Shown here: positions 1-64,000 of the stretch, one piece after another
How the letters are laid out: the number at the start of each line of letters is the position of its first letter
Position numbering within the stretch: the stretch's first letter is position 1
Assembly: GCA_965243135.1 (NCBI GenBank)
Contig: OZ251539.1
Location: 4,416,001-4,480,000, forward strand
Direction of reading: 5' to 3'
From: Alphaproteobacteria bacterium
GTDB taxonomy: Bacteria > Pseudomonadota > Alphaproteobacteria > MPNO01 > UBA830
DNA: 64,000 bases
Notes under the pieces: model-generated
Told to the model about the DNA's origin: nothing
The model's database searches: none
Seen by the model: the letters and a program-made list of their open reading frames with translations, nothing else
Program-made: the position numbers and the translations under genes

Positions 1-763
1 CCTCCTCCCGCCGGTAGGCGCGGGCCAGGTGCGCCTCGCAGTACGGCGCCCGCGCACCGCGGACGGACGGCGCGCCGCAGAAACTCCAGTCGCCGCTCAG
101 CGGATCGCCGTCGATCCACTGGCACGTTCTGGGCGGCGGCCCTATCGGCACGTCGCGGATCGGCAGACCCCGCAGCCGACACGGGGCGAGGTCCGGGTCG
201 CCGCGGTCGGGTTCCGGGGCCGGAGGCGCTGCCGTTCGCGGGCAGGCCTTCGTCCGCGGCGGCAGGCCGAGCTGCGCGCGGCGCGACAGCACGGTCCCGG
301 CCGAAATGCCCAGTCGGCGGCCGATCTCGCGCGCGGTCGCGCCCTCGTTCCACAGCCGGCGCAGCTCGTCGTCGCGCTCTTCGGACACCGAACGCTTCCC
401 GCGGGCCGGCAGGCCCAGCGCCCGCCGCCGCTGGCCGACCCCCGTCCGCGACATGCCCAGCGCCGCCATGGCCTCGCGGGTCGACGCGCCCTCGCTCCAG
501 AGTTTCGCCAACTTGGCGTCGAGCGCCGCGGACTCGCCGGGCGGCCGCCACGTCCCGCGCGGACGCGAGGCCAAGCCGAGCGCCTTCCGCCGCTCGATCA
601 CGGCGTCCCGGGTGCGCCCGGTCGCGGCGGCGATCTCGTCGACCGGACGCCCCTCGGTCCACCGCCGCCGCAGGACGGCGTCCTCGGCGGCGGTCCAGCG
701 GGAGCCCTTCATGCGGCGTTTCGCTCGGGCGATGTCGTCGGGCGGACGATCTCGTTGGGTCAC
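1..763 (-). CDS. GcrA-like protein with three tandem N-terminal HTH modules and a GcrA C-terminal Cys/His motif (3' end runs off the window; absent from the ORF track)
   Basis: Manual translation from GTG at 763 (GTGA overlap with the upstream stop): ...RWTAAEDAVLRRRWTEGRPVDEIAAATGRTRDAVIERRKALGL...LAKLWSEGASTREAMAALGMSRTGVGQRRRALGL...LRRLWNEGATAREIGRRLGIS...TCQWIDGDPLSGDWSFCGAPSVRGARAPYCEAHLARAYRREE; matches GcrA N- and C-terminal patterns. Confidence 0.75.
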   Translation of the reverse strand, partial: MTQRDRPPDDIARAKRRMKGSRWTAAEDAVLRRRWTEGRPVDEIAAATGRTRDAVIERRKALGLASRPRGTWRPPGESAALDAKLAKLWSEGASTREAMAALGMSRTGVGQRRRALGLPARGKRSVSEERDDELRRLWNEGATAREIGRRLGISAGTVLSRRAQLGLPPRTKACPRTAAPPAPEPDRGDPDLAPCRLRGLPIRDVPIGPPPRTCQWIDGDPLSGDWSFCGAPSVRGARAPYCEAHLARAYRREE

Positions 764-945
764 GGCAGATATTTCGGCCACTGCCTCGACAGCCAGTCGA
801 ACGCCCTCGCGGCTCGGCGCGCGGCGAGGTCGCCGCCACCGGTGCTTGGCCGCGATACGGTCGAGACCTGCCGCTGCGTCGCTTCGGCATAGATCTCCGT
901 CAACCGCCTGAAATCGCAAGTGATCCGTGTCTCTGTGTTATTCAT
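760..945 (-). CDS. Small phage Cro-like regulator (possibly degenerate)
   Basis: RRLTEIYAEATQRQVSTVSR...RRAARAFDWLSRQWP resembles alphaproteobacterial phage Cro-like proteins; divergent from an HTH repressor; start uncertain (945 or 981). Confidence 0.5.
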   Translation of the reverse strand: MNNTETRITCDFRRLTEIYAEATQRQVSTVSRPSTGGGDLAARRAARAFDWLSRQWPKYLP

Positions 946-1025
946 AATACAGATCGTGTCATTGAAAACACAGTGCGTCAAGCGCGAATTTGCGCCTGCG
1001 CAAAAAAAAATCTAGCGTGCCATGC

Positions 1026-1421
1026 GTGACACGAGCTCTGCAGAATCTGCGCGACGAAGTGCGCCTCCTGATAGCCGAGGAAGGCCTTCGCCCGCTTGCC
1101 GCGCGCACAGGCTTGCCGGTCGGCGTACTGCGGAGCATTAGCAGCGGCCGCGACCCGTCGGGCCGGAGTATCGAATCGGTCTGCGCCGCGCTCGATCTAA
1201 ACTTTTTTATCGGAACGAAGTTTCCCAGTACGGCGATAGTGACTCAACACGTTCCGATTCGGATTTCCGACGAAGAACTGGCCGATATGGTGGTGTGCCT
1301 GGTCAACGAGTGGAACGAGACGCGGCGACGAAACAGGTGGAAACTGAAAGTGCGTTTCGCGCAGGCCTTTCCGGAGGCGCTCAATAGACAGGCGGCGCGC
1401 AAGCCGACCTTCGACGACTGA
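1026..1421 (+). CDS. XRE/CI-like HTH transcriptional regulator
   Basis: LRPLAARTGLPVGVLRSISSGRDPSGRSIESVCAALDL is an HTH_XRE pattern; divergent cro/cI-type layout; start uncertain. Confidence 0.6.
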   Translation: MTRALQNLRDEVRLLIAEEGLRPLAARTGLPVGVLRSISSGRDPSGRSIESVCAALDLNFFIGTKFPSTAIVTQHVPIRISDEELADMVVCLVNEWNETRRRNRWKLKVRFAQAFPEALNRQAARKPTFDD

Positions 1422-2107
1422 GCCCCTTGCGCCGCGCGCATTCGCGTAGGCAAGCGGGAGAAGGGAATGCTCGACTGCGCGATCAACATCCGGGCGAGGG
1501 AACCGGGCGGCTGGCGGGTCACGGCCCGCGTCACCGACCGCCGGAACCCGGTCTACCGTAACGACCGCTTGGCCGACCTGCCCGCCGCCGCGGGCGTCGT
1601 CGCGGATCCGGTGATGCCCGCGCCTCCGGAGGCGGACAGGCAGGGAGAAGGGAAACGACGCTGGTCGACTGCCGCGAGTGCCCCGGACAGGTCTCCCGGT
1701 CGGCGAAGGCGCGCTGCAGCGCGCCCGACCCGGAAAAGTCGGAGGCGGCGACGCGGCTCGGCTCCGGCGCTCTGTCGATCGTCGCCGCGCTCGCGTTTCC
1801 GCCGCCGGTCGCGCTCGCGGCGGCCGTCCTCGCCGCCTGACCGGGATCCGTCCAAACGAATGAACGCCCCGCCGACGGCGAGATCCCTCTTGCAACGCAA
1901 CCGGTAATGGAGATTTAAAAAAGATAGGACAAAAACTTACCTCCAATGGCAGAAAAACCTCTTCGGAAGTTGCAGGTGTGAATCTCACATGACTAAATGA
2001 ATAATCTGCTTTGAATTCAAGATTCAAGGACAGTTATTTCCGTCGCGCGCAGTACGAACTGCGACCACAATGGTCGGAGTTGCATCACAATTGGCGAACA
2101 GGCACGC

Positions 2108-3307
2108 CTAGTATTTTCCGATAGCCTTGAAATCCAGTTCCACGACCAAATCGTCGACCTCGCCGTGTTTGCCGAACTTTATGAAGTGCATTGCCGATAG
2201 CCGTTCAAGTTCCCGCGAGAAGGTCCTGGTCGTGACGTTTCTGTACGCTTCCCTGATGTACGGGGACTCCAGAAGCTCGGAAAACTTTATCCGCCGCGAC
2301 GGATTGTCGGAGAACGGATCGCCCGGCTCCGTCTGTTCGATCAAAAAACTCAACAGGTTGCGCTCCCTTGCATTGACCGTGCGCCGCCTTTTTCCCGTTC
2401 TCTTGTTGTACGCGCGAACGAGCATGTCTCTGTACACCAATCTGTTCATTTTGGCCTTTATGAAGTTGCTTATGCCCGTCAGCTCCTCGACGAAACCCTG
2501 CAACCCGAAACGGACGAACGGATCGACATCGAAAGGTTGGCAACTCCTGCATTCTTGCAACGTCGTTTTGTAGGCAATCTCGTTCCTGTAAAAATAATTG
2601 GAAAGCCCGTAGAATCCGTGAACGTTATAGCCGCCCCGGAACAGGATTCCGGCCTCGACCAGCCTTGAGACGCGGCCGTTTCCGTCCCCGAACGGATGGA
2701 TCGTCACCAGGAAGAAATGCGCCAGAAGCGCGCTTATGACCGGATGCTGTTCCCGCATGCGGCGCGAGTCGACGAAATGGACGTACTCTTCCATCAAGCG
2801 CGGCACGTCTGCGTGCGGAGCGCCTCGATAGACGCCGCCCAGTTGGGGTGAACCGACGGTAACGGCGAACGTCCTGAAGCTCCCGGGAGAGTTGTTCCGA
2901 ACGTCCGATTCTTCGGTAATCATTCGGTGCATCTTCAGGATATCCGAAACGGACAGCGGTTCGGAACCGGCGGCGAAGCGCTCTCTCGTCCATTTTTGGG
3001 TGAGGTCGGCGTTTCTGATCTGCCGCTGTTCTCTGGTCGCCGCGAGCGCGGGCGTTTCGGGATCCCGCTCGGCCACGTCCATCTGATGCGAGATTTCGGC
3101 CTCCGAAAGAGGATTTCCTTCGAGCGCCGTGGTTCCGTGGACGGCGCGTATCCGGTTGAGCCGGTCCAGGCGATCGTGCCAGTGGGGCGGCAGGATCAGG
3201 TTCAGCGCCGTCTGCTTGTGCGCATCGACCGCCACGAGATCCGGCACGAGACCGGTCGCATCGAGGTTCCAATCGAAGGCAAACGAGTCCCATTCCATGG
3301 CAGACAT
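2108..3307 (-). CDS. Fic family protein with C-terminal winged-helix-like tail
   Basis: Canonical Fic motif HPFGDGNGRVSR; N-terminal HGTTALEGN inhibitory-helix-like motif. Confidence 0.92.
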   Translation of the reverse strand: MSAMEWDSFAFDWNLDATGLVPDLVAVDAHKQTALNLILPPHWHDRLDRLNRIRAVHGTTALEGNPLSEAEISHQMDVAERDPETPALAATREQRQIRNADLTQKWTRERFAAGSEPLSVSDILKMHRMITEESDVRNNSPGSFRTFAVTVGSPQLGGVYRGAPHADVPRLMEEYVHFVDSRRMREQHPVISALLAHFFLVTIHPFGDGNGRVSRLVEAGILFRGGYNVHGFYGLSNYFYRNEIAYKTTLQECRSCQPFDVDPFVRFGLQGFVEELTGISNFIKAKMNRLVYRDMLVRAYNKRTGKRRRTVNARERNLLSFLIEQTEPGDPFSDNPSRRIKFSELLESPYIREAYRNVTTRTFSRELERLSAMHFIKFGKHGEVDDLVVELDFKAIGKY

Positions 3308-3320
3308 CTCTCTTTGCGGT

Positions 3321-3432
3321 TTTTCGACACGTTGTCTGACACTTTATTTGACAGCGTAACCTTATACATTATATCATTTTATCGTGTTTTCAAGGAAATA
3401 TCTGACAAATTTTTCGACGTCGTACTCGACAA
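3321..3432. promoter_or_regulatory. Two blocks of three GAC-core direct repeats at 12-bp period upstream of fic (putative operator)
   Basis: GAC cores at 3326/3338/3350 and 3404/3416/3428 flank an AT-rich promoter-like stretch. Confidence 0.5.
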
Positions 3433-3738
3433 TGGAGATCGATCGCGCCGATGAATGCGGCAAGGGTCGTCTGCATGCGGCGCTTCGGACATCTGCGCCG
3501 AACGCTGCGCGCATGGCCATGCCGTAACTGCTTCCCGCTTCGGGTCGGCGATCATCCGCACGAACGGGCGGCGCGCTTTCCGTCGCCAGCGAGACCATTC
3601 CTTATGCCGACGGCCTGCAGTGGGTCGGTTTCGCGCCGCGAAAAAGCCCGACCGGCACCTTGCGGCTGGTTCCAGACATTCCCAGTCTCGCCGACGACCT
3701 CGGGCCTTCAGACAGTCGCCGGACGCCGCTCCGTCCAG

Positions 3739-5289
3739 CTATCGTTCCGCATAATCCCGTTCCCACATCTTCTTCAGAACGGATCGATCGGTCTTGCCGC
3801 GGGCGTTCTTCGGAAGTTCGTCGACCAGGATCACCCGTTTCGGCGTTTTGAAGTCGGGCAGCAGTTCCGCGCATCGGGCGGCGATCTCCTCCTCCGTCGC
3901 CTGTTCTTCCGGCCGCGGCGCGACGAAAGCCACGATCTCCTCGCCATAGACGGCATCGGGCGCTCCGATCGCCGCCGCCTCCGCCACCTCGGGCAGAGAG
4001 ACCAGCGCGTTGTCGATCTCCAGCGGAGAAATGTTGACCCCGCCCCGAATGATGACGTCCCGGGTTCGACCGGTGACGGTCAGGAATCCGTCTTCGTCGA
4101 AGCGGCCGAGGTCGCCGGTCTTAAGCCGCCTCCCCCGGATTTTCTCCATCGTTCCGCCCGCGTGAAGATATCCCCATCCCGTCTGCGCGCCGCCGATCTC
4201 TATTTCGCCCGTCTCGCCGATCGGCAACGCTTCGCCGTCGGGACCGACGATACGCAGATTCTGATAAAGGCCGGGACGCCCGACGCTGCCGATGCGCCGT
4301 TGCCCGACATGGTTGCTCGCGACGATGCCGCCCTCGCTCATCCCGTAGAGCTGGACGAGTTCCACGCCGTAGGTTTCCTCGAAGCGGCGATGCCGCTCCA
4401 GAAGAAGCGGCGCCGTGGAAGACGACATGAAGCGCAGGCTCCTCATGGCCGCGCGGTCCTCCGCTGTCGCGACGCGTTCGAGCAGCATGTTGATCACCGC
4501 CGGAACGCCGATCGCCATGGTCGGCCGCCAGGTCCGGATCCAGTCGAAAAAGCGGGATTGCGAAAACCGCTTGGCGAAAACGAGCGTGGCGCCGCAGACC
4601 AGCGCCGGCTGCAGCGACAACATGTGCGACGACGCCCAGCCGAAGGAACGGTATTCGAGCATCCGGTCGGAATCCGTCAGCCGCCACATGTCGATGGCTT
4701 GGTCGGCGATCCAGAAATAGTTGTCGAAGGTATGGAGAACTCCTTTCGGTTCGGCCGCCGTTCCGGAAGTGAAACTCACCACGCACAGGTCGTCGGGCGC
4801 ACCGTCGGCAACCGGCGGATCGTCCGCATCGTCGTAGGCCGCGAATTCCGGCAAGATTCCCGCGCCGGAGGCCGCTCCGGACGGTTCCCCGAACCGAATC
4901 CAGCCCGGCTCGCCGCCGCCGAAACTCTCATGGCACAGCACGAGGTCGGGCTCGATCCGCTGCAGCATCTCGCGAATGTGATGCGCGTTCACCTCGATGT
5001 CGATCGTGCAGAACGCCGCGCCGCAGCGCTGAATCGCATAGTAGAGCGCCAGCGTTTCGAGCCGGTTGTCCGACAGCACGGCGATGCGGCCGCCCGGACC
5101 GACGCCGCGGTCGGCGAGAAAGCGCGCGATCCGGTTCGAAAACCGCCAGAGTTCGCTGAAAGTCAGCTGGAGGCCGTCCTGATCGATCGAAATCAGAAAC
5201 GGCTTGTCCGGCCGGATACGGGCGTGGCGCCGCAGAAGGTCAGCGACCGTCCTGTAGCGTGTTCGGTCCGGCTCGGAAGGAATATTCAA
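3739..5289 (-). CDS. AMP-dependent acyl-CoA synthetase/ligase
   Basis: SFTSGTAAEPKG AMP-binding loop, YGMSE, KTGDLG, PKNARGK; probable TTG start at 5289. Confidence 0.9.
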   Translation of the reverse strand: MNIPSEPDRTRYRTVADLLRRHARIRPDKPFLISIDQDGLQLTFSELWRFSNRIARFLADRGVGPGGRIAVLSDNRLETLALYYAIQRCGAAFCTIDIEVNAHHIREMLQRIEPDLVLCHESFGGGEPGWIRFGEPSGAASGAGILPEFAAYDDADDPPVADGAPDDLCVVSFTSGTAAEPKGVLHTFDNYFWIADQAIDMWRLTDSDRMLEYRSFGWASSHMLSLQPALVCGATLVFAKRFSQSRFFDWIRTWRPTMAIGVPAVINMLLERVATAEDRAAMRSLRFMSSSTAPLLLERHRRFEETYGVELVQLYGMSEGGIVASNHVGQRRIGSVGRPGLYQNLRIVGPDGEALPIGETGEIEIGGAQTGWGYLHAGGTMEKIRGRRLKTGDLGRFDEDGFLTVTGRTRDVIIRGGVNISPLEIDNALVSLPEVAEAAAIGAPDAVYGEEIVAFVAPRPEEQATEEEIAARCAELLPDFKTPKRVILVDELPKNARGKTDRSVLKKMWERDYAER

Positions 5290-5922
5290 GTTCCGGATCC
5301 TCAGCGTGGATGGCAGCCGACAGTGTAGCGAAGTTCGAAATGCTTGGCCTTCGGTCTGGTTTTCGCTCTCCCGCCGCTTCCGGACCGTCTTGCGACCGGC
5401 CGCGCACCGTCGCCCGGGAGCGGACCGCCCATCGCCACGCCGCGCAAGGCATGGGATCGACTTCGGGCCGGCTCCTTCCCAAAATCCTGGCGACGTCTCC
5501 GGTAACTCGACAAACCGGTGAACGCTGGCCTGCGCTCGCCATCGCATGACGACCTTCGTTCCGTGCAAAGATCCGCACGCTACCGAAAACCAGGCGTCCG
5601 GCGTCGTCTCCCGGCGAATAGTCGGCAACAACGCCCCGGCTCCGCTCCAGCATCCCGGCACGCAGAATGATCAAGAGATAATTTGGCAGCCCTCCGGCCG
5701 GGTCCGAAAGACCGCGCCGATCGCCGACGACGGATCCAAAAAGCCGTCTATCATGCGCTCAAGGAAAAGAGTTTACCCCGCGTCGCATCGGCGACCGGAG
5801 ATCTCAAGACGCCTTACGCCGCCTCGCCTTCCATGGCGGCGCACCCGTCTTCGATTCGCAACCTTGATTCGCCATCGGACATAAAGTATGCTACTCGCGG
5901 ATTCTTTCTAAGGACGCCAATC

Positions 5923-8047
5923 ATGGAAATCGTGTTCGGTGAGAATTCACGCGATCTGGAGGTAACGACCCTCCGCGAGATCCTGAAAAACATGAATATA
6001 TCCGGAACGCTCTACTTGGGGTATCCGGTTCTGTCCACAGCCGACGCTAAGGTGTTTATCGACGCCCTTCTGATCAGCGATTCGCACGGCTTGGTCGCGT
6101 TCGATTTATCGTTTCAACAGAACATGCAAACCGTAGAAGACGAAATAATGAAACTAGAGGAGCGGCAAGATCAAATATACGCTGTCCTATACAACAAACT
6201 CAACACGCGCAAAGACCTTCGCAAGGGTCGTTCCGTCGCCATAAAAATCAATGTCGTCAGCTGTCATCCGGAACTAGCCAACATCGGTCGACGGGAAAAC
6301 GTCATCGCTTGCGCGCCTGCCGAACTCCCCGACGTCATGAACGATTTTGAAGGCGTACCTGAAGAGTTTCTTCGCCCTCTTCAGGCCGCCATTCAGAGCG
6401 TTTCTACGCTACGGCCTCCAAACCGCAGAGAAGGCGTAAAAAAGACTGGATCTCGAGGCGCCATACTGAAGATTGTCGAGAACGAAATCGCAAACCTCGA
6501 CCAATGGCAGAAGAAAGCCGCTATAGAATCCGTCAACGGACCGCAAAGAATTCGGGGGTTGGCCGGTTCCGGAAAAACCGTCGTGCTGGCGCTGAAGGCC
6601 GCGTACTTGCATGTGCGACACCCAGAATGGAAGATCGTCGTCACCTTTCAAACACGGTCTCTTTACCAGCAATTTCGGGATTTGATCAGGCGTTTCACTT
6701 TTGAGCATGAACAAAATGAACCGGATTGGAACAACCTTAGAATTATGCACGCTTGGGGAAGTCAAAGCAATTACGGCGTCTACTCCACAATCTGCGAACA
6801 TTACGGAATCAGCCCACAAAATTGGAAAACGGCAAATAACAAATATTGGGAGTTGCGCTTTTGAGGGAGTTTGTAAAGAAATTAAATCAGCAATCGACAA
6901 ACACGGCCATAAATCCATTTTCGACGTCATATTGGTAGATGAAGCTCAAGATTTTCCATCAGAATTTTTTCAACTGATATACCACGTTGTCGCACCTCCT
7001 CATCGTATAATTTGGGCCTATGACGATCTGCAAAATCTCGGCGATTACGTAATGCGCGGCGACCGCGAGCTTTTCGGATCTGACGGCAACGGACAACCTT
7101 TGGTTGCGTTGGAAAATCGCGCCGACAACCCCAGAGAGGATATCGTTCTTCCTGTATGCTACCGCAATACGCCCTGGACATTGACCATGGCCCACGCGCT
7201 GGGTTTCGGCATTTACCGCAGAGAGGGGTTGGTCCAGATGTTCGAGGAACCGTCTACCTGGACGCGAATCGGGTATGAAAGACACCGAGGAACTTTGGCG
7301 CTTGGACAAAACGTGAGCCTCCGCCGTGCGGCCCACTCATTTCCCAAATACTTCGAAGAATTGCTCGACCGGGAAGATGCGATCATTTGCAAGACGTTTT
7401 CAAGCAATTCACAACAATATGAAGCGCTCGCCGAATCGGTGAAAACGAACATGGTGCAAGACGAACTGGATCCGACCGACATCCTGATCGTGTTGCCGGA
7501 CGCTTACGCTTTCCGAAAAATTGGCGGGGCGATTCTGCAAACGCTGTTCGCGAAAGACATTAGTGCGCATCTCGTGGGCGTGACCAGCAGCACGGACGAG
7601 GTATTTCAATCAGGATCCGTTGCGATAACTCATATATTTAGAGCCAAGGGAAACGAAGCGCCAATGGTTTACATATTGCATTCGGAGTATTGTCAAACTG
7701 GTTTCGAACTTCGTCGAAAAAGAAACATGCTTTTCACGGCGATTACTAGGTCGAAATGTTGGGTACGACTATTCGGGGTTGGCGATAGCATGGACAGCCT
7801 TCGTTCGGAGATAGAGGAATTACGTCGCAAAAATTTCGAAATCGAGTTCGATTACCCGAGCGAAGATCTCATCGAGCACCTTGCAAAGGTTCATCGGGAC
7901 GTGACGGATGATGACCTCAAGTCTTGGGATCAAAAAATCCACAACGTCGATGAAGTCCTTACCGCGCTAATTGAAGGTGATCTGCCGCGGGAGGCGCTTT
8001 CTCCTAAATTGCTCAAGAAACTGACCGAACTTAACGGCCGCCAATGA
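5923..8047 (+). pseudogene. Superfamily 1 (UvrD-like) helicase with N-terminal nuclease-like region, split by a +1 frameshift near 6846; helicase of a Helicase-DUF2290 defence pair
   Basis: Walker A GLAGSGKT in ORF 5683-6864; DEAQD and HIFRAKGNEAP in ORF 6701-8047; removing one T in aaatattggg restores ...NNKYGSCAFEGV... Confidence 0.85.
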
Positions 8048-8727
8048 GCGTAGGCAGGCTGTGTCGCGACATCACGAATTTCGGTTTCAATATGATCGAG
8101 GCGGAATTCGCTTGGGACGCCAACGTCCACAAGGTTGACCAGATTTCCGCAAATAAAGAAGCGCTTATATGGGTACAAAATCAAGATTTACATGCGATGA
8201 TAGAGATTCCGTCACGAGTTAATGACTATTGTTCCCTTATTGCCTCCAAAGATTATTCCTACCTTATGAACGACGGCGGAATCATACAAACCGCTTACAT
8301 GTACGATAATGATCGGATCTCCAAGCATAGGCTTCTTTACTTCCCTTGTCCTTTTCGGATCGACGATTACGAAGTCGGCGAGATCACGGGAGAATTGGTG
8401 CCTTTGCTTGATCGGATCGTCGAAACCGAAGATTTTCCGGATAATTTTCTTTTGCGGTCTCCCATCCGTTTCGATTACGCGCCCCACGATGCCTCCGAAT
8501 TCCACCCGGCGTCCCATATGATCCTAAATGATCCGGATTGTCGGATACCCGTGAAATCCCCGCTTCGCGTCCATACCTTTATCCAGTTCGTTTTCGAGAA
8601 TTTCTACTTGACCGCGTGGAAACATCCCGGCGTCCAGGAATCCTTCGCTCGACTGCGAGAGGAGGGACGGGAGGGAGAATGTCTTTCCGCCCATGACAGA
8701 GAGCTCGCGTTTCTCGACTGGAATTAA
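8044..8727 (+). CDS. DUF2290 domain protein
   Basis: YSYLMNDGGIIQ, KHRLLYFPCP, PIRFDY, HPASHM, CRIPVKSPL, FIQFVFENFY motifs; ATGA overlap with the helicase stop. Confidence 0.8.
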   Translation: MSVGRLCRDITNFGFNMIEAEFAWDANVHKVDQISANKEALIWVQNQDLHAMIEIPSRVNDYCSLIASKDYSYLMNDGGIIQTAYMYDNDRISKHRLLYFPCPFRIDDYEVGEITGELVPLLDRIVETEDFPDNFLLRSPIRFDYAPHDASEFHPASHMILNDPDCRIPVKSPLRVHTFIQFVFENFYLTAWKHPGVQESFARLREEGREGECLSAHDRELAFLDWN

Positions 8728-9013
8728 GCGCCACCGGCCCGGCCGCCTTCCGAGGCGCCGCCCTCGCTTGTCCCCGACGAGCGGAGCAAAGGCGTTCTCC
8801 TGCGCGCCAGGCGCTTGCTCGCAGATGGCGCGGCGCGACCGCCCGAACGGCAACCCGGGGCAAGACTTCGGTTACCCGATCAAGTTTCCGGGACGGGGGC
8901 GACCCTCTCGGGCAGGTCGCGGCACGTCGGACGAAAATGGATATCGCGTCGGAAGTAGGCTACGCTTGCCGGCGGCGGCGCTCGATGCCGCAACGAGAAC
9001 AAGGGAGGAAACG

Positions 9014-9970
9014 ATGAAGAGAACCCTGATCGCGGCCGCGGCGTTCGTCGGCATCGCGAGCGCGGCTTCGGCCGAAACGACCATGCGCGCGATCGCCTTC
9101 ATTCCGCACAAGCATCCGGTCATGAAGTCGTCGCACGACTGGGTGGGCCGCGTGAACGCCGCCCTGAAGGGCAAGCTCGCGATCAACTACATCGGCGGCC
9201 CCGAAGTCATCGGTCGCCGCGAGCAGTGGGACGCGGCCAAGAACGGCGTCATCGACGTCATCTTCGCCGTGTTCGCAGACATCCAGGATCTCGCGCCCGC
9301 GACCGCGTCGAGCTGGCTCTCCAAATGCAGCATCCCGGACGAGCGCAAGACCGGCAATTTCGCGCATCTCGACGCGGAGATGGCGAAGCTCAACCTCAAG
9401 CTCCTGGCGCGGGTGCAGTACGGAAACTTCTATCTCTGGGTCAACCGCCATCCGAAAACCCTGGCCGACCTGAAGGGCCTGAAGATGCGGACCGGCTCGC
9501 TGTACGACAAGATGATGCGCAAGCTGGGCATGGTGCCCGTCACCATGAACTCGCCCGAAACCTATACCGCCCTCGAGCGCGGCGTCGTCGACGGCTTCGG
9601 CTGGCCGAACATCGGCCCCAGAACCCGCGGCTGGGTCAAGAAGGTCAAATGGGTGATCGACCTGCCCTTCTTCGGCAACTCGAACATGGGCGCGATCATG
9701 AATCTCGACAAGTGGAAGGGCCTGCCGGCCGACGTGCAAAAGACGATCGCCGACGTATCGGTGAAGTACGAGCCCGACATGCTGGCCTACTATCAGGGCG
9801 CCGAAGCCAAGGAATGGGAGGCGCTGCAGGGAATGGTGACCCGCGTCAAGTTCTCCGAGGCGGAGAACAAGACCTATATCGACGCGGCCTACGAAACCGA
9901 GTGGGAGCGCCTGAGCGAAAAGATCGGCGCCGCGAAGGTCGCCGAACTCAAGAAGATCAGCTGCAACTGA
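9014..9970 (+). CDS. dctP: TRAP transporter substrate-binding protein DctP
   Basis: Signal peptide, LADLKGLKMR, ETYTALERGVVDG; GGAGG RBS. Confidence 0.92.
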   Translation: MKRTLIAAAAFVGIASAASAETTMRAIAFIPHKHPVMKSSHDWVGRVNAALKGKLAINYIGGPEVIGRREQWDAAKNGVIDVIFAVFADIQDLAPATASSWLSKCSIPDERKTGNFAHLDAEMAKLNLKLLARVQYGNFYLWVNRHPKTLADLKGLKMRTGSLYDKMMRKLGMVPVTMNSPETYTALERGVVDGFGWPNIGPRTRGWVKKVKWVIDLPFFGNSNMGAIMNLDKWKGLPADVQKTIADVSVKYEPDMLAYYQGAEAKEWEALQGMVTRVKFSEAENKTYIDAAYETEWERLSEKIGAAKVAELKKISCN

Positions 9971-10015
9971 ACCGCCGAGGCGGGGGCGCTCGCTCCCGCC
10001 TCCCGGAGCTCGCCG

Positions 10016-10528
10016 ATGCGTCGCATCTTGCGCGTCCTCGACCGCATCGAGGAACTGATGGCCGGCGGCGCGATTCTGCTGCTCGCCGGCATCACGATCG
10101 CGGTCTGCATGGAAGTCTTCATGCGCTACGCGCTCAAGGATCCGATCGTCTGGGTCGTCGAGTTGGCGGAATACGCCCTTCTTTACATCTGCTTCCTGGG
10201 AACCGCCTGGGCGCTGGCCAGGGGCCAGCACATCCGCATCGACATCTTTCTCGGCGCCTTTCCGCCGCGCTGGCGGAAACGTTTCGGGGTCGTCTCGTCG
10301 ATCCTCGGACTTTGCGTCGCGCTGATCCTGACGATCTGGGGCGGCCTGGCGACATGGGAAAAATTCGTCTCCGGCGCCTACAAGCCGACGGTCATCGAAT
10401 TCCCGTCGTGGATCGTGCTGCTCTGCATCCCCGTCGGGTCGCTTTTTCTCTGCCTGCGTTTCCTGCGCAACGCGATCGGATACGCCAAGGGAGAGATCGC
10501 CGATCGAACCGACTACCGGCTGGAATGA
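10016..10528 (+). CDS. dctQ: TRAP transporter small permease DctQ
   Basis: Four TM segments, WVVELAEY, HIRID; located between dctP and dctM. Confidence 0.9.
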   Translation: MRRILRVLDRIEELMAGGAILLLAGITIAVCMEVFMRYALKDPIVWVVELAEYALLYICFLGTAWALARGQHIRIDIFLGAFPPRWRKRFGVVSSILGLCVALILTIWGGLATWEKFVSGAYKPTVIEFPSWIVLLCIPVGSLFLCLRFLRNAIGYAKGEIADRTDYRLE

Positions 10529-10531
10529 GAG

Positions 10532-11869
10532 ATGCCCGAATGGTGGATCGTACTGCTTCTCATCTTCGGCGCCCTTGTGGTCCTGCTGGCGATGGGCGTG
10601 CCGGTCGCCTTCGCCTTTCTCGGCATCAACGTCGTCGGCGTCTTCCTGTTCTGGAACGGCTTCGCCGGCTTCAACCAGCTGGTGCTTTCGGTCAGCACCT
10701 CCGTCGCGCATTTTTCCATTCTTCCGGTCCCTCTGTTCATCCTCATGGGAGAGGTGATGTTCAGATCCGGAATTGCCTCGAAGCAGATGGAGGTGCTCGA
10801 TTCCTGGTTCGGCCGCGTGCCCGGCCGGCTGAGCATGATGGCGGTGGGCGGCGGCACGATGTTCGCCACGCTGACCGGATCCGGCATGGCGGGCACGGCC
10901 ATGCTCGGCAAGCTCCTCGTTCCCGACATGGAGAAGCGCGGCTACGCGAAGCCGATGACGCTCGGCCCCATCCTCGGATCCGGCGGACTCGCGATCATGA
11001 TCCCGCCCTCGGCGCTGGGCGTTCTGCTGGCGGCGATCGGCGATTTCTCGGTCGGCGATTTCCTGATCGCGATCATCGTGCCCGGCTTGCTCATGGGCGT
11101 CCTGTACGCTTTGTACATATTGATTCGCTGTTCGCTCCAACCCCATCTGGCGCCGCCGTACGACATTCCGCCCCAACCGCTCCTCCCGAAAATCGGCAAC
11201 ACGCTGCTTTACGTGTTTCCGCTCGCCGCGATCGTCTTTCTGGTCATCGGCCTGATTTTTCTGGGCGTGGCGACTCCCACCGAGTCGGCGGCGCTGGGCG
11301 CGGCCGGCACCTTCGTTCTCGCGGCGTTGTACCGAGGCCTGAAATGGAAGGTCGTGACCGAATCCCTGAAGTCGACGCTCGGAACGACGGTCATGATGTT
11401 CATGATCCTGACGGGTTCCACGGCGTTCGGACAGATCCTCGCCTTCACCGGCGCGTCCCGCGGACTGGTCGAACTCGCGACGGCCGTCGAGGTCGCGCCC
11501 TTCGTGATCGTCGTGCTCATGATGCTCGTCCTCATGCTCATGGGCACGTTCATGGAACCGCTCTCGATCATGTTCCTGACCCTTCCCATCTACCTTCCGA
11601 TCATCGAGGCCCTCGCGCCGGGCCTGAACCTGACCCCGGAACAGGCGACGATCTGGTTCGGGGCCATCATGCTGCTGAACATGCAGATGGCGAGCACGTC
11701 GCCGCCGTTCGGACTTCAGTTGTTCGTGATGAAGGGCGTGGCGCCCGCAGGCACCCGCATGATGGACATCTACAAGTCGGCGCTGCCCTTCCTCGGCTGC
11801 GATTCCGTCGTCATGCTGTCGATGATCGTCTTCCCGCCGATCGTCCTGTGGCTCCCGGGCATGTCGTGA
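10532..11869 (+). CDS. dctM: TRAP transporter large permease DctM
   Basis: VPLFILMGE, GGLAIMIPPS, TPTESAALG, SPPFG motifs. Confidence 0.93.
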   Translation: MPEWWIVLLLIFGALVVLLAMGVPVAFAFLGINVVGVFLFWNGFAGFNQLVLSVSTSVAHFSILPVPLFILMGEVMFRSGIASKQMEVLDSWFGRVPGRLSMMAVGGGTMFATLTGSGMAGTAMLGKLLVPDMEKRGYAKPMTLGPILGSGGLAIMIPPSALGVLLAAIGDFSVGDFLIAIIVPGLLMGVLYALYILIRCSLQPHLAPPYDIPPQPLLPKIGNTLLYVFPLAAIVFLVIGLIFLGVATPTESAALGAAGTFVLAALYRGLKWKVVTESLKSTLGTTVMMFMILTGSTAFGQILAFTGASRGLVELATAVEVAPFVIVVLMMLVLMLMGTFMEPLSIMFLTLPIYLPIIEALAPGLNLTPEQATIWFGAIMLLNMQMASTSPPFGLQLFVMKGVAPAGTRMMDIYKSALPFLGCDSVVMLSMIVFPPIVLWLPGMS

Positions 11870-12301
11870 ACCGGAGAATGCCGGGATCCTTGCCGGCGCG
11901 GACGGTCGGCATGACGAACGAGACGATGATCGCGTGGGGGAAGCGGGATCGCGCGAAACGGAAGCGGGGCGGCAAGAGCCGGAACGTCGGTCGTCTTTCG
12001 GCAACGCCCGCTTTCGCTTCTTTTCGAATGAAGGAGCGCCTCGTTCGCCGACGCATTGCGGAAAACGGTGACGGCGAAGCGAAATTCCGGTTGCCGGCAA
12101 GGGTCGCCCGACGCGCGGGCTACAGCCGAAGGCAGGAACCGAGGCGGGCCGACGTCCGTCCGGAATGCTTCCCGGGGTCGCGAAGCCGTGGCCGGCCGTG
12201 GACGACAGCGGCGGTTTTTGAGACAAGCGGGCGCCGCCGCTTGCGGCAGTCCGGCGTCTCCGCGGAATCTCGACATGGCATGCGCCGATAAAATCGTCGA
12301 A

Positions 12302-14377
12302 ATGAAGGAATCGCGAGCCGGATACCGTATCGGCGTGGACGTGGGCGGCACGTTCACCGACGTGGTCGTCGCGGGAGGGCCTGGATTGAAGGCGATCAAG
12401 GTTCCGACGACGCCGGGCGACCTCGCGAACGGCGTCATGGACGGCGTTCGGTCCGCAGCCGCCGCGGCAGGCATCGGCCTCCCGGAACTCCGGGAGATCG
12501 TTCACGGTTCGACCACCGGAACCAATGCGCTGATCGAACGGTCGGGAGCCAGAGTGGGGTTCCTGACCACCGCGGGTTTTCGCGACATCCTCGAAATCGG
12601 CCGGGTGCAGCGTCCAATGGCCGGCCTTTACGACTTCACCGTCGATCGGCCGCCGCCGCTGGTTCCCCGACGCCTTTGCCTCGAAGCCGGCGAGCGCATC
12701 GACGCCGCCGGCGCCGTCGTCCGGCCGCTGGACGAAGACAGCGTTCGCGCCGCCGCCGACGAGTTCGCGCGGCGCGGCGCGGAGGCCGTCGCGATCTGTT
12801 TCCTCTTCGCCCACCTCAACCCGATCCACGAAGAGCGCGCCGCCGCCATCGTCGCCGCGCGGCTCCCGGAGGTGCCGGTCACGGTTTCCAGCCGCGCGAG
12901 CCCGGAGTACCGGGAATACGAACGGGCCTCGACGGCGGTGATAAACGCCTACCTCGCGCCGGTCGTCGACGGCTATCTCGAAAATCTGGAGCGACGGATC
13001 GGCAAGGAGGCGAAGAGCGCCATGCTGTCGATCATTCAGGCGAACGGAGGATCCGCCTCGGTCGAGCGCGCCCGGCGCGCGCCGGTCTCGACCGTGAACT
13101 CGGGACCGTGCGGAGGCGTCGTGGCCGCGGCGCTTTACGGCCGCCGGCATGGACGAAACCGCGTCGTGTCGGTCGACATGGGCGGCACCTCTTTCGACAT
13201 CGGCTTGATCGAGGACGGCCGCTCGCGGATCACGACCGAGGGGGAGTTTCAGGGCCTCCCCGTGAAGATCCCGATCGTCGACCTGCACATCATCGGCGCC
13301 GGCGGCGGCTCCATCGCGTGGATCGATCCCGGCGGCGCGCTGAACGTCGGTCCCAATTCCGCCGGCGCGGCGCCGGGACCGGCCTGCTACGGCAGGGGCG
13401 GGACGGAGCCGACCGTGACCGACGCCAACCTCGCGCTGGGACGTCTCGACCCCGGCAAATTCAACGCCGGACGGACCGCGCTCGACCCTGACGCGGCGAG
13501 ACGCGCCGTCGGCGCGCTCGCCGCGAAAATGAATGCCGGCCTCGAAGAGGCGGCGATGGGCATCGTCAAGGTCGTCAACGCCAACATGACCCGCGGCATC
13601 GCGACCGTGACGATCCAGCGCGGAATCGATCCGAGGGATTTCTCTCTCCTCTCGTTCGGAGGTGCCGGCGGCGCGCACGCCTTCGACCTGGCGCGCGACC
13701 TGTCGATGGCCGAAGCGATCGTTCCGCCGTTCCCGGGGACTTTCTCCGCCGTCGGCCTGCTCGCCACCGAAATGCGCCGCGACTACGTCGCGGCGACCGG
13801 CGGCGTCGCGGCCGGGGAGGCGGATCCCGCGGCGTTCGAATCCCTTTTCCGGTCCATGGAGGAAGAAGGCCGCGAGGAACTATCGGCCCGGGGGTTCGAA
13901 GCTTCGGAAATCCGCCTGACGAGGTTCGCGGATCTCAAGGTCGCCGGCCAGACTTACGAACTGTTGTTGCCCCTGCCCGACCAGGGTCCGGTCTCGCGGC
14001 AGGGCATCGACGCGCTTGTCGAAGCCTTCGGCAACCTTTATCGCGAGCGGTACGCGTTCTTCTACGAGGGGGAGTCGGTGGCGCTCGTCAATCTCCGGGT
14101 GAGCGCGGAAGGCCTGAACCCGCGCATCGCCTTCCCGGAAAGCCGGCGCGGCGGGCCGCAACCCGACGCGGCGCGCGACGGTCGCAGGCAAGTTTATTTC
14201 GAAGGCGGGGGATGGACGGACACCCCGATTTATTCCCGCGATCGCCTCGTTCACGGCATGATCGTCGACGGACCGGCGGTGATCGAGGAAGAAACTTCCG
14301 CCACGCTGGCGCCGCCCGGCGCGCGGGTCGAGGTCATGCCGGATCTGGGGCTGACCCTTCGCGGAACGACGAGCTGA
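12302..14377 (+). CDS. hyuA: Hydantoinase/oxoprolinase subunit A (ATP-binding)
   Basis: GVDVGGTFTD, DMGGTSFD, GAGGGSIA, SAGAAPGPACYGRGG. Confidence 0.92.
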   Translation: MKESRAGYRIGVDVGGTFTDVVVAGGPGLKAIKVPTTPGDLANGVMDGVRSAAAAAGIGLPELREIVHGSTTGTNALIERSGARVGFLTTAGFRDILEIGRVQRPMAGLYDFTVDRPPPLVPRRLCLEAGERIDAAGAVVRPLDEDSVRAAADEFARRGAEAVAICFLFAHLNPIHEERAAAIVAARLPEVPVTVSSRASPEYREYERASTAVINAYLAPVVDGYLENLERRIGKEAKSAMLSIIQANGGSASVERARRAPVSTVNSGPCGGVVAAALYGRRHGRNRVVSVDMGGTSFDIGLIEDGRSRITTEGEFQGLPVKIPIVDLHIIGAGGGSIAWIDPGGALNVGPNSAGAAPGPACYGRGGTEPTVTDANLALGRLDPGKFNAGRTALDPDAARRAVGALAAKMNAGLEEAAMGIVKVVNANMTRGIATVTIQRGIDPRDFSLLSFGGAGGAHAFDLARDLSMAEAIVPPFPGTFSAVGLLATEMRRDYVAATGGVAAGEADPAAFESLFRSMEEEGREELSARGFEASEIRLTRFADLKVAGQTYELLLPLPDQGPVSRQGIDALVEAFGNLYRERYAFFYEGESVALVNLRVSAEGLNPRIAFPESRRGGPQPDAARDGRRQVYFEGGGWTDTPIYSRDRLVHGMIVDGPAVIEEETSATLAPPGARVEVMPDLGLTLRGTTS

Positions 14378-14381
14378 CGGC

Positions 14382-16127
14382 ATGAACGATCTCGTCACGA
14401 TGCAGGTGATCCGCTACGCGTCCGAACAGATAGCCGACGAGATGGGCTATACGCTGGTGCGCACCGGCCGCTCGACGATCATCACGGAGATCAAGGACAT
14501 TTCCTGCGTCGTCACGGACGCGAAGGGGCAGACGGTGGCCCAGGCGCATCATACGCCCAGCTTGCTGGCCGGCTTCGAGATCACGATGCGGGAGCTGGTC
14601 GGGGAATTCCGTCCGGAGGATCTCGCGCCGGGAGACGTGATCGTCACCAACGATCCTTACCGGGGCGGCCAGCACATCATGGACCTCTACGCTATCGCGC
14701 CGGCCTTCCATCGCGGCGAACTGATCGGCTTCGTCGGCAACATCGCCCATCATTCCGATCTCGGCGGCGTCGCCGCCGGCGGAGTGGCGGGCGGCATCCG
14801 GGAAATCTACCTCGAAGGGCTGCGCCTGCCGATGGTGAAGATCATGAAGGCCGGCATCGAAGACCGGGAAATCGTCGGCATCATCGCCAACCAGATCCGG
14901 GTGCCCGACAAGACCCTCGGCGACATCCGCGCCCAAATCAGCTCGCTGATGGTCGGCACCGACCGCCTGGCCCGCCTGTTCGACCGGTACGGCAAACCGG
15001 CGGTGAAACGGGCGTGGGCGGATCTGCTGGACTATTCGGAGCGGCGCATGCGCCAGGGGCTGGCCGCTCTTCCCGACGGCATCTACGAGGCGGAAGACCA
15101 TATCGACGACGACGGCGTGAACGACGAACCGATCCGCGTAACCGTCCAGGTCGCGATCAAAGGAGACCGGGCCGTCGTCGATCTCCGGGGTTGCGATCCG
15201 CAAGCCGAGGGCAACACCAATTCGACCATCGCCAATACCCACGCCGCGATCTACTACGCGATGATCGCGGTGGTCGATCCGCATGCGCCCCCCAATTCCG
15301 GTTGCTATCGCCCGATCAAGGTGGTGACGAAGAAAGGAACGATCGCCGACCCGTTGCCGCCGGGCGCCGTCGCCGCGCGAACCAACGCGTCCCAGAAGAT
15401 CGCCGAAAGCATGTTCTTCGCGCTGTCGAAGGCCGCGCCCGACAGGGTCACCGCGGGCAGCCACGGGCAGATCACGACATGCGGCTTCGGGGGCAAGGAT
15501 CCGAAGACGGGCGAGCCGTTCATCTTCACCGACATCCAGGGGGGAGGCAACGGAGGACGTCCACGGCAAGACGGCGCCGACGGGCAGGACAGTCATCTGC
15601 CACGCTTCATGAACACCCCGGTCGAGGCGGTCGAACAGAGTTTCCCGGTGCGGATCGAGCGTTACGAATTTTTGCCGGACAGCGGCGGCGCCGGAAAATA
15701 CCGGGGCAGTCTCGCGCTGCGGCGCGACATCCGCCTGCTGACGGGACCGGTCAGCTTCGCCCGCTACGCCGACCGTCACAAGTTCCGGCCGCGAGGTCTT
15801 TTCGGCGGCAAGCCCGGCGACGCGGGCGCCATCGTTCGCAATCCCGATACGCCGAGCGAAGAACGCATGCGGTCCAAGGCGCTGGACGTTCTCGCGGAGG
15901 GAGACGTCGTAAGCCTTCGGCTGCCGGGCGCGGGCGGATACGGCGATCCTCGCGAACGCGGCCTCGAAGCCATCGACCGCGACCTGCAGGACGGCAAGGT
16001 GACGCCGGACGGCGCCGAGCGAGACTACGACGTGGTCGTCGACCGCGACGCGCTCGCGGTCGACGCCGATGCGACCGCCCGGCTCCGCAAGGGCGAAAAA
16101 TCCGGAAACCGGGAGAACGACCGGTGA
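14382..16127 (+). CDS. hyuB: Hydantoinase B/oxoprolinase subunit B
   Basis: [46 protein letters not shown]. Confidence 0.92.
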
Positions 16128-17254
16128 TCGAACCGCCGGAAGACCTCCGCGCTATCCGAGAAACCTTCTCGCGCTTTTCCGACGAACGGATCGCGCCGCA
16201 GGCCGAAGAGCTCGACGAAGCGCATGCCTTCCCCCGCGCCTTGTTTCGCGAGATCGGAGATCTCGGTTTCTTTCGCATGCGCTATCCGGAGAGGATCGGC
16301 GGCCTGGAGCTCGGCATGCTTCCCTTCTGCATCGCTTGCGAGGAACTGTCGCGCGGTTCGATGGCGGTCGCGGCCTGCTGCTCGATGCAAGCGCTGATGG
16401 GAACGCATTTTCTCAACGAGCTGGGCGACGAGGATATCGTCGAACGCCTGCTGGTTCCCGCTCTCGACGGCGAGAAGGTGGGCAGCATCTGCATGACCGA
16501 GCCCGACGCCGGGTCGGACCTGAGGGGCATGACGACGCGCGCCAGGAAGGTCGAGGGCGGCTGGCTGCTCAACGGCCGAAAGACCTGGGTGACCTCCGCT
16601 CCCGTCGCCGACTTCTTCACGGTCTTCGCCAAGGCCGGCGAAGAGGACGGGATCACCATATTCCTTGCGGAGCGCGGCTTCGAGGGGCTGCGGGTCGGCC
16701 GCGCGATCGAAAAGCTCGGCGTCCGCGCCATGCCGACCTCGGAACTGGCGTTCGACGACTGCTTCGTCCCCGACAGCCACCGGCTCTGCGCCGTCGGCGA
16801 GGGAGAACGGCATTTACGCGCGATCCTCGACCGCATCCGCATCATGACCGGCGCGCTAGGAGTCGGCATCGCAAGAGCCGCCGTCGACTCGGCCGTGGCC
16901 TACGCTGGCGAGCGAAAACAGTTCGGCAAGGCGATCGACCGGTTTCAGGCGATCCAGATGCGGATCGCCGACATGGGCACGGAGCTGGAAGCCGCGCGGC
17001 ATCTCGTCGTTCGCGCAGCCGAGCTCTGCGACGCCGGCGGGCCGCACCGCAAGGAGGCGGCGATGGCCAAGCTGTTCGCGTCCGAGGCGGCGGCCCGGAT
17101 CTGCGAGCACGCGTCGCGCATTTACGCCTCCTACGGGTTCGCCATGGAATACCCTGCCCAACGCTATTTGCGCGATGTCCGTTTCCTGTTGATCGGCGGC
17201 GGAACGAGCGAAATTCTCAAGCTGGTCATCGCGAAGGAAGTCGCGGCGGGCTGA
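16124..17254 (+). CDS. Acyl-CoA dehydrogenase
   Basis: [36 protein letters not shown]; GTGA overlap with the hyuB stop. Confidence 0.92.
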
Positions 17255-17451
17255 GCCGCGAGCGGAGGCGCGAGGCATGGCCGACGGACCGACGGAGACA
17301 GCGATTCCCAACCCAGCATTCGACGGTCGCGACGGCGGCGCGAAGACCGCGCGCCTCGCCGGACCGACGCGGCGACCGGCGAAATGACCCAAGCGCCGGT
17401 CGAAATCCGCGAACGTTGCCGGAAACCGAACACGACGCCGGGAGAAACGCC

Positions 17452-18654
17452 TTGAAACCACGCACCGTGATTTCCATGGAGCAGGCGCTCGCCCTGCCGT
17501 ACGCCACGATGCGCTTCGCGCATCTGGGATGGCGGGTAATCCGCGTCGAAGCGGCCGACGGCCGCGATCACCCGGGCGACGCCAACCGCTATATCGGCGG
17601 CGAAGTGCCCGGGATCGAGCCCCGTTCGTATTTCCTCGCCCAGAACGTCGGCAAGGAAGCGGTCGCCCTCAATCTCAAGACGGAAGCCGGGCGCGAAGCG
17701 CTGCACCGAATGATCCGGGAGCTGAACGCCGAGGTTTTCTGTTGCAACACCATACCGAGCCGTTACCGGTCGCTCGGCATCGACTACGAAACGTTGAGCG
17801 GCGTCAGGCCGGAGCTGATCTGGGCGGGCATTTCGGCGATGGGACCGCACTACCCGACCGTCGCCGGCTACGATCCGGTGATACAGGCCATGTCCGGGTA
17901 TATGGAGGTGACCGGTTTCGCGGACGGGCCGCCGACGTTGATCGGGGTGCCTCTGGTCGATCTCAAGGCCGGCGACGAAGTCTATTCCAACGTGCTGCTG
18001 GCGCTTGCGGAACAGGCCGAGGGCAGCGGCGGCAGACGGATCGACGTTTCCATGCTTCAGGCCGCCGCGTCCTGGCTGATCACGCTGCTGCCGCTCATCG
18101 ATCTCGATTGCGGTCCGGAGGAAATCGCGCGCTGGGGAAACGCCCACCGAAAGTTCATCCCGACGAACGTGTATCCGACGCGCGACGGCTACATCTACAT
18201 TGCGATCGGCAGCAACGCGCAGTGGCGACGCCTGATCGCGATCGAACGCTTCGCCGCTGTCGGCAAGGACGGCGCGAGAGATACGCCGGAAGCGAGATAC
18301 GACGACCGGGAAGCGATCTATCGGGAAATCGGCGATTTGACCGGCGGCGCCACGATCGCGGAGGTATCGAAGGAACTGTCGCAGGCGCAAATTCCCAATA
18401 CGCCGATCAACGACGTCCGGCAGGTTCACGAAATGGAAGCGGTTCGGTCGAGGATGACCCGGACGACCCTGCCGACGGGCCGAGAGCTCAGGCTGCAACC
18501 GATGGCCGTCGACTTGCCCGGCCAGCCAGCCGAGTTTTCCGTTCCGCCGGCCTACGGTCAGGACACTCGCACGGTTCTCCAAGAGATCGGCTATCCGGAC
18601 CCGGAAATCGACGCGCTCGCGGCAGCGGGGCATATATCCCTCGGCGCAAGCTGA
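17452..18654 (+). CDS. Family III (CaiB/BaiF) CoA transferase
   Basis: [33 protein letters not shown]; TTG start inferred. Confidence 0.9.
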
Positions 18655-18762
18655 ACCCCCTCGTCACCGGAGTCGGCAAAGCGCTGCAAACCGATTACAG
18701 AAGGCGTCTGAGCTTCGCTTCACGGTTTAGAACGGAGCGTGAAATCAGAAACTCCCGCACCA

Positions 18763-19782
18763 TCAAGGTAACAATTCATCTAATCGTTCGCTTGAACCGA
18801 TATAGCCTATGGCGTATTTCGTTATCATTTTTTGCAAGTCCTCCGCGAATATAAACTCTATGTTGTTGTCTTTTCCTTTCTGCCTAATTTTTTCATTATC
18901 CTCCTTATTTGATCTAGTAACTACGATGACTTTTGAAATCAATTTCAAGTCTTTTTCTATTGGATCTGCGTTCCAGTATTCCGCTTTTTCTATCTGTTCA
19001 ATCGCGTGATCGTCGACTTGTCCCTCATAATCCTTAACTTGAACGGCTATCACATACTGCTTCCCTGGAGAAATCCCGGGAATTTTAATTCGTATATCCG
19101 TGCCATGCTTTATCTCTTCACGCCCACCAACCTTCTCAATAACAGCATCTGGATAATGCATCTGCAAGATTTTCGCAACGATCCCTTCCCACTCCTTTCC
19201 ATTAATTTCTCTATTGAGCGTTTCGAAAACTTCATTTCCAAAATCTTTCACTTTACCAAAGGCGCTTCCAGTAATTATATTTTTCAGTCTATCGAATTCG
19301 GTTATCCCGCCGCGAAGTTTCTCCGAATCCGCATCAATTATTTTCTCAATATCATCACAATAATGATCAATGTTCCAAAATCGACTTTGGTTTTTCAACG
19401 TCGCGCGGATATTGCCTGTCACCGGCTCGCCATCTCTGCGGAATTGCTTGAGGTGTCGCGCCGGAAAAATATGTCCATGGTCTTCGTCCAAGATAGAGAA
19501 ATCGTAGCCTCTATTCCAATCGTCTGTCGCCTCGACGACAGAGACCTCGGTCCAATCCGGCAGTCTGGGCACGAGGAGGATATGTCCCTTTTTGACTTCT
19601 TTGAACATCCTCATGTTTCTGGAAGCGCCCTCGTCGACCGTCAAACGTCGAAGATCTTGTCCCTCGTCCCATCCCCATCCTTGGCGCAAGCGCCCCTCCT
19701 GCAACTCTTTCCACAGGAGGCCAATGTTGCTGGTATCGATCCGGCAACCCCAGTATCGGCGTTCCTCGATCATGGTTGACAT
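18763..19782 (-). CDS. Mrr-like restriction endonuclease (C-terminal PD-(D/E)XK domain)
   Basis: GTDIRIK...IAVQVKDY catalytic pattern; N-terminal LRQGWG domain; AT-rich; AAGGAG RBS. Confidence 0.7.
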   Translation of the reverse strand: MSTMIEERRYWGCRIDTSNIGLLWKELQEGRLRQGWGWDEGQDLRRLTVDEGASRNMRMFKEVKKGHILLVPRLPDWTEVSVVEATDDWNRGYDFSILDEDHGHIFPARHLKQFRRDGEPVTGNIRATLKNQSRFWNIDHYCDDIEKIIDADSEKLRGGITEFDRLKNIITGSAFGKVKDFGNEVFETLNREINGKEWEGIVAKILQMHYPDAVIEKVGGREEIKHGTDIRIKIPGISPGKQYVIAVQVKDYEGQVDDHAIEQIEKAEYWNADPIEKDLKLISKVIVVTRSNKEDNEKIRQKGKDNNIEFIFAEDLQKMITKYAIGYIGSSERLDELLP

Positions 19783-19979
19783 TCTCCTTGTACGCCTCGC
19801 GCAAAAAAACCTTCGGCATCAAGCTTATCTGGCGAGTTCCTTCATAGGAATACCCCCCCCTGTCAACTCCGAAGTGCAACGCCGGCGGGCGCAGTTGATA
19901 GAAGGCTTCGGACCTCATGAATGAGGCTCTCGGACCGGCACTGGAACGTTCTCCCGGTGCCGGACAGCGGCTCCCGGCC

Positions 19980-21524
19980 TCAAACGGTCTCGAACTCGAA
20001 CCCGACGATGTTGCGCTCCTCCCGGCCGAACTCCACCCCGATCAGGTGGACCTGCACGCCCGGACGCCGGTACTTGTCCGCGTAGCCGCGTTCCCGAATC
20101 TGCGCCAGAGCCCGGCCTTGCGGCTTCCCGTCCGCGACCTTGAACTCGAACAGGTAGACGCCGCCGCCATACAGGACCGTCAGGTCCGAACGGCCGCGCG
20201 CCGTGCTCTCCTCCGCGCGGACGTCCATCCCCGCCGCCACGAAGTGCGAGTAGAACACGCTCGCGTAGTGCGCCTCGTAGCCCGCCATGCCCGTGTTCGC
20301 GTACCACTCGTTCGGAATGCTCGCCAGGAACGCCCGGAACCGCCGCTCGAGGCCCGCGAAGTCGTTCGTCCGCATCAGGCGGCGCAACTCCCGGCTCTCC
20401 GCCGCGACCGCGACGTCCGGCGCCATCGCCTTCAGCAGGAGCGCGTTCAGGCTGCGCTTCACCTCCTGGTTCGGGTAGTCCAGCCGGTAGAAACGAACGC
20501 CCTCGTCCTGCTCTTCGCCGACGATGGTCAGGTAGCCGGTCTGGAACAGCAGCGCCTCGACGGGAATGCGGTCGATATCGATGGCCGACAGCAGATCGTC
20601 GTCCGCAACCAGGTCCTCCAGGGCCGGCGGCGCGAACCGGCGCCGCGACAGAAGGTCGGCGAGGAAGGTCGGCGTGCCGGTCCGGAACCAGTGCGCCTCG
20701 AACTCGCGCGTTTCGAAGAGAAGGAGAATGTCGAACGGGTTGTAGACCTTGTCCGCGCCGCGCCAGTTGTAGCCGTTGTACCAGCGCTGGACTTCCTTCC
20801 GGTCCAGGCCCTCGAGTTCCGGGGCGAAGACCGCGTCCAGTTCCGCGTCCGTGTAGCCGCAGATGGCGCCGAAACGCGGATCGAGGGTGATGTCGCGCAG
20901 GTTGTTCAGGCCCGAGAACAGGCCCGCCTGCGAGAACTTGCTCACCCCCGTCAGGAAAACGAAACGGAGCTGCTCGTCGCACTCCTTGATCATCGCATAG
21001 AAGCCGCGCAGGAAGTCGCGGTTTGCCGCCGCCAGTTCCCGGTCGCCGAGCGCGTCCAGAATCGGCTTGTCGTATTCGTCCACCAGAACGACCGCCCGCC
21101 GCCCGGTGCGCTCGTGCAGCGTCCTTATCAGGCGCCGGAAACGGATCGACGCCTCGGCAGGTTCCGGTTCGAGGCCGGCCAGCCGCTCCGTCTCCTCCAA
21201 CTGGTCTTCCACGTCTTTCCGAACGAAGTTCGAGGTGTCGAAATTGCCCCCGCCGAAGCTGATCCGCACGACCGGATGGCGCGCCGACCAGTCCCACTTG
21301 CCGTGCACGGCGAGGCCCCGAAACAACTCCTCGCTTCCCTCGAACAGCTTCTGCAGCGTGTCCACCAGCAAGGTCTTGCCGAACCGGCGCGGACGCGACA
21401 GGAAATAGTACCTGCCTCTCTCGACGAGGCGGCGTACATGGTCCGTCTTGTCGACGTAGTAGCAGTCCAGTTCCCGAATCGTCCGGAGGGAGGACATGCC
21501 AGTCGGCAGCATGCGTCTCGTCAT
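19980..21524 (-). CDS. AAA-ATPase-like protein with C-terminal PD-(D/E)XK nuclease
   Basis: YYVDKT, SRPRRFGKT, VDEYDKP, LTGVSKF, GRSDL...LFEFK, QIRERGYADKY. Confidence 0.9.
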   Translation of the reverse strand: MTRRMLPTGMSSLRTIRELDCYYVDKTDHVRRLVERGRYYFLSRPRRFGKTLLVDTLQKLFEGSEELFRGLAVHGKWDWSARHPVVRISFGGGNFDTSNFVRKDVEDQLEETERLAGLEPEPAEASIRFRRLIRTLHERTGRRAVVLVDEYDKPILDALGDRELAAANRDFLRGFYAMIKECDEQLRFVFLTGVSKFSQAGLFSGLNNLRDITLDPRFGAICGYTDAELDAVFAPELEGLDRKEVQRWYNGYNWRGADKVYNPFDILLLFETREFEAHWFRTGTPTFLADLLSRRRFAPPALEDLVADDDLLSAIDIDRIPVEALLFQTGYLTIVGEEQDEGVRFYRLDYPNQEVKRSLNALLLKAMAPDVAVAAESRELRRLMRTNDFAGLERRFRAFLASIPNEWYANTGMAGYEAHYASVFYSHFVAAGMDVRAEESTARGRSDLTVLYGGGVYLFEFKVADGKPQGRALAQIRERGYADKYRRPGVQVHLIGVEFGREERNIVGFEFETV

Positions 21525-21899
21525 CTGGAGAGAGTAGGCCGCCGAACCGGAGCCGTCAAGGAGGAGGCGTTTGCACCGTTCCGTTTTTGTCGGCTGCCGT
21601 CCGCTCGGTGCCCGCGGATTGCCGGTCGCCCGTCAGCAGACCCGCAAGGGTCGCGCAGGCGGGCGAATTCGGAGCAAAAACGAAATATCCGGTCGCTCGG
21701 TGCCGTCCGTCAAGCTCGGGACGGGCCGCGAAGCGGGCGGATGCGAAGCGGCTTGGGGCGGAATCCGCGAAAACGGCGTTTTCGGCGTGGAAAATTCGCA
21801 GTTTTCCATACCCGAATCCGGATAATCGGCCCCCTTGAAACCTGCCTGCATTTCAAGATGTTGGGAACAACGCAAGAATCTCAAAGAGCGACCTCCGTG

Positions 21900-22020
21900 T
21901 CCTGTTCGGTCGCCACCCGGACCGGTTCTGCAGACATGATTATTTGGCGAGTTCTCTCATGGCAATACTGTCCCTCGACATGGTCCTGTCAGCTATTTCC
22001 ATGGATCTCTCGAACTCTTC
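21900..22020 (-). pseudogene. Remnant of an AbrB-type antitoxin C-terminus and Doc-type toxin start
   Basis: Minus strand reads EEFERSMEIADRTMSRDSIAMRELAK* followed 2 nt later by MSAEPVRV... Confidence 0.45.
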
Positions 22021-22662
22021 CTAATCAAGGTTTTCGATAAAGTTTTCGACTTTTTTCCATGCATCGCCTGTTATGTCCGGACTGACCGGACCTGGATCTT
22101 TCGTCACGCCTGGAACTTGCCACGCCGTCTGCGGCAAATGCCAGAAGCGATATCGTTTGGCGACGACAAGTCGCTTCCCGGATTTTGCGAGCGGGAGCAT
22201 GCATTCCAGCAACCAGTCTCTTGTAAACTTCACGGATCGAAGACGTTTCAGAGTTTTCTGGTTATCGGCCTCCTGGCTGATCCTCGGACTTCTATAGGCG
22301 CAGGCGTTTACCAGAGCGGCACGACCGTCGAACAGGTATCTCCCGTAATTCACCTTATGATAATATGGAGACACCGAGTTCCAGTCCGCAGTCGATGGCG
22401 ATACGATCCGTTCCAGATAGTCGGATATGGCCGTTTCGCCTGCGAACTCCTGCGGCGTCATTGCCGGATTATATCCTCCGTTCGCAGCGAGAATAATGAC
22501 CGGAGCGCGAAGAATGTCGCCGACGAACGCGCCAGCGGGAAAATCGAGATTGAAGGAATGCGGCGAATTGAGCAGTACGTCGGCATCTTCCGGGTGAACC
22601 CATTTGCCCTTTATGGGTTTCGTCTGCTTTTTCCAGAAATCGATGATCGCCTCGATTTTCAT
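22021..22662 (-). CDS. Hypothetical protein, possibly uracil-DNA-glycosylase superfamily
   Basis: HPED...PAGAFVGDILRAPVIILAANGG resembles the UDG-like N-terminal motif; lower GC; GGAG RBS. Confidence 0.45.
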   Translation of the reverse strand: MKIEAIIDFWKKQTKPIKGKWVHPEDADVLLNSPHSFNLDFPAGAFVGDILRAPVIILAANGGYNPAMTPQEFAGETAISDYLERIVSPSTADWNSVSPYYHKVNYGRYLFDGRAALVNACAYRSPRISQEADNQKTLKRLRSVKFTRDWLLECMLPLAKSGKRLVVAKRYRFWHLPQTAWQVPGVTKDPGPVSPDITGDAWKKVENFIENLD

Positions 22663-22696
22663 TGCTCGTCTCCACCGTTCTGACAAGGACTTTCCG

Positions 22697-22724
22697 GAGA
22701 GGCCGCCCGAAAAGGCGGCTCTCT
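22697..22724 (-). terminator. GC-rich hairpin downstream of Rieske copy 1
   Basis: gagaggccgcc-cgaaaa-ggcggctctc inverted repeat. Confidence 0.45.
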
Positions 22725-22758
22725 CGGATATTCTTCCGCCGCCGACGCGTTAGCGGGA

Positions 22759-23907
22759 GGCAGGACGGCGCGGGTTCCGCCGTCCTGCGTGAGAGGCTAC
22801 TCGGCGGCGATCGCCAGCCCCGGCTCCGCCGCGACCTTCCGGTCGATCATCGCGCGAGCGGCGATCGAACCCGCGTCCTGGATCGTGTCCACTGTCGGAC
22901 GCTCGTCCCAGTTCTCCTGCTGCTTGTTGAACACCTCCCAATCCTGGTGAAACGCCGTGAAGATCTGCTGGTATTGCAACTCCGTCATCTCCGGCGTCAC
23001 CGCCTTCCCCGGAATGTTGTAGGCGTTCGACCAGAAATAATGCGTCGTCGTCGCCGTCTCCGGCGTCACGAAGTTCAGGTTGTGGAAGCCGAAACCTCCC
23101 TCCGGAACGTCCCGCTCGATGTCCGTGAAGCCGAACTCCCGGCCTTCCGCAGCCCCCGGAGCCGCCCCCGTGAACAGGCGCACCGCCCCCGGCATCCGGA
23201 ACTCGATGATCTGCCAGCGGTCCACGATCGCGTCCGCGCTCCAGCCGCCCATCTTCTGATACGTCGGAGCCGGATTCTGCCCCACCGTCCAACGCGCGAC
23301 CGTCACCGAATCCTCGTCCTTCAGCGTCCGCACCCGCGCCGCCTCCGCGACCGCCGCGTTGCCGATCGTCGAACGGTGCACGAAACCAAGATGCGACAAG
23401 TCCAGAAGATTGTCGACGATCAGACGGTAGTCGCACTTCACGTAGAAATACGTCCCCTTGTCGCCCCAATCCGACGACGTCTTCCACGGATACGGTACGA
23501 TCCTCCCCTCGTCCGCGAGCGCCGGATCCCCCATCCAGATCCACACCCAGTTGTACTTCTCCACGACCGGAAACGTCCGCACCCGCGCTCCCGGCGGTAT
23601 CGTCGCCTGGCCCGGAACATGGACGCACGCCCCGTCGCCGTCGAACTGCAGACCGTGATAGTAGCACTCCATCCGGTCGCCGATCAGCTTCCCCTTCGAC
23701 AACGGCATCCGGCGATGGCAGCAACGGTCCTCGAACGCCACCGGCGTCCCGTCCTCGCGACGCCAGAAAACGACCTTCTCGTCGCAGATCGTCCGCGACA
23801 TCGGCGTCCGACCGACCTCCCCCGGCTCGGCGCAGACGTACCACGTGTTTTTCAGAAACATGCCTCGACCCTCCTCTTTCTCCCCCGCAGTCTAATCACC
23901 GATCAAC
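22759..23907. repeat. Direct repeat copy 1 (~1.15 kb: Rieske gene, RBS and downstream hairpin); copy 2 at 44979-46139
   Basis: Near-identical nucleotide sequence; about 20 substitutions in the CDS by eye. Confidence 0.95.
22797..23861 (-). CDS. Rieske non-heme iron oxygenase alpha subunit (VanA-like O-demethylase family), copy 1
   Basis: Rieske CCH...CYYH and mononuclear iron DNLLDLSHLGFVH motifs. Confidence 0.93.
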   Translation of the reverse strand: MFLKNTWYVCAEPGEVGRTPMSRTICDEKVVFWRREDGTPVAFEDRCCHRRMPLSKGKLIGDRMECYYHGLQFDGDGACVHVPGQATIPPGARVRTFPVVEKYNWVWIWMGDPALADEGRIVPYPWKTSSDWGDKGTYFYVKCDYRLIVDNLLDLSHLGFVHRSTIGNAAVAEAARVRTLKDEDSVTVARWTVGQNPAPTYQKMGGWSADAIVDRWQIIEFRMPGAVRLFTGAAPGAAEGREFGFTDIERDVPEGGFGFHNLNFVTPETATTTHYFWSNAYNIPGKAVTPEMTELQYQQIFTAFHQDWEVFNKQQENWDERPTVDTIQDAGSIAARAMIDRKVAAEPGLAIAAE

Positions 23908-24202
23908 GCGCCTTCAAATCGAAGCGGCCGCGGATTGCCCGCGAAGAAGCTCCGACCGCAAACGAGCCGAAACGGCTCCGTGACGGCCTTCAGAAGCGAT
24001 CCGGCTCGCGGCGCGCCAACATCGTTGGGTCGGCCCGGAAATTGTCGCTCCGAGATCCTTGGCCTCAGAACGCGGAGCGAATTGCGCCGTCGAGGGCGCG
24101 CCCGCCCTTCTTGCCCGGCGTGTCCCGCTTGCGGCGCCGCTCCCGTCTTTCTATAGAAGGGGTCGGATGATTGTCCGAGATGACCCGCTTCAGGAGGCAC
24201 CG

Positions 24203-24598
24203 ATGGAAAACCGTGCGTTCTATCCCGAAATCATGCAGCCGCCGCTCGGCAAATACGCTCACGGGGTGGAAGTCCCCGAGAACGCCAAGCTGACCTTCGT
24301 CGCGGGCCAGGTAGGAATCGATTTCGAAGGCGATCTGCCCGAGGATTTCGCCGCCCAGGCGCACAACGCCTGGAAGAACTGCCTCGCCGTGCTCGAGCAT
24401 AACCGGCTCAGGATCAGCGACGTCGTCAAGATCACCCACTTCATCACCGATCCCGCGAACCTGCCCGCGTACAACGAAGTCCGCGCCGCCTATCTCGGCG
24501 AAAGCCGGCCGACCTCGACCCTTCTTGTCGTCGCCGGTCTCGCCGACCCGAAATTCCTCGTCGAAGTAGAAATGATCGCCGCTACGACCAGGAGATAG
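24203..24598 (+). CDS. RidA/YjgF family protein
   Basis: YAHGVEV, FVAGQVG, PTSTLLVVAGLADPKFLVEVE; AGGAGG RBS. Confidence 0.9.
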   Translation: MENRAFYPEIMQPPLGKYAHGVEVPENAKLTFVAGQVGIDFEGDLPEDFAAQAHNAWKNCLAVLEHNRLRISDVVKITHFITDPANLPAYNEVRAAYLGESRPTSTLLVVAGLADPKFLVEVEMIAATTRR

Positions 24599-24680
24599 AG
24601 AGCGCAAACGACGACGCCCGAACGCCATGCGACCGGCGCGGCAGTCGTCCGCAAGCTGAAACAAGGACGCCATCGCAACC

Positions 24681-24839
24681 ATGTCCCGCCTCTGGATCGT
24701 CGCCGCCGCGATCCTCTTTCTCCTTGTCTGGTTCTTCTTCATCAGGATCGTGACGGTGCTGGTGATCGTGCTGGCGGTAGGGGGCGGCGCATGGATCTGG
24801 TGGGAAATCCGCCAGCTCAGGAAGGCCGTGGGACGGTAG
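24681..24839 (+). CDS. Small membrane protein (52 aa, below the ORF-track cutoff)
   Basis: MSRLWIVAAAILFLLVWFFFIRIVTVLVIVLAVGGGAWIWWEIRQLRKAVGR*; two hydrophobic segments and host-like codon usage. Confidence 0.55.
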   Translation: MSRLWIVAAAILFLLVWFFFIRIVTVLVIVLAVGGGAWIWWEIRQLRKAVGR

Positions 24840-25914
24840 CGGCCCTTTCGGCGATCTGCCGCACGCGTTCAGGCGACGCGCCGATACCTTCCTTGATCAG
24901 AATATAGAGCGCCACAGCGCTCACCCTCTCCGTGCCGAGCGGGTTGCAAACGATTTCGCCGTCCGGTGCGTCGGCATAGGCGATAGGAGTGCCTACGCCT
25001 TCCCGGATCAGTTCCGCGGCGAGTTCGCCCCAAAGCGTCGCTTGGATTTCGATCTCGTAACGCACGCACTCGTCGCCATGCGCGGTAAACAGGTTTTCGA
25101 TGATGAATTCCGAACCCGGCGCAACCATGGCGCGAACCACCATTTCCGGATATCCGCGCATTGGCCGCATGACCGCGGAAGCGCCGGCTTCGCGCAGCCG
25201 CGCGCGATTCCGGTCATCGACGCACTCGGCAAGAATCGATCCGGGCGCCCCGCGCAGCCGGTGAACGATATCGAAAGTCACGCTGTCGGTAGCGGGAGTC
25301 CGGTCTCCGGCGAGCACGACGACCGCCGCCGCCCGCGCCGCGTCCGCCGCCTCGATCCCGTCTTCGGTCTCGCCCTTGCCGTGAACGTGCGCCACGCCCA
25401 GTTCCCTGAGACTCGCGGGCAATCCTTCGGGCCACGCCTCGGTCAGAATCAGCACAGGCCGGTCCCGGCCCCATTCCGTCTCGCGGAACTGCCGGATCAG
25501 CGTCGCGAAATACTGTTCGGCGCCTGACTGCGGCGCATTGATCAAGAGCGCATGATTTTTCAAGTTCCACCTCCACTGGCCCTTGGCCATCCGTTGCCGC
25601 CGCGCCGTACGGTAATCGAAATAGTCCCCAGCGCCCTTTGCCAGCAAGAAGATCCCGCCCGCATAGACCAAAGCGACAGTGGCGACGCGCCCGGCCGCGC
25701 TGGAAGCGGACAGGTCGCCGTAACCGACCGTGGTGATCGTCGTCGCGGTCAGCCAGGCCGCATCGCCGGGCGACAGTCCCTCGAAAAGCATCATCGCAGC
25801 CGCGTGCAGGAAAAATATGCCCGCGAGGTAGAGCGACAACAGCAAGACAGCGCGCCCCGGATTCACCTCTCCGGGCACCGTGAGCCGACGGCGGCGGCGC
25901 CAATACATCAACAT
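24817..25914 (-). CDS. Potassium channel protein with C-terminal RCK/TrkA-N domain
   Basis: Selectivity filter TTVGYGD between two TM helices; RCK-type C-terminus. Confidence 0.92.
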   Translation of the reverse strand: MLMYWRRRRRLTVPGEVNPGRAVLLLSLYLAGIFFLHAAAMMLFEGLSPGDAAWLTATTITTVGYGDLSASSAAGRVATVALVYAGGIFLLAKGAGDYFDYRTARRQRMAKGQWRWNLKNHALLINAPQSGAEQYFATLIRQFRETEWGRDRPVLILTEAWPEGLPASLRELGVAHVHGKGETEDGIEAADAARAAAVVVLAGDRTPATDSVTFDIVHRLRGAPGSILAECVDDRNRARLREAGASAVMRPMRGYPEMVVRAMVAPGSEFIIENLFTAHGDECVRYEIEIQATLWGELAAELIREGVGTPIAYADAPDGEIVCNPLGTERVSAVALYILIKEGIGASPERVRQIAERAATVPRPS

Positions 25915-26761
25915 TGCCGTGCAGCCTTCTGCCGTTCAGGCGTCCTCGACATTCGCCGACCGGACAAGAAAAATCCGCGCAATCTTCGCAGAGCCGCCCG
26001 CGAGCCGCCGACCAGCGGACTGCACGAACGCAAGGACGAGCGCGGCATGGATCTACGCTTCACTCGACAATACCCGTCCTCGGTAGCGCACCCCTGGAAG
26101 CGCGTCTGTCCATGAAGCCGGACATCCCGACCCAAGATTCCCGATCCTTTCGTTCCGGCGCGGCGAACATCGGTTGCGACACTCCAGATCCAGCGTTCCT
26201 GAAACGACGCCCCGCGGCGCATCCTGCAACCGACCTGCGTAGCGATCGAGCATTCCGTTCTCGGCCGCCCACGCGACCCTGGTTTTGCGCCGACGGGCCC
26301 GGCAAGGCTTCGCGTTCGTCGGTGGTCGGCGCAAGTCCTGATACCGATGTTCGACAGCGAGGCCCTCGTTCTGCAGGAATGCCTGCACGAACTCGGGTCG
26401 TTCGGCTTGACGATGACGCGACCGACCGACCCGCCTGCACAGTATATCCACTGACGGCTTGCGCGAAACCCGCAACTCGAAGGCAGCACATTACGGAACC
26501 GCACGCCGCGTCCCTCGCGGCCGGTACCCGGCGGAAGACGGGCGCAGCGCACGCGGAGTTGGCGCTTGCCGGAAAAGGTGCCTGACATGCGCTTCGAGAT
26601 CGCTCGCGAAACAGGCCGGAACCCGGCTTCCACTATGGCGCCTCCAAACGAGACGGGAAATTTCCCGCAAACGCTTGCGAGATCCCCGGCCGCAGCCAAG
26701 GCACCATCGTGCGGGACGAATGACGGCGCGCCGCCAGAAAAAATAGTAGGCGTTCGCAGCC

Positions 26762-29700
26762 CTACGATCCCGCAGCGTTTGCCTGCGACAGTTTCCGCCT
26801 CAATTCCGAAAGTTCGCGCTGGATGTCTTGGGCGACTTCCGCAACCTCTCGGGCCACGCGAGGTTCCTGTCCGAGTTCGCGTCGCAAAGCAGTGATGAAG
26901 GGCAACAGAAGCCTCGCGGACGGAGACGCCTCGGCGAGGTCGATTACCGTCGCCGTATCGCCGCGCAGGCTCAGATATCCCAACACGCCGATACAGTCCA
27001 TCGGCAGCGGGACGATTGTCGGCAGAAGCGCCAGCATGTCCGCCACATCGCTCGTCCACGAGGCCCGATCGCCGATTTCGCGACGGGCAATGGCCCGAAT
27101 GCCGTATCCCTTGATCCGGACAGAGGAATTCGCGTTTTCCAACGCCCCCGTCGCCAAGCTGGCAGCTGCCTCGTAGCGTCTGTTCTTCATCTGAAATTCG
27201 GCGCCTTCGAGAATCAGAGACGGAATCCGTTCGCGCATTACTCGCAAAAAATGGTACTGCGAATGCGTTTCTTCGCACTCGTCGATTATTTGTACAGCCT
27301 GTCGAAAAGCGTTTTGCGCCTCTTTCGATCGATACAGCCCGATCAGCGTGGAGCCCTTCGTCACCAGCGCCCACGCGATCAGTAGCCCCGCATCGGGGAT
27401 TTCCCGCGTCTTGAGCGAGGCAACGGTTTCGTCAAGAATTGTCAGTGCGTCTTCCGGCCGGCCGGCCATTGTCAGCGCATAACTCTTCGCGACGGACACA
27501 AATGCCAAGGTTTCGAACGATTCTTCGGCAGTCTTCGCCCGGTCAAGGGTGCTCAGCCCTTCTTCCGTTCGGTCCGCCGCCGCCTGCGCAAACCCTTTCG
27601 CCGCAAGCGCCAACGCAAGGAGGAAAGCGTTCTCGGATTCGCCGCTCAACCGGTCGACGGCCTCTTCCGAAGTCTTGAGCGCCTCTTCCGTCCGTTCCAT
27701 GGTCATCAACGCAAACGACTTCATCGTCAATGCCTCGACGGCAATCGGCTCACGTATATTTCCCGCCCGCCTAATGGCCTCGTCGAAGTCCTTCAGAGCC
27801 TCTTCCCGCCGGTTCATCGTAAAATGCACGAAGCCCCTCGTCGTGAACGCTTGCGCCACAGCGAGAGCAACCGGAGGGTCATCGTTCGTCCTGAATTGTT
27901 TTACGATATCGTCCAGCATTGCCAATGCGGTTTCCGGCTTCATGGTTATCGCAGCCAAACTTTTCATTGTCAGCGCCTGTGCGATGGCCGGAGCGACCCT
28001 CGGCTCCTTGCTGGCACCGAACATCCGTATGGTTTCGTTAAAAGCGTTCAACGCTTCTTCCGGTCGATTCAGATCATCGAGCGCGACGCCCCGGCTTGCC
28101 AGAGCCTGCGCTACCGCCTGAACGGCGAACGGGTTTTCGATTCCGTCGAACCGCTCTACGGTTTCGTCAAGAACGCTCAGCGCTTCCTCGGGACGACCCG
28201 CCGCAATCAGCGCGGCACCCTTGTTCATAAAGGCGATTGCGACCGCCGGGTAATCGGTTTGCCCAAATCTCCTTATTGTTTCGTCAAGAACGTTCAGCGC
28301 TTCCTCGGGGCGATCCATCACAGTCAGCGCGAACCCCTTGTTCACAAGAGCCCGCGCAATCTGTGGCGCGATTTCCGGTGCGTCAGTCTCGCCGAATTCT
28401 TCAATTAGGCCATCATATATCTTCATCGCGTCTGGAATTTCTCCTGATTCCAAGAAAGCATTTCCCTTGTCTATGGAGTCGGAAATCCGGGATGCAACAA
28501 CGGCCATGTTTTCGCCGTCTCCTGATAAAATTCCGCCCGCCATTTCGTCAACTTTGTTGAGGAATCTGCCGTGAAATCCAATCATCATTGGCGCTACATG
28601 CTTTTGCGCAGCGCCGTGAAGCAAGCTTCCGCCGGCTCCTTCCTCCGCAATTCGCGCCACTATGTCCCTTAGTTGGGGCGACGAATAGAAGGACGCCATG
28701 AAACGGATGAGCGATTCGACCATGCTGTCCAAACCTCCGCGCCCTCTCCGGAGAAGATAATAGATGTTGTACAGTCGTTCGGTGACACAATACTGTTTGC
28801 GACGCGCCGAACCTCCAGCGGTCTGCACAACGCCCCTCTCGGAAAGACGTTGAAGCTGGGCGCTGCATTTGCTTGTGTCGAGCCGCGCCCTATCGGCGAT
28901 TTCCCTTGCGGTCGCAGGCTTCCAGAGTTCTGCAAGAGCAAGGTAAACTCGCCGTTCCTGAGCCGGGAGCGCGTCGAGATGGCCCTTGAAGTACTCCGTG
29001 TGATCGTCGATCAAACTCAGCAGATTGTCCATGAGTTCGCCTAACGACGGCTTCGCGCTAAAACGCGCCACGATCATGACCAACCTGGGATTGCCGCCGG
29101 TCAGTATCTCGATTGATCGGGCGGCTTCCGGAGCGGGAGGTTGGCCGGATACCGTCTCCCAGAGAGCCGCGCACTCGCCCGTGCGAAGGGGGTGCAACGC
29201 AACGACCCGAAAAAAACCGTAGAACGCTTCGCTCGGCTCGTCGATCTGCATGAACCGGCCGGTAGCGCTGGCGAGCAAGACGATGCGAGGTTCCGTTTGG
29301 AAAATCTGACGAAGCCGCCATGCATCGTGGGACTCGGCCATGCTAGCCAAAATCATGTTCATGTTCTCGACGAGAATCACCAGCCGCTTGCCTTCGCGAT
29401 CCGCGAAATCGAGCAGCGCACTCAGGCAAAGCGCGGAAAGCGCATAATCGTCCCGCTCGTTTCTCAGATCGTCCCGACTTAGGAGCAGATCGGGATCGCC
29501 ATCCCGCCGCGGCGCCTGTTCGGCCAGATGAGACAGGCATTCCAGCCAGAATTCCCCGCAGGTGCCTATCTCGTAACTTTCCTCGGGAAAAACGACGGGA
29601 AACAAGCGGGACGAAAGCTCGCTATCGCGCCGGATTTCGATCGCGGCCCGCAGAAGCAGGGTCGTCTTGCCGCTTCCGCGCGGACCGATCACCATCATGT

Positions 29701-29836
29701 GCGGATTGGAAGCACCTGTGCATTCGCGCAGGGTTTCGACGACCGATTCGAATTCCCTCCTGCGTACGCAGAACGACTCCGCGAGCTGATCGTCGGTCAG
29801 GAATCCCGGGTTGTATTTCACGGCGGCGACGGACAT
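26762..29836 (-). CDS. ATPase-winged helix-TPR repeat protein (STAND/NLR-like architecture)
   Basis: Walker A GPRGSGKTT; wHTH ATAREIADRARLDTSKCSAQLQRLSERGVV; many TPR units (ALVNKGFAL...RPEEALNVLDETI); start MSVAAVKYNPGF. Confidence 0.85.
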   Translation of the reverse strand: MSVAAVKYNPGFLTDDQLAESFCVRRREFESVVETLRECTGASNPHMMVIGPRGSGKTTLLLRAAIEIRRDSELSSRLFPVVFPEESYEIGTCGEFWLECLSHLAEQAPRRDGDPDLLLSRDDLRNERDDYALSALCLSALLDFADREGKRLVILVENMNMILASMAESHDAWRLRQIFQTEPRIVLLASATGRFMQIDEPSEAFYGFFRVVALHPLRTGECAALWETVSGQPPAPEAARSIEILTGGNPRLVMIVARFSAKPSLGELMDNLLSLIDDHTEYFKGHLDALPAQERRVYLALAELWKPATAREIADRARLDTSKCSAQLQRLSERGVVQTAGGSARRKQYCVTERLYNIYYLLRRGRGGLDSMVESLIRFMASFYSSPQLRDIVARIAEEGAGGSLLHGAAQKHVAPMMIGFHGRFLNKVDEMAGGILSGDGENMAVVASRISDSIDKGNAFLESGEIPDAMKIYDGLIEEFGETDAPEIAPQIARALVNKGFALTVMDRPEEALNVLDETIRRFGQTDYPAVAIAFMNKGAALIAAGRPEEALSVLDETVERFDGIENPFAVQAVAQALASRGVALDDLNRPEEALNAFNETIRMFGASKEPRVAPAIAQALTMKSLAAITMKPETALAMLDDIVKQFRTNDDPPVALAVAQAFTTRGFVHFTMNRREEALKDFDEAIRRAGNIREPIAVEALTMKSFALMTMERTEEALKTSEEAVDRLSGESENAFLLALALAAKGFAQAAADRTEEGLSTLDRAKTAEESFETLAFVSVAKSYALTMAGRPEDALTILDETVASLKTREIPDAGLLIAWALVTKGSTLIGLYRSKEAQNAFRQAVQIIDECEETHSQYHFLRVMRERIPSLILEGAEFQMKNRRYEAAASLATGALENANSSVRIKGYGIRAIARREIGDRASWTSDVADMLALLPTIVPLPMDCIGVLGYLSLRGDTATVIDLAEASPSARLLLPFITALRRELGQEPRVAREVAEVAQDIQRELSELRRKLSQANAAGS

Positions 29837-29852
29837 CGGCCTTTTCCCTAAC

Positions 29853-31085
29853 TCAACGCTTATACGCCGGAACGAAATTGCCGCCATGCCGTGCCCGCCA
29901 CCAATCCTCCAGCAAACCGGACACAAATCGATAGTTACCGTCTGATTCTTTGGCAAGGTAGCCGTCGTGCACAAGAACATCCAAGACATCGGAAGTCGGA
30001 GTCGAACTCCCGTTCGGTAACGACGAAAAATAGTCGCGATGGCCCTGTATAGCTTCGTCAGAAATCATGCCACCGCTCATCGCAGCATCGGTCAGCAATT
30101 CAAGAGCCATACGATAACTGTTATCACCAAGAGTCTCCCTCAGTCGCTGTTCGTAGTGATCCAAGTCGATCTGGCCAACGCTCCCGAGCATATCGTGGAG
30201 ATAAACATGCTCAACGTCGTCTAGCGTGGCCTCGCTCCGTTTGTGTCGACCGAGATATTCATGAAGCGCGTCGAAAAACTGTTGCACATGATGAGGGACA
30301 CAGCAGCGTAAACGGCAGCATATTTCACGGGCCACGTCTTCCGCAAGATCGATCTCGTAGTTCTCCGCTAACGCCATAAGACAGGCCGCAGCTGTTTCTT
30401 CCAACCATGGTTTCAGTTCATAGGAGGAAAAAATATTTGCATGAGCGCTCAATCCTGCCTGCCGCAGGATCGGTTGAAGCCCCATACTTCCAGAGACGAT
30501 TATGCAAACATTCCCCCTATGGGCTTGTCCGTTCTTGCGCAGAAAACTCAAAAAAAGGTCCGCAGCCTCCTTGCGTTCGATCGTGATCCTGTAATCGTCT
30601 CCCTTGAGCAGCCGGTTGACGAGTATAGGCAGTTCGTCGACCGCCAGCACCACGGGCCGGCCGCAATCGGCAAATGCCTTGAATATCCGATCACCCTCGT
30701 GTTGCCAGTTCCCAGGGTCAATACTAGCACGCATCTTGACCCGAAACGAACCGATTCTTGCTTCGTCGAGATGTTCCACAATGGTCCGCCAACCAGCCGC
30801 CAACCGTCCCCGCTTGCCATTCGTTGACCGGAGGGCGGTATCAAGTTCAGCGATGGCCTCCGCAGCGTTTCGGGTGCCCTCCAAATCTACAAAAACGGTC
30901 TCAAAACGCCCTGTCTCTGCAAGTCGACGCAGCAATTCGCGAACCAGGCTTGTCTTCCCCATCCGCCGCTGTGCTGTCAGCAACGTGTGGGTTCCGTTTT
31001 CGACGCGCTCCGTAAGAGCCGAGAGCTCAACCTCCCGGTTGAAAAAGCGCTCGCCAGACACCCAGTTTCCACCAGCTTTCTTCAT
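29853..31085 (-). CDS. P-loop ATPase partner of the TPR ATPase
   Basis: FFNREVEL, AQRRMGKTS, LAVDELP, C-terminal LLEDWW; 16 nt upstream of the TPR ATPase start. Confidence 0.85.
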   Translation of the reverse strand: MKKAGGNWVSGERFFNREVELSALTERVENGTHTLLTAQRRMGKTSLVRELLRRLAETGRFETVFVDLEGTRNAAEAIAELDTALRSTNGKRGRLAAGWRTIVEHLDEARIGSFRVKMRASIDPGNWQHEGDRIFKAFADCGRPVVLAVDELPILVNRLLKGDDYRITIERKEAADLFLSFLRKNGQAHRGNVCIIVSGSMGLQPILRQAGLSAHANIFSSYELKPWLEETAAACLMALAENYEIDLAEDVAREICCRLRCCVPHHVQQFFDALHEYLGRHKRSEATLDDVEHVYLHDMLGSVGQIDLDHYEQRLRETLGDNSYRMALELLTDAAMSGGMISDEAIQGHRDYFSSLPNGSSTPTSDVLDVLVHDGYLAKESDGNYRFVSGLLEDWWRARHGGNFVPAYKR

Positions 31086-31091
31086 CGCCCT

Positions 31092-31155
31092 ATTTCCCAA
31101 CGAATTTGATTGCAACAATGTCGTTGGGAAATGGGAAGAGGTCAAGTGGGAAAAT
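31092..31155 (-). promoter_or_regulatory. Promoter/operator of the ATPase pair (TTGACC plus tandem CAAC-N6-GTTG-like boxes); related copy at 36259-36320
   Basis: CAAC at 31098 and 31113, GTTG at 31123, GTCAA at 31141; near-identical spacing in the second copy. Confidence 0.55.
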
Positions 31156-31205
31156 GCCGATATCCAGAAAAAATCCCAAACCCGAGTTGGTGTAGAACGT
31201 CATGC

Positions 31206-34200
31206 CTATTGTTCCAATTCCTGCCCGAATTGGCGGAGCCGTTCCCGAAGTCTCTGGAAACGCTGGTCATCGATCAGTTCGGCGTCCACCACCTGAATCT
31301 GCTCCAGACACTCCCTCACTCCCCACGCCGATTTATAGTCAACTATCAACTCCAGAAAATCGAGCGCATACTCGGGAAACTTTTCGCAAAGCTTGGACTC
31401 CTTTAGTCGATACATCAGTCGGCCCGGATGTTGCGGCGGCAGTAACCAATGCCGAAGCTCGTCTAGCGCTTCTGGAAATGCGTCCCGTGCGGCGATACAC
31501 ACTTTAGCGAGGCTTTCCGAAACTGCGGGAGTCCTCAGATCAAGCGACCTCGGCCAGATCGACCGCAAATACGGCAGAGCACGGTTGCGCCAATATTCTG
31601 CTCGTTGCTCTCCTGAACTATCCAGTGCGCGAGACAGCGCGTTGGCAGCGATCTGTAATCCTTTCGGCGGCAATGCCTTGATGGCGGTCCGGAGTTCTTT
31701 CATGGTGAAAGTGTCGCCTCGGTCGAGCGCGGCAGAAGTCAGCAGAGCAGGATAGTGTTCTCGGTGCGGACCGAGCTTCTCGTAATGTTGCGCAGTATCA
31801 AGGAAGGGCCTCTTGATGCATTCCATCAAGGGATAGTAGAGACGACTCGACCAAAGAAGGCCTTCCCAAGCGGCGCACGCTTCGGCTTCGCAACTCCAGT
31901 CAAACAACGGTAACAGATGCCGCTCAGTCCATTCACGGTCCACGTTAAACAACGAAACGGCATGCGTGACGAGCAAAATGCGGCTATGACGGAATTTACC
32001 GATCCTCACATCGCAAAGGTCCGTGAATATAACGCGAAGTTCGTTGGGCAACGCTTGTTTATCCTCAGGCGAACTTCGATACCACCAATTCAACAATGCC
32101 TCGGTTACTTGGCCTGTCGGATGGCTGATGGCGCGGCTAAAGAGATCGTTCGTGTCTTGGTTCGCATCCTCTCCATCATCAAGCGCCAATATCCTGCGGC
32201 AAAGATCGAGAAACAGCGCCTCATGGCCATCGAACGTGTTGGAAAGGCTTTCCAGCCAGAAGCCGACGCCGTGTACGAGCTGACGCAGTACATCATCGGG
32301 CGCGATGGCCAAGACCGGTGCCATATACCGCCATGATTGCTTGATCAGTTTTTCATCAAACCAAGCCTCCAACGCCTCGTGCCAACGATCAATTGGCCAA
32401 TTGTCGTCTCTCGCAAGGGCGTACAATGCGCAGGCGGTAGTGGGAAAGTCCGCAAGACAACGCCGATCCCAATCGTCTTCGTTCGGCCATTGAGGTGTTT
32501 CGGGATGTTCGCGGATCCAGTGCACCAAATCGCGGCGGCGATGCGGCATAGCGACATGCCTTCGTAATTCGCTTCCATCTCCTATCCAAAAGGAAAACTC
32601 TTCGCGATTTTCTTCCTGGAGCCGCCAATCCGGATGACGCACGGTCAAGTTGTCGAATTTCGCCTTCGCGTCTTCTCCCAAGGCCGTACCCGCCTCGTTC
32701 ATCTTGGCAAGCCGCAACCAAACCTCCCTCTCGACGATCCGTATCCACCGTTCATCCTCAAGATCGTTCTCGTACATCGCGCGAGGTGGGCCAACGAGAA
32801 CGGCATGTTCCAGATCCGCCAACAAATCATCATCAAGCTTGGGCGACATCGTCGTCAGAAGCCGCATTACTTCGCGCCGGCACTGCGGCGACCAAAGCCA
32901 CCAGTGATCGTCTGCCAGAAGCCAGTCGAGCCCCTGCCGCAACGGTATAACGTCATCATGCATGGCCGAGAAGAAAGCCAATCGTCGAAACACCGGGTAT
33001 TTCACCCGTTGCCATGCTTCGGCGATGAATCTCGCCTGCTCCCGCGCGACCGCCGCAGTTGCGAGCCACGCGTCGCGAGCAAGCTCGATCAATGCCGTCC
33101 AATCGCGGAAATTTCTGTTCTGAGAATGCTCTTGGACCGAAGGTCGATGTACATAGGATCGATCTCTCCAGTCATCGGCCTCACCGAGTTCCCGCATCAA
33201 ATCCATCGCATCCCGCAGCAACGCGCCGAAGTCATCCAGCAGATCCGGCAGTGCCTCAGACCAGCACGGGCTACTGCGCAGGTCGCGCAAGTCGGAATGG
33301 GGACGATCCGAGGACAATACGACTTCGCATTCCACATGGATCCGCTCCGGCTCGTCCGGGATTTTACCATCTCCGTCCCAGCGGAATGGTGGACGCAGGG
33401 CAACGCGCGGAGTTAGCAGATCGCGTAGTTCGAAGCGCAAAGCCGTTGTAAGGCCATCGCGCTCGAAACGTTCCCGCCATTGGAAAATGTCGGCGGTTGA
33501 CAACAACGATTTCATCCGCCCGACGAGCAGCAACCGCCAGAGCGTCCGCATGAACGGTCTAGGAATGGCCCGGGGTGCACTGTCGCGTATACGGTCCAAT
33601 TCGTCCGTATTGCCGTCGGTTTCGAGTTGGCCGAGTTCCTCCAAGCGCCATTCAATGCGCCTAATGAGCTCAGGGTGAAGCCGACCCCCACGCTTCGTCA
33701 GCCACAACAGAAGCTTCGGGTCGTCAAGATGTCGCAGCAGCCAGTGCGCCAGATTGGACATGACATCGTCCCACTCTCTGCCGGTGCCCCCCTCGTCCAC
33801 CAGCGACATCCAAGGCGCACGGGTATGGGGACAGGGCCTGAGGATCAGGCCGTATGTCAACTTGTCGTTTCCGTCCGCGTGAGGCGTTACACCGAAACGG
33901 CTCAGGTCGATGTGCCTGTAGCGCTTCTCACTAAGAGGCTCAAGCCAGTCCAGGGACGGGACCGGATCGTGGTCGGCAAAGCGTTTGGCGGGCAAGCCAC
34001 TAGGATCGCTCAAAGCCCACAATACGCGGCCAACGAAATCGTCCTGGCTCGCGCTCGCCAGAGGGATCGAACTTGCGTACCGGGTAACGATCTGTTCCTT
34101 GCCGAACACCCCATCGCGGTAGATTTTCGCCCACTCGCGCAATGTCCTGTGCAGATATTGGTGATGACGGAATTCACGGTACAGGATGGGCGTTACGTTC

Positions 34201-34988
34201 CTCGCCTTCCACTTGTTGGTTTGTTCTTTTTCCTTACTCTTCGAACAACTGCCGAAGGCGAACATTTCCAAAGGCGCTTCGCCTAACAGGCGGTCAGCGG
34301 CCAGAGCGTCCGTCATGTAACGCAGCACCGGATCGTCGATGCTGTACCCGACGAAACAGACGGTGTAGTTTTGGAACAGTTCACCGACGAATCGCGCTGC
34401 CCAACGTTCGATCAGGTAGGCAAGCCCGAAATCGCCGCTAGAGACGACCAAGCGATCCAGCTCCTGAGCGGAAGGCTCCGCCGATAGCAAGCCGTGCAGA
34501 TAGACGAGGCCGTCCCACCGGCTTTTTGGCACCGGCAACATCGGCGCCCGAAAACGCTCGACCTCAAGGTTCGTTTCGTCGATCGCTTTCTCGAACAGCC
34601 GGTCGAAGTTTGTGGTGACGAGCCGTGTCCGACCCTCGCGAGTCTGGCTCAACGTCAGCAATGCCTTGTGGGTGGCGTTCACCCCGATCGTATCCAAGTT
34701 CGGGGCTAGGATTCTCGCCAGTTCCGTCCGCACTACTTCGCGCCCGCCAACCACTCCGTTTTCCAGCAAGCTAATGGCCGTATCGAAGCGCTTGGTCTTG
34801 ATCGCAGCCTGCTGCTCAGCGTCAGGAGCGATGTTCAGATTGCCGTAAAGTTGGTCGACCAGTCTGGCAAAGCTTGGAAGGCCAGCCGGATAGGAGATAC
34901 CCGCGCCGCAGAACAACACTACATGGCCGTCCTCATGCGCCTGAAGCAGACGCTCTGGAATATCGGGGCCGTTTCTTACGAATCGCAT
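31206..34988 (-). CDS. dsr1: Defence-associated sirtuin Dsr1-like (SIR2 NADase with long C-terminal region)
   Basis: MRFVRNGPDIPERLLQAHEDG, FCGAGISYPAGLP, LVTTNFD, YLHG, FVGYSIDDP; 1260 aa. Confidence 0.87.
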   Translation of the reverse strand: MRFVRNGPDIPERLLQAHEDGHVVLFCGAGISYPAGLPSFARLVDQLYGNLNIAPDAEQQAAIKTKRFDTAISLLENGVVGGREVVRTELARILAPNLDTIGVNATHKALLTLSQTREGRTRLVTTNFDRLFEKAIDETNLEVERFRAPMLPVPKSRWDGLVYLHGLLSAEPSAQELDRLVVSSGDFGLAYLIERWAARFVGELFQNYTVCFVGYSIDDPVLRYMTDALAADRLLGEAPLEMFAFGSCSKSKEKEQTNKWKARNVTPILYREFRHHQYLHRTLREWAKIYRDGVFGKEQIVTRYASSIPLASASQDDFVGRVLWALSDPSGLPAKRFADHDPVPSLDWLEPLSEKRYRHIDLSRFGVTPHADGNDKLTYGLILRPCPHTRAPWMSLVDEGGTGREWDDVMSNLAHWLLRHLDDPKLLLWLTKRGGRLHPELIRRIEWRLEELGQLETDGNTDELDRIRDSAPRAIPRPFMRTLWRLLLVGRMKSLLSTADIFQWRERFERDGLTTALRFELRDLLTPRVALRPPFRWDGDGKIPDEPERIHVECEVVLSSDRPHSDLRDLRSSPCWSEALPDLLDDFGALLRDAMDLMRELGEADDWRDRSYVHRPSVQEHSQNRNFRDWTALIELARDAWLATAAVAREQARFIAEAWQRVKYPVFRRLAFFSAMHDDVIPLRQGLDWLLADDHWWLWSPQCRREVMRLLTTMSPKLDDDLLADLEHAVLVGPPRAMYENDLEDERWIRIVEREVWLRLAKMNEAGTALGEDAKAKFDNLTVRHPDWRLQEENREEFSFWIGDGSELRRHVAMPHRRRDLVHWIREHPETPQWPNEDDWDRRCLADFPTTACALYALARDDNWPIDRWHEALEAWFDEKLIKQSWRYMAPVLAIAPDDVLRQLVHGVGFWLESLSNTFDGHEALFLDLCRRILALDDGEDANQDTNDLFSRAISHPTGQVTEALLNWWYRSSPEDKQALPNELRVIFTDLCDVRIGKFRHSRILLVTHAVSLFNVDREWTERHLLPLFDWSCEAEACAAWEGLLWSSRLYYPLMECIKRPFLDTAQHYEKLGPHREHYPALLTSAALDRGDTFTMKELRTAIKALPPKGLQIAANALSRALDSSGEQRAEYWRNRALPYLRSIWPRSLDLRTPAVSESLAKVCIAARDAFPEALDELRHWLLPPQHPGRLMYRLKESKLCEKFPEYALDFLELIVDYKSAWGVRECLEQIQVVDAELIDDQRFQRLRERLRQFGQELEQ

Positions 34989-35014
34989 TTGACCTCACCC
35001 ACGAAACATCGTCG

Positions 35015-35800
35015 TCACCTTAATTCTCCACCATTGATCCCAACGGAGTTGCGTGCGTTTGTGGAGCCGAACCAAATATCCATTCCTGAGAATTTTATCT
35101 CCTCGGCACCACTTGGAAGCGCGAGCAAATCGAAAACCCCGCTATGACATTCAATCCACACCGCCGTTTCCGGCGACATCCACCTGATCGCATCCAGAAT
35201 GCGTTCGTGATCCTTGGCTAAATCTCGCGAGAAGATCGGTTCGTGATGAGCAATCCGGTTTCGCAAGGTTCTCAGATCGTTCAGTGGGCCGTGAGCCTGT
35301 TTTCGCGTCAGTTTCTCGCGATACGGAAACGCTTGGCGAAGCGCCGGCCGCCAAAGCGTCCTCTGGTAATTCGCCTTGCGTCCTGCGGGCATTCGCCCGC
35401 TAGGCCCGATGAGCGAAACCCAGAACCCGAACAACAGCTTAGCCACGAACGGACCGTTCCCGTCGCCGGAGTGCGCCAGTTTCGACCTCGCGTCCTCGAT
35501 CCGATCAAGTGCGCCCTTGTCGAGGCCTGCGCTCGGATTGTTGTACCACGCCGGGCCGTATCGTTCGGCGAGTCGTCCGTGCATGGCGTTTCGCAAGGTT
35601 ATTTCCAACGTCTGTAGTGGCCCGTAAAATGCGGCACTGATGTCGGTATTCCAGACATAGAGCCGTATCGCCTTTTCTGGATCGCCCCGAGTCGCGATGA
35701 GATAGGTATTCAGGCGCTCACGCGAGAGCGACACCTCAAGCTCGTGGAGACTATCTTGCGTATAGGAGAAGCCCTTGACATGCGCCCCGCTACCCATCAT
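35015..35800 (-). CDS. Abi family (Abi_2/AbiF-like) HEPN RNase
   Basis: LSRERLNTY, LEITLRN, FGFWV, HEPN motif RNRIAH(HEPI). Confidence 0.85.
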   Translation of the reverse strand: MMGSGAHVKGFSYTQDSLHELEVSLSRERLNTYLIATRGDPEKAIRLYVWNTDISAAFYGPLQTLEITLRNAMHGRLAERYGPAWYNNPSAGLDKGALDRIEDARSKLAHSGDGNGPFVAKLLFGFWVSLIGPSGRMPAGRKANYQRTLWRPALRQAFPYREKLTRKQAHGPLNDLRTLRNRIAHHEPIFSRDLAKDHERILDAIRWMSPETAVWIECHSGVFDLLALPSGAEEIKFSGMDIWFGSTNARNSVGINGGELR

Positions 35801-35862
35801 GTTGCCCTCGTACACCCCGGACCCGCCTCTGCCTCTCGGTATGCGCCCGGGGTCTTGCTTTA
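35775..35862 (+). ncRNA. Putative abiF-type structured RNA: TTGACA promoter box and hairpin at the 5' end of the Abi gene
   Basis: TTGACA at 35775-35780; stem ACCCCGG (35814-35820) pairs with CCGGGGT (35847-35853), followed by a T-rich stretch. Confidence 0.45.
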
Positions 35863-36218
35863 CGAACTCCCCCGGTTTTCACCTTTGCTGGCCGATTGCG
35901 CCTGGGTTGGGAGACCATCCGGCGGGCCGCTCTCCTCATCACCTTGCGAAACTCCGGCTCAAGATTCCGCAGGCGTTTCACCAAACCGCCGAGGATATCT
36001 TGCCGTTGTGACTGACCTGTTGCTGCTGCGTATGTTCGACCAACCGGACGGTTTCGAGTTCCTCGGCTGGACATGACGCAGGCTCGCCCCCACGCCGGAG
36101 ACGACCTTGCAAAGCCTCCGTTCACGCCGGGAATCGCAAAGTCGCTTGCGAGCGGCGTCCATGCGATCCCCGGCCGCCGCTGCGCCCGCCGCGCGGCGCT
36201 GAGGCCAGGCGCACTGAC

Positions 36219-36320
36219 GCCGGACGCCCGGTTTCCACTTGCTTCGTTCAACATCTCCTTCTCCAACAAGGTTGTTGGCAACAATATCGTTGGAAAATGA
36301 CGGATGTCAAGCGGCAAATT
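36219..36320 (-). pseudogene. 5' remnant (promoter, RBS, first ~12 codons) of a paralogue of the 29853-31085 ATPase
   Basis: Same operator boxes; AAGGAG RBS; MLNEASGNRASG versus MKKAGGNWVSG. Confidence 0.5.
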
Positions 36321-36877
36321 CCGGTTTCCCGAAAAAATTCCAAGCCGCCGCACGGCGAACACGGCCCGGACACGGACGATGGCCTCGCGAAACGGCGGAA
36401 ACGCTGCGATTTCGCCAAGCGAAAACAGAGGGTGCCGCTCCAAGCCATCAAAAAAAGAGGATTATTCGCGAAAGCGGCCGCGGGCCGCTCCCGACCCGGA
36501 TCCCGCCGGAATATTCTGCTGGCCGCCTTGCCCCGGCGCGAGTTGGACTTCACGCCATCGCCTATCGCTTGCGGCGTGGCCTGCATCGACCGGAGTTGGC
36601 CGCCGCGATCCCCAAGGCTTCCCGACGGCGTCCATTTCGGAACCCGCCCGTCCTCCCCGTATCTCCATGCGCCGCACGCCGACTCGCGCGCGGAAAAGCG
36701 GAAGGCTCCAACGCCCCTCCCCCGGCGAACCGGAGACCGCGCGGATTCGGCGGCAGCGCAGAGTTCGCGGATGCCAGTCGAAGCTTTCCGGACGAAAGGC
36801 CGAAAACGCGGCGGCACCGCCGCGCCTTTCGTCAAATAATAGTTGATTCCATGAATCGGTGACGCTACTTTCGGCGT

Positions 36878-39025
36878 ATGCAAGTTGGACTTCACCGTTT
36901 CCATGCGGACAGTATCGAGTGGTTCCGAGCGGCAGTCGCCGAGGGTGGTCGCACCCGGCGTCAGTTGGCCCACGGGCTGTGCGAGCGCGAGAACTGGCGC
37001 AATGAGAAGGGCGAACTTTGCCTCGCCTCGGCGCGACGGATCCTGCCGAAGCTCGCCGGGAAACTCGGGATCGCCTTGCCGCCGCCGCAGGAGCGCCTGC
37101 CGCAGAAGGCGCCGGCCCGGAATTTTCCGAACCTGTCGCTTCGCTGCAGTCTGGCGGAGGTCGGAGAAGTCGCGCTGGAACCGGTTTCTGGGAGCGCCGA
37201 CAAGGAGCGGTGGGCGATGGCAACCCCGCAGCGATGGATGCGTCCGCCGGGCGCGCAAAGGTGTTACTGGATCGTGTCGTCCCGTCATGGCCGACTGGGC
37301 GGCATCGCTTTCTGCGCCGCCAGTTGGCACCAGAAAGCGCGCGATGAGTTCATCGGCTGGTCGGCGGACGCACGGGTCGCCAACCTGCAAGGTCAACAAT
37401 AACCGGTTTCTGCTGTTGCCGGGGGTGCGCGTGCGCGGGCTTGCGTCGCACGTTCTCGACCTCGCGGCGACGCGACTGCCCGGCGATTGGGAAGCCGCCT
37501 ACGGCGTGCGTCCGGCCTACACTTACGTCTCTCCCGACCAGCGCTTGCTATCGCGCGGCAGGATGGGAGCGTTGCGGCAGGCCGACGTCGGGGTTGCCGC
37601 CAGGCGCCATGGAGAGGGGCGTCGCACGGTCGGTCGAAGCCGCTGGCCGCCGACTGGAAAGAGCGGCTGCGCCGGGAACCGGAACGGATGCTCGGCCTCG
37701 CCCCGGAGGCACCTCCGTCCGACGATTGGGCGGAATGGGACGCGGAACGCACCCGGACGGACGCATTCGCGGTGGTACGAATGGGGCGCGCATGGGAGGC
37801 ACGGCCCGGCGAACCGGTACCGGTGCCCGGACAAGGAAGATCAGAAAGCAGCCTACCGGCTGCTGTCGAATCCGAGGGTGAGCATGGAGCACGTTCTCGA
37901 GTCGCACAAGGAATGCATGGTCGAGCGCTGCCGCAAGGAGCGCGTGGTTCTAGCGGTCCAGGACACGACGATGCTGAATTACAACGGCCTGCAAGCCACC
38001 TGGTGCCGCTCGGCGGCGGCGGGTCGGGAACCAAAGGCATTGCCGCCCACTTCGGACTTGCGACCTCAAGACGCCCGCTCGGGGTCTTCGAGATCGACGC
38101 CACCATGCGCGACGACAAGGACGAAAGCGAGAGCGTCCGCTGGCCACTTCGACAAGGCGCAGGAAATCGCGCGCGCCTGCCCCGACACGCAGGTCATCAC
38201 CGTGTGCGACCGGGAAGGGGATGGAACTGCTGTCGAGGGCGGTCGCGGCGGGTGCCGGCCTGGTGGTGCGCGCCTGCCGCTCGAAGCGGCGGCGCGTGCT
38301 GTGCGAAGATGGCAGCAAAAAAGGGCTTTGGAACCACATGGCGGAACAGCCGGTGCTGACCCGGAGGTCGCTGAACCTCGCCGCCTGCGGCGGCAAGCGG
38401 GCGCGCAAGAAACGCGAGGTGACGCTTGACATCCGCGCCGCCCGCGTCCGGCTCGTGCCGCCCGGCGACAGGACCGGCGACGCGCCTCTCTCCATGCTCG
38501 CCGTGTCGGTCGCAGGACCGCAAGGCCTCGACTGGCTGTTGCTCACGACGGAGGGCAAACCCGAGAAAGACGACGCGGTGCGCGTCGTAAAGTGGTACGA
38601 ACGGCGCTGGACGGAATACTTCAAGGCCCTCAAGTCCGGCATGGGCATCGAAGACCGGCGGTTCGACGATGCCGACGACCTCCGAAAGTGCCTTGCTTTC
38701 GACGCCATTACCGCATGCCGGGTCTTCGACTTCCAGCGCATGGCGCGGGACAGGCCGGACGCCCCCGCCGCCGAAGTCGCGGACGAAGATGAAATTGCGG
38801 TGCTTTACCTTGCCGAACGAGGCATGGTCAAGAGCAGGCCGCCGCCCGAAAACCTCGACGTCCGGACCTTCGTGGTCGACGTGGGACGGCTCGCGGGCTT
38901 CATCCCAACGCCAGCCCTTGCCCGGGACCATCTGGCAGGGCTACGGCTACCTCAAGGCCTACGTTCAAATATACAAGGCGCTACGGAACAACGACATGCT
39001 CAAGGACTCGACAATGGGGGGATGA
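36878..39025 (+). mobile_element. Degenerate IS4-family (IS50-like) transposase with N-terminal DUF4338 domain; multiple frameshifts
   Basis: DUF4338 pieces (RDEFIGWS, NNNRFLLLPGVRVRGLASHVL) and IS4 pieces (AAYRLLSN, VLAVQDTT, VCDREGD, WLLLTT, YERRWTEYFKALKSG) spread over all three frames. Confidence 0.85.
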
Positions 39026-39047
39026 AAGCCGCCGCGCGGCCCGACCG

Positions 39048-39653
39048 CTATGCCGCCCAGATTTCCTCGACGATCGACTCCGAGGCGAGCGCCACCAGCG
39101 CCACGTCCGTGCGGCCGCCGTCGAATACGGCGACTTCGACGGCGAACCGGCGACGGTCGCCGACCAGCCGGTAGTGATCGAAGCCCTCCCCTCCCGGCAA
39201 ATCCGTCGCGGAACCCGGGTCGCCCTCGTGGCGGTAGCCTTGATGAGCCGCTTCCTGACGGTAGACCGGCGCGGTCCAACCCTCCAGTTCCGGCAGTTCC
39301 CGGCGCCGCTTCAAGGTCAGATTGGGCGGTTCGTCGGGGTCGAACAGTCGAGCGAACTTGTCCAGATCGAACAGGCGTTTCACCGTCGGCCGCTGAATCC
39401 GGAGCGCCACCGCCAGCGTGTCGCGCTCGTCCCGCCAGAGCTCGCGCCCGCCGTCGAACCCCAGCACGCGCCGAATCTTGCCCGCGCCGCCGAGGTCGAG
39501 AGCGTGCACCGAGGCGACCTGCAACTCGGCCTGCGACAACCCGTGGGGAGCGACGAAGCCGAACTTCACGAAATCGCCGGACCGGAGATCCCAGGCATGG
39601 GCTGCCTGGCGCGGCGGCGGTTCCTCCTTCCGGCCGAACAGGCGGCGCAACAT
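39048..39653 (-). CDS. YjfK-like (DUF2491) protein
   Basis: MLRRLFGRK start and AVEVAVFDGGRTDV; directly follows pspA in a yjf-type operon. Confidence 0.65.
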   Translation of the reverse strand: MLRRLFGRKEEPPPRQAAHAWDLRSGDFVKFGFVAPHGLSQAELQVASVHALDLGGAGKIRRVLGFDGGRELWRDERDTLAVALRIQRPTVKRLFDLDKFARLFDPDEPPNLTLKRRRELPELEGWTAPVYRQEAAHQGYRHEGDPGSATDLPGGEGFDHYRLVGDRRRFAVEVAVFDGGRTDVALVALASESIVEEIWAA

Positions 39654-40345
39654 CACCCGCCGCGTTTGGCCTTGATCCGCGCCAGGACGTCGCTTGCGCC
39701 GCCGCCGCCCGACACGATTCCGGCTTCCTTCAGCCTGCGCTCGAGATCCCCGCCCTCGGCCTCGTTGGCGAGCTGCGCCGCGGCCTCCATGCGGTCGGCG
39801 CGTTCCTGCTGCCGCTTCTTGATCCTTTCGAGCGACTCGGCGGCGGAGGTCATGGAGGTGGCCGTGCCGGAAAACCGTGCGTTCGCCGCTGCGCTGGCTT
39901 TCTGCACCCGCTCGGTCGCCTTGACCATGCTCACCTGACGCTTCATCGCGGCGATGTTGCGCTCGGTCGCCTTGATGCTGCGCTTGAGCTGGTTGACCCC
40001 GGAGTCGTACTGCGCATAGGCCTGCTCCTGAAGCTTCAGCTCGTCCTCGAACTGCGCGATGCGCTCCGCGACCTCAGTCGCGAGGGCCTCGTCGCCCTTG
40101 TCCAGAGCCTTCGCCGCATAGTCCTCGTGCTCGGCGATCGCCGACCTGAGCCGCGCCGTTTCGCGCTCCACGCTCTTGCGCTGCGCCATGACCTCGGTCA
40201 GCTGCGACTTGGCCGCGTTCAGTTCCTTTTCGGCGTCGCGCATCTCCTGATCCAGTATCCTGAGCGCCTGATGATCGACGATCGCCTGACCGGTTTCGGT
40301 GGCGCCGCCCTTCAGGGCCGTGAACATCTTCGCGAGAATTGCCAT
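39653..40345 (-). CDS. pspA: PspA/IM30 family protein (YjfJ-like)
   Basis: KMFTALKGGATETGQAIVDHQALRILDQEMRDAE; coiled coil; VLARIKAK end. Confidence 0.9.
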   Translation of the reverse strand: MAILAKMFTALKGGATETGQAIVDHQALRILDQEMRDAEKELNAAKSQLTEVMAQRKSVERETARLRSAIAEHEDYAAKALDKGDEALATEVAERIAQFEDELKLQEQAYAQYDSGVNQLKRSIKATERNIAAMKRQVSMVKATERVQKASAAANARFSGTATSMTSAAESLERIKKRQQERADRMEAAAQLANEAEGGDLERRLKEAGIVSGGGGASDVLARIKAKRGG

Positions 40346-40361
40346 GTCTCTGTCTCCTTCG

Positions 40362-40970
40362 TCAGTTGAGGTAAGGCGCGGCGGCTTCGAGCGCCTCGAG
40401 CGAGTTGTCGCTGAGCGTTTCGAGCTCCGTGACGACGTCGTCGATCGTCGATTCCGCGGAGAGAGCCCCGAACACCACGTACCGGTCGCCGATCTTGCCG
40501 AAGGACGACAGCGGCAGCGGAACGTTCATCTCCAGCAGCGTCTCCAGCAGCTCGGTCCGCCGCGCCGGCTTGACCTGCTGTTCGCTCCACAGATAGGTGA
40601 TGCAGAGGATCTGCTCCTCGTCGGCGGATACGAGGACAGGAAACTCCTCGCGATCTTCGACGACGACCTCGAAACCGTTTTCGTCGTCCGAATCCCGGGT
40701 GGAGAACGCGAATCCGTTCGGAGACGTAAAGTTGTCGAGGGTCTTGCGCAACAAACTGATATCCATGGCTTCCTTCCCGATTGAAAGTTCATTGGGCGAC
40801 GGCGCGACGCCGCGGCGCAGCAACTGCTCGATCCGACGCAGATACCGGCGATGCGCCGCCGGAATCCAGACCTCGACCGGCGTCAGGCCCGCTCGCTGGA
40901 GCCGTTCGCGCTGGCGCCGCTTGCGTTCGGCGACGCTCAGGGGGCGCTTCTCCCGCAGCGCGTCGTTCAT
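40362..40970 (-). CDS. YjfI (DUF2170) family protein with basic N-terminal extension
   Basis: REEFPVLVS, QILCITYLW, LPLSSFGKIGDRYVVFGALS. Confidence 0.8.
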   Translation of the reverse strand: MNDALREKRPLSVAERKRRQRERLQRAGLTPVEVWIPAAHRRYLRRIEQLLRRGVAPSPNELSIGKEAMDISLLRKTLDNFTSPNGFAFSTRDSDDENGFEVVVEDREEFPVLVSADEEQILCITYLWSEQQVKPARRTELLETLLEMNVPLPLSSFGKIGDRYVVFGALSAESTIDDVVTELETLSDNSLEALEAAAPYLN

Positions 40971-41029
40971 TGATCGAGGCCCCGCCGCTTCCGTGACATG
41001 TCACGATATGGGGGCCGCGCCGCGGATTG

Positions 41030-42730
41030 TCAAGGGACGCCTTGCTCCCGCTCCCAGCTTCTCTGGTAGTAGCGGTAGGCCGCGGCGTTGCCCAACCGGT
41101 TGATCTCGATTTCGTCGAGGCCGTCGAAGACCCCCTTGGGAAACGCGAACGCGCCGAGCAGGACCTCCCGCGTCGTCCAGCCGTCGTCGACGGGAAGCGT
41201 TTCGAGGGAGGCCAGGCGCTCGCTCGCCGGCGCCCCGTGCCGGGTGGCGATGGTCCATCCCCATTCGCCGAAACTCGGAACGTTCTGGCGATACTGCTCG
41301 ACGTTCCCGAAGCCGGCGGCGGAAACGGTCCTTCCGATGCTCAGGAACGTCTCCCGCGCATGGTAAGGCGAAGTGGACTGGATCGCGATCGCGCCGTCTC
41401 CGGCCAGCAGATGCCGAAGCTTGGCGTAGAACCGCACGCTGTAGAGGCGCCCGAGATCGGGATGGCTGGGATCCGGAAGGTCGACGACGATCGCGTCGAA
41501 CCGGCGGCCCTCGCGCAGCAAGCCGTCGACGGTCAGGAAGGCGTCCCCGAAAACCGTCCGAACGCGGGGATCCCGGAACGCGAACTCGTTGAGTTCGAGC
41601 AGCGGCGCGTTGATCGCCCGCCCGCCGCGAAGGATCGGCCGGGAAAACAGCCTGACCAGCTCGGAATCGAGATCGAGCACCACGACTTCCTTTGGCCGCC
41701 ACCTGAGAATGTCGCGCACGCCGAGCCCGTCGCCGCCGCCGACCACGAGGACGCGCTCGCGACGCGCCGACGCGGCGAGCGCCGGATAGGTGAGCATCGC
41801 GTGGTAGATGTGCTCGTCGTCGCTGGCGAACTGCGTGCGGCCGTTGATGAAGAACGTGTAGACGGCGGGTCCGTCGGGATCGTTGAACCGCTCGGTGATC
41901 GTCAGCCGCTGATGTCCGGTGTCCGCGCTGTAGACGATCCGGTCCCGAAACAGCAGCTGCTCCATCGCTTCGGCCCAGTCGCCGCCGCGAAAGCCCGCGA
42001 CGAGCAACAGGGCGCCGACCGCGGCATGCAGCGCGAGGACCAGTCCGAATCGCCCGATCCGCTGACGGTACAACAAGATGAACAGGACGCCCATCGCCAG
42101 ATTGGCGGCGGCGGTCAACGCGGCGGCGAGCGCCGGCTCCATCGCCAGCATGAACGCGACCCAGAGCGCCGCGCCGATCCCGGCGCCGATGTAGTCCGCG
42201 CCGTAGATCGTGCCGGTGTTGTGCTCCAGGCGATGCCGATGGAATTCCTGGCGCACCCGGGCCAGCAGCGGAATCTCCATGCCCACCAGCACGCCGACGG
42301 CGGCGCCGAGAACGTACGGCGCGGCGTCGGCCGCCGCGCTGAGAGCGGCGAACAATCCGCCGCGCGGCACCAGATCGGGCGGCATGCCGTAGGTCTCGGC
42401 CAACGTGCGCGGCAACACCGCCGCGAGCGCGGCGATTCCGCCAAGGATCAGCACCGACACGCCGCCGAAACCGGCGAGCGTCGCTTCGAGCCAAGCGAAG
42501 CCGGCGAACGGCCTAGCGATCACTCGGGCAAGGAACGATCCGACGCCCATCGACACGATCATGACGCCGATCATGCTGAAGATGACCGCCTCGACGGCGC
42601 CCAGCATCCGGCCGGCGGTATGGGCCAGAAGGTATTCGTACACCAGGCCGCAACCGGCGAGTACGCCGGTCACCAGCATAATCGCGACATCGTCGAAGGT
42701 GAGCGCCTTCCTCCGGCTGTCGGACGGCAT
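41030..42730 (-). CDS. speE: Membrane-anchored polyamine aminopropyltransferase (spermidine synthase)
   Basis: N-terminal TM domain (CGLVYEYLL, GMEIPL); DEHIYH, VVGGGDG, DLPDP, VPSFGEWG. Confidence 0.9.
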   Translation of the reverse strand: MPSDSRRKALTFDDVAIMLVTGVLAGCGLVYEYLLAHTAGRMLGAVEAVIFSMIGVMIVSMGVGSFLARVIARPFAGFAWLEATLAGFGGVSVLILGGIAALAAVLPRTLAETYGMPPDLVPRGGLFAALSAAADAAPYVLGAAVGVLVGMEIPLLARVRQEFHRHRLEHNTGTIYGADYIGAGIGAALWVAFMLAMEPALAAALTAAANLAMGVLFILLYRQRIGRFGLVLALHAAVGALLLVAGFRGGDWAEAMEQLLFRDRIVYSADTGHQRLTITERFNDPDGPAVYTFFINGRTQFASDDEHIYHAMLTYPALAASARRERVLVVGGGDGLGVRDILRWRPKEVVVLDLDSELVRLFSRPILRGGRAINAPLLELNEFAFRDPRVRTVFGDAFLTVDGLLREGRRFDAIVVDLPDPSHPDLGRLYSVRFYAKLRHLLAGDGAIAIQSTSPYHARETFLSIGRTVSAAGFGNVEQYRQNVPSFGEWGWTIATRHGAPASERLASLETLPVDDGWTTREVLLGAFAFPKGVFDGLDEIEINRLGNAAAYRYYQRSWEREQGVP

Positions 42731-43623
42731 CACCCGAAGTGCGAAAGCAGCAGCAACCCGATCCCGAGATAGACGGCGACTTCGGTAAGGGCGACGCCGA
42801 CGTTGCGCTGCCGGTCGACCTCCGCGGACAGATCGATCCCGGCCAGAACGCAAAACTCGGCGACCAGGCTGAGGATCACGAGCAATGCCGCGGTGCCGAT
42901 CGAGAACGCGCCCCAGACAACGGCCTGCAGCACCGGATCGCCGCCAGGAACGTATGGCGCGAGGCCCGAGGCGGCGGTCACCGCCAGCGCCACGCCGCAC
43001 TGGAACCCGACGAAACGAAGCGCGAGAGCGACGTTTCCGCCTTGGACGGTCTCGTGAAACCGTCCTTCCTTGTTGCGCCGCCCGAAAAGCCATATCCGGT
43101 AATACGCGGTCAGCGTAAGGATGATCTGCGTGACCACGTAACCCACGACGACCGCGATCAAGCCGGCGACCAGCGCGTCGTCGGACCACGCGATCACCGC
43201 CCGCAACATGATCGCGGTAGCGATCATGTTGCCCGCATCGACCACGGCGACCGGAACGTTGCCGCCCGCTATCTCGTCCTTGACCGACAGGTTCGGCAGC
43301 GCGATGCGATCGAAGATCAGGCGGGTCGCCCACATGAGAACGAGGCCGACGGCTCCGTAAGCGGCCACGAGGCCGGCTTCCGCGCCGTAGCTCCGCGCGA
43401 AGCCGCCCGAAAGCACGCCGGTGAGCATGATCGCCACGCCCGCCGTCGCGCCGGCGAGAGAGATGCCTATGGCGAAGTTGTCGTTGTCCGCCAGTTCCCG
43501 CGTGGCGTTCACGCCGCTCGCGAGTCCGTACATGAAGCGCACCAGCAAGAGCACGGCGAAGACGATCGCCAGATCCATCGCCAGCAGGCCGATCGTGTCG
43601 CCAGTCACAAGCGTCGGGTCCAT
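42730..43623 (-). CDS. DUF350 membrane protein
   Basis: Repeated ELADNDNFAIGISLAG / EIAGGNVPVAVV / EVDRQRNVGVAL units. Confidence 0.82.
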   Translation of the reverse strand: MDPTLVTGDTIGLLAMDLAIVFAVLLLVRFMYGLASGVNATRELADNDNFAIGISLAGATAGVAIMLTGVLSGGFARSYGAEAGLVAAYGAVGLVLMWATRLIFDRIALPNLSVKDEIAGGNVPVAVVDAGNMIATAIMLRAVIAWSDDALVAGLIAVVVGYVVTQIILTLTAYYRIWLFGRRNKEGRFHETVQGGNVALALRFVGFQCGVALAVTAASGLAPYVPGGDPVLQAVVWGAFSIGTAALLVILSLVAEFCVLAGIDLSAEVDRQRNVGVALTEVAVYLGIGLLLLSHFG

Positions 43624-43634
43624 GTTTTCTCCGT

Positions 43635-44561
43635 TCACTTTCCGCGGAAGCCGGACGCGCGCGACGTTCCGCGCGCCGAACTGCCGTAATTGCGGCTGTA
43701 GGTCGAGGCTCGGCGAGTGGCGGCGCCCGCGCTTCGGCTGGCCGACCGTCCATAGGTGCTCAGCCGCCGCTCGCTGCGCAACGGACCGTAAGACTTTTTC
43801 GGCGAAGAAGGTTGCGTCCGGCTCGCCCGGTCCCAGCGCCGGGAATCGGCGCGCGTACCGTAGTAATGCCGACCGACGTCGCCGTAATACGACCAGCCCC
43901 GGTTCGGATACCAGTCGCGATGGTAGTAGGTCGACGGCCCGAAGAACAGATCGCGCATCAAGGCGTATTGTCCGTAGAACTGCCAGAAGCTGCCGCCGCT
44001 GCCTTGGCGCCATTCGCCGTAGCGCGGATTGCCGACGAGATGGCTGCCGGGGCCGGCGTCCGGGCGCGGTTCGGAGCGCGGGATCTGCAGCCTGGACAAC
44101 TTGCCGTCGGACAGGTCGGCAAGCACGTTGACGACGTCGATCAGACTGTCGTTGAACACCACGGCATCGGAAGCGGCCTCGATCCGCAAGAGCTCCTCCA
44201 TGCTTTCGTCGGCCTCTTTCTGATCAGCGGGAGAAAGGTTGATCCGGTCCAGCCGGCCGGCGAGAGACGCATACGCAAGCCCTCGGGTCGTGGCCTCCTT
44301 GGACAGCTCGTCCGCGAGCGCCGCCACGTCGGGACGGTCGCGGCGCACGATCCGCGCATATTGCTTGACGATGTTGGCGTTGCGGATCCGGCCGCCGTCA
44401 AGGGCGGCGCCGAGGTTTCGCACCGTCTCGACGATCTGGACATGCTGCCGGCGCACGAGGTCCGAATGGCTCTCGCCGCAGCCGGCCAGCACCAGCGCGA
44501 CCGCCAGAGCGGCAACCGCTCCCGAGAAAAGCCTCAGCCGCCTGCCTGCGACCACATCCAT
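43635..44561 (-). CDS. Lipoprotein of the psp/DUF350 operon
   Basis: Lipobox LAGC; VGNPRYGEW, SFWQFYGQYA; Ser/Arg/Gly-rich tail ending GFRGK. Confidence 0.78.
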   Translation of the reverse strand: MDVVAGRRLRLFSGAVAALAVALVLAGCGESHSDLVRRQHVQIVETVRNLGAALDGGRIRNANIVKQYARIVRRDRPDVAALADELSKEATTRGLAYASLAGRLDRINLSPADQKEADESMEELLRIEAASDAVVFNDSLIDVVNVLADLSDGKLSRLQIPRSEPRPDAGPGSHLVGNPRYGEWRQGSGGSFWQFYGQYALMRDLFFGPSTYYHRDWYPNRGWSYYGDVGRHYYGTRADSRRWDRASRTQPSSPKKSYGPLRSERRLSTYGRSASRSAGAATRRASTYSRNYGSSARGTSRASGFRGK

Positions 44562-44978
44562 GGTTCCCGTTCCGCGCCGGAGAAGACTCCCGGCCGGCAA
44601 GAACCTAGCATTCTTGCCCCGATGCTGTGAAGACGGTCGGCCGCCGCCGTTCGAACGGCGGGCGGGCGCCTGGAACTTGCCCCACGGAACGCTTCGACGC
44701 TCGGGAAGGCCGGTTCGTCCGAAGCGCCGGCCGACGCGGGCCCCACGGGAGCGCGCCGCCTGCCGGCCCGACTCGTCCGAACCGGAAAGAAGAGCGGCGG
44801 CCGCAGGGAAACCGCAGCTTTCCGGAACCGCCCCCGCTTCGCCGCCTCGCCCGAGCGGCGGCGTTCTTTCGGGGACCGGACGACACGGCCCCGCAACGAA
44901 GAAGGGAAGGCCGTCGACAGCGCGGCTTCCGTCTTCTCCGGGCGCGAAGCCGCGGACGCGCTCATTCCATGTCCGCCG

Positions 44979-46139
44979 GGCAGGACGGCGCGGGTTCCGC
45001 CGTCCTGCGTGAGAGGCTACTCGGCGGCGATCGCCAGACCCGGCTCCGCCGCGACCTTCCGGTCGATCATCGCCCGCGCAGCGATCGAACCCGCGTCCTG
45101 GATCGTGTCCACCGTCGGACGCTCGTCCCAGTTCTCCTGCTGCTTGTTGAACACCTCCCAATCCTGGTGAAACGCCGTGAAGATCTGCTGGTACTGCAAC
45201 TCCGTCATCTCCGGCGTCACCGCCTTCCCCGGAATGTTGTAGGCGTTCGACCAGAAATAATGCGTCGTCGTCGCCGTCTCCGGCGTCACGAAGTTCAGGT
45301 TGTGGAAGCCGAAACCTCCCTCCGGAACGTCCCGCTCGATGTCCGTGAAGCCGAACTCCCGGCCTTCCGCAGCCCCCGGAGCCGCCCCCGTGAACAGGCG
45401 CACCGCTCCCGGCATCCGGAACTCGATGATCTGCCAGCGGTCCACGATCGCGTCCGCGCTCCAGCCGCCCATCTTCTGATACGTCGGAGCCGGATTCTGC
45501 CCCACCGTCCAACGCGCGACCGTCACCGAATCCTCGTCCTTCAGCGTCCGCACCCGCGCCGCCTCCGCGACCGCCGCGTTGCCGATCGTCGAACGGTGCA
45601 CGAAACCCAGATGCGACAGGTCCAGAAGATTGTCCACGATCAGGCGGTAGTCGCACTTCACGTAGAAATACGTCCCCTTGTCGCCCCAATCCGACGACGT
45701 CTTCCACGGATACGGTACGATCCTTCCCTCGTCCGCGAGCGCCGGATCCCCCATCCAGATCCACACCCAGTTGTACTTCTCCACGACCGGAAACGTCCGC
45801 ACCCGCGCTCCCGGCGGTATCGTCGCCTGACCCGGAACGTGCACGCACGCCCCGTCGCCGTCGAACTGCAAACCGTGATAGTAGCACTCCATCCGGTCGC
45901 CGATCAGCTTCCCCTTCGACAACGGCATCCGGCGATGGCAGCAACGGTCCTCGAACGCCACAGGCGTCCCGTCCTCGCGACGCCAGAAAACGACCTTCTC
46001 GTCGCAGATCGTCCGCGACATCGGCGTCCGGCCGACCTCCCCAGGCTCGGCGCAGACGTACCACGTGTTCTTCAGAAACATGCCTCGACCCTCCTCGTTT
46101 CTCCCCCGCAGTCTAATCATCGCGATCTCGCCGATCAAC
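44979..46139. repeat. Direct repeat copy 2 of 22759-23907
   Basis: Near-identical sequence in the same orientation. Confidence 0.95.
45017..46081 (-). CDS. Rieske non-heme iron oxygenase alpha subunit, copy 2 (protein identical to copy 1)
   Basis: Identical 354-aa translation from MFLKNTWY. Confidence 0.93.
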   Translation of the reverse strand: MFLKNTWYVCAEPGEVGRTPMSRTICDEKVVFWRREDGTPVAFEDRCCHRRMPLSKGKLIGDRMECYYHGLQFDGDGACVHVPGQATIPPGARVRTFPVVEKYNWVWIWMGDPALADEGRIVPYPWKTSSDWGDKGTYFYVKCDYRLIVDNLLDLSHLGFVHRSTIGNAAVAEAARVRTLKDEDSVTVARWTVGQNPAPTYQKMGGWSADAIVDRWQIIEFRMPGAVRLFTGAAPGAAEGREFGFTDIERDVPEGGFGFHNLNFVTPETATTTHYFWSNAYNIPGKAVTPEMTELQYQQIFTAFHQDWEVFNKQQENWDERPTVDTIQDAGSIAARAMIDRKVAAEPGLAIAAE

Positions 46140-46213
46140 CGGCTTCGACGCAAGGCGACGTCAGGATCGAATGGCCGGGCGGACCGCTCCTCGCGGCGAT
46201 GCACGGAAAGGGG

Positions 46214-46580
46214 CTAACCCGCATATCTCACCAGATCGAATCAGAGGGTCGGGTCCGGGATCGCCGGGTCCGGTAACGGAAATCGCAAAACCGCCGCTAC
46301 GCCTGGCCGGTGCAGCGGCGGCGCGACTTGCGCAACCGCCTGCCGACGCGCTCCGCCAAGCGGGCTTGCGGGCCTGACCGAACAGGTAGTCGACGTCGTT
46401 GTCGTCGCACCACGTCATGATGTCGTCGCGGCAGAATCCGCTATCGCCGCGAACGACGATTTTGGTTTTCGGCCAACGTCGGCGAATGCGCATCGACGAT
46501 GCCCGCCAGTTCCTCCACCGGGTTGACCAAGGACGAGTTCGCTAGGGGAGCCGTCCACGGAATCGACGGATCTCCAGCGC
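46214..46580 (-). mobile_element. IS1380-family transposase fragment with right-end-like sequence
   Basis: RIRRRWPKTKIVVRGDSGFCRDDIMTWCDDNDVDYLFG; TGGTGAGATATGCGGG end-like motif at ~46218-46233. Confidence 0.72.
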
Positions 46581-47645
46581 TTAGTTATGCTCGATTTCCA
46601 GATCCTCTCCAGAATAACCAAATAGTTTTAACAAATTTTCGCAACGTCTCACAATTTCATGTGCAGAAGCATGAGTTTCAATCCAGTAACGGGAATTCCC
46701 GATCTGATAGGGCGATTTCATCCCTGAGTTGCCGACATTGACATAAATTTTCAGTCCAGATGTATCCCTTACTTTCCATTCAAACTGTTCTGGATGCCGT
46801 AAATACAGAGCTTCGGCTACTCCTCTCAATATATCTTTCCAGTATTTAACACTGTACTGTTCCTTCCACAGCCTGTAGCCTGTAGGCGAAGGTTGTCCAC
46901 TTCGTTTATTTTTTTGATGTGGTATACTATTAGTAGGTTGTAGGTGAGCTGGTTCCGATATATTTCGGATCTGTTCACTCAAGAAACCGCTTATTTCCTC
47001 TTTATATAGTGGAAGGCCTTCTGACTCAATTCGCCGATTGATGAGTTTCATAAGCTCTTCTGGGGGTTCTTTAAGCATTGCGTTCCATATCCTTGGAAGC
47101 TCTTTGGCCAATTGTTCACGTTTCAACTTCTCGTCAAGAGCGTTTTTGGCATGTGTCAGTGCTTTCCCTGAAATTAACGCATCATAAGATAAATACTTCT
47201 CAAACTCGCTAGTTAGCCGATCAAGCGGATCGGTTTTGATGTCCATTTTTGCAAATATGCGTTGTTCCACTGTAGTGCCTGGTTTCATCTGAAAAAGCAG
47301 AAACCATTTGAACCCAGTTGTATATATAACTATCGGAACGGTTTTGTGAAACGCATATTCGATGACTTGTCTAAATTCAGTCTCATGAACTATGCCTTTA
47401 GGAGGACCAATACGGGTATCCGCTTTTTTTGCTTCCACTATAGCTACAGGACTTCCTTCTGATCCAAACAGCACATAATCGGCCCTTCCCTTTCCAACCG
47501 GGTATTCGGCCTCCAATTTATTGGGATCTGCGGAGTCCCAGCCCAAACAATGAAGGATCGGTAATATCGCTTGTAGTTTTGTGCTTTCTTCACTATTCGG
47601 TTGTCGTAAATTTCGAATTTTTTCGAGTACGGGAAGAAGTTCCAT
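46581..47645 (-). CDS. HsdR N-terminal-type PD-(D/E)XK nuclease with a C-terminal SeqA-like domain
   Basis: NSEESTKLQAILPILHCLGWD, EY..GKGRADY, IVEAKK, QVIEYAF, TTGFKW; strongly AT-rich. Confidence 0.75.
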   Translation of the reverse strand: MELLPVLEKIRNLRQPNSEESTKLQAILPILHCLGWDSADPNKLEAEYPVGKGRADYVLFGSEGSPVAIVEAKKADTRIGPPKGIVHETEFRQVIEYAFHKTVPIVIYTTGFKWFLLFQMKPGTTVEQRIFAKMDIKTDPLDRLTSEFEKYLSYDALISGKALTHAKNALDEKLKREQLAKELPRIWNAMLKEPPEELMKLINRRIESEGLPLYKEEISGFLSEQIRNISEPAHLQPTNSIPHQKNKRSGQPSPTGYRLWKEQYSVKYWKDILRGVAEALYLRHPEQFEWKVRDTSGLKIYVNVGNSGMKSPYQIGNSRYWIETHASAHEIVRRCENLLKLFGYSGEDLEIEHN

Positions 47646-48308
47646 CGCCTATTCTCCTGTAGATATTGTTTCGTCAATCGAACGACAACTTGTGAAATAC
47701 GCCGCTGGCATGTTTCGTCGTTCCGCTCCCTGCGCCGTTCTCTGACAATTTTCGGCCTCGATCAGGGCATCCAACATGCTGACTGCCGGGAGACCGCCGC
47801 CATCGTGCCCGAATCGACGTTTTCCTGCTGCAGGCCGATGGATCCATCCAGAGGTCTTCGAGAAAGGCTTCGTGAACATTCTGCCTTGGCCTGCACAGCT
47901 TGCGTCACAGCGTGTTTCATGATATAGAATATAGCATATTCGCATGACCATAACAACCACTTTAAATTAGCGAGAAGCCTAACCTCTGCCGCCGCACGCC
48001 GCCGTTCGCTTGCCTGAGGTCTTCGAGGCGCGGGTCGACGGCCGGAGGCGTCCGGGACCGCAGGCGGTCTCTCGACAGACCGCCGCCTGCAAGGATGCGG
48101 AGCCGGCGGGAACGACAACGGCGGACGACCGGGCGGAGAGCGAGCGATTACTCCTTGAAGGACGTTCTCGCGAACCTGAGTATCCATTCTCTCGAGTGGG
48201 TCCGGTACGAATGGGCGCAGACGCGCGGCGACGAACCGGGCGAGCGGGAAGCGACGGTTCCGCGCATTGTCGGCCGTCCCGTCGGCATCGTGCGCGGCGG
48301 CGGCCCCT

Positions 48309-50009
48309 TCACGCTTCCGCAAGTACCGAGTCGGCGATTTTTTCGGCCATCATGATGGTCGGAACATTGGTATTCGCGCGCGGCACGCAGGGCATGATGG
48401 AGGCGTCGCAGACGCGCAATCCCGCAATGCCGTAAACCCGTCCCGATGAATCGGTCACGGCTTCTCTGTCGTTCGCCGCCCCCATGCGGCAGGTGCACGA
48501 GGCATGCCAGTGGCCCGTCACTGTCTTGCGCACCCAATCCGCGATGGCTTCGCCATCCGCGAGCAATTCGTCAAGGGTCGGCCCTTCGATGACGAATCGC
48601 CGAATGAACGCCCTGCGCAGCGGGCCGCCCAGGTCGGTCGCCCGGGCGGCGAGCGCGGTCCTGACGCGGTTCGCTCGGGTAGGCTCGGCTACCCGGCGCA
48701 CCCGCTCGGAATAGGCCGCGGGAAAAACCTCGTGAACCGCCGCGGCCAGCGACGGATGGGCATGCAGGCGAGCGAGCAACCGCGTGGCTCCGACAAGCCG
48801 GATCAGATCCCGCTCGTCGGAGCACAAGTTGAAATCGACGCGCGGTTCCACCGAAGGCTCGGCGGAAACCAGCGTCACTGCGCCCGTCGAATAGGACTTG
48901 TTGACCCAGACCATCGCTGCGCCGATGCGGTCTCCCAGCGCATGCCACGCGAACTTGTTGGTGGGGACCAGGAACATGTCGCCTGCGCCGCAGCCCTCGA
49001 CCCCCGACGAGAACCGCAGCGCCGCGATCATCTGGCGCCGCATGCCTGCAGGCAGCCGCGCGGCGCGCTGCATCCATGACGCCATCGATATCCCGGGATG
49101 CTCCATCAAGTGCCGCCCGACTCCGGGGCGGTCGGCGGCGACGCGGATGCCGAGATGCGAGAGCGGCGCGGCGGGACCGATGCCCGAGCGCATCAGTATG
49201 GCGGGCGAATGAATCGCGCCGGCGCAAAGGATCACCTCGCGAGCGCGGATATCGCGGTCCACGCCGTCGCGCCGCACCGTCAGGCCGGTCGCGCGCGCGC
49301 CTTCGAGAGTCAGGGTCCGCGCTTCCGAGAGATCGAGAATTTCGAGATTGCGGCGGGCGCGAACTTCGGCGGTCAGGTAGGCGACGTTCGCCGACACCCG
49401 CCGGTCGTCGATGTTGGAGATCGAAACGGGGGAATAGCCGTCCCCGAAATCCGCGTTCATGTCTTCGATATAACGGTGCCCCTCGGCGCGGACCGCCTCC
49501 ATGACGGCCCGCGTGTAGCCCGGCCAGACGTCGGGAAACAACCGGCGAATGCCGATGGGACCGTCGGCGCCGTGAAGGGGACCGCGGAAGTCCCGATCCG
49601 ATTCGAGCTTCCTGAAATAAGGCAGCACGTCGTCCCAGCCCCAGCCAGCGGCGCCGCGTTCCACCCATTCGTCATAGTCGAGCGGACTGCCGCGATTCGC
49701 CATCATGCCGTTGATCGAGGATCCGCCGCCGATGACGCGGCCTTGCTGGTAGAGCCGGTCCGGCCTGAGGTCCGGAGCGTTGCCGGGATGCGGCTGGACG
49801 ACGGCGCGCAGCCGTTCCCAGATGAAACGCCGATCATTGTAGGCGACGGCTGCGAAGCCGTCTTCGAGACTGGCGGGGATCCGGCCGGGCGGATAATCCG
49901 GTCCGGCCTCGACCAGCAGCACGCGTCGCCGCGCGCTCAGCCGGGCCGCCAGAACGCAGCCGGCGGAACCGCCGCCCACGATGGCGTAGTCGTAAACGGC
50001 GTCGTTCAT
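48309..50009 (-). CDS. GMC family oxidoreductase
   Basis: IVGGGSAG, GRVIGGGSSING, HASCTCRMG, ANTNVPTIMMAEK. Confidence 0.93.
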   Translation of the reverse strand: MNDAVYDYAIVGGGSAGCVLAARLSARRRVLLVEAGPDYPPGRIPASLEDGFAAVAYNDRRFIWERLRAVVQPHPGNAPDLRPDRLYQQGRVIGGGSSINGMMANRGSPLDYDEWVERGAAGWGWDDVLPYFRKLESDRDFRGPLHGADGPIGIRRLFPDVWPGYTRAVMEAVRAEGHRYIEDMNADFGDGYSPVSISNIDDRRVSANVAYLTAEVRARRNLEILDLSEARTLTLEGARATGLTVRRDGVDRDIRAREVILCAGAIHSPAILMRSGIGPAAPLSHLGIRVAADRPGVGRHLMEHPGISMASWMQRAARLPAGMRRQMIAALRFSSGVEGCGAGDMFLVPTNKFAWHALGDRIGAAMVWVNKSYSTGAVTLVSAEPSVEPRVDFNLCSDERDLIRLVGATRLLARLHAHPSLAAAVHEVFPAAYSERVRRVAEPTRANRVRTALAARATDLGGPLRRAFIRRFVIEGPTLDELLADGEAIADWVRKTVTGHWHASCTCRMGAANDREAVTDSSGRVYGIAGLRVCDASIMPCVPRANTNVPTIMMAEKIADSVLAEA

Positions 50010-50197
50010 CGCTCCTCCCGCACGCAGAGGCGACGTTTCCGGGAAAGCGCTGCCGCGGACGAACCAAGCCTACGGAATTCCGGTTCCGATGGCGAACGCG
50101 CCGCGACGCGGAAGGGAGGCGCCGGTCCTGAGCATTACGCGGCCGGCGCGGTCGTGCTATTGATCGCTTCATCCGTACCGAAGGGGAGAAAAGGAGC

Positions 50198-50953
50198 ATG
50201 GGACGACTTGACGAACGGGCCGCGGTCGTGACCGGCGCCGGCCGGGGCATCGGAGCCGAATACGCAAAGGCGCTGGCCGCCGAGGGCGCCAGAGTCATGG
50301 TGACGGACATCGTCGACACCGAAAACACGGTCAACATCATCAAGCAGGCCGGCGGCGAGGCGATCGGCAAGCATTGCGACGTCACCCGCCCGGCGGACGT
50401 GAAGGCGATGGTCGACGAGACGGTTCGCGCCTTCGGAAAGCTCGACATCATGGTGACCAACGCCGCGCTGTTCGCCGATCTCGACCAGAAGCCGTTCCTG
50501 GAGATCGACGAAGCGGAATGGGATCGGGTGATGCAGGTGAACACGAGGGGGGTTTTCACCTGCGTGAAGGCCGCCGTGCCCGAAATGAAGAAGAACGGCT
50601 ACGGCAAGATCGTAAACGTCGCTTCCGGCACCGTCTTCAAGGGAACGCCGATGCTCCTGCACTACGTGAGTTCGAAGGGAGCGATGGTCGCGTTCACGCG
50701 GGCGCTCGCCCGCGAGGTCGGGGACGACGGAATCACCGTGAACTGCATCGCTCCCGGACTGACCATGAGCGAAAAGGTCCTCGGCGCGGCGCAGTGGGAC
50801 GCCATCAAGGACGGCAATACCGCGTCGCGCGCGATCAAGCGCGAAGAGGTGCCTGAAGACTTGCTGGGAACCGTCGTGTTCTTTTCGTCGTCCGAATCGG
50901 ACTTCATCACCGGCCAGACCCTGGTCGTCGACGGCGGCTCGGCGATGCACTGA
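50198..50953 (+). CDS. Short-chain dehydrogenase/reductase
   Basis: TGAGRGIG, YVSSK, VNCIAPG. Confidence 0.93.
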   Translation: MGRLDERAAVVTGAGRGIGAEYAKALAAEGARVMVTDIVDTENTVNIIKQAGGEAIGKHCDVTRPADVKAMVDETVRAFGKLDIMVTNAALFADLDQKPFLEIDEAEWDRVMQVNTRGVFTCVKAAVPEMKKNGYGKIVNVASGTVFKGTPMLLHYVSSKGAMVAFTRALAREVGDDGITVNCIAPGLTMSEKVLGAAQWDAIKDGNTASRAIKREEVPEDLLGTVVFFSSSESDFITGQTLVVDGGSAMH

Positions 50954-51172
50954 GAGAGCGCGGAGGCCGGTTCCCCGGGAGAGGAGACGGGCACCGCGCC
51001 CGGGCGGAGCCGTGCGCGGCGGCTCCGCCCGGGCCTTTCCGCCCAAGCGGCCGCCTGCGGCAAGGACCTTCGGTCCCGGAGGCCGGCGACAGCGCGAAGC
51101 CGGACGAGGCCGGGCGTCCATGGGCGCGTGAAGGCAGCGAGCACGACTCGCCGAAAGTACGCGCGGCCGGGA

Positions 51173-51784
51173 TCAGCTTGGGCCGGGCCGCCTGCGGCGC
51201 AGCAGCGGGTAGAAGAGTATGCCGGCGAAAAATCCCCCGGCGTGGGCTTCCCAACTGATGTTGCCGCCGCTGAGCAAAGCGTAGCCCACATTCATGATCA
51301 TCATGAGAAGCATGTACTGCGCGTAGTCGCGAAGACTCGGACGGGAAACACCGTCGTGTCCACGCAGAAGAACGTGGGCGCCCGCGCCGAGAAAGCCGAA
51401 CACGACGCCCGACGAGCCTATCAACAGCTGGCTCTGGCCCCAGTTGAGAATCGCATGGGCGAGCGCGCCCGCTGCGGCGGTAACGAGGAAGAAGGCAAAG
51501 TAGCGCGCGCCGTAGAGATGCGGGCGAAGCTGCGCGGACATCACCACGAGCCAGAAAGCGTTCGCCCCGAGATGCGCCCAACCGCCGTGCACGAACGCCG
51601 ACGTCGCCGCGCCGTACAGCCAGATCGTTTCGAACGCGCCGCGCCTGAACGCGTCGAACCCCATGAAATAAAGGACGTACGCATCGAATTCCAGCGGGAG
51701 AACGCTGCGGATCGCCTGGACGGCCGCGAGGACGACGAGGATTTTCACGGCCGCCGACGGCAAGAGAAGGCGGGCGGCGCTCAT
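51173..51784 (-). CDS. Rhomboid family intramembrane serine protease
   Basis: FVHGGWAHL, GSSG, SWEAHAGG. Confidence 0.88.
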   Translation of the reverse strand: MSAARLLLPSAAVKILVVLAAVQAIRSVLPLEFDAYVLYFMGFDAFRRGAFETIWLYGAATSAFVHGGWAHLGANAFWLVVMSAQLRPHLYGARYFAFFLVTAAAGALAHAILNWGQSQLLIGSSGVVFGFLGAGAHVLLRGHDGVSRPSLRDYAQYMLLMMIMNVGYALLSGGNISWEAHAGGFFAGILFYPLLRRRRPGPS

Positions 51785-51932
51785 TTACGCGGGCAGTTTA
51801 CGTTGCGCTTCCGGATGCGCGCGGCCGGACCGCCGAACGATGCGCCGGTCTTCGCCGACGGAGCGCGGAGGCCCGCGCGGACGATCGCGGACAGCGCGGC
51901 GGCCGCCGGCCGGCCGATCCTCCGGAGGCCCG

Positions 51933-52808
51933 TCACAGCACCACCAGCATGAGCAACGGCAACGTCGCAAGCGAAATCACGGTGGAAATCAGGATCATGC
52001 CGGCGGTATCGGCGGGACTGCGGTCGAAGCGCTGGGCGAACAGAAAGTTATGCACGGCGACGGGCATGGAGCAGGCGATAATCAGAACGCCGCGTTCGGC
52101 GCCCTCCAGTTCGAGGAGAACGGACAGCGCATAGCCAACCACGAAGCCGATCGCCAGCCGGATAGCGGACACGCCGGCGTTCAACGCGATGCTCGGAACG
52201 CGGATTCCGGCGATGGCGACGCCGAGGGAAATGAGCATCAGCGGTATCGCCATACCGCCGACGAGGCGCGTGGCGTTGGCCAGCCATTCGGGAGGCTGGA
52301 TGCCCGCGAGCATGAAGAAGAGCGCGGCGGCAACGGCGTAGATGAGCGGATTGTTGTAGAGAAGGTCGGCGGCCAGACGGCCGGCGTAGATGCTCCACCC
52401 GACAACGAAACTGACCAGCGAGGACAGGACGAACACGCCGATCGCCAGCGCGAGTCCCTCGGGTCCGAACGCGAAGAGGCAGAGCGGGAGTCCCATGTTG
52501 CCGGTATTCGCGGAGGTGAACGCGGGCAGATAGGTGTGAACGGGCAGTTTCAGAAGCGCGATCACGGCGAAACCGGCCGCGATGAAGCTACAGAGCGCCA
52601 GACCGTAGGCTCCCGCGATCTTCGCCAGCGCCTCGGGACTGATCCGAAGTTCGGTCAGCGTCGAGAAGGCAAGGCACGGTATGCCGAGATAGAGCGCAAG
52701 CGCGCTCACCATCCGGGTATCGAAGGGGCGGCCGGTGCGGGCCCAGACGAAGCCTATCGCAGCGCATGCGAAAACCGGGGCCACGACCGCGAATATCTTG
52801 GAAATCAA
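51933..52808 (-). CDS. AEC (auxin efflux carrier) family transporter
   Basis: NTGNMGLPLCLFAFG, SMPVAV; ~10 TM segments. Confidence 0.88.
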   Translation of the reverse strand: MISKIFAVVAPVFACAAIGFVWARTGRPFDTRMVSALALYLGIPCLAFSTLTELRISPEALAKIAGAYGLALCSFIAAGFAVIALLKLPVHTYLPAFTSANTGNMGLPLCLFAFGPEGLALAIGVFVLSSLVSFVVGWSIYAGRLAADLLYNNPLIYAVAAALFFMLAGIQPPEWLANATRLVGGMAIPLMLISLGVAIAGIRVPSIALNAGVSAIRLAIGFVVGYALSVLLELEGAERGVLIIACSMPVAVHNFLFAQRFDRSPADTAGMILISTVISLATLPLLMLVVL

Positions 52809-52931
52809 GGAAACGCCGCCCCGTTTCGGTCGCGAGGCCAACCGCGGGACGGAAGCCGGCGCCGCAAAGGCGGCGGAACCGGCCGCGCAGCGGTCCGGGC
52901 GTTGCGGCGCGGACGGCGAGGTCCAATCACC

Positions 52932-53390
52932 CTACTCCTCCGTCAACGCCGCGAGATCGCTCATGTCCTCGATCATGCGGCGCCAGCGATCTTCGCCGAA
53001 AGCCGCGACGAGCCGGTCCTGCGCTTCCCTCCACACCGGCGTCGCGCGTTCGATGGCGACCTCGCCTGCCCCGGTGATCGACGCGACGCGTTCCCGGCGG
53101 TCGCTGCCGGGCGAGATCCGGACCAGCCCCCGGTCGGCGAGCACCTTGAGGTTTCGGGTCAGGGTCGTGCGGTCGAGCGCCAGATGCTCCGCGAGCCGGG
53201 TCGCCGACGCCGGCCCCATCATGGCCACCGCCCCGAGCATGGTGAACTGCGTCGCCTTTATTCCGCTGTCCGCCATGATGTCGTCGTAGAACTGGGTTAT
53301 CGCACGCGAGGCGCGGCGAACGTTGAAACACGTGCAGTGCCACGCAACGCGAACCTGGGTCGGGTTGGCAAGCGGATCGTTTTCGCTCAT
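52932..53390 (-). CDS. MarR family transcriptional regulator
   Basis: CTCFNVRRASRAITQFYD, LDRTTLTRNL, DRRER. Confidence 0.92.
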   Translation of the reverse strand: MSENDPLANPTQVRVAWHCTCFNVRRASRAITQFYDDIMADSGIKATQFTMLGAVAMMGPASATRLAEHLALDRTTLTRNLKVLADRGLVRISPGSDRRERVASITGAGEVAIERATPVWREAQDRLVAAFGEDRWRRMIEDMSDLAALTEE

Positions 53391-53418
53391 ATGCGTGCAT
53401 TAACACGCATATGAGCGA
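53383..53418. promoter_or_regulatory. Perfect 15-bp-arm inverted repeat overlapping the marR start (putative MarR operator)
   Basis: TCGCTCATATGCGTG-cattaa-CACGCATATGAGCGA. Confidence 0.65.
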
Positions 53419-53572
53419 CTCGTCCATCACTTTTTGGGCGAACGACACGCCGCGGCCTTCGCGCGGCGGCGGCGGAACGTCCCGACCGGCAGGCGCGGCC
53501 GCGGGAACCGCGCTTCGACATCCCGGACCCGCCGGGATAGGCTGGCGACGCGACGGTTCGGGAGACGGCGCG

Positions 53573-54139
53573 ATGGTGAGGCTGGACAAAATATACACCG
53601 GCGGCGGCGACGCCGGCCAAACCTCGCTCGGCGACGGCGCCCGGGTTTCGAAAGCGGCGGCGCGCGTCTGCGCCCAGGGCGACATCGACGAAACCAACGC
53701 CGCGATCGGGCTCGCGCGCCGTCATGCGGCACCGGTTTCGGCGGACGAAATCCTCGCCCGCGCGCAGAACGACCTGTTCGATCTTGGCGCGGACATCGCG
53801 CGGCCCGGGCGCGACGACGCCGACGGCCGCCTTCGCGTCAAGCCGGACCAGGTCGCCCGCCTCGAACGCGAAATCGACGCGATCAACGAGGACCTCTCGC
53901 CGCTCGCCTCCTTCGTGCTGCGCGGCGGAAACGATTTCGCGGCCTCGCTCCACTACGCCTGCACGGTATGCCGGCGCGCCGAACGCGCCGCCTGCGCCCT
54001 CGCCGCCGAAGAGGAGGTCAACCCGCAAGCCCTCGCGTACCTCAACAGGTTGTCGGACCTCCTTTTCGTCATGGCGCGCGCCGCCAACGACAGCGGCAAA
54101 GCCGACGTGCTCTGGAAACCGGGCGCAACCACGAGATGA
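53573..54139 (+). CDS. PduO-type ATP:cob(I)alamin adenosyltransferase
   Basis: KIYTGGGDAGQT, GDIDETNA, QNDLFDLGAD, CRRAER, YLNRLSDLLF. Confidence 0.92.
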   Translation: MVRLDKIYTGGGDAGQTSLGDGARVSKAAARVCAQGDIDETNAAIGLARRHAAPVSADEILARAQNDLFDLGADIARPGRDDADGRLRVKPDQVARLEREIDAINEDLSPLASFVLRGGNDFAASLHYACTVCRRAERAACALAAEEEVNPQALAYLNRLSDLLFVMARAANDSGKADVLWKPGATTR

Positions 54140-54766
54140 AGCCCTTTCGGCGAAATTCCGGACGATCAGGCGAACGTCCTGCCGCGGCTTTCCGTTGTTG
54201 CAGTTCTCTTCCGGTCGACCGCGTCCCCGGCAGCTGCGGTCTCAGGGTTGTCCGACCGCTTGCGCCCATCGTCGGACGGTCGATTTCGAGCAAGGTTTTC
54301 TCTCCTGAAACGTTGATGAGTTTTCCGCCGACGCCCGCTCGGGACAAGCCCGTTTCCTGCCAGCTTGCGCAGACGGCGGCTTTCGTCAATTCCTCCCCCT
54401 CCCCCCATGTCCCGCCATGACTCCCGCTCGCAGCTTGCCCTTGATTCGCGAGGCAGCGGCACTTGCGGTTGCGGGGGTTAGGGTTCGGGACGGAGATCGC
54501 CTTGGGACAAAGTTTCCGCAAGAGACTTTCTCGCCACTCGACGAAGGCCTCGCGCCCAGCCGATATGGCGGACGTCTCCGCCGAGAAAGTCGGCCACTGC
54601 AGCTCGGTTCTCGATCTTTCCGTGACAGGTCCTTCTTTCTGCTGTATGGTATGTTCGCTCGCGTTGCTTGTTCGGCGTTTCGCCATATATTGTTCTTATA
54701 CTGCAGGAACGCCGACAGGCTAGCGGCAGTACGGCCGCAGCCAGCGAGATTGGAGACGGAAACAAC

Positions 54767-55222
54767 ATGAACAAAGACTTGGAATATTTCGTCGACGGCA
54801 AGCCGTTTTCAATTGCGAAACCGGAACCGACCGTCGCGGAAATACTGGCCCGCGCGGAGGTATCCATCCAACAGTTTTACCTTGTGTCGGCGGATGGAAC
54901 GGAATACCGCGAGCCGGACAAGACGATCAAATTACGTTCGAGCGACCGGTTCGAGACGAAAAAGCGAACGGATACGAGGCCGGTTTCTAATACCTACACC
55001 GTCAATGGAGAAATCCAGACCACGGAACGCCACTCGCTAGCCGTGGAAACGATTCTGAAAACTGCCGGCAAGGCGGCCAGCATCGACGTTACGCAAATCA
55101 ACAGTTATTTTCTTGAAAACCTCGCCGACGGCCGTAAATACGAGAAGCTTTCCGATCAGGTGGCAATCCAAGACGGCGACAAATTTCTGGCCGTTCACAT
55201 TGGAAGAACGCCGGTAGCATGA
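54767..55222 (+). CDS. Tandem ubiquitin-like (multi-ubiquitin) protein, BubA-like
   Basis: Two beta-grasp units (YFVDGKP...TVAEIL...IKLRSSDRFET; YTVNGE...AVETIL...VAIQDGDKFLAV) and C-terminal G-RTPVA. Confidence 0.78.
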   Translation: MNKDLEYFVDGKPFSIAKPEPTVAEILARAEVSIQQFYLVSADGTEYREPDKTIKLRSSDRFETKKRTDTRPVSNTYTVNGEIQTTERHSLAVETILKTAGKAASIDVTQINSYFLENLADGRKYEKLSDQVAIQDGDKFLAVHIGRTPVA

Positions 55223-55599
55223 TTCCACTCAGAGAAATCTCCTCGGAATTACGCGCTCTCGGATACCAGTCCGAGATCGTGGCAAACAGCGAGTTCGGAG
55301 GATGCAGCGCCGTCTTGTTCGATTATCCAGTCGCCACAGGCAGACACAAAAACCATACGTTCAGACTCGGCATCGGTTTCCAGGAGGAGGGATATCCGGA
55401 ATATCCGCCCCATTTCGTGTATGTTGCCGACCTTCCCAACCCGCAACTCCCGATACATACCTCTTTCCGTTACGATGATGCGGAATGGTCAGCGTTCAGC
55501 GTACCGCCCAGCGACTTCTGGGACGGCCTCCCGTTCCAAGACAAAAACATGAAGACCTACGTTTATCGGCACCTTGCAAGATTCTGGAGTCAGGTTTGA
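55219..55599 (+). CDS. E2/UBC-like protein (prokaryotic E2 family E, BubB-like)
   Basis: FDYPVATG, GYPEYPPHF, WSAFS; ATGA coupling to the Ubl gene. Confidence 0.72.
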   Translation: MIPLREISSELRALGYQSEIVANSEFGGCSAVLFDYPVATGRHKNHTFRLGIGFQEEGYPEYPPHFVYVADLPNPQLPIHTSFRYDDAEWSAFSVPPSDFWDGLPFQDKNMKTYVYRHLARFWSQV

Positions 55600-57065
55600 G
55601 GTACGATGCCGTTCTGACCGAACAAGTCCATGAAAAGGCGTGCGCGCTCCTTCTCAAGCATGCGCGGGAAGGTCAGGCGCAAGAGGAACTGTCTTTTGCC
55701 CTGTGGCGGCCGAGTACGGGGGCGACCCGGAAATCGGCCCTTATATTCGACATCATTCCACCCGCTGAAGGCGAACGTCATCTCCACGGAAACGCCAGCT
55801 TCGAGCCCGGCTACCTGACGCGCGCCATCAGACTTGCCTGCGTTGAAAAATCCGGCCTAGCGTTCATGCACAACCACCTCGCCAACGGCTGGCAGGAAAT
55901 GAGTCCCGAGGACGAAATCGCAGAAAGGGACCGCATCTCGCCGCCAGCGCGCGCATGCGGATTTCCATTGGTTGGTTTGACGTTAGGAACGGACGGTGGA
56001 TGGAGCGCTCGTTTCTGGACATGGGACGGTCGCCGCTTCAAACTATCCTGGTGCGATAAAGTCCGGGTTACCGGACGAAAACAGCGCATTACCTTCAACG
56101 ACCATAACGCGCCTCCACCTCGCCGACGCGCTATGCTGCGTAGAACCATCGACACATGGGGCGAAGCGCGACAGCACGACCTCGCCCGCCTTCGAGTCGG
56201 CGTGGTCGGCGTCGGGAGCGTAGGGTCCATGGTGGCCGAGACATTAGCAAGAATCGGTATAGAGAAGATTGTGCTCATCGACCCGGATCGGGTGGAAACG
56301 CACAATATCGACCGGTTGCTTCACGCCAGGAGGAAGGACATCGGAAAACACAAGGTGGAACTTACCGCACGATGCCTGAAGGCCGGCGCGACGGCAGAGA
56401 ACTTCGACGTATCCGTGCACAGAGAGTTCATTCAGCGAAAGAGCGCCTACCTTGCGGCTCTCGATTGCGACATCCTGTTTTCTGCGGTGGATCGTCCTCT
56501 ACCGAAGGACTTGCTGAACCGCATCGCTTACGCTCACTGCATACCGGTGATTTTCGGCGGCGTTTTCGTTGACAATAAACCCGATGGATCGTTGGGACAG
56601 GCAGCGTGGAGCGTGGTGACGGCGGGCCCCGACAGGCGCTGTCTTCGATGCGACGGCCAATATAATACTTCGGAGGTCGCGATGGAGCGGGACGGCTCTC
56701 TGGACAAGGCTAGCTACGTTCGACAAGCGGCGGCAGCGGATGGTATGCTGCCCAATCAGAACGTGTTTCCATTTAGCGCAAATCTAGCGAGCTTCATGAT
56801 AATTGAAATGGTGCGCCTCGTGGCGTCGGACGATTGGTGGCCGGACATGGGCGGTAAGCTGCACTACAGCATGATACCTAGCCGTTTGCGCACCGAGCAG
56901 GGACAATGTTCGGTCAGTTGTTCCGTCAGCAGCAGTTTGACTCTCGGGGATCTGTACCGGTATCCTTTCCTCTCCGCCGACAAGTCGATCAACCGGACAT
57001 CGAGAACCTTTCTCCGGCCTCTTAGAGAGCTGATATCGAGGTTTCCGATCAGGAGACAGCGCTGA
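55596..57065 (+). CDS. JAB peptidase-ThiF/E1 fusion (BubCD-like)
   Basis: JAB E...HNH...S..D (EELSF, FMHNHL, MSPED); E1 GVGSVG, IDPDRVETHNIDR, CLRC and CSVSC; TTGA overlap with the E2 stop. Confidence 0.85.
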   Translation: MRYDAVLTEQVHEKACALLLKHAREGQAQEELSFALWRPSTGATRKSALIFDIIPPAEGERHLHGNASFEPGYLTRAIRLACVEKSGLAFMHNHLANGWQEMSPEDEIAERDRISPPARACGFPLVGLTLGTDGGWSARFWTWDGRRFKLSWCDKVRVTGRKQRITFNDHNAPPPRRRAMLRRTIDTWGEARQHDLARLRVGVVGVGSVGSMVAETLARIGIEKIVLIDPDRVETHNIDRLLHARRKDIGKHKVELTARCLKAGATAENFDVSVHREFIQRKSAYLAALDCDILFSAVDRPLPKDLLNRIAYAHCIPVIFGGVFVDNKPDGSLGQAAWSVVTAGPDRRCLRCDGQYNTSEVAMERDGSLDKASYVRQAAAADGMLPNQNVFPFSANLASFMIIEMVRLVASDDWWPDMGGKLHYSMIPSRLRTEQGQCSVSCSVSSSLTLGDLYRYPFLSADKSINRTSRTFLRPLRELISRFPIRRQR

Positions 57066-58309
57066 TGGGAAAAATCATCGAATTTCGATTGCGGGACGTA
57101 CGATGCTTTGACGGTGAACAGTCCGCCAAACTGGGCCGAATCACCTTGCTTGTAGGCGAAAACAGTGCGGGAAAATCAACCTTCATGGGTTGTTACCAAG
57201 CCTTTGCAAAACTAGCCAATCTGCTCGATCTCGGCGAGGAAAACCATTTCAACGCTCCCCCATTCCGGATGGGTTCCTTCGGTACGGTCGTTCGAGCGGG
57301 GAAAACCGATTTCACCATCGGGGGCATCTTTGAAAATCATTGTCATACTGACGCCGCATTTACGTTCGTCGCGGGGGACGGGGACAAACCCGTTGAGCAG
57401 GAAGTTCGTTTCCGCTTCAATGACAAACAAGGCGGAAATCATGAAATCGGTATCATCCACAAGTCGCCCAAACGCGATATCTTGACATTCGAAGGGCCGA
57501 ATTTCCACTTTGATCTGGACAGAAGCGAGATCTCATATATTCCTATATCGACGTGGTTGTCACGCTATGTTCGGTTTGGCTATTTACCTTTCCGCGGCGA
57601 ACCAGCCGATTTCAGGGCGCGCAACGACGTTTCGGAAAAAGACGAAATCGAGTTCGCCAAATTCATAGGCTTCTTCCGATCAAGTTTCGACTTTCCCGGT
57701 CCCCCGCCGTTCACGGTTAACGCTCTCGATCCCCATTTCCCGGCCCGCGAACGTGTTTATTCCGCATTGCCTTCCTATCTAGAAGACCTCGAATCCGGTT
57801 TGCGATCCGAATTCGCAGCAATCGGGTCGATAATGAAACTGTGGAACGACATTACGACCGAGGCCGCCCCAGACGGCTCGCAAGTATTGGTTGACGTTGC
57901 GGGCGGCTTACGCAATCTGGTCGATGTCGGCTATGGCGTTCACAGCCTATTGCCGCTGATCAATGCCATCTTGGGATCGAAATCGGTACTGTTGCTTCAG
58001 CAGCCGGAGATTCATGTCCATCCGATGGCGCAAGCCCGTTTGGCGCAGTTTATGGCTGAAAATGATCGAGACTTTATCATCGAAACGCATAGCGAACACT
58101 TTGTGGACCGCTTCAGGATATGCGTCATGGACGGCATTCTGCGGCCGGAGGATCTGTCCATCGTTTACTTTGAACCTCATGCGGACGGAACGAAGTGTCG
58201 AATTCACAGCATTTCCGTGGATGCTGAAGCTAATTTGTTGGACGTGCCAAAGAGTTATAGATCATTCTTCGTTGAGGAGACCGAGCGGTTGTTGGGTCTA
58301 GAAAGGTGA
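57065..58309 (+). CDS. ABC/AAA_21-type ATPase (DUF3696-like)
   Basis: LLVGENSAGKST, VDVGYGV signature, LLLQQPEIHVHP, IIETHSEH; TGATG overlap with the E1 stop. Confidence 0.85.
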   Translation: MGKIIEFRLRDVRCFDGEQSAKLGRITLLVGENSAGKSTFMGCYQAFAKLANLLDLGEENHFNAPPFRMGSFGTVVRAGKTDFTIGGIFENHCHTDAAFTFVAGDGDKPVEQEVRFRFNDKQGGNHEIGIIHKSPKRDILTFEGPNFHFDLDRSEISYIPISTWLSRYVRFGYLPFRGEPADFRARNDVSEKDEIEFAKFIGFFRSSFDFPGPPPFTVNALDPHFPARERVYSALPSYLEDLESGLRSEFAAIGSIMKLWNDITTEAAPDGSQVLVDVAGGLRNLVDVGYGVHSLLPLINAILGSKSVLLLQQPEIHVHPMAQARLAQFMAENDRDFIIETHSEHFVDRFRICVMDGILRPEDLSIVYFEPHADGTKCRIHSISVDAEANLLDVPKSYRSFFVEETERLLGLER

Positions 58310-58315
58310 GAATTT

Positions 58316-58783
58316 ATGTGCATGAAGATCATCATAGATGCATGTGCATTTGGCAGTGTCTTGGATAGCGACAGAGATTCCATCTTGCGCAAATGGATCG
58401 ACAATCGAAATTGTATCGTCGTATACACGGAATCAGGAACCTATGGGGAGGAATTACGCGGAAGCCGCAGGATGCTGCGACTGTTTGGGGAATATCGCCG
58501 CAACGGCTCTGCGGAACTTGTGGATAATAACAGATTGCGGGCTGTAGCAGGGGCGTTGCAAAATAAGGTTGTTCGCTCGAACGACGAACACATATTGCAT
58601 CTGGCCTTGGCCAGCAAAGCGCTGATGCTACGAACGGAAGAACGCGCAAATTTACGGGCAGATTTTGTCGATAAAGATTTGTTGCCGAAAATCGGCAGGA
58701 AAAAGCGCGCCGTATACCCGGAAAGCGGATCTCCGAGGGTCAAGCGACAGTTTCTTGATCGAAGAAGATGCCCCAGCACATGA
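58316..58783 (+). CDS. PIN-like domain protein (putative RNase)
   Basis: IIIDAC, EEL, SNDEHILHLALAS, LRTEE acidic pattern. Confidence 0.6.
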   Translation: MCMKIIIDACAFGSVLDSDRDSILRKWIDNRNCIVVYTESGTYGEELRGSRRMLRLFGEYRRNGSAELVDNNRLRAVAGALQNKVVRSNDEHILHLALASKALMLRTEERANLRADFVDKDLLPKIGRKKRAVYPESGSPRVKRQFLDRRRCPST

Positions 58784-59085
58784 AGCTGAATGGCTGCCGG
58801 TTGGAAAATTGTCGCCTGCTACCTACATGTTCGTGTATCCGTGGGCGGCCGTTTATCCGAAACGTTCGACTGGTCGAGAAGGAGGTCGCGTTGGAGGCGG
58901 ACATTGTTCCGTTCTCTTTTCCGCGCATTTCTCCGAGAACGACCGCGCCATCGTCGAGATTTGTCCGATTCCGTCTTTCGGTTGCGCTTTCAACCCGACA
59001 GGAAGCGTTGAATTCGTTCGGGAAGAAATGGTAAGTGAAACCAGACCGCGGCGCGGGACGACAAGGCGATCAAGGAGGGCATGGA

Positions 59086-59460
59086 ATGACAACGACGTTT
59101 CTCGGACTCAGGACCACGATCTACAAGGTCGGCGACCTTGATCGCGCCAAGGAATGGTATGCCGAAGCGTTCGGCGTCGAACCGTATTTCGACCAGCCGT
59201 CCTATGTCGGCTTCAGCGTCAGGGGATACGAGCTCGGCCTGATGCCCGACGACGGAACGCCTGCGGACAAGCCCGACAACGTGCTTAGCTACTGGGGCGT
59301 GGAGAATATCCGCGAAGAGACCGGCAGGCTGATCGCGCTTGGAGCGACCGAGCACGAAAAACCGGTCAACGTGGGCGGAGAAATCATGGTGGCGTCCGTC
59401 CGGGATCCCTGGGGCAACGTGATCGGCCTGATCCGCAATCCCGAGTTCAAGGCCGAATGA
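59086..59460 (+). CDS. VOC/glyoxalase family protein
   Basis: DLDRAKEWY, YVGFSVRGYELGL, DPWGNVIGL. Confidence 0.88.
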   Translation: MTTTFLGLRTTIYKVGDLDRAKEWYAEAFGVEPYFDQPSYVGFSVRGYELGLMPDDGTPADKPDNVLSYWGVENIREETGRLIALGATEHEKPVNVGGEIMVASVRDPWGNVIGLIRNPEFKAE

Positions 59461-60319
59461 CCGGCCCGGCGCCCCTGCCTCCGACCGCCTCGGCGGTCAT
59501 GCCGACGGCGCCGGCGCGATCCGTTGCCCAGAGAGCGATGCGCGCGCCGTCCGGCCTGCCCCACAGCGTGAAATCCCCATCGTCGTATATCGGATGTCCG
59601 GAACGAAACGAAAATCCGGCGATCCTGAATTCGGGCCTCTTGCGCCGAACCAGTTCCAGCATGAGCCTCGCGATCAGCGCGCCCTGCACCAGAAGGCCCG
59701 GATAGCCTCGCGCGCGGGCGAAATCCCGGTCGTAGTGAACGCGGTGGCTGTTGAAAGTCACCGCCGAATGCCGAAACATCAGAACCGGATCGGGAGCGAC
59801 GGTTTCCGACCAGACGGCGGCGGCGGGCGGTTCGCCGGCAGGCCGGCTCCTCGACCCGCGCGGCGCTCCCGACGGCCGGAAAATGACGTCGTTCTCCTCC
59901 GTCACGGCGAGTCCCGCCGGGCCGTAAATGCGATGACGCACCAGTCCGACGACGAACGCGCCCCCTCTCCCCTGCTTCAGATCGAACGACGCCATTTCCG
60001 ACTCCTTGCGGATGCGGTCTCCGATCCGGAGCGCCCGATCGAACCGGTAGCGCGCGCCGCCGAACAGCCTGACCGGATACTCGGGCGCGGCCGGAAGCAG
60101 TTCCTCGTCTCTGGCGAGTCCGTCGGGGCCGAGTCTGGACGGCGGCAGGCTGGCCGAGCAAAACAGCCCGTGCCAGAGCGGCGGAAGGGGATCTCCCTCG
60201 ACCGGGGCCGGCTCTTCGCGGCCGAACGCCGCCATCAGCCGAACGACCGGCGCAATCGTCACCGTATCTTCCGCCTCGACGAGACGGCCGCGCGCCGCGC
60301 TCAGCGATGCCGGAATCAT
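59447..60319 (-). CDS. Double-hotdog (MaoC/FAS1-like) acyl-CoA dehydratase, mesaconyl-C4-CoA hydratase-like
   Basis: LPPLWHGLF, SAVTFNSHRVHYD, GYPGLLVQG. Confidence 0.8.
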   Translation of the reverse strand: MIPASLSAARGRLVEAEDTVTIAPVVRLMAAFGREEPAPVEGDPLPPLWHGLFCSASLPPSRLGPDGLARDEELLPAAPEYPVRLFGGARYRFDRALRIGDRIRKESEMASFDLKQGRGGAFVVGLVRHRIYGPAGLAVTEENDVIFRPSGAPRGSRSRPAGEPPAAAVWSETVAPDPVLMFRHSAVTFNSHRVHYDRDFARARGYPGLLVQGALIARLMLELVRRKRPEFRIAGFSFRSGHPIYDDGDFTLWGRPDGARIALWATDRAGAVGMTAEAVGGRGAGPVIRP

Positions 60320-60565
60320 GGTCGTTCTCCTCCGCGGGCATCCGCCTTCCATCCCGGACGACGATCAGGTCCGCCGCGCCCTCGACACTTCCGTTGGCCG
60401 GCCTCGACGCCGCGCCGAAAAACGGCAATGCTCATGCTTCCGGACGTCAAGACGGGGTCTGCGGACGGGCCGGGTTGCGCCGAGTCGCGCGTTCGCCGCG
60501 CCCCCAACGAGCGCGACGGATCCATCCGTTCTCTGGCGCGCCTCCGCTCAAGCGCTCCGACCTCT

Positions 60566-61771
60566 TCAAACCCGTTCGATCACCGTCGCTATTCCTTGTC
60601 CGACGCCGATGCACATGGTGCAAAGCGCCCGCTTCCCGCCGTTGCGCTCGAGTTCGTAGAGCGCGGCGGCGATCAGCCTGGCTCCCGACATGCCGAGAGG
60701 GTGGCCGAGCGCGATGGCGCCGCCGTTGGGATTGATTCGCGGATCGTCGTCGGCAAGGCCGAGTTCGCGAGTGCAGGCGAGAGCCTGGGCGGCGAAAGCC
60801 TCGTTGAATTCCATAACGTCCATGTCGTCGAGCGCGAGGCCCGCGCGCTCCAGCGCGCGGCGAGTGGCGGGCACGGGACCGATGCCCATGATGCGCGGCG
60901 GCACCCCGGCGGTCGCGGCGGCGACGACGCGAGCGCGCGGCGTCAGGCCGTGCTTCCGCGCCGCCTCTTCGTCGGCAAGAACGAGCGCGGCGGCACCGTC
61001 GTTGACGCCCGACGAGTTGCCAGCCGTAACGGTGCCGCCTTTCCTGAAGGCAGGGCGCAGTTTCTTGAGGTCTTCCATGGCGGTGCCGTGACGCGGATGT
61101 TCGTCGGTATCGACCGTCACGGGGTCGCCGCGGCGGCGCGGCACCGCGACCGGCACGATCTCCGCCGAGAGGCGCCCTTCCTTCTGAGCGGCTTCGGCCT
61201 TGCGCTGGCTCCAGTGCGCGAACCGATCCTGGTCCTCGCGCGTGATCTGGCGCTCTTCGGCGAGATTCTCGGCGGTCTCTCCCATGGCGTCGATGCCGTA
61301 CATCTCTTCCATCTTGGGATTCACGAAGCGCCAGCCGATGGTCGTATCGTGGATCTCGGCCTTGCGGGAAAACGCTGTATCCGATTTGGCCATCACGAAG
61401 GGGGCGCGCGACATGCTCTCGACGCCGCCGGCGACGACGAGGCCGGCCTCCCCGGTCCGGATCGCCCGCGCGCCCTGAGCCGTCGCTTCCATTCCGGATC
61501 CGCAGAGGCGGTTCACGGTGGCGCCGCCGACTTCGAGCGGCAGACCTGCAAGCAGGCTGGACATCCGCGCGACATTGCGGTTGTCCTCGCCTGCTTGGTT
61601 CGCGTTTCCGAAATAGACGTCGTCGGCCGCTTCCCAGTCGACCCCTTCGTTGCGGTCCATCAGGGCGCGAATGGGGACCGCGCCGAGATCGTCGGTGCGA
61701 ACGGCGCTGAGCGCGCCGCCGTAGCGGCCGATGGGAGTGCGAACTGCGTCGCAGACGAAAGCTTCCGGCAT
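60566..61771 (-). CDS. pcaF: 3-oxoadipyl-CoA thiolase
   Basis: [44 protein letters not shown]. Confidence 0.88.
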
Positions 61772-61870
61772 GACAGAATCCCGACAGTTGCAGCGGAGCG
61801 CATTCTTGTCGATGCGCCGTCGTGCGGCAAGGCCGTTTCGCGCGGAACGGAGGCGCATCGCCGGAAAGGG

Positions 61871-61959
61871 GGCGCTCGCGCTCGCGCGCGGAGATCCGCA
61901 TTCCGGAATCTCCATAGATTCTCGTAGTGCCGGCGCTCGCGCTCGCGCGCGGAGATCCG
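61871..61959. repeat. Two exact 28-bp direct repeats separated by 33 bp in the pcaF/ECH divergent intergenic region
   Basis: GGCGCTCGCGCTCGCGCGCGGAGATCCG at 61871-61898 and 61932-61959. Confidence 0.85.
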
Positions 61960-62081
61960 GACGGGCGCAAGGTTGCGTCGCGGCCCAAATAACGGGAAGA
62001 TGGCTTGCGTGCCGATGCTGTCGATCCAGGCGCGGAAATCGAAGGCAGCCTCGCAGTCGCCGACCGCCGAAAGAGAGCAGC

Positions 62082-62891
62082 ATGAACGACGTTTACGCCG
62101 GATACGACCGGCTCAAATTCGATACCCCCTCCGAACGAGTGCTCCGGATCACCATGGACGCGCCGGGGCGCCTCAACGCCGCCGACGACAAGATGCACGA
62201 CGAGCTCGGGCGCGTCTGGAAGGATGTCGAAGCCGATCCGGCGACGTCGGCGGCGATCCTCCGCGGCGCCGGCGACGCGTTCTCGGCCGGCGGCGATTTC
62301 GAGATGATCGAAGGCATCATCGACGACTTCGAAACGCGCGCGAGAACATGGAAGGAAGCGCGCGATCTCGTCTACAACGTGATCAACTGCTCCAAGCCCA
62401 TCGTCAGCGCCATGCAGGGACCGGCCGTAGGCGCCGGCCTGGTCGCAGGGCTGCTCGCCGACATCTCCATCGCCGCCAGAACCGCCCGCATCATCGACGG
62501 ACACACGCGGCTCGGCGTCGCGGCGGGCGATCACGCGGCCATCGTCTGGCCTCTTCTCTGCGGCATGGCGAAGGCGAAGTACTTTCTGCTGCTTTGCGAA
62601 CCGATATCGGGCGAAGAAGCGGAACGCATCGGACTCGTCTCCATGTGCGTCGAAGACGACGAGTTGCAGGACGCCGCCGTGAAGGTCGCCGAAAAGCTGG
62701 CCCGCGGCGCCCCGTCGGCGATCCGCTTCACCAAATACGCGCTCAACAACTGGCTGCGCATGATGGGACCGACTTTCGACGCCTCGCTCGCGCTCGAATT
62801 CCTCGGCTTCACGGGGCCCGAAGCGCGGGAGGGACTGGCGAGCCTGAAGGAGAAGCGCCGTCCGGAATTCGATCCGAATTCCGTTCTCTGA
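62082..62891 (+). CDS. Enoyl-CoA hydratase/isomerase family protein
   Basis: [27 protein letters not shown]. Confidence 0.9.
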
Positions 62892-62904
62892 CGGAGACGA
62901 TGCA

Positions 62905-63771
62905 ATGCCGATCTATCGCGACTTCGACCAGGAAACGCTGAACCGGGAATACAGCGCGCGCGACACCGTGCCCGACATCGAACCGTACATTTCGGAATAC
63001 GGGCGGCTCAGCGCCGAGGCGCGGGAGACCCTCGACTGCCGCCTCGACGTGGCCTACGGCCAACATCCGGACGAGGTGGTGGACGTGTTCCCTTCGTCCG
63101 GCGGCGCGCCGATCTTCGTTTACATTCACGGCGGTTACTGGCGCATGCTGAGTTACAAGGAATCCTCCTTCATGGCGCCCTGCTTCGCGGCGGCAGGCGC
63201 CGCGACGGTGGCGGTCAACTACTCCCTCGCGCCCGCCGCGCCGCTCGACCGGATCGTGGGCCAGTGCCGCGCGGCGGTCGCCTGGACGTGGCGCAACGCG
63301 CGGGAGTTCGGGGGCGACCCCGACCGCATATTCGTCTGCGGATCGTCCGCGGGAGGGCACCTCGTCGGCATGATGGTCGCAGGCGGCTGGCGCAGCGAAG
63401 CCGGCCTCCCGGAAGACGCGATAAAGGGCGCGGTTCCGCTGAACGGGCTCCACGACCTGGAACCGGTCAGGCTTTCCAACGTCAACGATTGGGCCGGGCT
63501 CGACGAAGACGCGGCGCGGCGAAACAGCCCGATCCATCATCTGCCCGACAACGGCTGTCCGCTGATCGTCTCCTGGGGCGGCTCCGAGACCTCCGAATTC
63601 AAGCGCCAGAGTCGGCTGTACGCCGAAGCCTGTAAAGCGAAGGGATGGCAGGTCGACGCCTTCGAGCACGAGAAACGCAACCATTTCGATATCGTGTTCG
63701 ATCTGTGCGACGGCGGAAGCCTGCTCGGCCGGAAGGTTTTCGAGATGATGGGGCTTCCCGCGGAGAGCTGA
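62905..63771 (+). CDS. Alpha/beta hydrolase (arylformamidase-like)
   Basis: HGGYW, GSSAGG, NHFD. Confidence 0.85.
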   Translation: MPIYRDFDQETLNREYSARDTVPDIEPYISEYGRLSAEARETLDCRLDVAYGQHPDEVVDVFPSSGGAPIFVYIHGGYWRMLSYKESSFMAPCFAAAGAATVAVNYSLAPAAPLDRIVGQCRAAVAWTWRNAREFGGDPDRIFVCGSSAGGHLVGMMVAGGWRSEAGLPEDAIKGAVPLNGLHDLEPVRLSNVNDWAGLDEDAARRNSPIHHLPDNGCPLIVSWGGSETSEFKRQSRLYAEACKAKGWQVDAFEHEKRNHFDIVFDLCDGGSLLGRKVFEMMGLPAES

Positions 63772-63775
63772 GACG

Positions 63776-64000
63776 ATGGGACCGATACGCACCACGATCG
63801 CCGGCAGCCTTCCCAAACCCGAATGGCTCGCGGCGCCGATGAAACTCCGCGCGCCGTGGAGGCTGGAGGGCGACGCTCTCGCCGAAGGATGCGACGACGC
63901 GGTCAGCCTGTGGCTCGCCGCGCAGGAAGAGGCGGGCCTCGACATCGTCACCGACGGCGAGCAGCGGCGGCGTCATTACATCTGGGGATTCGTCGAGCAT
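63776..64000 (+). CDS. Cobalamin-independent methionine synthase II family protein (partial)
   Basis: MGPIRTTIAGSLPKPEWL...QEEAGLDIVTDGEQRRRHY. Confidence 0.8.
   Translation, partial: MGPIRTTIAGSLPKPEWLAAPMKLRAPWRLEGDALAEGCDDAVSLWLAAQEEAGLDIVTDGEQRRRHYIWGFVEH

What the first reader, a model, noticed from the sequence alone, without database searches (positions are those of the whole stretch)
54767..58783. Ubiquitination (Bub-like) operon extended by a translationally coupled ABC ATPase and PIN-like nuclease
Seen: five same-strand genes, visibly AT-richer than their flanks, joined by ATGA (55219-22), TTGA (55596-99), TGATG (57063-67) and a 6-nt gap: tandem Ubl, E2-like, JAB-E1 fusion, AAA_21/ABC ATPase, PIN-like protein. 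Established: Ubl/E2/JAB/E1 sets form the bacterial Bil and Bub conjugation pathways, and ABC-ATPase + nuclease pairs act as sensor/effector defence modules (e.g. PARIS AriA/AriB). Inference: this may be one system in which Ubl conjugation is wired to an ATPase-gated RNase effector, or in which the ATPase-PIN pair guards the conjugation machinery. I know of no description of this five-gene architecture, but cannot confirm novelty without a search.
Basis: partly seen in the sequence, partly recalled or inferred. Interest (0 to 1): 0.85.

Follow-up and report, generated by a model that had tools for sequence, protein, structure and literature searches.

The report
Ubiquitin-like tagging operon joined to ATPase-PIN nuclease
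Five tightly packed genes on a foreign-looking DNA island join a cysteine-free, ubiquitin-like protein-tagging machine to an ATPase plus a PIN nuclease, a combination that is inherited as one unit in distant bacteria and may show what this poorly understood tagging pathway controls.

Summary
Five same-strand genes lie at 54767-58783 with the stated overlaps, on a 4.5 kb low-GC island between housekeeping genes.

The parts are:
- a two-domain ubiquitin-like protein (Ubl);
- a Prok-E2_E-type E2 with no conserved cysteine;
- a JAB-E1 fusion whose best solved relative is Citrobacter BubCD;
- an NsnB-like ABC ATPase;
- a PIN protein.

The five-gene set is not a chance neighbourhood.
- All five genes recur in 8 of 79 genome loci found through the ATPase.
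- All 8 of 80 metagenome loci with a JAB-E1 at 55% identity or more carry the ATPase.
- In trees, the linked ATPases form one clade and the linked JAB-E1s form one clade, with the same three subgroups.
- No flanking gene is shared across the linked clade.

Each half also occurs alone: ATPase-PIN in 69 loci, and Ubl-E2-JAB/E1 in 72.

The likeliest reading is one composite, probably anti-phage, cassette. A Bub-like conjugation module sits upstream of a HEC-03/Menshen-like ATPase-gated PIN effector. The wiring between the halves is inferred, not shown.

It is not a canonical Bub operon: there is no BubE, the Ubl ends in TPVA rather than glycine, and Ubl and E2 are unfused. My literature searches found no description of the combination. 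Earlier notes of this scan describe the same cassette in other genomes.

The parts
54767..55222 (+). Ubiquitin-like protein, 151 aa, with two beta-grasp domains. Its C-terminus is ...HIGRTPVA, with no Gly-Gly.
   Evidence: AF2 model md0b0d6cea4f7 has pLDDT 92.1. Top Foldseek hits are multi-ubiquitin proteins 9cd2 (3.6e-9), 9d5a and 8u38, followed by linear di-ubiquitin and ISG15. Pfam Multi_ubiq matches at 0.0042, below its cut-off. The family's C-termini end in PTPV(S/A).
55219..55599 (+). E2-like protein, 126 aa, of the Prok-E2_E type. It has no conserved cysteine. Ser94 is the candidate catalytic residue.
   Evidence: The profile of 56 family members has Citrobacter BubB as its best PDB hit (E 0.005), with the conserved Ser aligned to the Ser of BubB's WSRH. 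45 of 56 members hit Pfam Prok-E2_E, but the window's copy does not. S94 is present in 55/56, W90 in 55/56 and W101 in 54/56. Column 68 is His in 51/56 but Tyr in the window.
55596..57065 (+). JAB/JAMM peptidase fused to an E1-like adenylating enzyme, 489 aa, starting at TTG.
   Evidence: Pfam ThiF matches at 7.8e-31. The best PDB hit is Citrobacter BubCD 9ea4 at 8.6e-18, covering both domains. E30, H92, H94, S103 and D106 are invariant, as are the Zn-knuckle cysteines C349, C352, C438 and C442. Y356 and Y374 are invariant, and there is no cysteine between residues 353 and 437.
57065..58309 (+). ABC-type ATPase, 414 aa, NsnB-like. Walker A is GENSAGKST. The Walker B position reads LLLQQPE instead of hhhhDE.
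   Evidence: Pfam AAA_21 at 2.2e-15 and AAA_15 at 3.1e-9. PADLOC hits are NsnB 9.6e-36, PDC-M55A 4.4e-23 and HEC-03B 1.9e-17. DUF3696 is found in 11 of 32 close homologues, but not in the window's copy. QQPE is conserved in both the linked and the unlinked clades.
58316..58783 (+). PIN-domain protein, 155 aa, the probable nuclease effector. The acidic residues D8, E46, D90 and D116 are kept. The fourth canonical Asp is Glu (E108/E109) in this copy.
   Evidence: AF2 model m5eac2b77cd47 has pLDDT 95.5. VIA-align wide search gives 1y82 at Z 8.9, VapC 5x3t at 8.5 and Nmd4 at 8.4, and the top 25 rows are nearly all PIN proteins. 34 of 68 family members hit Pfam PIN, best 4.2e-9.
54500..59050 (.). 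Low-GC island that holds exactly the five genes, inserted between housekeeping genes.
   Evidence: GC is 0.49-0.60 against 0.63-0.72 in the flanks. The flanks hold cobalamin adenosyltransferase at 53411-54139 and a glyoxalase at 59035-59460. There is no tRNA gene and there are no flanking repeats.

Best explanation
This is one horizontally acquired five-gene cassette built from two modules that also exist separately.

Front module. It is a Bub-like, cysteine-free protein-conjugation machine.
- The JAB domain trims, where needed, the Ubl to a ...TPV(A/S) end.
- The E1 domain adenylates that end.
- The Ubl then passes through oxyester intermediates, via a crossover-loop Tyr or Ser on E1 and Ser94 on the E2, to a target.

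Back module. It is an NsnB-like ABC ATPase with a natural QQ Walker B, so it probably acts as an ATP-binding switch rather than a fast hydrolase. It holds a small PIN nuclease.

Proposed system. The cassette is most likely an anti-phage or anti-mobile-element system. The conjugation module occupies the upstream 'sensor/trigger' slot that ParB-DUF262 NsnA holds in Menshen. The ATPase is the transducer and the PIN protein is the RNA-cutting effector.

Shown here: the identity of the parts, the integrity of their motifs, and the inheritance of the five genes as a unit.

Inferred: oxyester chemistry, nuclease activity, a defence role, and the direction of wiring between the halves.
For: (1) Parts.

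(2) Recurrence from the ATPase side. 79 genome loci were found with the ATPase alignment. All five genes are present in 8 of them (L006-L009, L011-L014). A ninth, L053, is a decayed copy with a truncated ATPase and no PIN hit.

(3) Recurrence from the JAB-E1 side. 80 metagenome loci were found with JAB-E1. The 8 with 55-63% identity all carry the ATPase, and 6 of those 8 also carry PIN. The other two contigs end inside the ATPase. L086-L089 are near-identical copies. None of the 72 loci with 39-52% identity has the ATPase or PIN.

(4) Single origin and co-diversification.
- In the ATPase tree (82 rows), the 12 linked rows plus L010 form one clade with SH-aLRT 100 and a stem of 1.79.
- In the JAB-E1 tree (72 rows), the 13 linked rows form one clade with support 99 and need only 1 change.
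- Both trees give the same three subgroups.

(5) Conserved junctions. JAB-E1/ATPase is -4 to +5 nt and E2/JAB-E1 is -4 nt in 12 of 12 loci.

(6) Exact boundaries. No flanking gene is shared across the 12 linked loci. Only the closely related trio L011/L012/L085 share flanks. In the window the flanks are housekeeping genes and the GC drop spans exactly the five genes.

(7) Remodelled ATPase insert. Residues ~50-280 are conserved differently in the linked and unlinked clades, while the nucleotide-binding motifs are shared.

(8) Precedents, from passages I read.
- HEC-03 is an ABC ATPase plus a PIN protein. It protects E. coli from phages and needs both genes (bioRxiv 10.1101/2024.01.29.577857).
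- NsnB is predicted to clamp the PIN-like domain of NsnC through its DUF3696 domain (PMC12065111, section 19).
Against: - Each half is common alone. 69 of 79 genome loci have the ATPase without Ubl, E2 or E1, and most of these carry a small PIN-family ORF right after the ATPase. 72 of 80 metagenome loci have the three-gene core without the ATPase or PIN. Neither half therefore needs the other in general.
- L010 lies inside the linked ATPase clade but has no Ubl module.
- The window's own genome also holds a stand-alone ATPase-PIN pair, a second three-gene core, and a canonical DUF6527-bearing Bub operon.
- No fusion protein linking the halves was found.
- The window's PIN copy has Glu plus a one-residue insertion where 97% of the family has Asp109. 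The window's E2 has Tyr where 51/56 have His.
- The QQ Walker B may mean the ATPase cannot hydrolyse ATP.
- According to its authors, no Bub operon has yet been shown to protect against phage (PMC13373217 passage).
- No expression data were found.
Confidence: 0.55

Rival explanations
1. These are two autonomous systems that merely travel together. A three-gene Ubl conjugation system and a two-gene ATPase-PIN defence system were joined once into one transcription unit and spread as a compact two-system island. They do not touch or regulate each other. At most they give additive or synergistic protection.
For: - Both modules are widespread alone.
- L010 keeps a linked-clade ATPase-PIN pair without the Ubl module.
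- HEC-03 works as two genes.
- No Rosetta-stone fusion was found.
Against: - There is a single origin followed by matching subgroup structure in both trees across at least four phyla.
- The stop/start overlap or near-overlap between JAB-E1 and the ATPase is kept in 12/12 loci.
- No gene is ever inserted between the halves.
- The linked ATPase clade has a long stem (1.79) and a remodelled insert region. This suggests adaptation to a new partner or trigger.
Confidence: 0.3
2. The ATPase-PIN pair is an addiction (toxin-antitoxin-like) module. It stabilises the mobile cassette in its host and plays no part in the function of the conjugation pathway.
For: - PIN proteins are classic VapC-type toxins, and the structural matches are mostly VapC.
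- AAA_21 is annotated in Pfam as a putative AbiEii/type IV TA domain.
- HEC-03 was toxic on induction, according to the methods passage.
- The cassette is horizontally mobile.
Against: - The pair is found alone in 69 loci with no recurrent cargo beside it, so it is not generally a stabiliser of something else.
- The other 72 three-gene cores spread without it.
- Co-diversification with a remodelled ATPase insert is not expected for a generic addiction module.
Confidence: 0.07
3. The cassette is a stress-response or RNA-turnover regulator of symbiotic bacteria, not an immune system. Ubl tagging marks host proteins under stress, and the ATPase-PIN pair trims specific RNAs.
For: - The authors state that Bub operons have not been shown to defend against phage and may be stress pathways.
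- Many holders of the ATPase-PIN pair are titled as Poribacteria or other sponge-named candidate taxa.
- The window's neighbourhood is housekeeping, not a defence island.
Against: - The patchy, horizontally transferred distribution and low-GC island are typical of defence or mobile cargo.
- The nearest characterised ATPase-PIN architecture is an experimentally validated anti-phage system.
- Bub operons are often under DNA-damage regulators that are shared with immune systems.
Confidence: 0.08

Closest known systems
Type I Bub (bacterial ubiquitination-like; formerly 6E.1/DUF6527) operon: BubAB, BubCD, BubE (Ye et al., bioRxiv 10.1101/2024.11.21.623953; sections 5, 7, 9 and 12 read)
   Same: - There is a JAB-E1 fusion whose best solved relative is BubCD.
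- The E2 family profile hits BubB, with the catalytic Ser aligned, and most family members hit Prok-E2_E.
- The Ubl has a multi-beta-grasp fold most like the solved Bub multi-ubiquitin proteins.
- No conserved catalytic cysteine is present in the E2 or in the E1 crossover region.
   Different: - No BubE/DUF6527 gene is present, although the paper says all Bub operons encode one. The genome's only DUF6527 is 4.4 Mb away, in a separate canonical operon.
- Ubl and E2 are separate genes.
- The Ubl family ends in PTPV(S/A), not in a conserved glycine.
- BubB's His335 is not matched.
- Two extra genes, the ATPase and the PIN protein, are coupled downstream.
HEC-03 (Hma-embedded candidate 03; Payne et al., bioRxiv 10.1101/2024.01.29.577857; passages read)
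   Same: It is a two-gene ABC ATPase plus VapC-like PIN protein. It is a validated anti-phage system in which both genes are required. The window's ATPase hits the PADLOC HEC-03 ATPase model at 1.9e-17.
   Different: - The ATPase hit covers only the C-terminal 277-397 residues, and NsnB scores far better.
- None of the 68 PIN family members hits any HEC-03 model.
- HEC-03 is not described with a conjugation module.
Menshen NsnA-NsnB-NsnC (Li et al., NAR 2025, PMC12065111; abstract and sections 12, 19 and 20 read)
   Same: - The best PADLOC hit of the ATPase is NsnB (9.6e-36).
- The AAA_15/AAA_21 + DUF3696 architecture is seen in 11/32 close homologues.
- The Walker B is degenerate and the signature motif is GxG.
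- The ATPase is followed by a protein with a PIN-like domain.
- The gene order is upstream module, then ATPase, then PIN protein.
   Different: - There is no ParB-DUF262 NsnA. The Ubl-E2-JAB/E1 genes sit in that position.
- The PIN protein keeps the acidic catalytic residues, whereas NsnC's PIN is described as inactive.
- The PIN protein has no C-terminal nuclease domain. The best 150 representatives are all 137-185 aa.
- Walker B is QQ here and EN in NsnB.
PARIS AriA/AriB
   Same: It is an ABC ATPase paired with a separately encoded nuclease. A generic AAA_21-type AriA model matches at 2.1e-17.
   Different: The partner here is a PIN protein, not a TOPRIM nuclease. There is no AriB-like protein. 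The AriA hit is the generic AAA_21 profile span.
Bil (bacterial ISG15-like) BilABCD
   Same: It is a Ubl, E2, JAB and E1 set in one operon, and it has a di-beta-grasp, ISG15-like Ubl.
   Different: As described in section 5 of the Bub preprint, Bil has a separate JAB gene, an E1 with tandem adenylation domains and a catalytic-cysteine domain, and thioester chemistry. Here JAB is fused to a single-domain E1, and no catalytic cysteine is conserved.

Membership tests
Type I Bub operon | JAB/JAMM peptidase fused N-terminally to a single-domain E1 that lacks a crossover-loop cysteine | tested here: met
   The best PDB hit is BubCD, at 8.6e-18 for the protein and 4.6e-21 for the profile. The JAMM residues are invariant. 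There is no Cys between the two Zn knuckles in 9/9 sequences.
Type I Bub operon | Invariant crossover-loop tyrosine equivalent to BubCD Y370 | tested here: inconclusive
   Y356 and Y374 are invariant. The alignments to BubCD stop at residues 330-334, before the loop.
Type I Bub operon | Prok-E2_E-type E2 with a catalytic serine instead of cysteine | tested here: met
   The profile hits BubB at E 0.005, with Ser94 aligned to the Ser of WSRH. S94 is present in 55/56. 45/56 members hit Prok-E2_E, but the window's own copy is below detection.
Type I Bub operon | Accompanying His (H335) and Asp (D299) beside the E2 serine | tested here: inconclusive
   No His follows Ser94 (FSVPP). In the alignment, the family's conserved His/Tyr column 68 lies three columns after the column I worked out (by counting back from S333) to be BubB D299, and is aligned to a Tyr of BubB. 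The local alignment is of low confidence.
Type I Bub operon | Ubl fused to the E2 (BubAB) and released by the JAB domain | tested here: not met
   They are separate ORFs with an ATGA overlap. The genome's canonical DUF6527 operon also has them unfused.
Type I Bub operon | Ubl with a conserved C-terminal glycine | tested here: not met
   The window's Ubl ends in TPVA. 38 of 40 aligned family members have V(S/A) at or 2-7 residues before the end.
Type I Bub operon | BubE (DUF6527 serine protease) in the operon | tested here: not met
   None of the five proteins has a DUF6527 hit. A PF20137 search of the whole genome finds one copy only, at C1:57354-57533, far from the window.
HEC-03 | Two-gene ABC ATPase plus PIN-domain protein | tested here: met
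   The architecture is shared.
HEC-03 | Sequence membership in the PADLOC HEC-03 models | tested here: not met
   The ATPase matches only over residues 277-397, at 1.9e-17, and is outscored by NsnB. 0 of 68 PIN family members match.
HEC-03 | Phage protection that requires both genes | not testable with these tools
   This needs an experiment.
Menshen | NsnA with ParB-DUF262 and ParBDB domains | tested here: not met
   No such domain is found in any of the five proteins.
Menshen | NsnB-type ABC ATPase with a C-terminal DUF3696 | tested here: met
   PADLOC NsnB matches at 9.6e-36. DUF3696 is found in 11/32 close homologues, though not in the window's copy at E<=0.01.
Menshen | NsnC: an inactive PIN-like N-domain plus a C-terminal nuclease domain | tested here: not met
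   The acidic residues are conserved. The proteins are 137-185 aa with no extra domain.
PARIS | AriB TOPRIM nuclease partner | tested here: not met
   The partner is a PIN protein. There is no TOPRIM hit.
PIN-domain nucleases (Pfam PF01850) | PIN fold with the conserved acidic quartet | tested here: met
   Top fold matches are PIN proteins at Z 7-8.9. 34/68 family members pass as PIN. D8 is invariant, and E46, D90, D109 and D116 are each conserved at 90% or more. The window has Glu at the D109 position.

The most novel reading that the evidence does not exclude
The Ubl conjugation module is the trigger of the nuclease. On infection, the E2 tags a phage protein, or the ATPase-PIN complex itself. 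The remodelled insert of the NsnB-like ATPase reads that tag, and the PIN RNase is released or switched on. This would be the first bacterial ubiquitin-like pathway with a dedicated, genetically hard-wired effector output. It would also be a Ubl that is activated at a C-terminal Ala/Ser rather than Gly, through cysteine-free chemistry.
Probability: 0.3. Interest if true: 0.85.

Novelty: new variant of a known kind. Interest (0 to 1): 0.68.

Why it matters
Bub-type ubiquitin-like pathways are biochemically characterised, but their biological role is open. In text I read, their discoverers report no phage protection so far and no known targets.

A lineage in which the same kind of conjugation machine is inherited as one unit with a recognisable ATPase-gated nuclease gives a concrete output to assay: RNA cleavage, toxicity, or phage restriction. 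It also gives a short list of candidate targets or readers, namely the ATPase and the PIN protein.

The finding adds further points of interest:
- an active-PIN, NsnA-less relative of Menshen, which bears on how that system evolved;
- a Ubl family with a non-glycine C-terminus.

Tried and rejected
- Complex prediction of ATPase + PIN + E2 (E2 as the partner) returned 'no answer', with a score of 0.00 against a mark of 0.32. This is not evidence either way.
- 'Longer' homologue searches looked for JAB-E1 fusions (857-2445 aa) and PIN fusions (273-2000 aa). Neither found anything at E<=0.001. The tool rates this as weak evidence.
- The profile search with the PIN family over 1.84 billion representatives gave 2135 hits at E<=0.001. 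The best 150 are all 137-185 aa, with no fusion among them.
- Expression: no RNA holder is listed for window:54600-58900.
- Island borders: there is no tRNA gene in 40000-64000, no convincing flanking direct or inverted repeats, and only consensus-level promoter and terminator matches.
- Single-sequence PDB searches gave nothing for the Ubl and only E 0.08-1 hits to Rad6-type E2s for the E2. Foldseek on the PIN model gave nothing at E<=0.001. The PIN profile against PDB sequences gave VapC at only E 0.42.
- The alignment of the E1 crossover loop to BubCD Y370 could not be obtained.
- Neighbours of the unlinked ATPase-PIN loci: 214 ORFs fell into 185 clusters, with only local synteny among close relatives.
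- Rejected: membership in PARIS, Bil or canonical Bub (see the membership test).
- One literature search was swamped by unrelated word-start matches.
- Supplementary tables of the Bub and Menshen papers (operon lists) could not be seen. They might list such loci.

Full report
**Observation**

I read the junctions in the sequence: ATGA at 55219-22, TTGA at 55596-99, TGATG at 57063-67, and a 6-nt gap.

GC falls to 0.49-0.60 across about 54500-59000. It is 0.63-0.72 on either side. The flanking genes are housekeeping: cobalamin adenosyltransferase at 53411-54139 and a glyoxalase at 59035-59460. I found no tRNA gene and no flanking repeats. The island therefore holds just these five genes.

**The conjugation half**

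*Ubl.* The alignment-based AF2 model of the 151-aa first protein has pLDDT 92.1. It has two beta-grasp domains. Its best Foldseek matches are solved bacterial multi-ubiquitin proteins: 9cd2 at 3.6e-9, then 9d5a and 8u38. Linear di-ubiquitin and ISG15 follow.

*E2.* The 126-aa second protein has no Pfam hit itself. A profile of 56 family members has Citrobacter BubB as its best PDB hit (E 0.005), and the family's near-invariant Ser94 aligns to the Ser of BubB's WSRH. 45 of the 56 members hit Pfam Prok-E2_E. Ser94 is present in 55/56. The window's only cysteine is not conserved. Column 68 is His in 51/56 but Tyr in the window and three relatives.

*JAB-E1.* The third protein hits ThiF at 7.8e-31. 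Its best solved relative is Citrobacter BubCD, at 8.6e-18, covering both domains. In nine linked orthologues the following hold:
- the JAMM residues E30, H92, H94, S103 and D106 are invariant;
- the two Zn knuckles (C349xxC352 and C438xxxC442) are invariant;
- Y356 and Y374 are invariant;
- there is no cysteine between the knuckles, which is where E1 catalytic cysteines normally lie.

This matches the cysteine-free oxyester chemistry shown for Bub (preprint 10.1101/2024.11.21.623953, sections 7 and 9). I could not align the crossover loop to Y370.

*Differences from described Bub operons.*
- The preprint states that all Bub operons encode BubE/DUF6527. None is here. The genome's only DUF6527 lies in a separate, canonical operon 4.4 Mb away.
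- Ubl and E2 are not fused.
- The Ubl family ends in ...PTPV(S/A), sometimes with 2-7 further residues, instead of a conserved glycine.

**The ATPase-PIN half**

*ATPase.* The fourth protein is an ABC-type ATPase, with AAA_21 at 2.2e-15. Its best defence-library hit is Menshen NsnB at 9.6e-36, followed by PDC-M55A and the HEC-03 ATPase model. 11 of 32 close homologues carry DUF3696, the NsnB C-terminal domain. Walker A is intact. The Walker B acidic pair is replaced by Gln-Gln (LLLQQPE), both in the linked clade and in the unlinked relatives.

*PIN protein.* The fifth protein has no library hit of its own. Several lines of evidence identify it as a PIN protein:
- Its model has pLDDT 95.5, and the top structural matches are PIN proteins: 1y82 at Z 8.9, VapC 5x3t at 8.5 and Nmd4 at 8.4.
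- 34 of 68 family members hit Pfam PIN.
- The paralogous partner in this genome passes the PIN cut-off.
- D8 is invariant, and E46, D90, D109 and D116 are each conserved at 90% or more. Unlike the PIN-like domain of NsnC, the family looks catalytically competent.

The window's own copy has Glu and a one-residue insertion at the D109 position. The family is large, with 2135 representative clusters at E<=0.001. The best 150 are all stand-alone proteins of 137-185 aa.

**Is the five-gene set a unit?**

*From the ATPase side.* A scan of one genome per species found at least 580 relatives, and the best 79 loci were kept.
- All five genes are present, in order, in 8 loci. Their record titles name Gammaproteobacteria, Paracoccaceae, Acidobacteriota and Gemmatimonadota.
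- A ninth locus (Binatia) is a decayed copy.
- One locus (L010) has a linked-type ATPase-PIN pair without the Ubl genes.
- The other 69 loci have the ATPase without Ubl, E2 or E1.
- In 71 of 77 loci where the ATPase ORF could be called, a 110-210 aa ORF starts within -70 to +100 nt of its stop.
- Their other neighbours are not conserved.

*From the JAB-E1 side.* There were 80 metagenome loci.
- The 8 with 55-63% identity all carry the ATPase. Four of them are near-identical copies.
- The 72 with 39-52% identity carry a Ubl and an E2 but never the ATPase or PIN.

*Trees.* In the ATPase tree of 82 rows (L047 and L053 absent), the 12 linked rows plus L010 form one clade with SH-aLRT 100 and a stem of 1.79. 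In the JAB-E1 tree of 72 rows (frameshifted L008 left out), the 13 linked rows form one clade with support 99. The same three subgroups appear in both trees.

*Junctions and boundaries.* The junctions are conserved in 12 of 12 loci. No flanking gene is shared across the linked clade.

The two modules were therefore joined once. Since then they have diversified and moved between phyla as a five-gene cassette. This argues against chance adjacency, but it does not prove that the proteins interact.

**How it most likely works**

The gene order mirrors Menshen (sensor NsnA, then ATPase NsnB, then PIN-bearing NsnC). NsnB is predicted to clamp the PIN-like domain of NsnC (PMC12065111, section 19). 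HEC-03 shows that an ABC ATPase plus a PIN protein can be a complete anti-phage system.

I therefore favour a model in which the Bub-like module supplies the trigger or regulation, and the ATPase-PIN pair is the effector. The ATPase's remodelled insert is the likely point of contact. My confidence is 0.55 for the integrated, defence-type reading. The main rival is two autonomous systems co-travelling in one operon (0.30).

**Novelty**

I found no description of this combination in:
- the Bub preprint (0 occurrences of ATPase, PIN or nuclease);
- the Menshen paper (0 occurrences of ubiquitin, JAB or Bub);
- the CapK/CapS paper;
- the HEC paper;
- Iyer et al. 2006 (12 of 41 passages seen);
- full-text searches.

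Supplementary operon tables could not be seen.

Earlier notes of this scan describe the same cassette in other genomes. I reached my reading before I saw those notes. They are not independent evidence.

Noticed in passing
L174:2666-5585 (G000:C1, about 54.7-57.6 kb; outside the window): The same genome carries a canonical Bub-type operon: Multi_ubiq protein (263 aa), Prok-E2_E (129 aa, 1.4e-26), Prok-JAB+ThiF fusion (463 aa) and DUF6527 (153 aa). Ubl and E2 are unfused here too.
   Followed up: partly
L172:4306-7548 (G000:C1, about 5.798-5.802 Mb): This is a second, paralogous Ubl / E2-like / JAB-E1 core (JAB-E1 profile E 1e-168). It has no ATPase-PIN and is followed by a DUF2971 protein. In the tree it groups with the sister clade of the linked JAB-E1s, on a long branch.
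   Followed up: partly
L173:4383-6171 (G000:C1, about 4.576-4.578 Mb; roughly 100 kb beyond the window): This is a stand-alone ATPase (438 aa, 34% identical) plus a PIN protein (156 aa, which passes the Pfam PIN cut-off). The two genes are 1 nt apart, and the ATPase belongs to the unlinked part of the ATPase tree.
   Followed up: yes
window 57995-58015 (ATPase residues 310-315) and all relatives: The whole ATPase family, linked and unlinked, has Gln-Gln in place of the Walker B Asp-Glu (LLQQPE). This natural version of the classic hydrolysis-dead E-to-Q change suggests an ATP-binding switch.
   Followed up: partly
window 58316-58321 and 58769-58771 (PIN residues 1-2 and 152): The PIN family begins with an invariant Met-Cys (68/68) and has a near-invariant Cys close to the C-terminus (C152). 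No explanation was found. A metal site, a disulfide or an exposed N-terminal Cys are possible.
   Followed up: no
window 55199-55219 (Ubl C-terminus) and loci L085-L164: Ubl C-termini across the wider three-gene family end in PTPV(S/A). A few have 2-7 extra residues beyond that. This implies JAB trimming to a Ser or Ala end, and an E1 that activates a non-glycine C-terminus.
   Followed up: partly
L006-L084 (record titles): Many of the 79 genome loci holding the ATPase-PIN pair are MAGs titled as Poribacteria, Caldilineaceae or Dehalococcoidia, or with sponge-derived names such as Spongiisociaceae and Porisulfidus. Two runs labelled sponge metagenome hold 0.23-0.25 of the window stretch's words. 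The habitat link was not tested further.
   Followed up: no
L008:6521-8001; L053:5988-8994; L014:5687-6514: Some linked copies look damaged. The JAB-E1 of L008 is in two frames. L053 has a short Ubl, an ATPase with an internal deletion and no PIN hit. In L014 only the C-terminal half of the Ubl matches. This could be decay or assembly error.
   Followed up: no
L011:9815-10363, L012:4719-5552, L085:2776-3903: A related ORF (183-376 aa) lies downstream of the cassette in one locus and upstream of it in two close relatives. It may be a mobile-element gene that moves with or beside the cassette. It was not annotated.
   Followed up: no
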